A DNA stretch of 64,000 nt from Tubulanus polymorphus (taxonomy: Eukaryota > Animalia > Nemertea). The translations under genes and the position numbers were made by a program. Numbering within the stretch: position 1 is the stretch's first letter; every line of letters begins with the position of its first letter. The stretch is from contig NC_134031.1 of the NCBI RefSeq assembly GCF_964204645.1, positions 2,480,001 to 2,544,000 on the forward strand, given 5' to 3'. Under the pieces are notes generated by a model, which saw nothing but the letters and a program-made list of their open reading frames with translations, had not been told where the DNA came from and ran no database searches. Of this stretch, positions 1-64,000 are shown piece after piece.

Positions 1-202
1 GGCTTGATGATAATGATTATTAAAGGTACCATTTAATTAAAAGAAACCCACGATATCAATTCAAACATCTGTTTTTGTTATCGGCTAGAAGGATTTTACT
101 CAAAATTAAAGAAAAAACAATAACAGTTGTTTTGAATTGATATTGTGGATTTCTGTTAATGATATTCATCAAGACTGTGAATAGTTTAAAAACATATTAC
201 AG

Positions 203-406
203 GTACCTACACTGATAGTGAGGGGATCACGAGATAAACATTTAGGCAAACTTTCGCAACGCAACTTAAAACATATGAGAAACAGTCGCGTTTTCGTCAT
301 GAAAAACGCGCGACATTCGTGTTATTTGAATAAACCGTACGAATGGCATCGTCTGCTTCGTAGTTTCCTAGCGACTATTCAAAAACACGCGAATAAAATC
401 AACTGA
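203..406 (+). CDS. ABHD14B: ABHD14-family alpha/beta hydrolase, terminal coding exon variant A (upstream exons lie outside the window)
   Basis: Acceptor tacag|GTACCT at 202/203, phase 0. Translates VPTLIVRGSRD...NARHSCYLNKPYEWHRLL*, resembling the recalled ABHD14A/B C-terminus (P.LIVYG..D...GAGHPCYLDKP.EWH) that carries the catalytic Asp and His. Confidence 0.8.
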   Translation, partial: VPTLIVRGSRDKHLGKLSQRNLKHMRNSRVFVMKNARHSCYLNKPYEWHRLLRSFLATIQKHANKIN

Positions 407-1028
407 TTCGTATTGTTGTAGTAAGGATTTGAATTTGGAAGTTTTGATTCTGTAGAAACCCTTCGTAGAACGCGGGCAGGGGCCTGTTTTATAGACCAAG
501 GATTCCCCAGTCCCACAGTTCAGAGTTAACTGACTACTGAGAACTACTAAACTGAATCCAGTTTGTGAACAGGAACGATCCTCAGGTCAAATAACTCAAC
601 TATCAAACTCAAAACTACTCCATATAAATGGCGCTAGATTTTGTCTTTTTGACAAAGTAGTAAATGTTAGCCTACCCCGACTAGGTGGTTTTGTGGTTTT
701 TAGTAATGATCTTTCTTTTTTTTCACATCAAGTGAAATGTTATTCATCCTTTTCTTTATGATCTTATTTTCTTTTTACTTCTCTGCTTTGTACGTAGTGG
801 GCATCCAGAAAATATTTTCCCCTTGAAAACACCTTTAAACTTCGTACCATCATCATTCTTATCTGCATTAAATTTCATATTACATGTTTAGAACGTTCTA
901 AACTTAGTCCATTCCTATTTCAAAAGAACCAAGCGTTCACACCTGCAAAAGGTCTCTTCTAGATTGGGCCAAATTAGAACGTACTAACTAGTGATAGTGT
1001 GAGCGTGGCTTATAAATAGTGCGTGTAC

Positions 1029-1310
1029 CAGGGTCGCCACTTACCATGAAATCAGGGAAAAAGTCTGGGAATTTCCTTTCCTTTCGAAAAAGCCAGGGAA
1101 TTTTGTAAAAAGAAAGAGCTAAAAATCAGGGAAAAGTCTGGGTAATACGTTGAGATTTCTAGATTGTGCGTATAATTAAACAGTTTCCATCTATGCTGTA
1201 CATATTTGACTGCTAATTGATTGTATTCTTTTAGCAGATCAAGTCAGGGAAAACAACATGCGTGTCAGGGAATAGTCAGGGAGAATAGTCAAATAAAAGT
1301 GGCCACCCTG
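1029..1310. mobile_element. Non-autonomous DNA transposon (MITE, hAT-like)
   Basis: Terminal inverted repeats CAGGGTCGCCACT...AGTGGCCACCCTG with repeated internal TCAGGGAA motifs. No clean target-site duplication (TSD). Confidence 0.65.
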
Positions 1311-1447
1311 ATGTACATGTATGCATTTCAATGCTTTTAAGCGACATTGAAATATTAGGTTATCATTGAAATATTTCATGTTGGAAAAGGATCAAGAATT
1401 CAGGTATTTTGATGATTGTTCTGACGATTATTTTTTCATTATTTCAG

Positions 1448-1648
1448 GTACCGACGATGATCATACGAGGTGAGAACGACCATGACCTCGGTGAACAGTG
1501 TCAAGGTAACCTTCAAATGATGCCGCAACACGAGACGTTTGTCATAAAATCGGCCGGCCACGCGGCTTACATTGACGTCCCCGACGACTGGCATCGACTG
1601 CTTTTCAATTTCATGTTCGCGATCGAGAAACGGAAATTATCGACGTAA
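1448..1648 (+). CDS. ABHD14B: ABHD14-family alpha/beta hydrolase, terminal coding exon variant B
   Basis: Acceptor tttcag|GTACCG at 1447/1448, phase 0. Translates VPTMIIRGEND...SAGHAAYIDVPDDWHRLL*, colinear with exon A. Downstream AATAAA at 2312. Confidence 0.85.
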   Translation, partial: VPTMIIRGENDHDLGEQCQGNLQMMPQHETFVIKSAGHAAYIDVPDDWHRLLFNFMFAIEKRKLST

Positions 1649-2597
1649 AATACTTTTATCATAGAATTAACTTTAAAGATTTCGGATGGGAGTAGGGTTT
1701 AAAATGCCCTATTTATACTCCTTTGTACATTATGCTTAAAATGTATGGACGGGCTGGGGTTAAATTCTCGAGCCCTTCACTTACCAATAGGGCACATCCT
1801 CATTCCAGAAATTGCCGAGGAAAAGGGACGTTTTTGGTTTTTTTAAAAAGGTTGAGTTTCACGCTCTCTTCATCTGTTAAAAAATATTGTAGCATCGGAA
1901 AACTTATTTCCAGCGTGTAATCTTTAGTAATTAATAGTAATGCGTACATTTCATCTGACGGAGAAAGTGTGAGGAAAAGGGGCGTCTTTATTTTTGTGAA
2001 TCTGGGAACGAGTACGTTCTGCCACCATTAGAAGTGACGAGCTCCTGGGTTCGAATTGCCTAAGGGGCCGAAATGTTTGTAAGGTCAGTATCGGTACTAC
2101 ACTGTAGTTGTATTTCTATTGTATAAAAACGATACTGGAATATTAATAGAATTGTTAACTACTGCGTTAAAACATAATGTAATTATGTTCGTATAAAACT
2201 AACCATTATGTTATTATGTTTACATCATTGACAAATCCATGACATATAAAACTGAATGGATTACATACATTTTACGAGGATTTATAAATTATCTCTTTTT
2301 CTATATATTTCAATAAATGTTTTATCCTATTCTACACGTTTCGTTTATTTCGTTAATTCCATCGGTGCATTTTACTGGTCTAATCTAGAATTTGATGACT
2401 TCTCTTACCATTTTCTGCAAGTCATGTATGGAGCATTAAAATGGTGTTAAGTGCCTTGGATCATAGAACTCAAATCGAAATGGAGTTTGATTTGAGTTCT
2501 ATGCTTGGATGGAATAATCTGAATGCCATACCACCAGCTATTGGAAGAAAATACACGTAAGAAACAAACAAATTTCATTAAATCTAAATGAATTATA

Positions 2598-4386
2598 TTT
2601 ATTCTCTAATTTGGTGGTCTATGAAATGAGTACAGATTCCAGTGGATTAATTTATCATTTGTTCCTAGATTCGTCTACATTTTGATAATGATTGTAATCA
2701 AAGATATCTCATTGAAAAAAATGCAGCAGGGACAATAAGATCTTTAGAGTACAGATAATGAGTATCAAGAATTTTGCATAAAACAATTATGTAACCTTTC
2801 ACTTGAAATTAACAAATTTAGTTAAGAAATGTAGGAGGTATTCAGTACTAGGCCACTCTCTTAGATGTCCTTGGAGATCTACCTTGTGCAGACCAGACTA
2901 TCTGCTATCTCTAATTGTATTAGTTTTCACCAACACCGAGAGTAATTTGACAAAAAAGTAGTAGTTGGAAAAATGAAATAATTATCATTTTCTGAGTATT
3001 TTGGGAGTAGTTGAGCTCGCAAATAATAGTCGGGTCTGTTTGTGAGTGGATAGTTGCTCAATGCTTGCTTAGCATTTAGATACTCATTTAGTTTAAACTT
3101 ACAGTCAAGACGACATTTTGTTCTCAATTGACCGATGAGCATTTTGAGAATGAAGTAGAGTTCACTATGCCAACCGATGATGTTGAATTAATGCAATTGC
3201 CAGTGAAAGAACGGTCGAAAGGTGAACTCAAGCGCAAGAACTCGTCATAATTGATGATAAATAGATCCAAAATCAATGACCAAAACAACTATCCTTATAC
3301 ATGTGCTTATCTCAATTAGTGATAAGTCCCTGTATACTCGACAAGAATCAGCCGCGAGATATCTCGTAGTAGCAATGATTGCAGAACTAAAAATAATTCA
3401 TAACAAATACTTTATAATTCAATATCTTTGCACTTCAACAACGTGCTCTGTCTAAACATAGAAAATAATATTGAACATCTTATGTACATTTTCTAAGTAC
3501 ATTCATACTTAATTACTGCTTGTTTGTACAATAGTTTTTGTAGTCAATGAGTTTTTGTTACCTCATTTTAACTCCTACGTTGTATTTACAAATAACTGAA
3601 AACTAGTGTGTGAATATTAACACATTGCACGAAAGAAAGAGGGAGAAGGAGAAGGAGAGGGAGCGAGGGAGAGATCATGTATTTAAAACTACTATATACA
3701 CGTATATAAATAAAATATGCACAAGACAAATTCAGCGAATTAAAACAATAGTGTGACCTCTAAATCATATATTTATAAATATCACATTTTCGCTTTCTAT
3801 AAAACATCGAAGAATAAAATTCAGTCTCCATTTCTCCATTCGACGTCACTTTGGTAATAGTTTTAGAATTCTGAGTCTTTCAGAACATACAGATATACAC
3901 GTTAAACGTTCAGAAAATGAGAATTTTTTTCTTTCTTGAGTTGAGTCTACACCAAAAAGAAAGCTCGTTTCAAACTGCACAATTTCAATTCAAGTTTTTG
4001 AAGATTCTACCTAACGAACTATGCAGAGATGGTGCACGCAGCATACATTTATCTTCAAAAATAACCTACTAAAAGTGAGGGAATTCATTCTAATAAGAAA
4101 TAGTCGTTTCCTTTTACATAGCTGAAAACATGTTCTATTCCACTCATTGAAAACATGTATTTCTTTCCCACTAGCCAAAAACATGTTTCATATTTCCACT
4201 CACTGAAAACATATATCTCTTATCTACTCATTGAAAAACAATTCCAAAAACATGTATTTTCACTTACTGAAAACATGTATTACCACTCTCTTTCTACTCG
4301 GTGAAAACATGTTTTTTCCAGCTCACTCGCAACTCTCGTTATATTTGAACTCGTTTATTGCACTCGGCTCATCAGATTTACTGAAA
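2598..4386 (-). other. Probable EVI5 3'UTR ending near an AATAAA (- strand, 2598-2603), convergent with the ABHD14 3'UTR
   Basis: Non-coding DNA downstream of the EVI5 stop. TTTATT at 2598-2603. Degenerate ~29-bp repeats (CACTGAAAACATGT) at about 4120-4320. Confidence 0.4.
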
Positions 4387-7300
4387 TTACGACCCATTTT
4401 CGTGGTTTTCTATCACAACTGTCGGTTGCGCCGCTTCTAATATCGTTCCTGACTTCGACTTATTAAACGCGCTGTCATCATCATCGTCGTCTTCCTCGTC
4501 AGCCTCATCATTGTCGGTAATCGTATCGTTGGTGTGCGTGTCGACCGAGTGTAGACGATATTTGTCGAAGTTTGATATGGTGGCGCCACCGTCGAAATCG
4601 GAGATATTACTGTCCGTGTCGGAGTCGACAACCGCTGCTGAGCCGAGTTTATATCCGATTCCGCTTAAGCTGCGATTCATTTTGAGCTGCAACACCTGCA
4701 CAATAGATTAGAATGAAATACAGTCAGTTTTATATAATAAAGGCAGCAGTTTTTAACAAAAGCTTAAAAACATGCATTAAAAACATCCATGGAAGTTTAA
4801 CAAGCTCCCTGCCCCCAATTGCCAGCATGAATATACTCGTAGGTTGGCACTGGTGCTGTTACGTAGTCAGCCTTTGGTCGAAATGACCAATGAGCATTGA
4901 GAATGAAGCCGAGTTTGTTCACATTGCCAGCCAATCAGGCACTGTGTCATTCCCGTGTGTCTGAGTGCGAATATCTTACTGTAAACAGTAAGAATCAGCT
5001 ACAAATATATTCACAGTGGAAGAGTATATTTGTAGCTGGCAGCGAATATTTAAAGGATTGAGGTTGAAAATAAATAATGAAACATTTTGCGGTAAAGAAA
5101 TTGAGTCATTCATATAATGAAACATCAGATTGTTGAGGGCCTTATTCATCATTACATGATTTTGTTACCTCATCTTGTAAATCAGCAATTCGATTTTCTA
5201 AATCGTTATCTTTCTGTTGTATCTGTCCAGCAGTTACAAGTTCTTGAGTCTGGAAGAAGAAAAACAGCAACATTTACGAAAGGTTTTACACGAAGAGATG
5301 ATGAGCACGTTATCGCACGCTCCTCACCTCTATCTCCAACTCAGCGATCCTCTGTCTCATTTCAGCTATAGTCTGAGTATGTTCGGCATCTTTTATACGA
5401 ACCATCATACTTTCCTCTTTCCTCTGAAATTTGATAATGAAATGAAAATATCAGCGGGAACAATACAGGGGGCATACCAATGTATTTAAAGGAATAGAAT
5501 ATAGAACTGTAGCTAGAAAGTTTGGAAAAGACCCTTCCCCGACTAATCCCTAAAGTGAATCAAGCAACATTTTAAACCCCCATATAACTGTCACTCAACC
5601 ATTTTTAAAGACCAGTTACTGTTACTCAACAGGTTTTACCTATCCCTTACTATCAATCAACAGCTTTTACCCATCCCCCTCTGTTACTCAACAGGTTTTA
5701 CCTATCCTTTACTGTCAATCAACAGCTTTTACCCATCCCCTTCTGTTACTCAACAGGTTTTACCTATCCTTTACTGTCAATCAACAGATTTTACCCATCC
5801 CCTTCTGTTACTCAACAGGTTTTATCTATCCCTTACTGTCAATCAATAGCTTTTACCCATCCCCTTCTGTTACTCAACAGGTTTTACCTATCCCTTACTG
5901 TCAATCAACAGCTTTTACCCATCCCCATCTGTTACTCAACAGGTTTTACCTATCCTTTACTGTCAATCAATAATTTTTACCCATCCCCTTCTGTTACTCA
6001 ACAGGTTTTCCCATCGCCTTCTGTCAAGTGAGGTAGACACAATGAAACTTGCCTTCGATTCTAAATCTGCTAATTTACGTTCGTTATCCTGCATTCGATT
6101 TTTATATTCTCGCTCGCGTTCGTCGCATTCGGTCAATCGCGATTTCAACTTCATGTTCTCCGTATCCAACCGGTGGATCTGATGCGTGCAGATCTGATTC
6201 TGGGTTTCGAGTTCCATCACTTTTTGCTTCATGTCTCGCAATTCGGATGCGGCTTGCGTCTCGTGCAAACGCGACAGAATCAGTTCATCTTGAAGCTGTT
6301 GAGCGTTCGTCTTACTCTTACTGCCGGATTTACCCAGCTCCATATATCGCTGAAAATAAAGACAAAATGCAAAAGATTAATAAAGAGTCACAATCAGAAA
6401 TTAAATGACACAACGTTTTGGACCACAATAACACTACATGACCCGCAAAAACAATCTATAGAGAATCCCACAATAATACATCTTCACCCGTCAAGGGATT
6501 CGAACCCACTACGCTAAAGCTGTTCCCCTAAGCTGTAGGTGGAAGTGAGTTTGGGGAGTGATACCGGACCCCTGGCAAGCGAGGAGATGGCAATAATACC
6601 GAAAAAATAAAATCCAAAAATGTCCCCTAAAGCTAGTAGTTTATTCATTGTTTTGACTATAGTCATCTTCAGATTGCTGAAGACGCTTTATCAATCGTTA
6701 CCACAATAACAACCCTGCTTTCCTGTTATCCGGGTATCTTAACATCTATCAGCCATGGTTTTACGAACCTGGTAATCTTCTTCATAATCTTTCAACTTTT
6801 TACTCATTTCTTTCATTGATAACGTCGCCTCAGCCTCCCGTAGTTTACCAGCTATCAGCTCCTCTTGTAAACTGACTATTGTTACGCACGGCTCGCGTTG
6901 TAGTTGATCATTCTCCTGTGAAACACAAGTTATTTGTCAGACCGTTCTAATCTAATGAAAATATCAACAAATTACCATAAGACTAATTTATATTAAGCCT
7001 TTCAGTGCGTCTACTAATAAATCAGTTATAGATTTTGCTAGTACACCGCACTGCGGTGTATTGATGTAATTAGTAATTATCTCTCTTGAAAAATGGCAGC
7101 ACCTATCAAACAGTAAAATACTAATGTCTATTTATTAATGGATGAGACCTGTTTTTCTGGGATATTTTGCTTACTTTTTGGGGTACATACCTCATTTATG
7201 TCTTAACAGAATGCCAAAAATCGCGGACAACAACTGAATATCCGATATATTTCCAGTTCTGTACCAATTAGATGCATTGGCAAAAAGACTCCTTAAGTCC

Positions 7301-10300
7301 AATTGAATGAGAGAGAAAATCCTCCATTTTGTGAAATTTCTTGAATTTTTACATTGTCACCATGCCTACGAAATGAAGTTATTTTTCTTGTGGGGTCTCA
7401 ACAACTAAATCAGGGTGGCGTAGGCATGGTAACAATGTTCAAATCCAAGAAATTTGACAAAATGGAGGATTTCCTCTCTCATTCAATTGGACTTAAGGAG
7501 TCTTTTTGCCAATCCATCTAATTGGTACAGAACTGGAAATATATCGGATATTCAGTTGTTGTCCGCGATTTTTGGCATTCTGTTAAGACATAAATGAGGT
7601 ATGTACCCCAAAAAGTAAGCAAAATATCCCAGAAAAACAGGTCTCATCAATTAATAAATAGACATTAGTAACTAACAATACACTGCACCGCGGTGTAGAC
7701 GCACTATAGTGGTATTCCTGTTATTCAACATACTAGGGTGGAATTTTTTAAAATTTTCAAATTATCTTCAGCACTATAGGGTATTAATTAGTCAGCACTG
7801 AAAGGTGTAAGCTGAAAGGTGTAGGCTCGACTACAAAACATGTTTGAATCTTATGGGAATTTTTGTATCACTCATCTCTCCCTGGGAAAAGTAGCATTTC
7901 AGCTGCTACTAGCGCTTAGTAGTTTCCTATTTGACCAGCTACCCAATTACCCCTAGGCAGAGATAGCCAATGGGAATAGGTTTCTTGCCCAGGGAGACTG
8001 CAGGCTGGGTTCCAACCAATGTCCTGGTATCCTGCATTAGCGTTAGCCGGCACCGCTTGCCCCTGAACACTCATCTAAATGTCTTACTACAGATTGCTAC
8101 AACGTACCTGTTCTAATTGTTTGATTTTATTCGTCAGCTCTTTCACGTTTGAAGTCGACGCGGCGTCTTTCATTCGATAATGCTCCACCTCGCGACTCAG
8201 CTGTCTGATCAGTTTCTCCGCGTGAGTTTGATCTTCCTCTGACGTCGAATTATTTTTCTACGAGTAAAACGGCAAGAAGTTAACAGGCATGACAAGGTCA
8301 AATCTAATCTCTGGTATAATAAGAACTGTGGAACCCAAACTGGTTCCTAAATATGAAATAAAATACAACTCGGATTTGTGCGACTCGCAAATATAGAACT
8401 AGGTCCTGAAACTGACCTTGACTTGGTGGTTGATACATGATAATTAATGCTTTTTACTTGGTTCTTACTCGATCTTATTTTGCAAGGCTGTTTTGATGGT
8501 GAGGGTGTATCGTTTATGATCAACATCAATGTAAGACAAATTGACCGTCTATATAATCAGTCAGTGAATTGTAACCTAGGTTTCTCCCCAAAAAATCGAC
8601 AATTGATAATATTCTAGCTGCTACAGGCATCACTTGCAACAGCTCACTACTCGCTAAGTTTTAATTCATAATAATGGGTCCCTCTTCGACAATCAACTAA
8701 CCTCTTGTTGCAACCGCTGTATGACTTCCTGTGCCTCCGATAATCTACTGATCATATCCTCTTCTTTCATTTTTGACAGCGATAACGTTCTCTGCGTACA
8801 GATGACCATTTCGGCCTGCTGCGCTCTCGCTAACTGATCCTGTACTAACCGATCGGCGAGTTGAGCCGTTTCTTTCTCTAAATTCTCGATTCTTTGTTTC
8901 AGCAGACGATTTTCAGTTCGAAGTCGCTGAAAATGAAGAGAAGGGTCGAAAAAAATCATTACAAATTTATATGATTCCCACTGTAAATGTATCTAATTTT
9001 TACACAGACCTGTGGAACAGCTCATGGGGGCATGTGACAGTTTTTACTTCATTAACCTGGATAAACTTATGTTAAGCCCAGTAGCTAGTTTTATAGTTAC
9101 GCTTAACTTAGACCCAGTGGTTAACTCAATTCATTGTCAAGTGAGTAATTGAGTCAATAGAGTCAGGGAGGTGCCCACCTCCCTGATTGAGTTAACCCCA
9201 GGCAAAAGTTTAAGGTGATCTATAGATCTTGGGCACCTTGAGGCTTTCAGACTGGTTTCAACTTCAACCTTATATAGTGAACTTGCCGGTTAATTCATAT
9301 TCTAATTCAATTAACCCCCTGCTTAAAGTTGAATACAGGTCTATGAAATCCACTCCTTGGAAAATAGCTCATGTTGCCTTTGAGACCTACCCTTAGTTCG
9401 ACTTGGTCTTCGTGTTCTCGACTTTTGATTTCGTTATACTCTTTTTCTAATCGCTTCAGTTTTTTCACGCTGTACTTGATTGTCAGAGCGAGTTGGACTA
9501 GATTTTCGGGATTCCCTTCGTATTTGGCAGGAATGTCTTTTTGTATATACTGAAATATATGACAAGTTTCATTGTAACTCTTACAGTTAAACTGTGGAAC
9601 CGGGTTCAGACCTTTCAGTCTGTTTCACTCACTGTAATCATGCCTTCCATGTCTAAAGCGAGCAGATCTTCTTGACTGGAAACTAATATGGCAAGAGCAA
9701 CTTTGAACACAATTTCCATTCCCTAAATGGAGAAATACTAGCGATGAAGCAAGTTTGACGCTTGTCAGGATGTTAAACGAAGGGAAATTCAGTTTTACAA
9801 ACCTCGGAGAGGAATAAATCCATGATTCGGCAAGAAATGCTAAGTGGTAAAGCCGTAGTGAACAGGGTCAGGAACCAGGATGACGCGTACATTGATGTGT
9901 GAAAACACTGAGACTGGAAATGCAAATAAAGATCGGGCAGTTGTTCCTACAAAAAATAAAACAATTCATTAGCGGTCAGGTTAGATTAAGCCCAGCGGCA
10001 TAAAGACAGGGTTCACACTGATGACCTTTGGAGGAATTAACACATTCTTTTCAGACCCTTACAAATGGCTTTTATCACATTTTTACATGACAACGCCAAT
10101 CTAATAACCATTGCAACAGAATGTGAATTAAATTCCATTATCTAACTTCATTTATCGACTGACTCAAAAGAAATTCACTGATCGATTCAAGTTAGGGGAA
10201 GTCTACTGCATTTCTATTTCGGAATATGTCTCACCTGGATCAAACACTCTAGCTTGAACATACATAGACCTAACTCAGCCATACCGGGTTTAAACAGATC

Positions 10301-10762
10301 TCTTAATTTATAATCTTGCATCATACAAACTAAACAGGCGAAAGCTTCCTCCTCGGGCATCTGAAATAATAAACAATCGTATCGAGTTTTATACCAAAAC
10401 CGATCCTGAAACGGAGATGAAGAAATGATGTATTTACCTGCATTAGTAGCAAACCGACAATAAAACCGCTTCCTTGACAGTAGCCAACTTCTCTGTCATA
10501 TAGAGAATAAGCCTATAATAGACAATACAACAAAGTTAAGTTAAGCAGCATCAAGTTATTCCTTAAAATCCTTTTTATTCGTTTTTCAAGGTAGCTTATT
10601 TCATCTAGTTTCATCAGCGCTTGTTAGCAACACGGTGTTACTTCTTCCCAGGGAGAGATGACTGATACATGTTAGAGTATAAAATTTGGCTGGGATAATA
10701 ATACCGAAAATGTAAAGCGCTCTGTGCAACCTAGCTGGATTTAGCGCTATATAAGACACATA

Positions 10763-10811
<49 letters not shown>

Positions 10812-13800
10812 CTACAAATACAGCCCTCTAGTGACTCAGTACATAGGACTACCAGTACTTTAAATATTCAGAACTGATACCTAAATACAACGCATTTCTC
10901 CACCGAACAAACTACGCTAGCTCCTGCAGTGAACCGACGTAGACCAGACTACCTGATATCATAATGAATAGTAGTTTTCACAAAAAATGAGAGAAATCTG
11001 ATGATGAAAATAGTAGTTCGCTTAAAAATTAAATGAAATTATTTAGATTTGGAAATTATTTGAGAGTACTATTTTAGGAAGTAGTTGAGTTCTTAAGAGT
11101 GGAAACTATCTCAAATAGAAGTAGTCGCGTATTGTATGGACTAATTGTTTCTAATTTACCGGTTCCAGAACTGACCTTCATAACGTTAAACAGACTCTCC
11201 TGACCGAGTCCATCTTTCTCTTTGAAGAAGTCGTGTTCGGGGTAGGTGCGCGCGATATCGCGACGGATCACTTTCTCGAACGGCGACGTTTTCTTCATGA
11301 ATTCCGGATACCAGTCTTTAGCCGAATGATTGTGAGCGTTACACAACAGCTGCCAGACTAACCCTCGGAAATGATACGGTATTCCTTTCCTTACCAGATC
11401 CTACACAACAGAACGCAACGTTTAAGAATTCCAGTCGTCGGGTCAAAGAATTAAGCCGTGATCGCGGGGAGACGATTTTTGCCCGGCCCAAACTTCCAAG
11501 CTCGGATCAGATCCAAGTTCAAATTAAGTCTGTACTTAATAAGGTAGCGTGTTCAGACATAAATCACTCATTCGATGCTAAAATGAGGTCAGTCACATAC
11601 TGGACCCATTAGCATTCACGAGCTAAGATTTGGCATGGTCCTGTTCTAACATTCTCATTACTGGTTGGGGTGAATTTTGTCCAAGCCAAACATGCACGAG
11701 CCACTTGGCACAAGTGAGAATATAAGTAGGCCCGAGCCCGATATGTCATTGGCCAGGTCAAAATCACGTTGTTTGATCGCAGCTTTAAGCTTGACTACGA
11801 AACGGGGCCCCACAGGTACAAGAAATAAATCGATTATTCATTGCATTTATACGAACCTTTCGGCTACATGCGGTTTCAGTAAAACTCAGCCCCAGGGGCC
11901 AGTTCCATAATTCAGACTTATGTCCAAAAGCGGTCTCAAATACAAAACTGGTCTTAAGTTGTAAGATTGGCTATAGAACTAAGACAGTCTTAAGTCTAAG
12001 CCATGACTATGGAACTGGGCCCAGGAGCTCAAACAGTAGATTAGTTATTAATTCTACTTACACGAACGTATGATTTGCGTTTACTATAGGAATCCCAATC
12101 ATTGATTATTCGTCCCCACATTACCCATGAATCTTCAGTTCCATTCGCTACAATATAGAAATAAAAGCCTTTATTTTCAAGTATCCTATAAACCATTGAA
12201 TAATGGTCGTGAGAAAATGACATTCTATCCTAAGAAGAAAAATTAGAATTTCATTTCGAATCATGAAAAAGGAAATTGTTTCGTTTATTCATTTGATTGA
12301 TTGATTTGAAGTCATACCAATTTTTGCTGTGTCCCTTTCGAACCCACCACGCACCCACCAGCCGGGAACTAAGAAGGGGGTTTGATTTTAAAATCACAAA
12401 TCAAAGTAAAGATACCAGACGTAGTTGGATGGCCGGTCGAATTTACACAAATTTTTTTCTTTATCAAATCGAAATACATAATAAGAAATTTCGGATCTGG
12501 TTTATGTAAACAATCATCTTTCATCCAGCGTGAACCGGTGGCAAGCGATTGATTGAGGTTTGATTTCGTTCCAACGCTTTAATCCTGGAATCAAATTTTA
12601 ACCCCTTTATTTTCATTTCATTTTAACCCTTTGATTTTAACCCATTCATTCGTAGTTAGTTTATATACATGCAGTTTAAATGGAAATTTTTTAATGGATA
12701 TTTGCCATGCTATTATTGGTGTTGCATCCAGTAGAACCTGGAACCGTGCGGCACACACCTATATAAATCAGTTCAATATTGCAGTGCGGAGACAGTTGTG
12801 TACATAGAAACGCGAACACGACTAGCAACTGAATTAATCAACTCGATATCATTATATTCTGATACTGATATCACAATTTGTATCGGGATGATTGAAATGG
12901 CCTTTAAAACTGAAGGCTTTCATTCTTCAGATCACTGGCCAAAATTGATACATGATTTACATAGGTCTTATACAATTGTGCATCATGCTCCATTGTCTAT
13001 GGCTAATAGTTGGTTTTAATACCTTGGACTTATAAACTTGTTTATACATCCTTGGTATCACATATTGCACAGATCCTCCCAGTTCCACGGTGGTGAGCAA
13101 ACAGCTAACCCAATTAAGGTAATCTTAAATGTTTTAAGTCAAATTGGCACTGGTGAATTGGGTTCAGGGGCCGGTTGCATAGTCATGGCCTAGACTTAAG
13201 ACCAGTCTAAGACCAACTTAGTTCTATAGGCAATCTAACAACTTAAGACCAGTCTTAAGATTTAAGACAACTTTTGGACTTAAGTCATGACTGCGCAACT
13301 GGCCCCAGGACCCAGTTCTATAGTGGTGAGTTAACTCAGTTCATTTAAAATGCATCAAATTTAAATCAAAACTGTGGAATTGGTTTCTCAACAGAAATCA
13401 AAAGTTCTTTCAAGCATGATAACACGAGCGTGACTTCACAGTCTACTCATAGCAGCCCAAATTCATGTTTAAACATGCAGCAAACACTAGCAATTATCGC
13501 ATTCAAAACTATCTGAATCTATAGTGAAAATCCATTTTTAATTCCAGGGTTGCAACATTCTCAACACGCCGTGTGTGTATGTTATATCAATTAGCATCAA
13601 GCTCGGGCGTAAATGGCGCCACATTCATCGGAATTCTACCAATCGAGAATGTAAAATATTCCCCAGGCTAGAGTCGAGCTCTTTATACTATAATTACTCG
13701 ATGGAGAAATTCAGGGCTTTTTTTCGAAACATTCCATTCTTACTCTGTAATATTTCAGCATTTCAATGACTGTAATAATGTAATATATATTTCAATCCCA

Positions 13801-16800
13801 AAACCAGTGATGGAGAATCAAAGTTAAAAGAGGAGGAAAGCGTTTAATTAGAAAATACCGCTTCCCAAATAAGCTGATCATCGCTAGCACCCGATATAGG
13901 GGGAAAATAGGCTGTAATTTGAAATGAAGGCAGGCGCGGATCTAGGGGTCTTACGAACTTCTGTAAGACACTCAAAATATAGAGGACCCTTTTTAATTCA
14001 AAAGGTACTTTATGTGAAAATTTTGTCCAAAGGAAATTGTAAAGGCCCAATTTCATTGTTAATTCCAGAAAGGGTATTCCTCCTATTAATTTGGAACTGC
14101 CAAAATGTCGCTTTTATTCATTTTCCCTAGAATATTTTAGAAAGACCCTCAATCTTGCTCCTGGATCCGGCCTGCCGTGTATGGGAAAATGGCAATATAA
14201 AGATTACTTAGGATGATTTTGAAGGTCCAACTACGGCTATGCACACACGACCCTGTATGGTGAAACAAAATGATGAAAATTCACTTTGTTTAGAAAAGTG
14301 TTGTATTATTACATGCCTATAAAGTATAGATAGTCAGTTAGGAAGTCAGACCTGATTACCATAAGGGTATCTACCTTCGTAGTAATTTTCACCACAATTT
14401 GACACCAAAAAAGTAGTTTTATTATTGAAAATGTACTAAAAATTATTCTGATTTTAAGAGTATTTCGACAGAGTTGGCAGAAATAGAGTAGCGACTACTC
14501 TCAAATATGTAGTAAAATGATAGTCAGGTCTGTGTAGTTTAACATGGTTATGACATGCATTACATTAGAATATATAGATATATTTTCTAAACCGCGACTG
14601 AAGTGAAAACCAAATCGATTCCATCGATGTTTTTGATAAAATCCTGAGCACGCGAGTGCAGCTGAAGTGTTCAAAAACGTTCGAAGTTATCAGCCACGTT
14701 TTTTTAATTAGTAATCATTCATCTACACGCGATGAAATAGAGACCGAACCGAAGCGAAATGACACTCCTCTACACGAGAGACGTCGTTCTTCACCGGAAA
14801 ACTTGACAAATCTTTGAAGGATGAACAATTGATTGTAAACTGGTAGCAATTCGCCACCGTAGTTGACTTCCAATTGCTTTTTCAATATTTTGCGAACTCT
14901 TTGACTATTTAGTCTTTGCCTTTCAGGCGTACTGATGATGGCTAATAGTCTTTAGCCGAAACGTTGCTCAAAAATATAAACCTTTTCCTCGAGAACTTTA
15001 CACGTTTGGCTGAAATTATTGTGGGATTTATCTTGTTCACTAATTCTGTACATTCCATCTATTCCTTTTGTAATTATTTGTATCCTTTTAATTGATGACG
15101 AAATAAATATCATTATTATCATAAGATATGCTCGACACAGAGTAAAAATCATTTTCACTTATTTCCGAAAACAGTGCTACTGCACCTTCCTAGTTCAGGG
15201 TTATAAACAACAATCAATAAATGAAAGCGCTTGCCCGCTGAAACTGACAATCAATTCACGTTCAAATCAGTCATTGATTAGGATGGAAAGAACAAGTGCT
15301 CGAATGGAGGCCTAATTACGTTTCGAGCTAATATGAGAAACTGATTGCATTGATTATTAATGCGTGTTCTTCTTCATTATCGTTGCATGCGCAAATAATA
15401 GAAATCATTTCATGCTTTCATTCATATCGTTTTCGCACTAAATCGAACGCGGTCCCGGATGCGGATGATTCGAGACCTATGACCAAAAATTGTCTCAAAT
15501 ACTAACCAGACTGTTCTACGTTATTATCTTTGATTGTTTTTTTGATCTTAAAATAGGGATTGTCCCTGTTGTTTATTTGGTTTGTAAATTTCGTTAGACT
15601 TTTTGATTGAGTGTCCCTTACAGACCCGCCACACCTGCCGGGAGCAAAACAGGGGGTTTGATTTTGAAATCGGAAATCGAAGTACAGATATAGTTGTTTG
15701 CTCGGCGGTCTAATTTACAGAATTTTCTTTTTTAAATCGAAGTACATAATTGGAAATTCGGTTCCGGTTCATTTAAACAATCTTCCAAGCAGTCTGAAAC
15801 GGCAAGCGACTGACTTGATTGTTTTTTAGTAGGAAGGTGCGAGACAACCTGGTTATATAACGGCTTTTATAACATACCCTGTTATAAAATCGAAATTAAG
15901 TCGCGATCACACGAGCGTTCTTGACCCCGGTCGAATTTGGTCTCTGCCAGAGTAGGCCCGGGGGCCAACTGTTCACACGGGTTCCAAATGGGCTAGACAG
16001 AAAACTATGGCCCAGGCCCGTGCAAAATCATCCCATACGAATGCTTATTGGTTCTGGAAGTGACTCACCTCACTTGCCACAGCATCATTTTGATAGCATT
16101 TTTTTAGTAATGAGTCAGTGATACATGTGTGAACGCACTCTCTTATTAAGCATGGGCCAAATTTGATACGAGTCTAGCAAGGTATGGACCGGTTTGAACC
16201 GGGCCAAATCATCTCCATGAGATCGCAACTAGAGAAGTCTTGACTACAAAACCAGCCACACAAGATTATATTTTTTTCATAATGTCATGAGATGACTCAA
16301 CATGCTAAGACATCAATATCAATCAAACAATTCATGCCGTCATTTGTCTCAGTAATTAGGAGTGTACAGTTCATTAGATAGTTTAGTCAAAAGATCATCG
16401 GATTCAAGTATATTGTGTTTAGTTTTTTTATAGAACATGCTACCGTTGTTCCTACCCTCCAAACGCGGCTTGCGAATAACATTAGTACTCAATTTCACTA
16501 AAGCCGATTCCAGAACTGAAAAATAGCCATTTTCGTTACGAGCAGCAGCAGCAGCATTGGTATCGCAAAACTTATCACTTTACTTTTTCCATTTACTTAC
16601 AAAATTCTGAATAATCTTGTCTGTATCCTTGTCATTAAAAACATATAATCCTATTTTAACCCTTGATGTTCTGAACAAGCAAATTGGTCGGGTCTGGTAG
16701 GCCCTCATATTCAATAAGCAATTATTGGTACAACCCCAGGTCAGGGGCCATGACAATACACCGAAAGATAGCAGAAATCTTGGATTTCAAAAAAGCCATC

Positions 16801-18481
16801 TATTGTGCATTATTAGCATATCTATATACATTGTGGATCCATTTCTCTGAAAGTTATAAATTTATTCTTCAATTTCTCAAAAAGTTCCAGAAGTCGAAGA
16901 GTCGTCTAAAACCAGATAAGGTTGGATTCGCTTCAGATTAAAAATTCAACAGAATGAATTCTAGGTGATCTTACATACAATTTTGTGCAGTAACGAACTA
17001 TGAACTGTTCGTATTGAATAACATATGTTACAGCTTTAAAAGTGGGAACATAATTCCAGTTGGTGTGGTATACCTAGGATGAGTTGAAGCCATCAGATCA
17101 TACTTGATAGCCTGCTATACGTAATACATGTTGTGTGTGTTTATCTAATAATTAATCATTCAAATTTGCATTAAATGAAGGAATGATCGGTTGTGAATAG
17201 TTTGCACTCAAATACATATCCAACATAAATAAATACCGCGCCATATGGATATATGCTATTTACTGTTAATTACATGAATAGTGTCAAATAAAATAGAAAT
17301 TCCTACGATTAAACAGTCAACTTTCCCGTGATAATCAGGTTATTCAAACAAAGTACCACAGATTTGGAAAATTTGAGTGGAAAATATAAATAGATTTGGA
17401 GTTAAGTTAGCAATGTTTAGACTCTAGACAAAAAAATCTAGTCGAAACGTCACAATCACAAATTAACGCTAATGGAGGATCGACTCGATTTCTTTTACTT
17501 GTTAATTGTGACTTTTTTCTTCAATTTCTAATAGCCTTATTGATTGGTAACAAGGATTCTACTCTATTTTCCTATTTCTACGCGTGGTGTCTTCTGGTAC
17601 AACCCTAGTTTTTTGGTGCAGAATAGAAAAAGAAAGAACCCTGTTCATCTAAAAGCTATGTTATCAGATTTCTTACTCACCTGGGTCTTCATCGTACGTC
17701 AAGTTACTGACGTGACTATTCACTGAATTATTCGACAAAACACTCGACAACGAATCTTTACGAGAATGACTCGAAGCATTCGACTGAACGCTTAAAGATT
17801 TCAACGATTTCTCATCAGCTTCCAGTAACCTGCAATAGAAATATACCGATATTCATCTCGTTAGTTAATAACAACAGGCTTTGAAAAGCCTTCTTTCGGA
17901 TTGCAAGAATGATCACCGGACCACAGGTTGACTTTCAGTGACGAAAGATCAACACTATTACACAATCAAAAATTCCACTAGAATCCACTGGAATTCCACT
18001 AGTAAGGAAGATCAACAAGGTGCCACTAGTAGAAAGTCAGTCCTTCGCATTCAATTCCAAGTACATTTAGTATTTAAAATGTCGTCTCAAATCAAAAGAA
18101 TCATCTGAACTGATTACCAAGTACCGGTAGTTAGGCTCTGGAACCAAAATGTGCTTAAGGTCTAGTTCTTCGAGTTGCAGTCAAGATTAGATTTAAAACC
18201 AGCCTAAGTACATCTTGTTTCTATGGGATTCCTATGAAATACACCTAACAACTTAAGACAAGCATTAAGATATAATTAAGAACTTTGGATTCAAATAGCG
18301 ATTATACAACTGGGCCTTCAAGACTCAAAACAGCTAAGGTGGATAAGGCCTAAGTGGATATTGAAATGCTTTACCTATTCGCTGCCTCGAGTTTAGCCAA
18401 CAGTTGTATCTCTGTATCTGATATTTGTTCTTTACCACTAGTGGCTGGTAATCTTAAAGGTGACTGCTCGCATGAACTCAT
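4387..18481 (-). CDS. EVI5: EVI5/EVI5L-type TBC-domain Rab GTPase-activating protein with C-terminal coiled coil, ~821 aa, 16 coding exons
   Basis: Exons in transcript order: 18481-18375, 17829-17681, 12147-12062, 11400-11176, 10512-10438, 10360-10235, 9946-9803, 9722-9633, 9549-9391, 8926-8702, 8257-8108, 6915-6769, 6349-6053, 5423-5328, 5249-5169, 4695-4387. Total 2466 nt, frame-consistent. Motifs LLAKLEAANRLLEAD, IRRDIARTYP (IxxDxxR arginine finger), EVGYCQG (YxQ glutamine finger), MYASSWFLTLF, LQEELIAGKLREAEA. The start codon is tentative because the exon extends to 18513. Confidence 0.93.
5619..6025. repeat. Minisatellite, 62-bp period (two ~31-bp subunits), about 6.5 copies, in an EVI5 intron
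   Basis: TGTTACTCAACAGG recurs at 5620, 5682, 5744, 5806 and onward. Confidence 0.95.
7119..7670. mobile_element. Fold-back element with ~250-bp inverted arms and a ~48-bp spacer, TA-flanked, nested in an older CCTTTCAGTGC...GCACTGAAAGG element (about 6997-7806)
   Basis: 7119-7370 is a near-perfect reverse complement of 7419-7670. Termini CTAATGTCTATTT...AAATAGACATTAG. Confidence 0.9.
7862..8062 (-). mobile_element. SINE fragment, same family as 10612-10812
   Basis: Reverse complement shares CCCAGGGAGAGATGA.TGATAC with the 10612-10812 copy. Confidence 0.5.
10612..10812 (+). mobile_element. SINE 3' part with L2-like tail ending in an (ATT)n microsatellite
   Basis: GTAAAGCGCT...GCGCTATATAAG followed by (ATT)n at about 10768-10811, typical of L2-partnered SINE tails. 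Confidence 0.6.
11451..11790. repeat. Dispersed repeat or MITE, with a diverged inverted copy at about 15897-16230 and a fragment at about 30550-30610
   Basis: TTAAGCCGTGATC...GATCGCAGCTTTAA ends. CTTGCCA.AGCATCATTTTGATAGCATTTT is shared by 16073 and 30555. Confidence 0.5.
11896..12021. mobile_element. PIF/Harbinger-like MITE
   Basis: GGGCCAGTTCCATA...TATGGAACTGGGCC, flanked by CAG on both sides. Inverted relative of 13168-13305. Confidence 0.75.
12345..12560. repeat. Dispersed repeat with a second direct copy at about 15625-15810
   Basis: Shared GGGGGTTTGATTTT.AAATC...AATTTACA...AAATCGAA.TACATAAT...TAAACAATC blocks. Confidence 0.6.
13168..13305. mobile_element. PIF/Harbinger-like MITE within a cluster of related CCCAGTTCCAC elements (13077-13385)
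   Basis: TIRs GGGCCGGTTGC...GCAACTGGCCC. CAG TSD at 13165-13167 and 13306-13308. Confidence 0.75.
14925..14970 (+). ncRNA. Minimal hammerhead-ribozyme-like core (Penelope-type)
   Basis: CTGATGA (14932) - T - GGCTAA/tagtct/TTAGCC stem II - GAAAC-GTT. Stem I is poorly paired. Confidence 0.45.
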
Positions 18482-19389
18482 TTTCGTCAATGGTACCGAT
18501 TCATCGGATGAGTCTGAAATAAAAAGTAATCAACACATTAACATTAAAAATTTAGACAACACCTTCGCGGCGCAGATGTCACATTTCTAGGAAGCTTTCC
18601 TAGAACACAGATGTCATTTCCAGTAATTTTTCCTGGAAAATGCAATGACATCTGTGGTGTATTATTGTCAACGTGCGTAGAGTGGACCCCACCCTCAGCA
18701 GTCTAGTCATTTGAGCCCAAATGCCTCACGGCTTTGTTCATGAAAATAGATACATCAAGGGGCACCGAAATGAAATCTTGCTTAAATTCTCATTTTCGAC
18801 CTTACCCGATGCGTACTTTAAATGATAGCCCATATCATTCAGCGTAAAAAAATTCCTACACCATAGAACTCACTAATTCTATAATATATAGTCATATCTA
18901 GTTCTAGTACTGGTTGATGAATGAATGGATTTAATTGTAGGAGTTATCAGTCTAATTACATTTGTGACTGACAGCAGGCCAAGAAGAAGGCTGTTTCTGT
19001 TTGTGTTTTTACGTTGATTCAATCATTGCGGCAGGTTCTCTACTATGTCTAATAGTTTGAGATGCTGTCACTTCTGACATCAAACATGGAAACTTGTAAT
19101 TGGCAGTGTCGAGTTAAGATTCATCCAGATTGTCAAAAGGTTTTGTAATGTCAGTCAATGAACTGATGAAGAGGAACTTCTTCAAATTCAATCAGAAAAT
19201 ATGAAATATATAGCATCTTCTAATTACCTGCTGATTTTAGCTATTAGTTTGTAAAACTCCCCGGATAGCCGATATCTTATAGAAAACAAGCAATCAACAT
19301 TTCAACACGTTCCGAGCCTCAATTACAGCGATTTTTCAACACGATTAATTCCTCCAGTTGACACAACCCAAAACATTAGTCACACATAG

Positions 19390-19926
19390 GTACCGTCAGC
19401 TACCGCCACCTAAGGAGTCGATTGATCACTACCACACTTCGGAAATTTTTGTTAGGGCCTGATTCTAAGAGGCCTGAAACCACCGAGGAAACTATTATTC
19501 ATCGGTAGAAATTATGCTAAAAACTAATATTAAATCTGAAAATCCTGATAAGAATTATGTCGTGCAGGATTCGAAACTGCTGAACCATTCTCATGCATTT
19601 TGTGATTCGAACTCAGTTTCAAATTTGGAGTATCTTTTTGAGTATTTTTTTTTCGAAAAGCAAAAGTTATATATTTATATACACTGAGGTTAGAGCATGC
19701 AAAAAGATTACAACTAAAACCCAGTTGCTTCGTGTGCGTAAAATGCGGGATTCGACCTCGGCAGGCGCTTGGTGCCGCCGGACAAAGCCGAAGCAACCCG
19801 AACAAACTCGAACAAAGCCGGAAATTACCGACGGCGAACGCGTTAGTTGAACGCGAAACACGCCATTTGCATTTTCATTCTCCTTGCACCACGTTGTTTT
19901 TTGAAGAAAATTAACCCGATAGAAAC
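19390..19926. promoter_or_regulatory. Probable bidirectional promoter shared by EVI5 (-) and FUBP (+)
   Basis: Divergent gene arrangement. CpG-richer segment with ETS-like GCCGGAAAT (about 19818) and YY1-like CGCCATTT (19861). Transcription starts cannot be determined from sequence. Confidence 0.45.
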
Positions 19927-22900
19927 ATGGCTTCAGCAAGACCAGACCAGACAGCTCCTATAGATAATGCAGCATTCGCTGATGCAGTAGCTCGAGCTAA
20001 ACAGGTATCCGTAATTAAACAAATAAATCTGTCGTAGTTAGTAAATTATTTGGTAGAAGTTTCTTCAATTTTTCTTCGTTGTTTGTTTGTGGTCGGACCT
20101 CGTGCGTTGTTGGGGAAACCAACTGGAAGCTTGATTGATTCTACCTCCTCCCATTCTATTCTTGCTTCGTCCAGCAATATCAGAATGACATCATTTACAA
20201 TAATTTCTTGTTTTTGCGTCAGTAACTTTTGTTGCAGTTAGTGATGACGCCGACGGAGGTTACTAAACTTCTGGCCATGTTGTTGGACGAACTCGGGGGG
20301 ACTAACATTGAGCAGTTGGAAAGAACTTTTAGGATGGGTGCCAGAATAGTTCGGTCTACATTAATGGCATCATTGGGCTCGTCATTTTTACTGGGTTTTT
20401 ATCAAGTTTACTGAATTATTTGATTTTGTGTCAGGATATTAAACCATCCATGTATTCTCTTTACACTCATTTCGAGTTTCTTTTTTCAAATCTCTAAAGA
20501 TTACTTGATCAAAGTTGAAAGCATCTTTTTCTACCCTACATTCATTTCTATTTCAGATCGCTGCCAAAATACAGCAGAATCAACCGTCTCAGAGCCCTGA
20601 TGCCGGGGGTGGTGGAGTTAAACGCCCGATGGAACAGGATATGGGTACGTATCACCGCGATCCGTAGACGGCTGGAGAGATCGATAGATGAAACAGTTTT
20701 TGTCTATTACGAGTTTGACCCGCTGTGTTTTGATTAGGCTTGCAACCGTATTACACACATATTTAGAATGAATTGTGTTTCTATTCGTGATCGAACTATT
20801 TATTCATTTGCATCGATACTAAGAATTCTCTATTTAAACAATTAAACTGCTACTAAAACGAAAAGTAAGTTAGAAATAAGCTGATAGCATTCCCTGTTTT
20901 TAAAAGTTTGAATCTGAGGACGTCAACGAAAACAACTTTTACTTTTGTTACAGTTTCTGGCCATAACGGTCATAAGAGACATGCTAGTGAAGCTTGTAAG
21001 TAGATCAATAGCAGCTCATCCCTGAAATATTGCGTAATCATGAGCTTTAAGGGAGGACAGTTCACACAATCAACTTAACTTATTGTCACTAAGTCTGCAA
21101 TATGACACGAATGAGAGATCTAATAATATATGTCATTTACATCCTAATTGTTAACCCTTTCCTATTCCAATACATTCGTTTATTACCAGCACCAACCTTA
21201 AGAGAATAAGATTCATGTTGCGCTTGTCTAGTATTGGCCGGGATCGATTAATTTGGCCTAAGTCAAAATTGGGCCAATGTTTTTAGCCAGACCAGATTTG
21301 GGACTAGTGTTAGCTATTATTTGGTTCCAGACAAAAAAATTCTGGGGCAGTTAGAAAAATGAGAGGCAGCCGTCTTAAAAAGAAACGAAAGTTCTAGTGG
21401 ATTTTCGTTTTAACCCCACAAATCATTTTTAAGGACGAACCTATGTAGCTGGTACCGGAAAGGGTTACAATATGGTTTAATAATGAGTTTACTTAAAGAT
21501 TAGCGGACAATATTTTCGGGAGAGCTAAGAAAGAAAACGTATTTTGCAAACGTGAAATTCATACCTCATCGAAAACACTATAAATTATTAATCCTCATCT
21601 AACATTATACAGTCGTCTCATATGCATAAATTACATATATATCATATTTAATTAGATATACTATTAGAGAGTGGTTGACGTATATTTATATCCTAAAACA
21701 AACTTTGAAGCTTGTTTCATCACTATTCCCACTCTAAAAAAAATCTGCTTTTTTCGAATAACTTTCGTCGTCCTCGAGTAAAAAGAATATAACTTGATTT
21801 GGTGAAAATAACTGTTTGTCGAAGTAACATCTTAAATTCATAGCCCTGAGATCTCTGACCTCGTCACTCTCTGTATCTTTCAATCATTAAATATTTTCGT
21901 TTTTTTTTTTCCACAAAAAGCACTTCAATTCATACGATTTGAATTTAAGGAAGAAGAACTTGACTGAAATGTTTTCTGTAATTTTTGCCCTGACAACAGG
22001 TACATACAGTGGACTCATCCTTACGTGGTCTGGTGCCGTTCAACAATGATATTGCTGATTTCCTTGAAAAAACAGATTCTTCTCTGGGATAATAAATTCT
22101 TGACTTCCGATTATGATAATCAGAAGTCAAGACGTTGTTATCCCAGGGAAGAATCTGTAATCATTGTAGTCTCGACACCAATAAGGAATAAGGCTGAGTC
22201 TACGCCACACAAATTTTTAATCAACTATAATTTTGTAGTGCCAGTTACTAACTTTTTACCATTAGCAGTGAATGAATGGCTAAATTATAACAACCTAATA
22301 ATATAGAGCTGTAAAAAGCTTGGCTTCTTCATTTCATGTAAAAATGTCTCTTTTTGCGAGTGTCCTCTCTACGTTATAACAATATCTGTGTTCTCAGTGT
22401 ATGATATTTAAATAAAGTGTTGATAACTGTCGAGGTTCCGATTCAGGATTGTGGGTATGGGTTTCGATTGATCGAATATTTTTTTGTAGTTTTAATTTTG
22501 ATCAGTCATCCACGATTATTTGAGATTATTTGGACGTTGCGCGACTACGAGATGCCATACGCCATCTATTAGTTGAATGATGGCATTGATATAGTCGCAA
22601 ATAAACGTGGCATGTGGAACTGAATTATAACTAGATAACGTGGACACTGCACCCTATTGGCAGCATAGAAGGTTCGATCTCGTTCGATACCATATTGTTC
22701 ATATTTGCTGTTTTTCTATTTCAGCCATCAACGCGCAGCTTCGAGCTATGGCAGAACAGCAACAACAGCAGAGGTTAGTATTTCGTTCATTAGATCTCTT
22801 TTTATTAACGCTTTCTGGGTTCATAGCAGCCTGTCGAGTCGACCGTCTTTAATTCATCCGATCGATCAGTAAACTAAGGGTCTTTAATTGGACAGGTTCC

Positions 22901-25900
22901 ACGTCTTAGATGAAATTTTTTCCTTAAATCTGAAGATATTTGGTAAGCTGTTTTTGACTCAGTAGCTAGGTGGGCTGCTATGAACTATATCTAGGTGTAT
23001 TCGGGTAGGATGAAGGGTGGAACGGTGTTGAGTTATTCGATGATATTAAAACAAACCTTACATGATTATGTACTTGTAGCTTCAATATTGGCCACTTTGA
23101 TCAAAGGTAAGAAACTGTTTCGTTGTCGTATGGATTTTGGAAACCCTTAACCACAACTCACTGGCCGGAAAATTTCAGTCGGAAAATTTGTTGATTTGTC
23201 CATGAAAAGTTGTCTGTATCCTGAGTCCTAGGAATGTCTATTTGTAACGTATTGTGCGGAAAGTTTTGAAAGAAAAATCGACGCAATCTGCGTTTATGAT
23301 TTAAGTGGATGGTTTGTCCCAGGGTCCAGTTCCGCTGTGAGTTCCAACCCAATGAAAATGCTCTGGCGGTATTTTTAACTCGCCCTCAACTTTGGAACTA
23401 GTCGTCTACTCAGTGAGATATTTAAACAAGAGTCACAAATGAACTGTGAATATATGTTTGTACAGTTAATGGATGAAACCCGCTATCAAAGAAAAATAGA
23501 GTGCATTTTCACTTTTCAACTCAAATGCTATGAGCCATTTTCAAAGACATTTGAGTTGAAACGTCCAACTCTCTCTCTTACAGTTTCTCCTGAGATTGTG
23601 GGTTTTATGACAATCGCTTGTCAGTGAAAACTGGAATGTGTTCACAGTTTAATTACATAGACAAATTGTCTTCGTTCAAATGATATTTTCGCTCATTCCT
23701 CGCAAATTACTAACAACTATATTTACGAAAACTGATGGTAACAAACTTATTTATCCAAGCTCGAGGGTTTTATTTCAGCATAATTTGACTTAATGTACTT
23801 TAGTTCGCTAGCCACCCTCTAGTATCTGTGTGACTCACTATTATAAGGTCATATTAAGAGTTAAACGATTCGGACTTATTGGTAGTCTGTTGAATCGAAA
23901 ATGTGCAATGATCGAACATCGAGTCAACAGGACTTGAGCATGTTTTAAGTTTTGAGTTAATGGTGCTGAATACAATCTTTTGAGACTGATAGAATTAAAA
24001 CCTTACTGGCTTAATGGGTTTAGAATTATCTAGTTCAGGGCCCAGTTTCACAAAAAGGTTTAACTCTTAAATCGATTTAATTTCTCAATTAATTCAGTTT
24101 ATCTTAAATCAATTTAGGCCTTAATCCTTTTTGTGAAACTGGGCCCAGAGTGGTAGAATTTTGGTCTTTGTTCTTTTGTATGAACTGATAAACCTGTCCT
24201 CAATCAGGCTCAATACTTCTTGATTCCTTGAAAATCTTCTCAAAATTGAAGAGCGTCTCCAATTTCTTATGAATATAATAAATTTCTTGGAAGGATTATT
24301 TGTATGCGGCGCGCGGGGCGTTCATTGAACCGTGAAATGTATATTGTTATTGTAGAAGTCAAGCGAATGAACAGGCCGTTCAAGCGGCTCAAGCCGTCGC
24401 GCAACAGATCAATCAGAAGATCGGAGTATCGAGCGCGTCGATGCCCGAACAGTCTTTCGGACAGCGACCGGGACTCGGCGGCATGTCCGCTCCCGTCGGT
24501 GGAGGCGGTGGTGGTATGATGTCCGATGAACACGCGATTCCAGATCGCATGGTAGGATTGGGTAAGCATTGCCTCATTCACGATATTCGCACTTCATCAT
24601 CGACAATCATACAGTATCTCTTAATTCTTAAAGTGCTCGTTCAAAACAGAAAATGCGCTTAAAGGTGCTCGAATCCCCTTTAATTTAAACTAAATACCTG
24701 AAACTCCTTTGAAACTCATTCACTTTAGAGAAATAGGTGCATCAATTGTACCTCATACTGACGATACGTTGTTTGTTATGAGTTTTTTTTACGATGCTAT
24801 ATTAAAAGCCGATGCTAAGTTATAACTGCCATACTGTTCCCTGAATACATATTGGTTTTAAGGCTTAGTAACATTAATATATTGACTGTTGTTACCCTTC
24901 ATTCAATAAATTCCCTACAATCAGCTCCTCGGATTTGTCTTTTTGGATGGATTTTAAGCTACTAATTTGTAGAATTAAAGCCACATTAGCACTGTTCAGT
25001 GTTTGTTCTATCGTGCTTATCATTGAAATTGTTCCATTTCCCTATTTCAGTGATTGGTAAAGGTGGTGAAACGATCAGTACGTTGCAAGCGAAATCCGGA
25101 TGTAAGATCCAGATCGCAGCCGATAGTGGCGGTGAACCTAACAGACTGTCGACCCTTACTGGTACCCCGCAAGCGATTGCGTAAGTTTAGTTGAATCACT
25201 ATAGCAGGGTTGAACTTTTCGCATCATTTGTACCTCATACTTACGATACGCTGTTTGTTATGAGTTTTTTTATGATGCTATATTAAAAGCCGATGCTAAG
25301 TTATAACTGCCATACTGTTACTTGAATACAAATTGGTTTTAAGGCTTAGCTACAATTGCTATGATTAAATCAGTCAGCGTTAGTAGTAATTCAATGAGTA
25401 TTCATTTCTAATGTATCGATTTGACCTTTGATTCCTTTGTGAATAAGTGTATTTGGCAATACGAAAGCGCTGAAAATTGATTTAAGAGAGAGGCCGAGTG
25501 GTTTAAGCTGCCGGTCACTGGTCTTGTCAATCCAGGGTTTATGGGTTCAAACCCTGGTGGCTACAGAGTTTCTTGGTTGAAGGTTCTTCTCTGGTCTCTC
25601 CTCATTGGGAAAAAGAAACATCGAACCCGCTTATAATGCCCTGCGTGGTGCTTAGCGCGTTGAGGGTGTTAAAAAAAATAAAAAAAAATAAAAAAAATGG
25701 ATTTGAATCAACAGCGTGGTGAATTTATTTTCAGATGCGCCAAACGGTTGATACAAGAAATAATTGACGGTGCGTGTAACACGATGATGGGCGGCGGCGG
25801 CGGCGGTGGGAATCAAGGTATGCAGGACCACTGCCTCGAGATGAAGGTTCCCGGAAACAAAGTCGGACTTGTTATCGGTAAAGGAGGAGAGACCATCAAA

Positions 25901-28900
25901 CAAATTCAGGTAAGTTTCCGGCAGACTCGACCTGGGCTTAATTTTTCCAGTATCCTCGTATTCCGACCATACAAGATTGTTTGTAAGGATAGTAATAATT
26001 GAAGTGAAACTATCCCGACCGGATACGAGAAATCTCCGATTTCACCACCATCAGAATCAAATGCAAACTGGGATTCCAAACTTGATAAGGCAGGATACTA
26101 TCAGTATAGGATCTTGAGTCAAATGTTTCGATATTGATATTTTCTCTTCGACTACTCCATACAAAAAGTCCTCAAATTCTGGAATAATATGATTATGATG
26201 ATGATATAAATCCTGATGTGCATTTTAGTTAGTTAAATAACGTGGTATTTGTATTTGTGATTGTGTGTTTCAGGAGGAAACCGGCGCTAAGATGGTCATG
26301 ATACAAGATTCAAATCAGCAGACTCATTGCGAGAAGCCTCTGCGTATATCCGGAGATATGATTCAATGCGAGGTAATAGTCGTCTGTCGGAACAGTTTTG
26401 ATGCGCGCACAATCTAGAGCCTTCATTTTCTACTCATGAAATGTTACGGTGTAGAAATTGTGCGAAATAAAATCAACGATTCGATGGTTCATCGTTCGGG
26501 GTTTGAACGTCGCGTTTGATTCCAACTGAACCACTGTCGTTACACTCAACAATGCTTCATAGTCGCTATATACAAATGTTTAGACAATCTACGACTCCAT
26601 TATCCCTTGAAAACTCCTTCCCATAGAAAATGCTTACAAAGGTGGTTGTTACTCGCTTCATATGAGCAAAATGCCTGAAACGCTTCAAAATTCCTTTGCT
26701 TTTTAAGAAATAGGCAATTAGAAACGTTTTGTAGTTGTCCAGTAAACTACGCCTTAATTGGTACAGTTGGAACTAGGATCATTTCTTAACCCAATTAGGT
26801 GATTACTGAATTAGTAACAGAGTTTAGGTAGTGTAAAGGATAATAATTGCTAACAAAACCACTGAATTAATGTGTGTGTGCCTTGATAAACGGTACCGTT
26901 ATTGGAGTCTACAGTAATTGGGATATGAAAATGATGCAGACGCTTCCATCAAAATTTGAAATTTTCTCCTTGGAAACTCCTTTGACCTTATATCCAGGAA
27001 TGACTGATCATCTGTCCAGGAACCCTGTAGTAGTTAGAGGAGTCATTCAAAAATTTTTGATAGGCGCGCGCACAATCTAGAGCCTTCGTTTTCTACCCAT
27101 AGAATGTTACGGTGTAGAAATTGTGCGAAATGAAATCAACGATTTGATGATTATCCTTCCGGAGTTTAAACGATGCGTTTAATTTCCGCTGAATCGTCGT
27201 CGTTACACTCAATGCTTGATAGCGTTATAAACTGGGTTCTTACGGTTTTCTATTCGGAAATTATATTTTCTTTTTACCGGTAGATAAAAAATCAGAGAAT
27301 GTCCCGAAATAATATAGCAAACTTTATGAAAACACTTTGTTTGCCTGTTCTATGTTGGCGATGTGTAACTTAGGGGTGTAGAAGATTCATAATCTGGGTG
27401 AATGAAAGTAATAAAAAATGGAATTGGGAAACCCATAAGAACTCTGTACAGATGTTAAGACCATAGCGTGAAATGTTTCTAATGTATGTTCGTGTTTTTC
27501 GCTTTAACAGAGAGCTAAAGAACGCGTGTTGGAGCTTATCACCGATAAAGAGGAGGTATTTTGTGTGTTAATGAAATTTCGGTTGATTTGTTTAAAAAAA
27601 AGTATTGCACCTTTTTATTTTAAATTCTGTTCATTTCAGCATATGCATAAAGCTGGTAGTTACGGCAGTATGGGAAACAATAAACGAGATGTAAGTTATA
27701 TGTTTTTTAAATAAAAAATCTGTCGATATTTCAAATGTTGCTACCGATTGATTATTGCTCTTTTCGTATTTGTGCGGGAGTACACCTGAGACATTATTTT
27801 AATCGAAAATTTCAGATCACGGTTCCAAAAAATTGCGTCGGCCACATTATCGGTAAAAAAGGTGACATGATTAAGAAAATTCAAGAGGAGACCGGAGCGA
27901 AGGTTCAATTCAAGCAAGGTAATTAATGATTTCAACTTAAAACTCGGGGCCAACTGTTTGAAAGCAAGTAAAGTATCAGATAGATGCAGTTTTGATACAG
28001 TCGTGTAGCAAATCCCAAAAATATTGAAAAAGGTTTATTATTTGACATTGACTTCTACATCCTAATGGTCATCTCAGAAATAAACTTCGAATAAACTTTT
28101 CCTGAAGATGACTACCCGGTACTAGGTTATAGTCGAAATTTCATAAAATAGATCATAACCGAAGAAACCTTTTCAAGCACTTTTCCGAGTGATGGTTATT
28201 ATATTGAATCGTAATATATATTTGAATCGTCAGTTAATCACTGGTCAACTGATGTCACAACTGTAGAGATAGATGTTGTACTAATGGCATTGTTTCTTGT
28301 AATTTAGATGATTATTACTGTGAAGACCCTCACATGAATGACGAACGAACGTGTTGTATATCTGGTTCTAGTCAAGCTGTAGAATGCGCTGTCGCTGCTG
28401 TCTATGAACTCATCGAACAGGTTAGTGCGTTTGAAAGTGATGCAAATGCTTACTCAAAAATTTAAAATTTTCTCCTTTAAAACTCTACACCGGAAATGAC
28501 TGGTCTGTATGAAACGTTACTATGATAACTCGGTTAAATTTGTCTTGTAGAAACAGCGTCAAGCGGAGATGTACGGTAATCGTGACGGCGATATGATGGG
28601 TAATCGCGGTGGACGCGGTGAACGAGGCAGTCGATTCTCGGACGGAGGCCAGTCGCGAGGCGGTCCGAATGGATACGGCGGTTCGGGAGATGAATCCGGA
28701 GAAGGTTTGACGGAGACGACGTTCTCGGTTCCGTTCGATAAATGCGGTTTGGTCATCGGAAAAGGTAAGAGACATTTTCAGGCCTTCAGGTCAAACTACT
28801 TAATAGAGACAAATTTATTGTCTAATGTGCCTTGAAAATGCTTATTTCTGCCGCTAGACGCACATAAGTACTTTCAATTAATAAGGAGGCATTATTCCAT

Positions 28901-31151
28901 TTCCTTTATTTGTTTGATCAATTATTGATTCAAAAGTTTAAACGAATGACTCACACATTTATCCTCCCTTGACTGGTATTTGTACATGCTGGTATGGATC
29001 CTGCCATGGCACGAAACCCAGTGCGCAGATTAACCATGAATACATGCTGTACCGATCAGATTGCATACTTATTTAATTGCTGTTTCTGTTTATTTCGTTA
29101 GGCGGTGAAAATATTCGTTTTATCAACAACTCCTCGCATGCGCACGTCGAACTACAGAAAATACCGCCGCCTGACGCTAGCGTAAAAGTGTTCAACGTAA
29201 GAGGAACCCCGAAACAAATTCAACACGCCGTGGAAATTATCTGCGAAAAAGCCGGCCTGGTGAGTTATAAATCAGGGGTTAGAATGGGACATGTGAATTA
29301 TATCAGAGGGCTGCACGATGTCTGAAAATGTTTTTAAAAAGGAATTCAAGAAAAATGTCTCAAAGTTTTTTCGATGTGGATGTTGTTCCTGCGTAATCGT
29401 TTCTGCTTGGTTTCATTGTCTCCTCGTGAGATGTTGAAGTTCACAAGCTGCTAATTTGCGCGGATAGAAACGCGAGATTAATTTTAGGCCTTGTCAGTCG
29501 CCGTTGACGGGTTAATTAGTGCACCTCGCTACAAAACTTTTAAAACATGCACGTGGAAAATTCAGTTAAAATTTTAGACTAGGTGAATCGTGGAAAAGCC
29601 GAGTCGATCACTGGATGAGGATTTCTTAGCTCAGCTGCACAGTTATGACTTCAGTCTTAAGACCGGTCTTAAACTTGCCACACAATTCATTCATAGTTTT
29701 ACATATTTTATTAACCATATGAAATTGTTGTTTGCTTTCCGTAGCCACATCCAGGACTGGGTCCGCATATGACCCATTGCCAGGGAGGTCCTCATAACGG
29801 AGGCCAATCAGGAGGTGGATTCAACAATTATGGCGGGTAAGTTATCTTCATTTGACGGGGCTTAAACTATTTCATAACAGAGACGTATTTAGGTTTAGTA
29901 TTTAGTTCTGCCATAAATTGATAACATGAATTTTTTTTTGCAGACAACCGCAGAATTCAGGCGGAACCCCTCAGCAGTACACGCCCCAGGGCTGGAATAA
30001 CGTCTATCAACAATGGCAGCAACAGGGCAGTAACGGCGACCCGAGTAAACAGGCCCAGGACGACAACACGGCACGATGGAACGCTTTCTATCAGTACTAC
30101 GGACAACAACCGCAACCAGGACAGGCAGGACAAGCGCCTTCTCAACCGGGACAGTCGCCATCACCAGCAGCTCCAGGTCAGTCAGATTCTGCACTCGTTT
30201 AGGCCTCGCGCATTAGTGACGTAAGACGAGTCAGTGTTCAATCATCGCGACTCGTCAGTCATTCTACGTGTGCTACAACAAGTTAAAGGGAGGATTCGCT
30301 AACGCCAATAAGGGGAGTAATAAACCCCTGATGTTTGGAGTTTGATAGTAGACCTCTCTACAAGTTATAACTTCTAAACCCCCAATTATACAATTTTGAC
30401 CTGGGCCAACCCTGCAAACTTATGATTAGTGGGTCTGCCTGTTTGACACTTGCCAAATAAGGTCCCACCAATGATGTCAGACCAGGCCCATGGCAGATCT
30501 TAGCATGTATCAATTATTTCATATGAATGCTAGATATTTCTGGAAACGTCCTTACTTGCCATAGCATCATTTTGATAGCATTTTAATAATGATTGACTGA
30601 TTTACGTGTTTTGGCATTAAACGGAAGCAAAGTTTGAGGATGGCCAGCTCCCTGGAAATCAAGGAATTTTCTTTTCTTTAAAAAAAGTCAGGGATTATTC
30701 GAGGAGTTTTGTAAAAAAAAAAAAAGTTAGAAGTCAGTGAAATTTGTCGAGATTGCTAGATTGCATGTAACATCAAACTGTTTCCATCTATGTCTTGCTG
30801 TGCTAATTGTTTGGATTCTAAGCAGGTCAAGTATAAGTTGCCACCCTAACGAACGAACTGTCAACGTCTTTGAATGTGAATGCTGTTCTTTTTACAGCTG
30901 TAAATGCAGTGACCGGACAACTAGATTACAGTCAACAGTGGGCCGAATATTACAGATCGCATAACATGCCCGAATACGCGGAAGAGATCCTACGCCAGGC
31001 TGCGAGTCGACAAACCGGACAAGCGCCGATGAATCCTCAAGGGCAGTTCGGACAGGGCAACCAGGGCCAATTCTACGGACAGAATCAATGGGGTGGTAAT
31101 CAGCCGGGACAGTACGGACAGTACAACCAAGGATGGCAACAGGGATCGTGA
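19927..31151 (+). CDS. FUBP1: Far-upstream-element-binding protein (FUBP1/KHSRP/FUBP3/PSI family), four KH domains, ~709 aa, 17 coding exons
   Basis: Exons: 19927-20004, 20557-20644, 20954-20995, 22725-22773, 24356-24561, 25051-25180, 25735-25909, 26274-26372, 27511-27555, 27640-27690, 27816-27918, 28308-28420, 28551-28764, 29102-29259, 29745-29836, 29944-30176, 30898-31151. Total 2130 nt, all GT-AG. N-terminal AFADAVARAKQIAAKI, four KH GxxG loops (GKGG x3, GKKG), and C-terminal Tyr-rich motifs WNAFYQYY and DYSQQWAEYYR. Confidence 0.93.
22007..22203. mobile_element. Hairpin MITE in FUBP intron 3, with a near-perfect inner stem at 22072-22158
   Basis: ACAGATTCTTCTCTGGGATAA...TTATCCCAGGGAAGAATCTGT inner arms; outer ends CAGTGGACTCA...TGAGTCTAC. 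Confidence 0.7.
24039..24145. mobile_element. PIF/Harbinger-like MITE
   Basis: Perfect 20-bp TIR GGCCCAGTTTCACAAAAAGG...CCTTTTTGTGAAACTGGGCC with CAG TSD. Confidence 0.85.
24738..25350 (+). repeat. ~130-bp direct repeat pair (24738-24868 and 25221-25349) flanking FUBP exon 6
   Basis: GCATCA.TTGTACCTCATACT...GGTTTTAAGGCTTAG is present twice at high identity. Confidence 0.85.
26403..27222 (+). repeat. ~160-bp direct repeat pair (26403-26561 and 27066-27222) in FUBP intron 8; the intervening 26890-27020 also matches 41788-41910
   Basis: GCGCGCACAATCTAGAGCCTTC... occurs twice. CTACAGTAATTGGGATATGAAA...TTTGAAATTTTCTCCT is shared with the DUF3715 gene 3' region. Confidence 0.8.
28097..28148 (+). 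ncRNA. Minimal hammerhead-ribozyme-like core (Penelope-type) in FUBP intron 11
   Basis: CTGAAGA (28102) - T - GACTA...TAGTC stem II - GAAA-TTTC. Stem I is weak. Confidence 0.45.
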
Positions 31152-31316
31152 GTTAAACAGGTATTTATTTATAATACGTATATATATATATATATACGTG
31201 TAACGTGATCTTAAACGATGTTTATTAGACAGGGCGGTTAAGGGCTAGAGGGTCGCCGCGGAAGGTGAGTATTCGGGATATGAATGTCTAATATAAACGG
31301 GCGTTTTGATTTTCAG

Positions 31317-34300
31317 GCTCGCGTATCGTCACTCATCACTTGATGACGGTCGACACCACCTCAGTCTCTGACGCGCTCCAAACACATGTTTCTTTTCTAT
31401 TGTTTTTCGCAGGTTGTGCATTTGATGAAGACACTTGTATTCATGTTGCCGATATGTAGTAGTGTGTACTCTATCTCTCTCTCTATTATATATATATATA
31501 TATATGAATATAAATATATATATACAATGCGTGTGTTATCTCGTGTCGAGGTGACCGCCATCTAGAACCATTCATTCATTCACAGTTAAAATCGATCGAA
31601 CTATTTGAACTATCGACGGGAATATTAGCAAAAAAAGTAACCGTGAAATTTCGTTCACCGGGCGCGGCTTGAACAACGACAATTTCAGTGCGCTTCGATG
31701 AGATACCGATTCACCAGGTGTCGCTAGTGGTTACTCGGATACCCGCGTTTCGATTTCCTTCACATTTCGTTTAGATTGATATCAATTATCTGTGAAATCT
31801 ATACTGGTAATGGGAACTGATTAATCGTTCTCAATTCATCGAAAATGAAAATGAAAATGTCACGTCATCTGGTGAGCACCGCCGGTACCTCATTGAAAAT
31901 GTGTATCATCGAAATACTACGGCGGAGATTGTCGCTGTTCGGCGAAGGAAAAAGAAGGTTTTATTATAAGTAACTGCTATATTTGAATATCAGATCTGTA
32001 TCATTTGTTGTTAGTCGCAATTTTCCATTTTTCGTTTCGAAATAGATCAAATATGTTCGTATGAAAATATGATCATTGGTTGCTTGGTACGTTCGTAGAC
32101 AATATTCGTTGACCAAAAGAAAACAAAAAACTGCGTCTCATAGCGGGTTTTTCTCCTGTTTTTTTTTTGTTTTTTTTTTTCGACGCAAAGATATTTAAAA
32201 ATTTAAAGGTATTTTTTGTACTTTTTCGGGGAAATGAAAAAAATAAAATCATTCGTCATCGCCTGTTTTTTTAAAGCTGCCTGTTTTACGTCTAATGATT
32301 GTCTCTCTCTCTCTCTTTCTTTCTCACTCTCTCTTCGTTGATGATTTATGAATTGATCCTGTGCATATCGTGCGAAGTTTTTGCTCTCGTTCGAATTATT
32401 TTTCGCCCAATGATGATTGATTGAAAAAATGCCTTGCCTTCCAGCAGTTGTCATCATTTTCATCCTGGTGGTGAATCCATGCCTGCATTCAGTCAGTATT
32501 CGTTCATTTTCATCGTAGTTTTCGTTCATGAATATATATATATATATTTTTTCCCGTCACGCCCCGTGTCCCTCATATCGACCAGGTTTATTCAAATAAC
32601 ATCCATACATGTCTATGATTATGATAATGATTCTCCATGTTTTATTTATATATGTATATTGCTGTGATATCTGGTAGAATTTGATAGTATATTCCCTATT
32701 TAAATGATATCCCTTGCATTGATAATTGATGTTGAATAAAATGCTATTTTCATCACTCTCCGTTATGAGATCCCCGGCGGCCGCTGGTCCTAATGCGGTT
32801 ATCACTTATCCGTATGTAGATAGGGGTCGACCTACACAGACATACCAGTGCTATGGCGACCTGTGCTGCTAGCTACCTACAACAGTCGTCTTGTGTTTAT
32901 GAAGAGGGCAAGTATCTGGCCTATACGTCATAGGTTAGTTGAACTCTGCTTCCAACTTCACATTTGAGGCATTCTCTGAAAGCAAAACAAATGACACTGC
33001 CTCTTCTAATCCATTTGTTTCACTCGTATATATGTATATTTTTACACTGTCTTGAATTGATTTGAATTGTCCATGATTTTTTTTTTTTGTATACCTGATA
33101 TATATTATATATACATGTATGTACGACCATTGTCTCTTTTGAATACGAACTTGAATATCGAATCGATCTGACGCTGATGATGTCCTTCTTACTATTTGAA
33201 ACCTGTATTTGCGATATGATTACCTGTGACCTGTTGAATTTATTATTCACATTATGCTCGCTCTCACATGCTAATATTAATGATATATCGATATATTTAA
33301 AACGCTAACTTTTGACGAATGACCATTTCGCTTCATACTATATATAATAGATGTATGTTTGTTGACCTGTATATATATTACATGCTATCAAGAATTTCAT
33401 TCATTTTTGCCCAACTGTTTAATATTCGTCCACGCATTCTCAGCTTGGAAAAAGCTCTGTTTGAATAATATGTCCTTCGCTCCATGACTTGAAATACATG
33501 ATGATTCTAATATCATTCCAAAGTGTAGATGATTATATATTTTACCCTCCCGAACCCCCCATTGAACTCTCGATATTATTCTTGCTCTGTTATTATCATC
33601 ATTATTATTATTACCATTCGCACCACTTGTTTTTTCTCTTCTTGATTATGACTTGTAATGCTAGGTTACGGTAGTGGCTTGGATGGTCGGATTCCTATAA
33701 CTTCCCCAGCTACTGGACAGCCTGTCGGTTTCACCTGGTGAAGATTCCTCATTTGTCTTCTAGCATCTGTGTCCGTTTGTGTGTGTGACTCTAGCAGAGC
33801 TGTCAACCCGGTTGACAGCCTCGGTCTCTCACTCTCTTCAGATCCAATCCCTTTTCCAAACATTATCAATTCATTTCTGATCTCGCGTATCAGAGAAGGA
33901 CGTCTCTGCGGTTGTCAGCTCTCGTTTGTATCAAATGAATGACGTTGTCTTCTCTTCAAAAACTCCCATTTTGACTGATGATGATGATGCGATTGTTTAC
34001 TTACTCCTCCCTACAGCAGCTAGGATATCATGCTGCCTTGTACTTTTCAAATGTACTCGTTGACTTGTGTAGCCATAAACCCAGGCCGTGTCAATCATTG
34101 GTGAGCTTCAAAAGCTCTCGATGAAGTGGCGATGTTTAGCGTTTGAGTCCCGATCCACATTATCGCTATATTCTTTTCATTAAACAACAACCACTTGAAG
34201 ATTTGGCAAATTTACTATCGATCCATGGTCCCGTATAAATCTTGTAACTTCGGCAGAACGTTGGCACCGGTCGGGGTTTACGGTGTTTGTTCTCCTAAGT

Positions 34301-36302
34301 TTCGACTGCGTATGATTCTGTTCTTCCATATGTTTTGATTATGCCGTTTTCGAAAAACAGGTCTTACTAGCGTTGGCTCATCCGTGAGGTGATGACTTGA
34401 TCTGAAGAAGGCGTTTTTTAAGATGGCGTTCGACATCAATCCCTCGGATAAACAACGTATATATTTTACCATGTAGATTTTCTCATTAGGCAGGCGGTGT
34501 ATTTTAGTATTTTGATATTTGTTGTCGTTTTTCATTTCTGCCAAACTGACAAATTATTGATGAACGGATCAAAATGTGAAATGGAAAAAAAACTAGTCAA
34601 ACTTGGGGTCTTTTTTAAACTGTTTTTGTAACCGGAATTCGAACTTGAATATGATGATATGATATGGTATTTTTGTTAGTTGTTGTTATAAATCGGTATA
34701 TTGCGCGCACTTTGACAAAAACTATGACGATAAATTGAGAAAAATGTTCTCGCTGTTTTTGTACTGTTTAACGTATAGGCGACCGAAAAAAGGTAATTGA
34801 AAATGATTATCGAATATTGAAATAATGTCGACGACGAAATTTTTAATCCGGCGAGCTTTCTCTTTGCTTCTCAGTTGCTTGCTTCTAATATTTTTTTCGT
34901 AAAATGTCACCACCACAAACGGTAAACGATAACGATGTATTTGTTGTTCATAAATTAAATGAAAAATAAAAACCACAGGGATTGTTTTTTCATATATGCA
35001 TGATAACGTTGATGATCATATTCTTGCCAGGTTCACTATACGATAATTGATGATATATATTTGAATATGATATGATATGATATGATATGATATATATATA
35101 TATACTTGCGTTGCCTCTATTTGTGTTGCCATGATGTACGTTTTGTCGTTTTCTAAACAGGCATACTTTAAATATGGGAACAAACAAGTCGAGGTAAGGC
35201 CGAGTGGTAAGTCAATTCTATGAATTGATCATTGATCCGCAAATATTGCTTACCTGTATTGAATGATGATATATGATATTATTGACTTGGCATCTATATT
35301 GATGGTACATGTATATTGATCCTAATCACACACGTTTAACTCGTCTTAATCGGACGAATTTTCTCTCAATTTGTCGCCTCTTGAATATTAATCGGATGAA
35401 AATGAAAACGATATTTTTTAATGATAATGATGAATGATTATTGTGCTCACTCGTAAACTGATGATAATCGCGCGTTTTAAAAAATGATATCACAATTTCT
35501 GCAACTGTATTTCTATTATGATTATTATTATTATTATGAACATGTTTATCGATTGACACGATCAACAAAAACGTTTTAATGCATTTGTCCACCAGGGGGT
35601 TAGGTGTTCGACTGGCTTTCATGAATTGCGAGGAATATTTTTCTTCTAGTATTTTTTTTTTTTTTGTGTACGTACCAAGCAGGAAATAAAGAGCAGACTT
35701 TTTCGTAACATTTGTGAATATATATATATATATGCATTAAGAACTTATATCTATCCGTACAGCGAAATGCTTAATGGTTGAATATTAGTAAAATATACCT
35801 TGTCGTTAACTAAAAGAAAAAAAAACTGGTGCCGCTTAGATGGATAGATGGAGATACGAACGCGCATGCGCGGAAAAAATCCGGCTTTTGTAAATAGGCG
35901 TCTTGTTTAATCGTGTTGGTTCTCTTTTTAAGTATCGAAATCATAATCTAGGGATAGTTGTTTTGTTAGATGTAAAAACAATGCAATAATTAACTAAACA
36001 GAACAGTGGAGACAATAGCTGGCAGCTGTCGCGGATCAGATTCTATTTACCGGGTAATAATAGTTGATGATTTGCGCGTTTCGGTTGATAATTATTCATT
36101 GCGTCTTCGTATATTGCTCGGAAGAAGTGTTTTTATTGCTTTGAAGATGGAATTGAATATAGAAAAAGAAACTACTAAATACTGATAATTAATAATGCAT
36201 TGTATGGTATATGTATTAACACTGCTGTGTGTATATAGTTTGTTTTCGTTCAACTGTATCTGAAACGTATCTTAATTTTTTGGTGTCATTAAAAAGAATA
36301 AA
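31317..36302 (+). other. Probable long (~5 kb) FUBP 3'UTR following a 3'UTR intron (31161-31316)
   Basis: Donor CAG|GTATTT 9 nt after the stop and acceptor tttcag at 31316. U-rich sense strand with no recognisable MITEs. AATAAA at 34966, 35685 and 36297. Confidence 0.45.
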
Positions 36303-37872
36303 CTTCATCTTGATTGTGTATGTTTCGTGTTAAGAGTTTGTTTGTTATTCTGGGAGTGTTGCTGACTGTGGTTAGAATCTTCTTTCCCTTTGATGTCGAT
36401 CTTACATTGCATCAGTCTCGAGAGGAAGCCAGTAGATGACACCCCCAGATGAGAGGGGTCTACAATACCAAATGAATATACGATGATAAATGTCCCTACA
36501 AACCGAACAAGAAATTGTCCATGCGTTGAGCAGTGAAAAGATGCGCACATGTACCAGCAGGTAATGTTGGTACGCGTTGAGGATATTTACTTTGCCTCAG
36601 TGCAGGAGGTGTTCCGCACAGCGATTGATAATTGGTGGATAACACAACGTAGATATCAAGAGGCTGTCATATATGTCACCATCGCGTTTGCCAAACTGAT
36701 ATAAAGCGAGCGAGTTTTGCTTGTGATGGAATTCCTGTCTGGACAAACTGCTTAGACTGAAATCCAATTGGTTATAGTGGCAGCCGGTCGGCATTGATAC
36801 CGAGAAAGAATAATTTAAATTTGATGCTAGGATAATTTTGAGGATTAGAGGTCATTAGAATATTGGACTCTATAGTTATTCGTAAAGGACGTGTACCCGA
36901 CGCTTGCGGGTTTGACTTTACTTAAAAACTGTTTTCGTCGGTAAATAGCATTACGTGATTAAGGAGTTACGCACCCGCTGTAATCAAACCGTATTTCTAC
37001 AAACTGCGAAAAATTTCGCCGATTTTCAGGCATTAGACGGTAAGTTTACGGGACTTAATATCAATTTATGCATATTTCAGCATCAGCTTATTACAACTGA
37101 TAATACACAAGTGAGATATTCGGTAGCAAAGAGTGGTGATATGAGTAAATTGCAAATATCTGATAGTAGTCACTTGCCAGGGCCCAGGGGCGCTTTTTGC
37201 CAATCGGCACAGAGTGTTCAAATCAAAAAAGATCTTACTCATTATCCTGTGTATCTTAGGATGTCATCTAATGTGTATGTTAGCTTTGTGTTTGGCCCTC
37301 TGATGTAAGCAGCCCCTGCACGAGTATTATCTAGGATGAGGAGTATATTTCACTAGTAGGATTCGAACCCACGACAACTCGTCGCTCGGTTGTGAGTCAA
37401 ACATCTTATTTACCAAGCCACTGAGACGAGACAAAGTTGGTAAATGTTAAATCTTATGTAAACGAGTCGTAAACAAAAGGGCAGCTTTTTCAACTGTAAT
37501 ATTTTCAAATTAGGTCTGATGGGCAAAAGGGCGAGGGTTAAAGAGATTTAATATTTTAAAAGCTGTAAGCTGTAAGTAAGTTGTGGGTCTAAAATCCGGT
37601 CCAGTTGTAGAATGCTACACTTAGTATGGAGGTCAAGTGTTTGAATCCTGATATTTGTGATATTTCTCAGAATTTTCTAAGTCCATTAAAATTGTGCAAC
37701 GAGTCAGTTATAGGTTCTAACATCATCTACCCTGTAAGATGTTAAATGGCAGATATCTTATTTCTAATCTTTTTCTTTTCTCCTCTGTTCACTGCAGCAC
37801 AGGTTGAGGTTATATTATATCGTCAGCTGTTCGCACTGTTTTTTAATACCTGCTGCTGACCATAGAGACAAA

Positions 37873-40800
37873 ATGACCGATCTACCAATGTGTAAGTATC
37901 TTATAATAACAATGAAACTATTCTCATAAAACCTCTAAGTTTTCACTATGATTTATGATGGTTAATCACAAACATCATATAACAGACCATGAATCCTGCT
38001 CTGACTGCCACGGATTCATGTTACTGCATCGACCGAATTGACCGCGAGACCCGAGGCATTCGGAGAATAATGTTTCAATTCTGTCTGATAAGAAGAAGTT
38101 ATCTTATCATGTTATTTTTGTTTCTCCGATGATGAAGTTTAGTCAAAACACTCGGAATAAACCGTTTAATCATCAACTGTGGGTTTTGCTCATTAACTCT
38201 GAAATTCTGATATTAATCAATACCAGTCAAAATTAAGCTTAAAATTCTGTATTTTTTGGGGATTGAAAGCCTTGCTACTTCACAGCCACGATGTCACACT
38301 TAACAATGAATGCAGCCCGTTTAAAATTCCAGCATTTGGAGAACAGTGTCCATGAATCTTGTATTGTTTGTGTATTGCGTTTCAGATTCGGTTCAAGAAG
38401 TTCCGATCTCGAACGGTTTGATATCGCAGATAATCAACACGAGTCAACTCGATTCACAGGCGAATAAATGTCCGTGGATATTGACTAAAGCTGAAATAGT
38501 ACAACACGCTCAATTTGACTGCGAATATGAAGGTTTGTACTGAGATACAGAAACGGTTGTGATGTTAAATTACCCGGCCTGTCGGAAGCAAAATGGCAGA
38601 ATTTTCCACGCAAACTCAGATGATGTTAGACGAAACCCCAAAATAAAAAGAAAAACTATCTGGTAGTTTAACGTTTCAACTCAATTCTATGAGCCATTTT
38701 CAAAACAGTTTTTGAAAATGGCTCATAGAATTGAGTTGAAACGTTAAACTACCAGATAGTTTTTCTTTTTATTGTGGGTTTTTGTCTACTATTGATATTG
38801 GACAGCCAATTGTCTATGGAAACCAATCAGATGATGTTCATTGTCTGAAACAAAAATGTTTGCAGTGGCCTTTATATATATAGGTAGTCTGCTATACCTA
38901 ATATCTATTTCAACTTGACTTAAGAGCACATCAGGTGCCTGCCTAGCTCAGTCTGTTTTGGTGGTAAATACCTGATAGAAGTCTTATTAGGACCAGAAAG
39001 CACTGGCAGTGGACCTTTAAACATTGATTTTCAATCCATTCTTCACCTTATTGAAGGATATCCAAAAAGTCTTCATTGAAAGGGGATAAAAAGAGAAAAT
39101 TGAAAAGTTTAACAATATGTTACCATGCCTACACACCAAACTTCCAGTGCTTTCTGGTCCTAATACGACTTTTATTAGGTAAGTACCAACACAGACTGAG
39201 CTAGGCAGGCACCTGATGTGCTCTCAAGTCGAGTTGAAATAGACATTAGGAACGACTGATCGTGGATATTGACCCTGGATGAGGTTTTCTCATTTTAATT
39301 CTAGAAAAGAAGGCCGAAACGCTGGGATTTTCGCAGGCGAATTCAAATTGTGATTTGTCGAATAGATACGGTTTTTGCACCGAGTCGGACGACGAAATCA
39401 TTAAACAGATGTTGCTGAACGGACTGATGATTTCCAACGTAAAATACAACACGCTCGGGTTCAGTAAATGCGGCTCTTACGTGACGAGATTCATCGACGT
39501 CTGTTTGAAGTATTATCACTTCCAGAATCCGAGCGAAGATGACGTACGCGTCGTTATATTCAAGGTAATTTATCAAAACTCGCGCGTTAATATCGTCGTG
39601 GTTCCTCCTCACTGGGAAATCGGATAAAAACGGAAATATTTGCGAATTCGATAGATTTTCCTTGATTATCCGGGAAATGTTTGGGAAAGTAGTTCAGTGT
39701 AGTTTATGGATGTCATATGTTTGTAAACCTGAACGCAAATTTCTTGAATATCGCTAGTCAAAAATGTTGATATCGCCCGTAGAATGATGGTATTATCTGT
39801 TTTGCGAATACCCCGTTACTAGTTGGGGAAGTTTAAAAATCATCTATGAAATACTTTGAATTACAAAACTGTGGGAACGGTGTAGTATGTTGGATTTTAT
39901 TCCTATTTTATTCAAGAGATGCTTTATTAATTTTTACCTGCTGATTAATTGTTTTTCAGTATTTTCTCGGGAAGGTTACGAAATGCGTTCCGAAAGCGTC
40001 ATATGCTACTGAAATAATCGAACCGACGCAAGGATTCGACGCCCACCAGTCGGTCATTGAACCAACTCCCATCGAACCTATTCATCAGCAGTTCGAAAAA
40101 TCACAGGTAGGCTTATATCAGTTATACTCTTCAGCAATCTCATGTGGCTGGGTGAGTACTCTGACTCCTGGGTGAGTACTCTGACTCCTGGGTGAGTACT
40201 CTGACTCCTGGGTGAGTACTTTGATTCCTGGGTGAGTTCTCTGACTCCTCGGTGAGGTCTCTGACTTCTGGGCGAGGTCTCTGACTCCTGGGCGAGGTCT
40301 CTGACTCTTGGGCGAGGTCTTTGGTTCCTGAGTGAGGTCTCTGACTCCTGGGCGAGGTCTTTGGCTCCTGGGTGAGGTCTTTGACTCCTGGGTGAGTTCT
40401 TTGACTGGTTAGTTATATCACAAGCCCCAGTTCCAGCAGTTGAAATGAGTTCATTTTTTCAATATCTCAACTTTGCTTAACCATGTAATTTGAGGGATAA
40501 TAGAATATTATTATTTCAATGTTACTATTATTATTAACATATATAATTTTGTTCAATATTTCGTAGGTGTATTTGTATGAATTCGACTCACTCCGTGGTA
40601 TTCCGGTAATGCGTCCACGTCAGTGTATACCAGTAGCTGTTTTGTCGTACACGAAAGACAAAATGTTGGAAGCGGAAATTTACCGCACGCGAGAATGCGC
40701 GAAGATGTCGTCGAGCGACCTTGAAGACTCCGGGTCGCAGTGTTCGAACAACAGCGCGTCAGAGAGTCTGAAAGGCAACGATCGATTCGCGAATAACCCG

Positions 40801-41706
40801 CAGTTGAAGGCGATCGTCGACGCCATCAACTCGCGCCCGATAAACAGCGCGCCGATTCTACCGCGTCGTAAACGAGTCGGCGCGATACCGACGGGTGGCG
40901 CCGGCGGTGTCGATAACTGCGTCTCCGTGTCGGAGCGGTTAGCCAACAATCCGCAGCTGAAAGCGATCGTCGATCAGATTAATTCGCGTCCAGCGTTGGA
41001 GAACGCTCCGATGTTACCTCCGCGTAACGGACGCGTGCCGCGCTCTAACGGTAAAGCGACGTATTACAATCAAACGCCGGCGGTTACGGCGTCCAGTCCG
41101 AATTACGGTTACAACGACGCGTATTACGACTACAACGACCAGTATTACGAGTACGTCTGCGATTCGGCAGCGCCCTCTACGTCGTCTTCGTCGTCATCGA
41201 CCGCGTTTTACCAGAACAATCCGTGGCAGACGCAAGAACCGTCTGTCGGTCGTATCGGTGGTGGCGCCACCGGTAGCGTTAACGCCCAGCGAGGCGCTAA
41301 CAATCTACAACACCATCGAGGAGGCAGCATGAACGCAGTGAGTCCGCGTCGTGGCAGTAACGGCTACCACTACAACCCCGGTAATCAAAAACAAATGCCG
41401 CCATCTGGTGGTGGCGCGTCGTCGTCAAAAAATTTCTGGGATAGTTACGAGTACGGCAGCGGGGCGCCTGCTCCGTCACGTGTCACCAATCAATATCATC
41501 AGCAACAAACAGCGCCGCTGCAGCGTCACAATGAAAACGGCTCGGGGGGCGCTGTTAATTTCGGTTACCACAGTTACAACAATGACAGTTATTACAACGT
41601 ACAGCCTCAGAATCATCGCGGCGCCATTACCGGAGGCAACGGAGTCGCGAAGAGTTATCAGGGAGGACGTGGATTGTCTTTTAGAGGACGAGGAAGAGGT
41701 AGGTGA
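37873..41706 (+). CDS. TEX15/TASOR-family DUF3715 (pseudo-PARP) protein, ~570 aa, with a low-complexity RG-tailed C-terminus
   Basis: Exons 37873-37891, 38386-38532, 39305-39564, 39960-40106, 40567-41706 (1713 nt, GT-AG, frame-consistent). Motifs NGL...TLG...GSYVTRFIDVCLKY, VVIFKYFLGKVTK, EPTQGFDAHQS and SQVYLYEF...RPRQCIPVAVLSY are colinear with the DUF3715 domain of TEX15/TASOR as recalled. The first exon is the least certain. Confidence 0.82.
38633..38785. repeat. Near-perfect palindrome (~65-bp arms), Penelope-terminus-like
   Basis: AAAAAGAAAAACTATCTGG...CCATTTTCAAAA / TTTTGAAAATGG...CCAGATAGTTTTTCTTTTT. Degenerate ribozyme-like core TTGAAAATGGCTCA...TGAGTTGAAACGTT. A related remnant lies at about 23512-23570. 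Confidence 0.85.
38897..39250. mobile_element. Fold-back MITE sharing termini with the 7119-7670 element
   Basis: CCTAATATCTATTTCAACT...AGTTGAAATAGACATTAGG, ~110-bp inverted arms. Internal ACCATGCCTAC is shared with the 7119 element. Confidence 0.8.
40148..40406 (+). repeat. 20-bp minisatellite, 13 copies, in intron 4 of the DUF3715 gene
   Basis: Unit CTGGGTGAGTACTCTGACTC and variants. Confidence 0.95.
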
Positions 41707-42915
41707 AACAGCAGCGGCTAGGTGACTTACGAGCTCAGTTCCACGCTCAGGTTTTATTCCATATTCCTCATGCTTCAGGACAGATAAACAGTACCGATTC
41801 TACAGTAATTGGGATATGAAAGTGATGCTGACGCTTCCATCAAAATTTGAAATTTTCTCCTGTAAAACTACTTGGAAACTAATTATACCTAGGAATGATT
41901 GATCTGTAGCGACCCTGTCTTATTAGAACGGCGCTAAAAGAAGCAAAGCTTGCCATCGATTCATTAGTGAAATTCTCGTTTTATCATTTCAGGGAGAGGC
42001 AATGGTTTCCAGCATTTCCATTGAACTGTCTGTATTGAACTCACATCGGTGAATACGTACCCCGCTAAACTCGTGATGATTCTAATTCTCTCATTCTGTT
42101 CAAACTGCTGTAGTTTTAATAAACGATTCATTGGTTCTTGATGTGCCATAAAATACAGTGAAAGCACTCTGCTCGCCTGGTCGCGATCCGTTGAGGCGCG
42201 GTCATTCCCGACAATCCGGGAACGATCGATTTGATGAAAAAACTGGGAGTTTCAAAGCACGGCATCGATATGTATACATTGTAACTGATGTTAGCTCGTG
42301 GCTTTTACAATACTCAGTATTTTATATTTGAATTTATGTATCATCATTATTGTTATTATTATTATAATTATCATCAGCATTATTATCTGATTATCATCTT
42401 ATTATAATTATCTTATTATTATTATGATTATTATTATTATTATTATTGATTACTCTGTATTAAGAAACATCGAATAATGTTTTACCGACCTGTTATAGCT
42501 ACACTGTCCCGATGCGTATAGTGTTTTTCCTGTTTTCATTTTGAGGGGCCATTATGCAAGCTCCCTCCATATACCTTCCCCTTATGTATGCAATATCTGC
42601 TGATTTGCATACTGGAAGGTGAGCTCCTTCGCTGCGGATTTGTACAGTAGAAGTCGCTTCATTCGGATCAGCTAAATTTACAAATTGATCTACCAGGTAA
42701 TTCTGATATTGGTTTTAAGCTCCACCTATATATAATGATATGTAATTATAGATGTCGAGTCGTGATTTCTGATAAACTGGATGAATTTCGTTGGTACCAA
42801 TGATCCTAACTATGCACGTTCTTCTGTACAGATCAGTGCCCTCTAAATGGAGTGGAACTTCTGTCACTGCAACGTTTTGATAGAGTGGAAACTCTGTCAC
42901 TGCAGATTTCAGGTA

Positions 42916-43080
42916 GGGATCATTCATTTATTACATACGCATTAGGGAAGGGGGGAGGGGTCAGTGCAATTGCATACTGTAATGCTAAATGTATATGAAA
43001 AAATGGCCGATTCTGCGTACAGAGGGGAAGAGGGGTTGAAAAATTCAAATTTTATGCGTACGTAATAAACGAATGATCCC
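42916..43080. mobile_element. MITE
   Basis: TIRs GGGATCATTCATTTATTACATACGCA...TGCGTACGTAATAAACGAATGATCCC. Confidence 0.75.
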
Positions 43081-43384
43081 GTACTTGAAAAACCTATGAA
43101 TAATTGAATAGCCAGTTGATTCGACCGACCAAGAAAAATCATGTTTACATGTACGTAGACTAATGCTTTGTGACAATTGTATTGTATTTCGTATTTAGAC
43201 CACAATATTTTCAGCATAGTTATTTGCTACTATTATTCCATGTTAGTTATTATTATTACTATTATTATTGTATTATCTTCAATTTTTTTGCAATTTCGGT
43301 ATTTTTGAAATGAAATATGATGCAGCCCTGACCCTCTGCGCCCCCTCGAGTGATTTGATGCCTCGTTATGACTGTCAAAACTTC

Positions 43385-43706
43385 ACAGTGAATTGTCTTT
43401 AGGGATGGCTCCTGGCTGAAGGTTGACCACACTCAATGAAACAGTGAATTGTCTGTACGGGTGGCTCCGGGCTGAAGGTTGACCACACTCAATGAAACGG
43501 TGAATTGTCTGTAGGGGTGGCTCCGGGCTGAAGGTTGACCCCACTCAATGAAACAGCGAATTGTCTGTAGGGGTGGCTCCAGGCTGTAGGTTGATCACAC
43601 TTGCGGTGAATGTGAATTGTCTGTTGGGGTGGCTCCGGGCTGTAGGGTGATCACACTTGCGGTGAATGTGAATTGTTTCTTCGGGTGGCTCCTGGCTGTA
43701 GGTTGA
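43385..43706. repeat. 56-bp minisatellite, about 6 copies
   Basis: G(T/C)GAATTGT recurs at 43388, 43444, 43500, 43556, 43612 and 43668. Confidence 0.92.
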
Positions 43707-45337
43707 TATATCTGCATTAGAAAGTGTTTGATAAATGACAATTTTACCAGTTGAAAATTCTCTTTCGTCATATCAATATTATATATAGATATATATATAA
43801 ATTAGTGTATAATTTTTTTAGTATTTCATGCTTCTTTTTCAAGTTAAAGTCCTCATCGTTGATTTGATTATTTTCGTAGAAGTAATTGGCAAAGTACATG
43901 GAATGAACGAGTGTTTGAATGAACAATCGACGGTTAAATAGCCGTTCATTCAGTGTACTCTCCAATTGTGACGTTCGTTTTTTTCTCGGTCCCTTTAAAG
44001 TTTTCATGTCAATATTATTGTTGTGTTGTTGATGTGTGAAGCGCTTTCCGTTGTCAATTTTCCTATGGAAATAAAATATCAAAATGTACACAATGCTGTG
44101 TTGTTCAGTGTGTTGGAAGTGGAAATTGAATTCAATCTTGCAGGAATATTGTGGCTAAGAAGAATTCTAAATCTCGATTACGAGACCTCTTCACCGAAGA
44201 CGCGAAACATTTGATAGAATTCGGAATCGAAAACGTCAGACGATCGAAAGATCGGTGAATTGCGTCATATGAGTAAAAACAACCAGTGACCTCTAATCAC
44301 ACGACGATATTTAGATGGCTTGCCAGGGATCGATTACCTCCGATTATCGCATTCCCTCGGCTGGGATTCGAATCGATGTTACCGAGACTGCCACGGTACG
44401 AAGTCTAGCGATGCCATCAGGTTCGAATCCCTACCGAGGAAGGATGTATTTGCCGGATGAATTTTTGACCCCTGCCTTCCCTGTGTCAAAACATAGTTGA
44501 AACCAGCAATTTGATACTCTTATCCCCTCGGAATATGTATCTTTTACTAATAATCCGGGATGTATTTCGTCAAAAGAATCTCAACCCCGAGGATGAGATT
44601 CATCCAAGAAATGCCTTCTTCTGGACCTTGGCCTTCTAACTATCTGAGATATGACACAAGTTCGATAAATAAGAATATAGAAACGAACGATCGATATTCT
44701 TCTTTATTCATTCATTACAACAGCAGATAAGAATAATTACAAATACGTGATGATAATAATAATGATAAATATAAATAATAAGAACAAAAAAGATATTTCA
44801 AACATCGACGACCTGGGTCCTGTAAATCACTATTGTGCTTGTAAACCAATAACATTCATCCACCACGTGGAGATACATCAAATAGATAATAATCCCGTAG
44901 CCAGGAAGTTTCAAGGGCAGATTTTATCCCAATAATTTTCGATGTAAGAATTTACTAATACAGCTCATCAAGAGATATCTAAGATTTGAGTCGGGTCAAA
45001 TGCAGCAATCAAATTCAGCGTACTAATACCAATATGTTACCTTGTGACAAAGGTAGGATGTTTGGTGTCTCGTGTCGACCATTAAGCTTTTGCGTCGGTG
45101 ACCAGTCAAACTGGTCGTAACTGATTGTCAAATGCCCCATTCGTCTGATGAGGGAGAGTTGGAGTTAATCTTATAGTGTAGGACAACGTTTTGGAGTTTT
45201 CCTCGAATTCAGAAAGAAACGCCAGCAGAAAAGAAAACATCGACCGTTAATTAAAATGCTATCCATTTTAAAGAAGTTAACAACATAATCTATGACAACA
45301 TTCACTTAGCTCCAGTAACAGGAGAAGATTATAAAAG

Positions 45338-48300
45338 TTAAGACGGTGGGAGTTTATCCTGTAGTGTAGGTCTACGTTTCGGGGCTTTCCCAGTCGGGTC
45401 GACAGATTGAATTCTCGTGACTCCTCGAATCTCTGCGTATTTAAGCCGGAATGACCTATACGCGTATATATACGGCCACATGGCTGACTTGAGTGGTACG
45501 ACGAAAAGACATATCCAATGAACGACGAATTGCGATAAATTGAGCTCCATCACATTTCCTAATTTCATAATTATAACGATCATCGTACTCAAGGCATTCA
45601 GCACTATTATACTCTTGATTCGCAGTGTATACTTCATATCTATAAGCTGTTCTGTAGTCATCGTTTCTTTCGTCAGAGTGGCGTGTTTAGCGTACATACC
45701 CAGGATTAGCGACATGATGCAAAGAGCGATAAACGACATCGAATCGATGGCGATCTCGATTCCGTGAAACGTCTCCCAACCTGCCACGAAATTCCCGAAT
45801 AAAGTAGTCGACAGGCAAAGGCCATTGGTTTCGTACATAGCTTTCCCGAGATCGGGCAAAAACAATACAGGTATCAGGCAAATAATCATCCCGTACAACC
45901 AGGGAAATATCAAAGAGAGTCGAAAGAAGTGCTTGTTTTCAAAAACGGATGATTTGAAAAATGATAGAATTTCAATGACGCGTTCAGCAGACATGAATAG
46001 AATTGCAACGAGAGAAATTTGATAACTCAACGACCAAAGAATACCAACAGCCTTACAAACACCTGACTTCAGCAACCATAAAGCCCATTTGTGATACTCT
46101 CCTGAAGTTGTCTTACTCGTAAAAGCCACCAATACGATATATATAGCCATCGGTAATTCGGATAAAGCTACATTCGAGACAAGAATCGACGTGGCAAAAT
46201 TTCGCTCGGTACACAGCTTCCAAATCGGTATGACGACATTGCCTACTAGTGACATCACCCCGACTAGCCATACTACGTTTTGAATAAAATCATCAGTCAA
46301 CAGATCGCCGCAGGTTGAGAATTCGTCTATATTCGGCGTACAACGACGTATCGACGACTGCAGACAACAATAACTGAAATGTGACGTAATCAGTGTGGAC
46401 AACGAGTCGATTTGAAAAGCTCTAGGATCGACATCGACCGGCAAGTTCCGGGAAATATCTAATTCTACCAAACTATTCATATCAGAGAATGCCAAACCAT
46501 CGATTCTATTTAACCGGTTTTTCTTCAGGGTTAACTTTTGCAAGGCGACAAGTCCCCGAAAAGAAAAATCTTCGATAACCGAAATGGCAAAATAAGAAAG
46601 GTCGAGACGTTTTAGCGAAACTGCACCGATGAAAGCAAGGGGTTCAATGGTGGTTATTCGGTTTCCGCGAAGCTCAAGACGGCGCAGATTCGTCAGACCC
46701 CTGAAAGCGTTTCGTGGTAAAATCGAGACAAAGTTGAACGCCAGGTTGAGCTCGTAAAGACTCCCCATCGTAGAGAACGCAGATGTCGGAAGAGAATTAA
46801 TATGGTTGTAAGACAGATCGAGACGTGCCAATGAATAATACTCTGAAAATGTATCGTTAGTCAGCAATAATCTGTTATAAGAGAATACCAGACCTCGTAA
46901 ATCTTTAACCATTTTTGACGGTAGTTCGGTTAAATTTCTACCCAAACAATCGACAAACAGTCCAAATTGACGACACGTTTCAACTTGACCATCGGCAACT
47001 GAGCAATACTTTTCGTCGTCGCCGTTTTGTTTGCAGTCTACTTTTCCATCGCAGACGTGTTTCTGCGATAGACAAAACGAAGAGTTCTTACATCGAAAAC
47101 TGCCGGCACAAGATCGTCTGGGACATTCTAGTTCATCTTCACCTGACGGACAATCGGAAACACCGTCACAAACTCTTCTTTCGTGAATACAATACGACAA
47201 ATGACATTTGAACATGTGCGGACACGTGAAATTGCGACAGTTCTTCAAGTGTTCGTTTCGACGACAAACGGGACCGATCATGTTGGGATTTTCGTAAATG
47301 CAAGCGTCGTATCTGGCAAAACAATTATGATTCGTTTCAAGGTCACACCTGACGTCATTTCTCGCCTCGCAATAGCGCCGGAAGTTCGTTCTAACACGGA
47401 ATTTAGTTATCTCGTTGTATTCAATTCTTCTCAGACGATTGTAACGGACATTTTCCTGTTCCAGAACGTTGTGAATAATGTCTTCGTCTTCCCCGTGCTC
47501 GCAGTCGGCTACCAGATCCAGGAAATTCCTCTTGTAGATACATTCTCCCGTGAAACACTGAAACCGGCCCTTACAGATATCGTCCGTCCAACTGTCAGTA
47601 CAATCCTCATCGGAGCCGTCCCGACAATGCTCGATCCAGTCACATCGTTTCGCGATCTGAATACATTCACCAGATCGACAATGGAACTTTCCGCTTTCGC
47701 ATTTCGGATAAGTGCAGTACGCCTCATCCGAACCATCTTCGCAATCACGTACGTGATCGCAGTGTAGAGATATAGGGATGCATCCTCTTCCGTCATCGCA
47801 AGTGAACGTCGACTGATCGCAAATACCGCAGTTCAGTTCATCTATACCGCCGTTACAGTCGACGCTTCCGTCGCAGACTCGTCCGATTGATATACACGTG
47901 CCATCTAAACACCGGAATTGCGTCACGTTGTTACAAACGTATCGATTCGATATCGGTGGAACTTCGCAGATAACGTTTATCACGCGAGGATAATTAACGG
48001 CCGGCTTTAAATATCCGGGTAATTCTAGATACGGCTGTTGACTGCAAGAAGTTTGACGTAGAACCCATTTGTACGGTTTCATGAGGTATTCTTGCCAACT
48101 CAACGATTCGGCATTTTTCTCGATGTAGTTACACACAGTCTCGTTCTCGTCCGCTTTCACCCAAATTGCTCCGTATTCCGACCTGTGACGCCAGATCTGC
48201 AGATACTGATTGAGGAAATCCATGTCATTTTCGGTAATGTTCGCTACTGTCGCGTTATCAGCCTCAGTGCTACAATACCATGTAGAAAGAGAATACCACA

Positions 48301-50153
48301 GTTCCCGCGTGAGCAATCTACGCGAACTCAATAACTGGATACATCTTCCATTGAACTGCGTCCAGTTTTGTGGACAGTCGATCATATCAAATCTTTCAGC
48401 ATCGAAACCAAATTCTGTTTTGTCCGCTTGATTTTTAATTCGTTCTACACGTTGCGTCGTCCGATTGGCTGATGTCGTCTGATTGGCTGATGTCGTCTGA
48501 TTGGCTGATGTCGTCTGATTGACCCGTTCTTCAGCTGCGTCAGTTCTAGTTGCGGTCGGTTTGATGTTTTTCTCGCACACATGCGCTGGCGCAACAAACT
48601 GCGAACTGCACGCTGTAGCGAAAGACCTCCATGCCATCCGAGGATTTAACGGTGATATCACTGCGCAATGAAATGATTCTTGTTGGAAAGGTTGAACGAC
48701 TCGGTCGTTCAGTTTTTGTTGTGTTGAGATCATATAACCGATGATGTCAAAATCGGACCAGGACGGATCCAGCACTGGTGTTCCGTCTATCCATTCGTGT
48801 CTTTTGGTCTGGAATTCGCAGATATCGTAATGTTAGACCTTATTTATATCAACCATTCAATTATAACATTTATTTTCGAAACCTTACCTCCTGGTTATAA
48901 ACGATGCCTACAAATATAACAGTTGCTTGGTCTCCGGTCTTGGAGTTCGGGTAGAGTTCATCCCTCCATTCGACCAAGAACAAGTATTTGAGGACGTTCT
49001 CGACTTCTTCAGTTTTAAACGTTAGTAACCTACCACCCTCTTGTTCGCAATGCTTGCTCGCATTCAACCACGTGTCATTTGCGTGCTACAAATAACGATT
49101 CGTTCGTTAAATATTGTTAAGAAAATACCAAAATAATCTAAGAGCCCCTCCATGAGCTCGAATGCGGCGGTGGCGACAGTTTGTCGATGCGTCGCCTCTT
49201 AGATTTTCAAGAAAGTTCCGTACATTTTCATACTTTTCTAAAGATAGAGATGTAATTATTCCACAGTTATTGAACTTACCTTAAATAATTTGTAGCACGT
49301 GTTTTTGTATCTATGATAATCGTAATCGTCTCCGCATAGCGATGAAGGTCTAATTAATGCTTTCGGTTTATCGTAGGATTTAACCGCGTATCTCAACGTT
49401 GTCTTTGACAGAGGAAAGAGCGGATTCTTCTCCGGCGATAGTTGTATATGCAAAGGCGATAAATCGAATGTTTTCACTCCGTACTGAGGGATGTTTGATG
49501 CCATTTTACTGAGCGTGCCTGTAACCCCCAACTCAAGCATGTATAACGAGGTGTTTTTCGTCCCGTATTGCAATAGCGCGAATGTCTTCAATATCAATTG
49601 GTTGATGTTATGTATGAAGTCGATTTCGAAGTAGCATCGCCTCGTATCGGGGCAGAAGCTAGAGTTAGGGTGGCGCATTAACGTCAAAGAGCTGGATTTC
49701 TTCTCCGATATCACTACAGTACCGCACTCCTCTATGAAACGCGTCTCATTGACAGGGATTAGACCGCTAAAATTCATCACCTTAAACGAATAGAAATAAA
49801 TAGAAAATTGTTTCACGCGGCGTTTGTATGGTGGCCGATTTAGGCCATACTAAAAAATTCTTGTACGGCCAAACGCGCGACACAAACAATTCTCGACATG
49901 AACAAAATGTTTTGATTTCTCGCGCGATGAAACGTGAAAAAGTGTATATATGCTGGTGTTTGGCCGTAGAGAAGTTTTTCAAGTGGCCCGAATCGGCTAC
50001 GATACGTTTGGCACATTATCGAAGTCTGACCAATGTTCAGAATGGAGCAAGCTCAGCTCATCGGTTTACCTGTCTAGAATAGTCGCATAGCTCGTGCGTT
50101 GATACCCCGAACAACAGTGGAGAAATCAGTGAGATGCTAAACAGCAGCAGCAT
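45338..50153 (-). CDS. GRL101-like GPCR copy A (signal peptide, CUB-like region, two C-type-lectin-like domains, LDLa repeats, LRRs, 7TM), ~1417 aa
   Basis: Exons 50153-50070, 49780-49280, 49085-48888, 48808-45338, all phase 0. LDLa motifs (C..G.CI....CD...DC.DGSDE), LxxLxLxxN repeats, hinge HFSYCC...C...DEFSTC.DLL and seven hydrophobic helices. The CUB-like call is tentative. Confidence 0.9.
49826..50004. mobile_element. MITE in the first coding intron of GPCR copy A
   Basis: Imperfect inverted arms GTATGGTGGCCGATTTAGGCCA...TGGCCCGAATCGGCTACGATAC. Confidence 0.6.
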
Positions 50154-50930
50154 CTGCGAAAAAAGAACATTTCTTTCTTCATAAATATTTCCTATTTCAG
50201 CAGCTCTGTACTCTGATTTATTTGTAAATTACGTTACCTTAAAATCCAGGAGGAAGTCGTTTTTGAAAAAGTTTGTTTTCGCGTAGAATCACAATCTGCA
50301 GAATCACAAGTTGTCGAGAGTGTCTCTGGATCCGCCGGATTCGCCGGATACAATGCGCAGAGTACCGAGTGGGGCGCGGTAAAAATCTACTACCGGATTA
50401 GACAAACAAGCAGATGTACGCGACACTTACACAAACGATTTTAATGAAGCTCTCAGAAAGGTTAAAACTGACGAATCAAGAGAACAATAGATTAAAAGAT
50501 GACAGTGTTATTCAATACGATCAACGCGCAGTTTTCCGTTTGACAAGTTCTCATGCGTATGTTAGGTTTGGCTAAAACATTGCTCCATTCATTGTGTTGC
50601 AGATCTCAAACAATTGTCGCTGTTGGCAGATTTTCCAAACCGAAACTATAACGTTAGCGAAGACATCATACATCTTGTCAGAAGGAAATCCTACTTTGAT
50701 TTAAGAATCGAATATCAATCAAACATCTTCAAAAATCGGTTTATATTCGACACAAGCCGGTAACGATTATAGGATGAAATTGGAAATTCTAATTCTTTTG
50801 CAGAAATGATAACAACAGAAATACAATAAATCGTGGCCGTTAATGAGAATGCTTTCCATTTGATAGAAGTAGACAACATAATCTATGACAACATTCACTC
50901 TGCTCCAACCATAGTAAGATATTATAATAG

Positions 50931-53900
50931 TTAAGACGGTGGGAGTTTATCCTGTAGTGTAGTTCTACGTTTCGGGGCTTTCCCAGTCGGGTCGACCGAT
51001 TGAATTCTCGTGACTCCTCGAATCTCTGCGTATTTAAGCCGGAATGACCTATACGCGTATATATACGGCCACATGGCTGACTTGAGTGGTACGACGAAAA
51101 GACATATCCAATGAACGACGAATTGCGATAGATTGAGCTCCATCACATTTCCTAATTTCATAATTATAACGATCATCGTACTCAAGGCATTCAGCACTAT
51201 TATACTCTTGATTCGCAGTGTATACTTCATATCTATAAGCTGTTCTGTAGTCATCGTTTCTTTCGTCAGAGTGGCGTGTTTAGCGTACATACCCAGGATT
51301 AGCGACATGATACAAAGAGCGATAAACGACATCAAATCGATGGCGATCTCGATTCCGTGAAACGTCTCCCAACCTGCCACGAAATTCCCGAATAAAGTAG
51401 TCGACAGGCAAAGGCCATTGGTTTCGTACATAGCTTTCCCGAGATCGGGCAAAATCAATACAGGTATCAGGCAAATAATCGCCCCGTACAACCACGGAAC
51501 TATCAAAGAGAGTCGAAAGAAGTGCTTGTTTTCAAAAACGGATGATTTGAAAAATGATAGAATTTCAATGACGCGTTCAGCAGACATGAATAGAATTGCA
51601 ATGAGAGAAATTTGACAACTCAACGACCAAAGAATACCAACAGTCTTACAAACACCTGACTTCAGCAACCATAAAGCCCATTTGTGATACTCTCCCGAAG
51701 TTGTCTTGCTCGTAAAAGCCACCAATACGATATAGATAGCCATCGGTAATTCGGATAAAGCTACATTCGAGACAAGAATCGACGTGGCAAAATTTCGCTC
51801 GGTACACAGCTTCCAAATCGGTATGACGACATTGCCTACTAGTGACATCACCCCGACTAGCCATACTACGTTTTGAATGAAATCATCAGTCAACAGATCG
51901 CTGCAGGTTGAGAATTCGTCTATATTCGGCGTACAACGGCGTATCGACGACTGCAGACAACAATAACTGAAATGTGACGTAATCAGTGTGGACAACGAGT
52001 CGATTTGAAAAGCTCTAGGATCGACATCGACCGGCAAGTTCCGGGAAATGTCTAATTCTACCAAACTATTCATATCAGAGAATGCCAAACCATTGATTCT
52101 ATTTAACAGGTTTTTCTTCAGAGTTAACTTTTGCAAGGCGACAAGTCCCCGAAAAGAAAAATCTTCGATAACCGAAATGGCAAAATAAGAAAGGTCGAGA
52201 CGTTTTAGCGAAACTGCACCGATGAAAGCAAGGGGTTCAATGGTGGTGATTCGGTTTCCACGAAGCTCAAGACGGCGCAGATTCGTCAGACCCCTGAAAG
52301 CGTTTCGTGGTAAAATCGAGACAAAGTTGAACGCCAGGTTGAGCTCGTAAAGACTCCCCATCGAAGAGAACGCAGATGTCGGAAGAGAAGTAATATAGTT
52401 GTAAGACAGATCGAGACGTGCCAATGAATAATACTCTGAAAATGTATCGTTAGTCAGCAATAATCTGTTATAAGAGAATACCAGACTTCGTAAATCTTTA
52501 ACCATTTTTGACGGTAGTTCGGTTAAATTTCTACCCAAACAATCGACAAACAGTCCAAATTGACGACACGTTTCAACTTGACCATCGGCAACTGAGCAAT
52601 ACTTTTCGTCGTCGCCGTTTTGTTTGCAGTCTACTTTTCCATCGCAGACGTGTTTCTGCGATAGACAAAACGAAGAGTTCTTACATCGAAAACTGCCGGC
52701 ACAAGATCGTCTGGGACATTCTAGTTCATCTTCACCTGACGGACAATCGGAAACACCGTCACAAACTCTTCTTTCGTGAATACAATACGACAAATGACAT
52801 TTGAACATATGCGGACACGTGAAATTGCGACAGTTCTTCAAGTGTTCGTTTCGACGACAAACGGGACCGATCATGTTGGGATTTTCGTAAATGCAAGCGT
52901 CGTATCTGGCAAAACAATTATGATTCGTTTCAAGGTCACACCTGACGTCATTTCTCGCCTCGCAATAGCGCCGGAAGTTCGTTCTTATGCGCTTCCTCCT
53001 GCTATCGTGAACTTCAATTCTCCTTGATTTCATATAAACAAATTTTGCTTCGTCTTCCATATCGTAGAATGAGTCATCGTCTTCCCCGTGCTCGCAGTCA
53101 GCTACCAGATCCTGAACGTTTTCCTGAAAGATGCATTTGCCACTGTAACACCGAAACCGATCCTTACAGATGTCGTCCGTCCAGCTGTCAGTACAATCCT
53201 CATCGGAGCCGTCCCGACAATGCTCGATCCAGTCACATCGTTTCGCAATCTGAATACATTCACCAGATCGACAATGGAACTCTCCGCTTTTGCATTTCGG
53301 ATAAGTGCAGTACGCCTCATCCGAACCATCTTCGCAATCACGTACGTGATCGCAGTGTAGAGATATAGGGATACATCCTCTTCCGTCATCGCAAGTGAAC
53401 GTCGACTGATCGCAAATACCGCAGTTCAGTTCATCTATACCGCCGTTACAGTCGACGCTTCCGTCGCAGACTCGTCCGATTGATATACACGTGCCATCTA
53501 AACACCGGAATTGCGTCACGTTGTTACAAACGTATCGATTCGATATCGGTGGAACTTCGCAGAGAACGTTTATCACGCGAGGATAATTAACGGCCGGATT
53601 CTGAAATCCGGGTAATTCTAGATACGGCTGTTGACTACAAGAAGTTTGACGTAGAACCCATTTGTACGGTTTCATGAGGTATTCTTGCCAACTCAACGAT
53701 TCGGCATTTTTCTCGATGTAGTTACACACAGTCTCGTTCTCGTCCGCTTTCACCCAAATTGCTCCGTATTCCGACCTGTGACGCCAGATCTGCAGATACT
53801 GATTGATGAAATCCATGTCATTTTCGGTAATGTTTGCCGCGGTTGAATTCTCATACTCGCCTTTGCAGTACCTCGTAGCAAGGTCATAAGACAATTCCCG

Positions 53901-56034
53901 TTTAAGCAGCCGACTAGAAGCCAACAACTGGATACATTTTCCATTGAGCTGCAACCAGTTTTGTGGACAGTCGGTCATATCAAATCTGTCGGCGTCGAAA
54001 CCAAATTCAGTTTTGTCCGTTTGATTTTTGCTCTGTTTTAGTGTCGTCTGATTGATTGATGTCGTCTGATTGGCCAGTTCTTCGACGTCGATATCAGTTC
54101 TGATTTTTTTCTCGCACACATGCCCTGGCGCATCGAACTCCGCACTGCAAGCTGTAGCCATTGAGTTCCATTCACTAAGAGGATTGTTTGGTGTCATCAC
54201 TGTGCAATGAAATAATTCTTGTTGGAATGGTTGCATGATTCCGGGATTGATCAAATGCTTCATTTGGACTGTGGTGAGGAACGCGTTTCTTTCGTCTTTA
54301 AACCAAGACGGATCGAGCACGGGAGTTCCGTCCAGCCATTCGTGCCTTCTATGCTGAAAATGATAGTTTGTAATATAGCAACAAACCCCGATATTCATTT
54401 TGAAGCATCTAGAATTGTAACGGTTTCTTATGGTACTGGAGGACATTCCTTTGCAATATCATCTAATTTCATTAGTTTGTGTGAAATGATTCTATCTACT
54501 AGATAAAATCTGTCCACGATAAGAAACGAAACGAACGTCAGACAAACATGGACTTTTGAATACTAAAACCGTTATTTCATACTTTATGCGATGGAATTGA
54601 TACCCAGCCTCACCTTCAAGTTATAAACGATGCCTACAAATATAGCAGTTGCTTGGTCTCCGGTCTTGGAGTTCGGGTAGAGTTCATCCCTCCATTCGAC
54701 CAAGAACAAGTATTTGAGAACGTTCTCGACGTCTTCAGTTTTAAACGTTAGTAACCTACCACCCTCTTGTTCGCAATGTTTGCTCGCATTCAACCACGTA
54801 TCCTTTTCGTACTGTAGTATAGAGACATTGAGTGAAAACATTTTCAGAAATAACATAGACAATATGAATAACATTGATAGAGATAAGTAAAGGACATTCA
54901 GCAAAAACATATGTCTAAACACCGGCTAACCTTGAATAATTTATAGCACGTGTCTTTATATCTATAGTATTCGTCATCTCCACATTGCGATGAAGGTCGA
55001 ATCAATCCTCTCGGTTTATCAAATGATTTCACCGCGTATCTTAACGTTATCTGCGCTTGTTTAGTAACTACGGAGCCCATAATCGGATACAGATCAATCA
55101 GCAATGGTGAAAGGTCAAACGTTTTCCATCCGTATTGAGGAATATTTGATGCCACTCCTAATCCGTAACTGCCCGGCTCGTAGTTAAACAGGGTTGTTCC
55201 GTTTCGCCCGTATTGTAATAAGCGGAATATGACCGTCACATAGTTGGCGTTATGTATGAAGTCGATTTCGAAGTAGCATCGCCTCGTATCCGGGCAGAAA
55301 CTAGAATTCGGGTGATGTTTTAACGTCACAATACTGGATTTTCTCTCGGACAGTACTATAGTACCGCACTTTTCGATATAGAATGTCTCCACGATTGGAC
55401 TTGGGCCGTTGAAGTTCATTACCTAACACATAAAACAAATTGATAAATGACTAAACCAACCACCACTAATTTGGTTATCGACCCTTATTTGAGTTATTAA
55501 GATGTCCTATAGACAATAAGATAAAATCCCACTATTTACAGATTAAAAGAATTTAAAAACCAGAATTTATTTATTAAATCTAAAATATTTAAAAGACACG
55601 ACGTTTCGATCTCACCCTAGAGATCATCACCTGACGATGATCTCTAGGGTGAGATCGAAACGTCGTGTCTTTTAAATATTTTAGATTTAATAAATAATTC
55701 TGGTTTTTAAATTCTTTTAATCTGTAAATAGTGGGATTTTATCTTATTATCCGTTCACCACGTTTGAGTGTGGTCATCGTTCTATAGACAATATTGTGCA
55801 GCATACGTATCTTGCAAAATTGAAATGGTTTTGCATGATGTATTGATTGTTTCTTTCATTTTACTCAATTTTTCAAATGAATATTAAGCAAAGCATATTT
55901 CCTAACGCCACGCCTTTCTGTTCATATACGTATTTGGTAAGAATAATTTTCCCTACCTGTTTTGAATAATCGCATTCGAAAGCGGAAGTCGTCCCGAGAA
56001 AGAATGCTACGGTTATCAACAAAGCGGCGCCCAT
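50931..56034 (-). CDS. GRL101-like GPCR copy B (tandem paralog of copy A), ~1396 aa
   Basis: Exons 56034-55957 (signal peptide MGAALLITVAFFLGTTSA), 55422-54931, 54811-54614, 54353-50931. Same architecture and intron positions as copy A. Confidence 0.9.
55507..55793. mobile_element. Penelope-like retroelement terminal fragment with an inverted duplication and a 12-bp TSD
   Basis: Arms 55515-55628 and 55636-55748 are near-perfect reverse complements. CTATAGACAATA is directly repeated at 55507 and 55782. Confidence 0.8.
55628..55667 (+). ncRNA. Minimal type I hammerhead ribozyme motif
   Basis: CAC-CTGACGA-T-GATCTC/tagggt/GAGATC-GAAAC-GTC-GTG: intact core, 6-bp stem II, palindromic ACGT stem III, GUC triplet, 3-bp stem I. 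Confidence 0.65.
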
Positions 56035-58332
56035 TTTAGTTCCATTCAGTGGGTAGATTTCAATCCGCGGCATCTGCTGTACAATCAATTCGTCAACTTT
56101 TTCAAATGTCTTTTACAGTTTCAGACTAATACGAATGACCCGATCGATCTCGCTGGTTCATTGTTCAAATGTCTACGAGACAATGCCAGAAAATTATGAA
56201 CGAAGAAAGGCGTAGCGTAAAACTGTCTGCACAAGATGTTTTATGTATTTGGCAGCTCTTAATTATTTAACTTACTGCGTGATTTTGAAATTAGATATTC
56301 TCGATATCATCTCGTAAGATTTGTAATTTATAGTTTAGGCACACACCCAAATTTAGTCGGATACGTCTGGTTTTTCTGAAATAATGCATGGGGCTATAGC
56401 AGTCCTTTACTACACGATGGTTTCTTCGTGTCAAGTCCAGCGCGATGCGGAGAAACGCAGAAACGCAGAAACGCAGAAACAGGTGACACGTATCCGAACG
56501 TTTCCCTTTGTGTCGTGTGCGTGTACGAGAAACATTGTTTCGTGAAACTGTTATGTTGTTTCCTATAGGGTAAGACAGGTTACGTTAAGGGAAAAGTCAA
56601 ATCTATGGAGAATTGAACGCTGGTTGATTTTATTTGAAATTCGAATGCGTGCAGCATTCTTGTTACAAGATCGTAAACGCGAAATGAGTATACCGTTACG
56701 GACAGATAGTAGAACCGACAAATGAACGAGGAAATTCGTTCGAATGCGACTTCATGTTTGAAGGATTTATTCATGTTGTCGAACGTTTTTTCGTATTCAA
56801 TGACCTTCAAACAATGAATAATATTTTTCCGAAAATGAATATTTCATGACGTTTAAAGATTTGTATATAGTCATCGGGTTAAATGCAACATTGAATGGTT
56901 TTTCGTAAAGATACCTATTGACTATAGTCGACCTCGACATGAAGTCGATAATGGATTATGTCCCGACGGATGAGAGAAAATAATATGAAGCTATGTCGGG
57001 TAGATTGTAGAATAACACAGAGGAAACCGCTTTGGGGACACATTAACTGCTCAACCAGCTTCATAAATCTTGCTGGATCAACAAAATTCGACTGAACTTA
57101 TGTATATAAATTGCCAGAAGGCGGCAATAAAGATGTACATCATCAGTTAGTCGGGGTTAATAATAATAATGCATATGTTTCGTAATGTTAGTTGCTTACT
57201 TACGAAGATACTCGAGAACCATATAGAAAAAGCACTTCACACAGAATGTAACATAACTTGAAAAATCGTCTTCAAACAGCGCCACTTCAACAACATATAA
57301 TGACAAACATTGACGAGTAAGATGCGCAAGACAGAAGATATGAATTGCACGAAATTTAGGCAATTGAAGAAGAAAGTAGTAGTTGTTGCGACTACACCGA
57401 ATGATCACAAAGCGCGCAGTAGTCGAGGCTGGATGTCGTCGGAAAGTTTTTGATTTTTCCTAAATCCGACGTTTTTGATTGATTCAACTCGGGTGCGCGT
57501 GTATACTGAAAAATGAATTCGTCGCTATCACCGGGATTCGAAACTCACAGAAACGAATCTATATCGAGCGGCGTTAAGTCTAAACGACTGTAGTGGAATA
57601 TTTTAATAGACAAAATGAGGAAACAACAGCAGAAATTTAGTTACCCAGTAGAAAAGGGCTCTTCTAGTCGCAGGTATGCCCCACTTCGAGGATCTGCAGA
57701 TGTATACGCGATGGACGACGATTCGAAAGGTCAGTAACTATATATCTTTTATTCGCGGCGGGTTTTAGGTGATCCGAAGCTTTTTTTGTGCAATTTCAGC
57801 TAATTCAATTCGTCCGTTCAATTTAATCATTCATGTTCTATCCACAAAGAAAATAAATTCAAAATCCAAGATTTCCAATTATTCACGAAATACATTAGAA
57901 TATTTCCTCAGTTATATGCGATAAAAAAGAAAATCAACATTTTACCCCATTTTTTATGTATGAATATTTTCATTAATGGTTCGATTCGTTCAAGATACAT
58001 CACGACTCCCGACAGTATCGCGGTACCACCAAACAGAAACGTTTCTAGATCCATTACGCTTATCTCGCTATTAGCACCTTGAATATCCGGCATACTGGTA
58101 TTATTAGGCATCACGAATATTTCCTAAAAAAATGGCACTCTCTTGAAAAAAAAGCTCGGGATAGTTTCATCGATATGAATATCCAATTCGTCCATAAATT
58201 CATGGGATATGATCTTTAGGTGAAATGAAAATTCTTTGCTTGTCTGTTAAAGATTCAATGATAATCGAATTGCAAAAGGCAAGTATCCGCACTTATTTTA
58301 CGCCTGTTTAATCCAGATCGATTTAGACTGAT

Positions 58333-58442
58333 GGACCCAGTTCCACAGTTACGAGTTAGAGATAACTCTGAGTTAAAGTTAGTTCATTTTCAATGAGTTA
58401 ACTCTGAGTCAAATCTTAACTCGGAACTGCGGAACTGGACCC
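58333..58442. mobile_element. PIF/Harbinger-like MITE
   Basis: GGACCCAGTTCCACAGTT...AACTGCGGAACTGGACCC with internal GAGTTAACTC palindromes. Confidence 0.7.
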
Positions 58443-60690
58443 TGAAGTTCATCCGGATTTTGAGAAATCCGAATTGGACGTCATATTGGACGTGCATTTA
58501 TTCATAGGTGAACCGTGAACATTATCTGGATAATAGTAGAATGTAAAACTCCGACGTGGGGGATGTAATATTAGGTTTTTAAAACCCAACATAATCTAAA
58601 AAAAAACTTTTTAAATCAAAAACTTAAATCAAATTCAATCAAACGACGCTTCGAGATCATCATCAGGTGCATAATATAGCGGGTTTTAAACTTGTTATCT
58701 GGATAAGATCGAAATCTCGATTAAACTGATCTGGATTTAGCCGATTTGACTGGATAATCAGATAGCGCTAATATGTCTAATTCTATGAAGTTCTACGAAT
58801 GTTTCCGGTGAAATATAGAAAAAAATCAGCTCTCTTAAATCTTCATTCCACCATCTTGTCTTTGGCAATTCCAACAAGCCCGAATGAGATCGTGTAATCC
58901 AATACGTATAATCAAAAATCGCATCATTCTGTGAAGATCTTTGATATACTTTAATTAGACATTTGCAGCTCTCATCGTTACTTTTATATATGATATTCCC
59001 ACAGGCTGTAAGGATGTAATACCATAATTGCATTCCATTCTTTATCGAAATAATATCTAATGTTCCTCTTGAAATAAAACTCTTCTCTGCTCTCATAAAT
59101 TTCGAAGATATTCCCGCTAAGCCCGACCCGACATACATTCCATTCTTTTGAAAAAAATCGCATCTGATATTTTGCTTTAGAAACCTGGATATGCTTCGGC
59201 ACACCGGAGGAAAAATATCCGGCACCCGTGATTCGTGATTAATACCCGTAATCAGTGGCGATTATACCGTGGTTTATACCAGAACATATCGATACTTAAT
59301 ACATCTGACCGAATACCGCTACTATCATTCGTTTGTGCAGACGATCGACGTGCAATTTCTCGTGGTTATTTGAAACTAGTTTGTTTCCTTGCTTGTATTA
59401 GATTCATTCGGGTTCGAATTTTTTGCTCTTTGAGATGAACACGGTTACGATGCATTTGGACAAGATGGCCGCCGCCGATGATAGACCACGTGCGCGTGAC
59501 GTCACAGCGCATGGCCGTCGAGCGCAATAGAGGGTCACAGTACTGTTGACGGCCAATATGACACATGCGATCTGTGCAGCTGGGAAAATGATACAAGGTC
59601 ACAGACAAAATGTTGACGACGTCATAGATCTCCAACTATGAGAAATAAGATGACAATTGAAGTGATAAGTAGGTCACAGTAAGCTCTATAAATCATAAAC
59701 GTAACCATGCCTAAAATCGTAATCTTGTACGTATGTTATATATAAAAGCTGGAGAAAGATGATACACTGTATCAGCCCATGGGGTCATCAATTAACGCTA
59801 AGTGACCGCGTGATGTAGCCTGGACACGATCAGTTTTTTTCTTATTCGTGATATATATATCTATATATATATATATATACTTCATGCAGTTGAGTATTTA
59901 TTCTATGTTCATGTATGTACGTGTGGTCCATGCAAATCCGTAAACGAGTCCGTAAAAAACCGTCGCTCACATTTGAAATCAGATGCTCATGCATATTTCA
60001 AATCCATTTTTCAAGAGTCGTATCAAGTGTTCTTCCCCGGAAAACTTCAACTTTACCGCGCGGTTCAAATACGCGTATAGGACGTTTTCGAGCAGACGAG
60101 ATGTTGGCGAGAAGTATACGTGCGTGCACAATCGTTTTTGAAATCGTATTCAAATGATGCATATTTTAAACGAAAACAATTCAAGGGAAATCACTAGATA
60201 AAAATACATGCAATTTACACATACACGTATACAAGAAAGATGAAATTTATGCACATAATACAAACAAATTGGATAGGAAGATTTTGTTGTTTTTTTGTCT
60301 GGAAAATCATTGCGGTTTTCATTGTCTGTTGCGCATTCGTTGAATATATATTGTTCTTAATCTCTTTGTATTCCGGATGAAATTTCGACGCATTTGTCCA
60401 CAATCGGGTGTGCATACATGTATATTACCAAACGAAATATTTAGACGAACGAAGAGTGCATTAAAAAGTAGAAGGTTAGATAGAGAGAGAGAGAGGGAGA
60501 TGCTCTTAATGATAAAAAAACTCTAGTTTATTCGTTATATTAAATGTTTTGCTGGATTAGGTTACATAGGAATAGATGCATTATAACCTGTAGTATTAGA
60601 CATAATTATTCCATCTATCCACGTCTGAAAAATTACTCGATGTTTCACAAGCTTTAATGAGGTCTCTATTGCTAAAAAAACTCATTCGAT

Positions 60691-60927
<237 letters not shown>

Positions 60928-61919
60928 ATTTCTTCAAAATTGAATACTCTAATTTGTAGTGCGCGTGTGTATTTTTTCCGTTTCGATGTAGTCGAATCAA
61001 GGGGTTTCAGGCTATCGTTATTAGTAATAACAGGCGACTTCTATTCAGTAACTCATCAATTATGTACAAATGCCTCCTCACTCTCGTGATATATCAAGTG
61101 ACTCGTTTCCGGTAATTCGTTGATTAGTATCGGTCTAAATACTGATGGCGAACAACTTCATACGAAATATTAATTATGTGACAGGTAGCCGAGTGGTTCT
61201 CTGGTCCGGATCACGGTCCGGATCTTTGTCCGGGTCACTGGATGCCCATCGAAAGAAAGCTATAACGATATTCGCTCCGGTATCAAATCTCTCTTTTATT
61301 CCAACATAACCATTTGACGAGAAGTTTTTGGTTTTCGTGATTCTCTGCGTCTTGTGCGTTCGGTAATGATCAGTGACGCTACGTGGTTATTGTATAGCTA
61401 TACTACTATTTGAAGATACAAAATAGGTCCCCAAAACCTCAATTTCTAATTTGACTAGCGAGGGTGAATAGGTCTTGTGACGAACATGCCTCCGAAGTTA
61501 CCTTGTTGTACGGCGTAAAATTCAAACTACTTGAAAAAGTGATAATAAGAAATCACGTCGCAGCCAACTTTTAACGACAGGAACATTTAGCTTTTTATCG
61601 TGAATTAATCGTCGATAGTTATTGGTTTTTGCCGCGGTATGAATAATGAAAAATTAATGATATTTAGCCCAGCAGGTGCCCGTTAATACTCAGCTATATA
61701 AATGTCACTCGTCAAACAGATTTATCGACTAATAAATACCCCACGTGACTGGAAATTTTATAGAAATAAATGCGATCCGGTAATTCGGTTGACAACGTCT
61801 TGTGAAATATACCTTAATATCGCGGGTATCCTTTGTGTGAGGGGAAAATGTTACTTAATATCCTCTTAATGATTCTGCATCTTATCAATTTTCGGCTTTC
61901 ATACCCTGAAGCCCACAGG

Positions 61920-62049
61920 GGCTCGTATTGGAAGTTTAGGGGTTGAACTGTGGCTTAGATCATCCAGTATCTCAGGTATTATTCTTCTTCGTATTTGGGA
62001 TACTGGATGATCTAAGCTACAGTTCACCACTAAACTTAAAATACGAGCC
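61920..62049. mobile_element. Hairpin MITE
   Basis: GGCTCGTATT...GATCATCCAGTATC / GATACTGGATGATC...AATACGAGCC, ~52-bp arms. Confidence 0.75.
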
Positions 62050-62409
62050 GTCCCTATATGCTGCAGCCATAATTTAGATTTAGACGTCTTATTAAAAGTT
62101 TTCACCATTTCGTGTGGAAGTGGTTCTATCCACTGGGCTCCACGACGCTATACGATCCTAGTACATCCATCTGTGGTGGTAACATCATACTGAAGGTTCC
62201 CGGTGAAGTTAAGAGTCAATTCTATCTCATAACTTTAAGGCTTAATCGCTAGTTCAAAAGCAAGCGATTTACACAGCAGCTGTCAGTCTTGAATCAAACT
62301 TGGCAACATGATATATGACCAAATCCCGATGGAACAAAGATCTCGAACGGGTAATCTTTCATCATTCTGGAATACACTTTCGAAACCTTTCTATCGAATT
62401 ATTTCATAA

Positions 62410-62742
62410 GACGGAATCACGTGACCACGATATACTACGACTCGTTCGTGTGTTGAACGAGATGTGTGACGTCACGTGAAACGACGGAGTGAGGGGAGGG
62501 GATATTAGACGCCACCGGTGATATTTAATTGACTAATACGTTTTGATGATAGAAAGCCGACGTTACAGACAAACGTGGCGTCTCACCGGATTAAATCGTA
62601 CTGATACACACGGATAATCGGTTTACTGTCATCGCCGTGATCAGACGACATTTACTATAGAACGCGACGATTTCGGAATAGATAGAAAACCTTTTGGGTA
62701 ATTTGCCAAATTGCATCAGCCGCACTACTCTTGAAGGTAAGC
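62410..62742 (+). promoter_or_regulatory. Candidate promoter and non-coding first exon of a downstream gene
   Basis: TCACGTGAC at 62417; overlapping CRE and E-box TGACGTCACGTGA at 62467-62479; strong donor AAG|GTAAGC at 62736/62737. Confidence 0.35.
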
Positions 62743-62858
62743 GAGAGATCTTTTCTGTTCGTGTGTTCTTTTCGAAAAATTGGAAAATTGGAAAAAATGC
62801 TTAGAAATACTTTGTTTGGGATTGTTAGCTAGCTTTTCGAGTAACCCGCAATATCAAT

Positions 62859-63009
62859 TTAAAACAACTGTTATGGTTTTTTTCTGACGTTTCGGCTGGA
62901 ATCCTTCCACGTACGTACCTTAAGTTAAGGAATTCACCTTAAGTTAAGGATTCCACCTTAAGTTGAGGAATTCGCGAAACGTAAGAAAAAAACAAAAGCA
63001 GTTGTTTAA
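62859..63009. repeat. Imperfect palindrome (Penelope-like ACGTTTCG...CGAAACGT) enclosing three tandem CCTTAAGTTAAGG units
   Basis: Arms TTAAAACAACTG...TTTTTTCTGACGTTTCG and CGAAACGTAAGAAAAAA...CAGTTGTTTAA. Confidence 0.65.
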
Positions 63010-64000
63010 TGATATTCGTCAAGACTGGAAATTGTCTGAACTATTTACAAATCATAGGCGTTCTCAAAATATGTTGAAAAGTGTCCCAAATCTAACAAAA
63101 ACAAAGAAGCGTATTAAATTCTTCAAAACCTACTTCGGAAATATGTGTTTATTTATCTCGAAATGTCTAAGAGATTTTATTCATATATGACATCGCTTGT
63201 CAGATAGTCCTCAAATTCGTCTGTATGATTTCTTTTTTTACCTTTGCGATATACACGTATTTTAGTTAATCTGGTTTATCTCTTTTTGAACTGTTACGCA
63301 AATGAAGCATCAGGAAGCTGTATAGCCGCACTAGCCAAGGGGAATAGTTTTAATCAGGTTCATTTTCATTTTATTGTAGTACAAAGTACAAATTTCGTTC
63401 ATACAGTACAAACAAGAAGATGGCAACTCACGCATATCAATGAATAGTAATAATATAGTGATTTAGGGAGGGGCAGGGTGTGGAGGTTCAAACGTGCTTT
63501 CAGGAATTGACATAATTTGACCCGATTATTGCTTAAAGAATCTAAAACTGGTTAGCACTCTTTCTTTTTGAGTTTACGAGACCCGGGTTCGAACCCCGGA
63601 TCCACGGACTTTCACAGTCACTTCTTAATCATTTCGATCGCTTCATTCTCGACGCGTCTCTTTGAAATGAAACTCGTTCTGTCGCACATCGAAGATAATC
63701 CATAAGATGGCGAGTCGGTGAAACGGTGTCGATATCTGGATCGCTGGATTTGCTCCGTGACACAGGAACGACCATGCCCCTCCCTAGTCGGCGCAAAGTA
63801 CCGCAATTCATTCTCAGCACGAAATGGGCAGCTTTACTACCAACGACATTCTAAACAAATATAAATGATCGCATTTTGACATCGGGATCTATGTTCGAAT
63901 GGGGAACGTACTTGAAATGATACGTATTTAAGTTAGATACCAACTTTTAAAATTTAATACTATTTTTTCTGGATTCGGATCATCTTTCATTATATGAAAA

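Follow-up and report, generated by a model that had tools for sequence, protein, structure and literature searches.

Whether the DUF3715 pseudo-PARP domain can stand as a small protein of its own, and what such a protein would do, is the question raised by a locus of the nemertean Tubulanus polymorphus. It lies in a window of 64,000 nucleotides on contig NC_134031.1, where positions 37873-42024 of the forward strand hold LOC141908812, a transcribed and spliced gene with six coding exons that encodes 578 amino acids (Table 1). Both the identity and the architecture of this gene are near certain. Exons 1-5 were read from the sequence and searched one at a time, and later steps used the public Tubulanus protein P0001, whose sequence is consistent with the translated exons.

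Transcript evidence comes from run X2, which carries no RNA-library label; we infer its RNA nature from its spliced contigs. These contigs extend over the coding region, beginning with the start-codon exon and reaching a 3' UTR that runs to at least position 42249. The junctions between exons 1 and 2, 3 and 4, 4 and 5, and 5 and 6 are each present in them, which, for four of the gene's five junctions, answers the check proposed in the original prediction. The junction between exons 2 and 3 is based on the public gene model and the reading frame, and no listed X2 contig bridges it. Additionally, X2 contig record 9 carries 31 further letters upstream of position 37800, and an AG acceptor lies at 37796-37797; an additional non-coding exon upstream of 37800 is likely.

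The same contigs revise the 3' end of the gene. The original prediction joined five exons in frame from the ATG at 37873, all of which stand, and closed the frame at a TGA (41704-41706) with the ending ...GRGRGR. A splice donor at 41698|41699 lies eight bases upstream of that stop, and in the spliced X2 contigs position 41698 is joined to 41993 with GT..AG ends, so that the transcript passes the TGA. A sixth exon, missed in that reading, therefore encodes the C-terminus, ...GRGNGFQHFH (last nine codons). The frame had also been proposed for a check on neutral evolution, and the coding differences between sequenced samples argue against it: over only eight sites, all fall at third codon positions and seven are synonymous, the eighth changing E to D. 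All three polymorphisms in the tail are synonymous.

Table 1. Features of LOC141908812 by position in the window, with the evidence for each.
Feature	Position	Strand	Evidence
5' UTR portion of first coding exon	37800..37872	+	X2 contig record 9 spans 37800-37891
Coding exon 1, aa 1-6, phase 1, donor GTAAGT	37873..37891	+	ATG 37873; junction 37891|38386 in X2; matches P0001
Coding exon 2, aa 7-55, start of pseudo-PARP domain	38386..38532	+	X2 record 9 covers it exactly
Folded pseudo-PARP domain and C-terminal helix, aa 7-241, three introns inside	38386..40716	+	Pfam, 6TL1, AlphaFold, Foldseek
Coding exon 3, aa 56-142, DUF3715 core	39305..39564	+	PF12509 match; junction 39564|39960 in X2
Coding exon 4, aa 143-191	39960..40106	+	both junctions in X2 record 10
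Coding exon 5, aa 192-568 plus one base: domain end, two helix motifs, low-complexity tail	40567..41698	+	X2 record 10; 100% match to P0001
Family motif copy 1, aa 268-279, NPQLKAIVDAIN	40795..40830	+	predicted helix 269-279, block pLDDT ~84
Family motif copy 2, aa 319-330, NPQLKAIVDQIN	40948..40983	+	predicted helix 320-330, block pLDDT ~80
Disordered G/S/N/Y/Q-rich tail, aa 342-578, intron 5 inside	41017..42021	+	pLDDT <50 over nearly all of 342-568
RG tract RGRGRGRG, aa 564-571, split by intron 5 (41699-41992)	41683..42000	+	sequence; not conserved in orthologues
Coding exon 6, aa 569-578 and TGA 42022-42024	41993..42024	+	X2 junction 41698|41993

The N-terminal part of the protein is a DUF3715 domain by sequence and by predicted structure. 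Pfam PF12509 matches residues 72-213 at E 3.6e-17, spanning profile positions 11-150 of 150 with a score of 63.2 bits, above the curated cut-off of 28.5, and exon 3 on its own matches profile positions 10-78 (E 9.2e-5). The TASOR pseudo-PARP structure, PDB 6TL1, is also matched by sequence (E 5e-8). An AlphaFold model of the domain (pLDDT 94.2, pTM 0.90), whose first strand covers residues 8-12, finds the same structure as its best match in Foldseek (E 4e-17; TM 0.81 by target length), followed by PARP4, PARP1 and PARP13. These results bear out the DUF3715 and PARP-fold assignment, which had been made from four short motif strings; all four occur in P0001, one of them across the junction of exons 3 and 4.

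Family-invariant residues are kept in the LOC141908812 protein, and its domain is presumably non-catalytic. In the sequence alignment, Cys80 falls on TASOR L184, which occupies the NAD-binding His position, and Tyr114 falls on TASOR Y217, with residue roles taken from TASOR work (PMC7532188). An active mono-ADP-ribosyltransferase would agree with the PARP fold and with the conserved Y114 and E196, which sit in PARP-like sequence contexts. Such an enzyme is nevertheless hardly credible: the NAD-binding His appears replaced by Cys here and by Leu, Val, Thr or Tyr elsewhere in the family, and the closest solved structure, that of TASOR, has no NAD+ pocket (PMC7532188). The equivalent of TASOR Tyr305, a residue essential for TASOR silencing, is Phe in the Tubulanus protein and ranges over F, Y, L, M, I and T in the family.

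Beyond this domain, little else in the protein is folded. A Pfam scan of P0001 returns DUF3715 as the sole domain, with no SPOC, PIN or TEX15 domain (the last searched up to E 1), and neither Pfam nor AlphaFold reveals a chromodomain or other chromatin-linking module. In the full-length AlphaFold model there is one folded domain (residues 7-241), then two short helices, with the remainder disordered and no folded domain beyond residue 241. The picture of a compact, stand-alone DUF3715 protein without SPOC thus holds. The two helices carry a motif, NPxL(K/R/Q)x(I/V)(I/V/L)xx(I/L)N, that lies C-terminal to DUF3715 in one or two copies in six species of the family and that aligns across orthologues; it had gone unremarked in the first reading of the sequence. 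By regular expression, NPxL..IV..IN occurs among 191 DUF3715 proteins only in P0001-P0006 and P0151; the clade also takes in proteins without it, those of Macrostomum and Brachionus and the long one of Lingula. An ESM Atlas search with the linker (residues 226-345) gave no usable match. A weak Pfam 'XPC-binding' match on motif copy 2 (E 0.11-0.24) was set aside as chance or a generic resemblance between NP-capped helices.

The rest of the protein is a tail rich in a few residue types, in line with the N/Q/Y/G/S-rich, RG-bearing remainder described at the outset. Residues 346-578 contain 15% G, 12% S, 11% N, 9% Y and 8% Q, and the tail holds an RGG motif in addition to the RGRGRGRG tract. Its sequence is not conserved across the family. 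The RG tract was not found in the orthologues of Owenia, Lingula, Helobdella, Macrostomum and Brachionus, while in the Lineus orthologue it is shrunk to scattered RG/GR dipeptides; it is specific to Tubulanus. Since most orthologues are without it, the tract cannot be the family's conserved recruitment device. FUS-like proteins use such low-complexity composition for self-association and RNA binding. The tail also resembles periphilin and FET-type regions in its Tyr/Gly/Ser/Asn/Arg richness, a likeness of composition only and not of sequence homology, and in HUSH's periphilin this composition serves self-association and RNA binding (PMC7532188, discussion). Read by eye, the last residues of several orthologues form basic stretches resembling nuclear localisation signals.

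LOC141908812 is the nemertean orthologue in a spiralian family of compact DUF3715 proteins. Neither exon 5 nor residues 1-240 drew anything but P0001 itself in word-index searches. An exhaustive HMMER search of a 1.8-billion-sequence library placed its nearest relatives among proteins of Owenia, Lingula, Helobdella, Lineus and Macrostomum, and Brachionus adds a further compact relative, giving six other spiralian species with proteins of 432-661 amino acids. These species and Tubulanus represent Annelida, Nemertea, Brachiopoda, Platyhelminthes and Rotifera. In the members, DUF3715 sits at the very N-terminus as the one fold, ahead of a long, fast-evolving low-complexity tail. In the DUF3715 tree, the compact clade has nine rows and a support of 97/97, with Tubulanus and Lineus as sisters (90/83); its named members include no cnidarian. 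Moreover, two intron positions, K|Y(F) at exon 3 and Q|V at exon 5, are common to all three genes checked (Tubulanus, Lineus and Owenia). A tblastx comparison of the Lineus flanks with the window gave no synteny match. Because compact orthologues exist in six other species and transcript contigs cover the coding region, the size of 578 amino acids is not an annotation accident. The family is conserved in worms and brachiopods and was previously undescribed; in a literature search on DUF3715 and spiralian taxa, no paper mentioning DUF3715 was among the top 15 matches.

Comparative analysis sets this family apart from both well-known DUF3715 proteins, which act in transposon silencing. TASOR (FAM208A), a component of HUSH (PDB 6TL1), belongs to the same Pfam family, is the best structural match, and likewise has an N-terminal domain with a degenerate His position; an intron following the conserved ...SQ|V position occurs in the Tubulanus TASOR-like gene as well. 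Unlike TASOR, which measures 1,670 amino acids in human (PMC7619638) and 3,444 in the Tubulanus paralogue, the 578-residue compact protein lacks SPOC, DomI and DomII, as well as the PIN domain of that paralogue. It also differs in having Phe for the essential Tyr305 and a helix motif and low-complexity tail of its own. TASOR is defined by the N-terminal combination DUF3715-SPOC-DomI (PMC10578480). TEX15, a vertebrate factor of piRNA-directed methylation, shares the N-terminal DUF3715 and supplies the best vertebrate matches in the library search, but it is about five times longer and carries TEX15 domains, which are vertebrate-specific (PMC10578480) and absent from the compact protein. The long molluscan DUF3715 proteins (Dreissena, Mytilus, Lottia and Sinanodonta; 1,433-3,981 amino acids) have DUF3715 as sole Pfam domain, as here, yet they group in a clade of their own (93/95), exceed the compact protein three- to sevenfold in length and lack NPxL..IV..IN.

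The view that the domain stands closer to TEX15 than to TASOR finds weak support. Profile scores lean that way, with 131.6 bits for vertebrate TEX15 against 112.8 for the TASOR clade (and 150.6 for the long molluscan group). In the tree, however, LOC141908812 falls outside both the TASOR clade (100/99) and the vertebrate TEX15 clade (100/96), and neither a TASOR-sister (p-AU 0.34) nor a TEX15-sister position (p-AU 0.50) is rejected. The compact family forms its own DUF3715 lineage, separate from those of TASOR and vertebrate TEX15. The genome was also checked for a full-length TASOR, as had been proposed, and it holds a long TASOR-like gene on another contig, which encodes P0108, a protein of 3,444 amino acids with DUF3715, TASOR alpha/beta and PIN (Pfam matches PF23314, 45.5 bits, and PF24630, 90.3 bits). 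The presence of this separate long gene shows that LOC141908812 is not a fragment of a canonical one. A third DUF3715-like locus lies on contig C4; its pieces have no Pfam match, its 1,320-residue open frame found no protein, and its gene was left out of the tree.

As to function, the DUF3715 domain of TASOR is essential for HUSH silencing and dispensable for complex assembly, and it can be replaced by that of TEX15 (PMC7532188, PMC10578480). Since the domain is needed in this way and can be exchanged, the compact protein may best be taken as a non-enzymatic adaptor through which transposons or other transcripts would be repressed in an RNA-directed manner. Its effector surface would be the pseudo-PARP domain, the conserved helices would dock a partner, and association with RNA or condensates would come from the Tyr/Gly/Ser/Asn-rich tail, which in nemerteans bears RG and RGG motifs. 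Taken as a whole, with gene, family and adaptor role together, this explanation has about an even chance of being right. The silencing role as such, hypothesised from the domain alone, is tentative and on balance doubtful, and the unconserved tail sequence, the lineage-specific RG tract, the Phe at the Tyr305 position and the lack of a chromatin-linking module count against it. Bolder still, the family might form an autonomous minimal RNA-directed silencing effector that joins the TASOR pseudo-PARP surface and a periphilin-like low-complexity region in one polypeptide, with the NPxL..IV..IN helices docking chromatin or RNA-decay machinery; this version is distinctly unlikely.

Other readings draw on the same features. 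The tail composition, which resembles that of RNA-granule proteins, the absence of a chromatin-reading module, the weak ssRNA binding of the TASOR domain (PMC7532188) and the place of PARP13/ZAP, with its inactive PARP domain, near the top of the structural matches, behind TASOR, would all suit a ZAP-like post-transcriptional factor. Its inactive PARP fold, joined to a FUS-like Tyr/Gly/Ser tail with RGG motifs, would bind RNA in cytoplasmic granules and influence RNA stability or antiviral defence instead of chromatin silencing. This is a modest possibility, set against a sequence and fold that are clearly of DUF3715 and not ZAP type, the absence of zinc fingers or other RNA-binding folds, and the basic ends, nuclear-signal-like to the eye, of several orthologues. 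The original prediction proposed possible recruitment to germ granules or the piRNA machinery through the RG tail; symmetrically dimethylated repeats, read by Tudor domains as in PIWI and Sm proteins, would bring the protein to germ granules or PIWI complexes. A germline piRNA factor of this kind would accord with the RGRGRGRG tract and RGG motif and the somewhat higher TEX15 profile score, and TEX15, itself a DUF3715 protein, associates with MIWI2 (PMC7385494). It is improbable all the same: five orthologues lack the tract, which leaves the proposed route unsupported, and it is the helix motif, not RG, that is conserved beyond the domain. RG and RGG tracts are common in RNA-binding low-complexity proteins generally.

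A regulatory decoy has similarly little probability. In this case the compact protein, as a paralogue reduced to the domain, would tune silencing by contending with the long TASOR-like protein, or with the product of the third DUF3715 gene, for the binding partner of the pseudo-PARP domain, which would agree with the co-occurrence of these loci in one genome and with the lack of any assembly domains in the compact protein. Against it, the Tyr305 equivalent departs from the family consensus, and the family is old, spanning five phyla, with a conserved motif of its own, which speaks more for a separate partner than for simple competition.

These findings bear on a domain whose molecular function was called unclear in a 2025 review (PMC7619638). 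TASOR and TEX15 are very large and multidomain, so DUF3715 is hard to isolate functionally in them. The compact family offers a conserved natural protein with little beyond DUF3715, a short putative docking motif and a disordered tail, and it occurs where RNAi or genome editing is feasible, in Macrostomum and in annelids related to Owenia. This could make the binding and function of DUF3715 more directly testable, and if the autonomous-effector version were true, the family would be the simplest natural system for finding a DUF3715 binding partner. In kind, the family is no surprise. A published tree already contains invertebrate DUF3715 proteins without SPOC (PMC10578480), and cnidarian 'truncated Tex15 homologs' likewise have DUF3715 as their sole recognisable domain (bioRxiv 10.64898/2026.09.07.749791); the accessible part of that preprint defines them by profile matches and describes no motif, size class or clade. 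Collectively, spiralians keep at least three DUF3715 lineages, and not just TASOR-like ones.

The compact gene LOC141908812, annotated at NCBI as uncharacterised, lies on assembly contig C7 of the nemertean Tubulanus polymorphus and encodes the DUF3715 protein P0001. A word-index search with its fifth exon, E5, returns a single match, P0001 itself (578 aa, 100% identity), which carries a precomputed assignment to PF12509. The original prediction had assembled five exons at this locus; E1 to E5 are rebuilt from the sequence with compatible splice phases (1, 1, 0, 0), and every motif string it quoted is present in P0001. Its 3' end was wrong, since the TGA taken as the end of coding is preceded, eight bases earlier, by a splice donor that a contig of the public run X2 joins to a sixth exon. 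Its estimate of about 570 aa gives way to the 578 residues of P0001, with the C-terminus ...GRGNGFQHFH.

Spliced contigs from X2 show that the gene is transcribed and that its processing follows the public model. One of them joins 37891 to 38386, while another, of 1,788 letters, carries the joints 39564|39960, 40106|40567 and 41698|41993 and continues to 42249, with GT..AG ends at all four joints. No contig bridging the E2-E3 junction was found among the X2 contigs listed. The first contig also has 31 further letters beyond its upstream end at 37800, adjoined by an AG acceptor at 37796-37797, which makes at least one additional 5' non-coding exon likely, either outside 37300-37800 or too short to place. 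A truncated N-terminus is ruled out, because the orthologues share the start position and the fold has its first strand as early as residues 8-12. Downstream, the locus is bounded by the next gene, on the opposite strand.

Coding exons of the compact gene and other features of the window (window positions)
Feature	Position	Strand	Description
E1	37873-37891	+	ATG; donor GTAAGT; read from sequence
E2	38386-38532	+	read from sequence
MITE-like element, intron 2	38627-38788		162-bp near-perfect hairpin; 79-nt arms, 96% complementary
MITE-like element, intron 2	38897-39250		354 bp; ends in long inverted repeats with 66-nt arms (94%) followed by 52-nt arms (87%)
E3	39305-39564	+	read from sequence
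E4	39960-40106	+	read from sequence
2-kb bin	40001-42000		most of E5; GC 0.50 vs about 0.36-0.40 in neighbouring bins
Tandem array, intron 4	40148-40406		20-bp unit repeated about 13 times; 88% matches
E5	start 40567; donor at 41698|41699	+	donor AG|GTAGGT; sequence and X2 contig
E6	41993-42024	+	last nine codons of P0001
Repeat	42816-43200		just 3' of the 3' UTR; word depth >10,000 in public run X1
Tandem array	43385-43706		56-bp unit, 5.8 copies; beyond the high-depth repeat
Open frame	45338-48775	-	1,145 aa
Open frame	50931-54446	-	1,171 aa

The DUF3715 assignment holds in both sequence and structure searches. Whole P0001 matches Pfam DUF3715 over residues 72-213 (63.2 bits against a cut-off of 28.5, E 3.6e-17); among the exons searched singly, E3 matches by itself (E 9.2e-5, profile positions 10-78) and the shorter ones give no Pfam match. 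Sequence search also aligns residues 40-221 with the TASOR pseudo-PARP crystal structure 6TL1 (E 5.3e-8). An AlphaFold model of residues 1-240, built from the 75-row alignment A2, reaches a pLDDT of 94.2 and a pTM of 0.90, and its top Foldseek match in the PDB is again 6TL1 (E 4e-17, TM 0.81 by target length). P0001 retains all invariant or near-invariant residues of the family: G107, G112, D120, G146, P164, D169, H171, P208, R209, P213 and A215.

Exhaustive HMMER searching with residues 1-240 across 1.84 billion representatives yields 202 matches with E up to 1e-3, and the nearest relatives are all short, with DUF3715 at the extreme N-terminus. They comprise P0002 (432 aa, from an unnamed transcript assembly), P0003 (661 aa, Owenia fusiformis), P0004 (622 aa, Lingula anatina), P0005 (532 aa, Helobdella robusta), P0006 and P0151 (539 and 559 aa, Lineus longissimus), P0008 (488 aa, Macrostomum lignano) and P0113 (612 aa, Brachionus calyciflorus), each with DUF3715 as its sole Pfam domain. 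In a careful maximum-likelihood tree of 75 domain sequences, the compact proteins fall into one clade (support 97/97) together with a 1,965-aa Lingula protein on a long branch, and Tubulanus and Lineus pair within it (90/83). This clade falls outside those of TASOR/TASOR2 (100/99), vertebrate TEX15 (100/96) and the long molluscan proteins (93/95). Two intron positions within the domain, K|Y(F) and Q|V, are common to the Tubulanus, Lineus and Owenia genes.

The domain had been described as closer to TEX15 than to TASOR, which holds for similarity. Against profiles built from the tree clades, P0001 scores 131.6 bits with vertebrate TEX15, 112.8 with TASOR and 150.6 with the long molluscan group, and the TEX15 profile outscores that of TASOR for seven of the nine compact proteins. 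The AU test rejects neither a compact plus TEX15 grouping (p 0.50) nor a compact plus TASOR grouping (p 0.34), so "closer to TEX15" is a statement of similarity only.

The same genome also contains a canonical long TASOR-like gene. A six-frame Pfam scan locates a second DUF3715 locus on contig C3 at about 901,000-924,400 on the minus strand (loci L001 and L003-L005), where tblastn places P0108, a protein of 3,444 aa encoded by many exons over more than 23 kb. Alongside DUF3715, P0108 carries the TASOR alpha/beta and PIN domains, and the tree places it within the TASOR clade. A scan with the A2 profile reveals a third, DUF3715-like locus, G000:C4:2505765-2507012 on the minus strand (L009 and L010), where three exons match the profile colinearly (E 2e-8, 1.6e-7 and 0.05) ahead of an open frame of 1,320 aa; its pieces have no match in Pfam, and a search of a large protein collection turned up no protein that matches it. 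Given these separate loci, the compact gene is an additional gene, and its being a remnant of the genome's only DUF3715 copy is ruled out.

Beyond the domain, P0001 contains no SPOC, PIN, TEX15 or any further domain in a Pfam search. Full-length AlphaFold modelling with alignment A3 predicts a single folded unit spanning residues 7-241, followed by two short helices (269-279 and 320-330, block pLDDT about 80-84) and, from residue 342 to the C-terminus, disorder. Alignment of full-length orthologues uncovers a 12-residue motif that had gone unnoticed, NPxL(K/R/Q)x(I/V)(I/V/L)xx(I/L)N, present in one or two copies after the domain; in Tubulanus its two copies coincide exactly with the two predicted helices. 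A regular-expression search of the 191 proteins fetched confines it to P0001-P0006 and P0151. The tails of the compact orthologues do not align; that of P0001 is composed of G (15%), S (12%), N (11%), Y (9%), A (8%), Q (8%) and R (6%), among other residues, and includes 21 tyrosines.

UniProt names the orthologues "TASOR pseudo-PARP domain-containing protein", invertebrate sequences without SPOC-DomI already appear in a published DUF3715 tree (PMC10578480), and a 2026 preprint names cnidarian DUF3715-only proteins "truncated Tex15" (bioRxiv 10.64898/2026.09.07.749791). The literature searched holds no prior description of the compact spiralian clade, the helix motif or the coexistence with a long TASOR-like gene. 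The molecular function of DUF3715 is still termed unclear (PMC7619638), and the main value of the compact family is as a minimal natural handle on this unexplained domain.

In TASOR, the pseudo-PARP domain is required for silencing and dispensable for assembly of the complex; it binds ssRNA weakly (PMC7532188), and the TEX15 domain can substitute for it (PMC10578480). On the strength of these published properties, the compact protein would most likely be a non-enzymatic adaptor in RNA-directed repression. DUF3715 would provide the effector surface, the conserved helices may dock a partner, and the Tyr/Gly/Ser/Asn-rich tail could associate with RNA or condensates. After 6TL1, Foldseek returns the catalytic domains of PARP4, PARP1, ZAP/PARP13, tankyrase and PARP12; a ZAP-like cytoplasmic RNA factor is conceivable and rather unlikely, and an active transferase is scarcely credible. 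Under the residue numbering of PMC7532188 and the P0001/6TL1 alignment, Cys80 corresponds to TASOR L184, the position of the NAD-binding His in active PARPs, while Tyr114, E196 and Phe197 correspond to Y217, E304 and the functionally essential Tyr305; the last position varies within the compact family (F, Y, L, M, I, T). From sequence, we infer a "pseudo" state for this domain.

Two further roles are improbable. The compact protein could act as a decoy for the long DUF3715 paralogues encoded in the genome, or it could be a germ-granule factor recruited through Tudor domains, as originally proposed from its RG tail. That tail does hold one RGG and an RGRGRGRG tract at 564-571; the tract is exclusive to Tubulanus, with scattered RG/GR dipeptides in Lineus and few or none in other species.

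Eight coding differences separate the window from contigs of four runs, which represent at most two samples from one study. All eight fall at third codon positions, seven being synonymous and one Glu to Asp, and three lie in the disordered tail. As a rough estimate, neutrality would leave about one in four random changes synonymous, which would make the pattern improbable, of the order of 1 in 1,000. Small as the sample is, the pattern is in keeping with how deeply the compact family is conserved.

Several features of the surroundings accompany these results. Summed contig word depth runs in the thousands over the MITE-like part of intron 2, so both elements appear highly repeated in the genome. 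E5 is rich in CG dinucleotides by eye. Farther downstream, the two uninterrupted open frames are arranged in tandem, are highly similar and look like a recent tandem duplication. In the first, five LDL-receptor class A repeats occur together with a leucine-rich-repeat block and a rhodopsin-type 7TM region, as in type C LGR or relaxin-receptor-like GPCRs.
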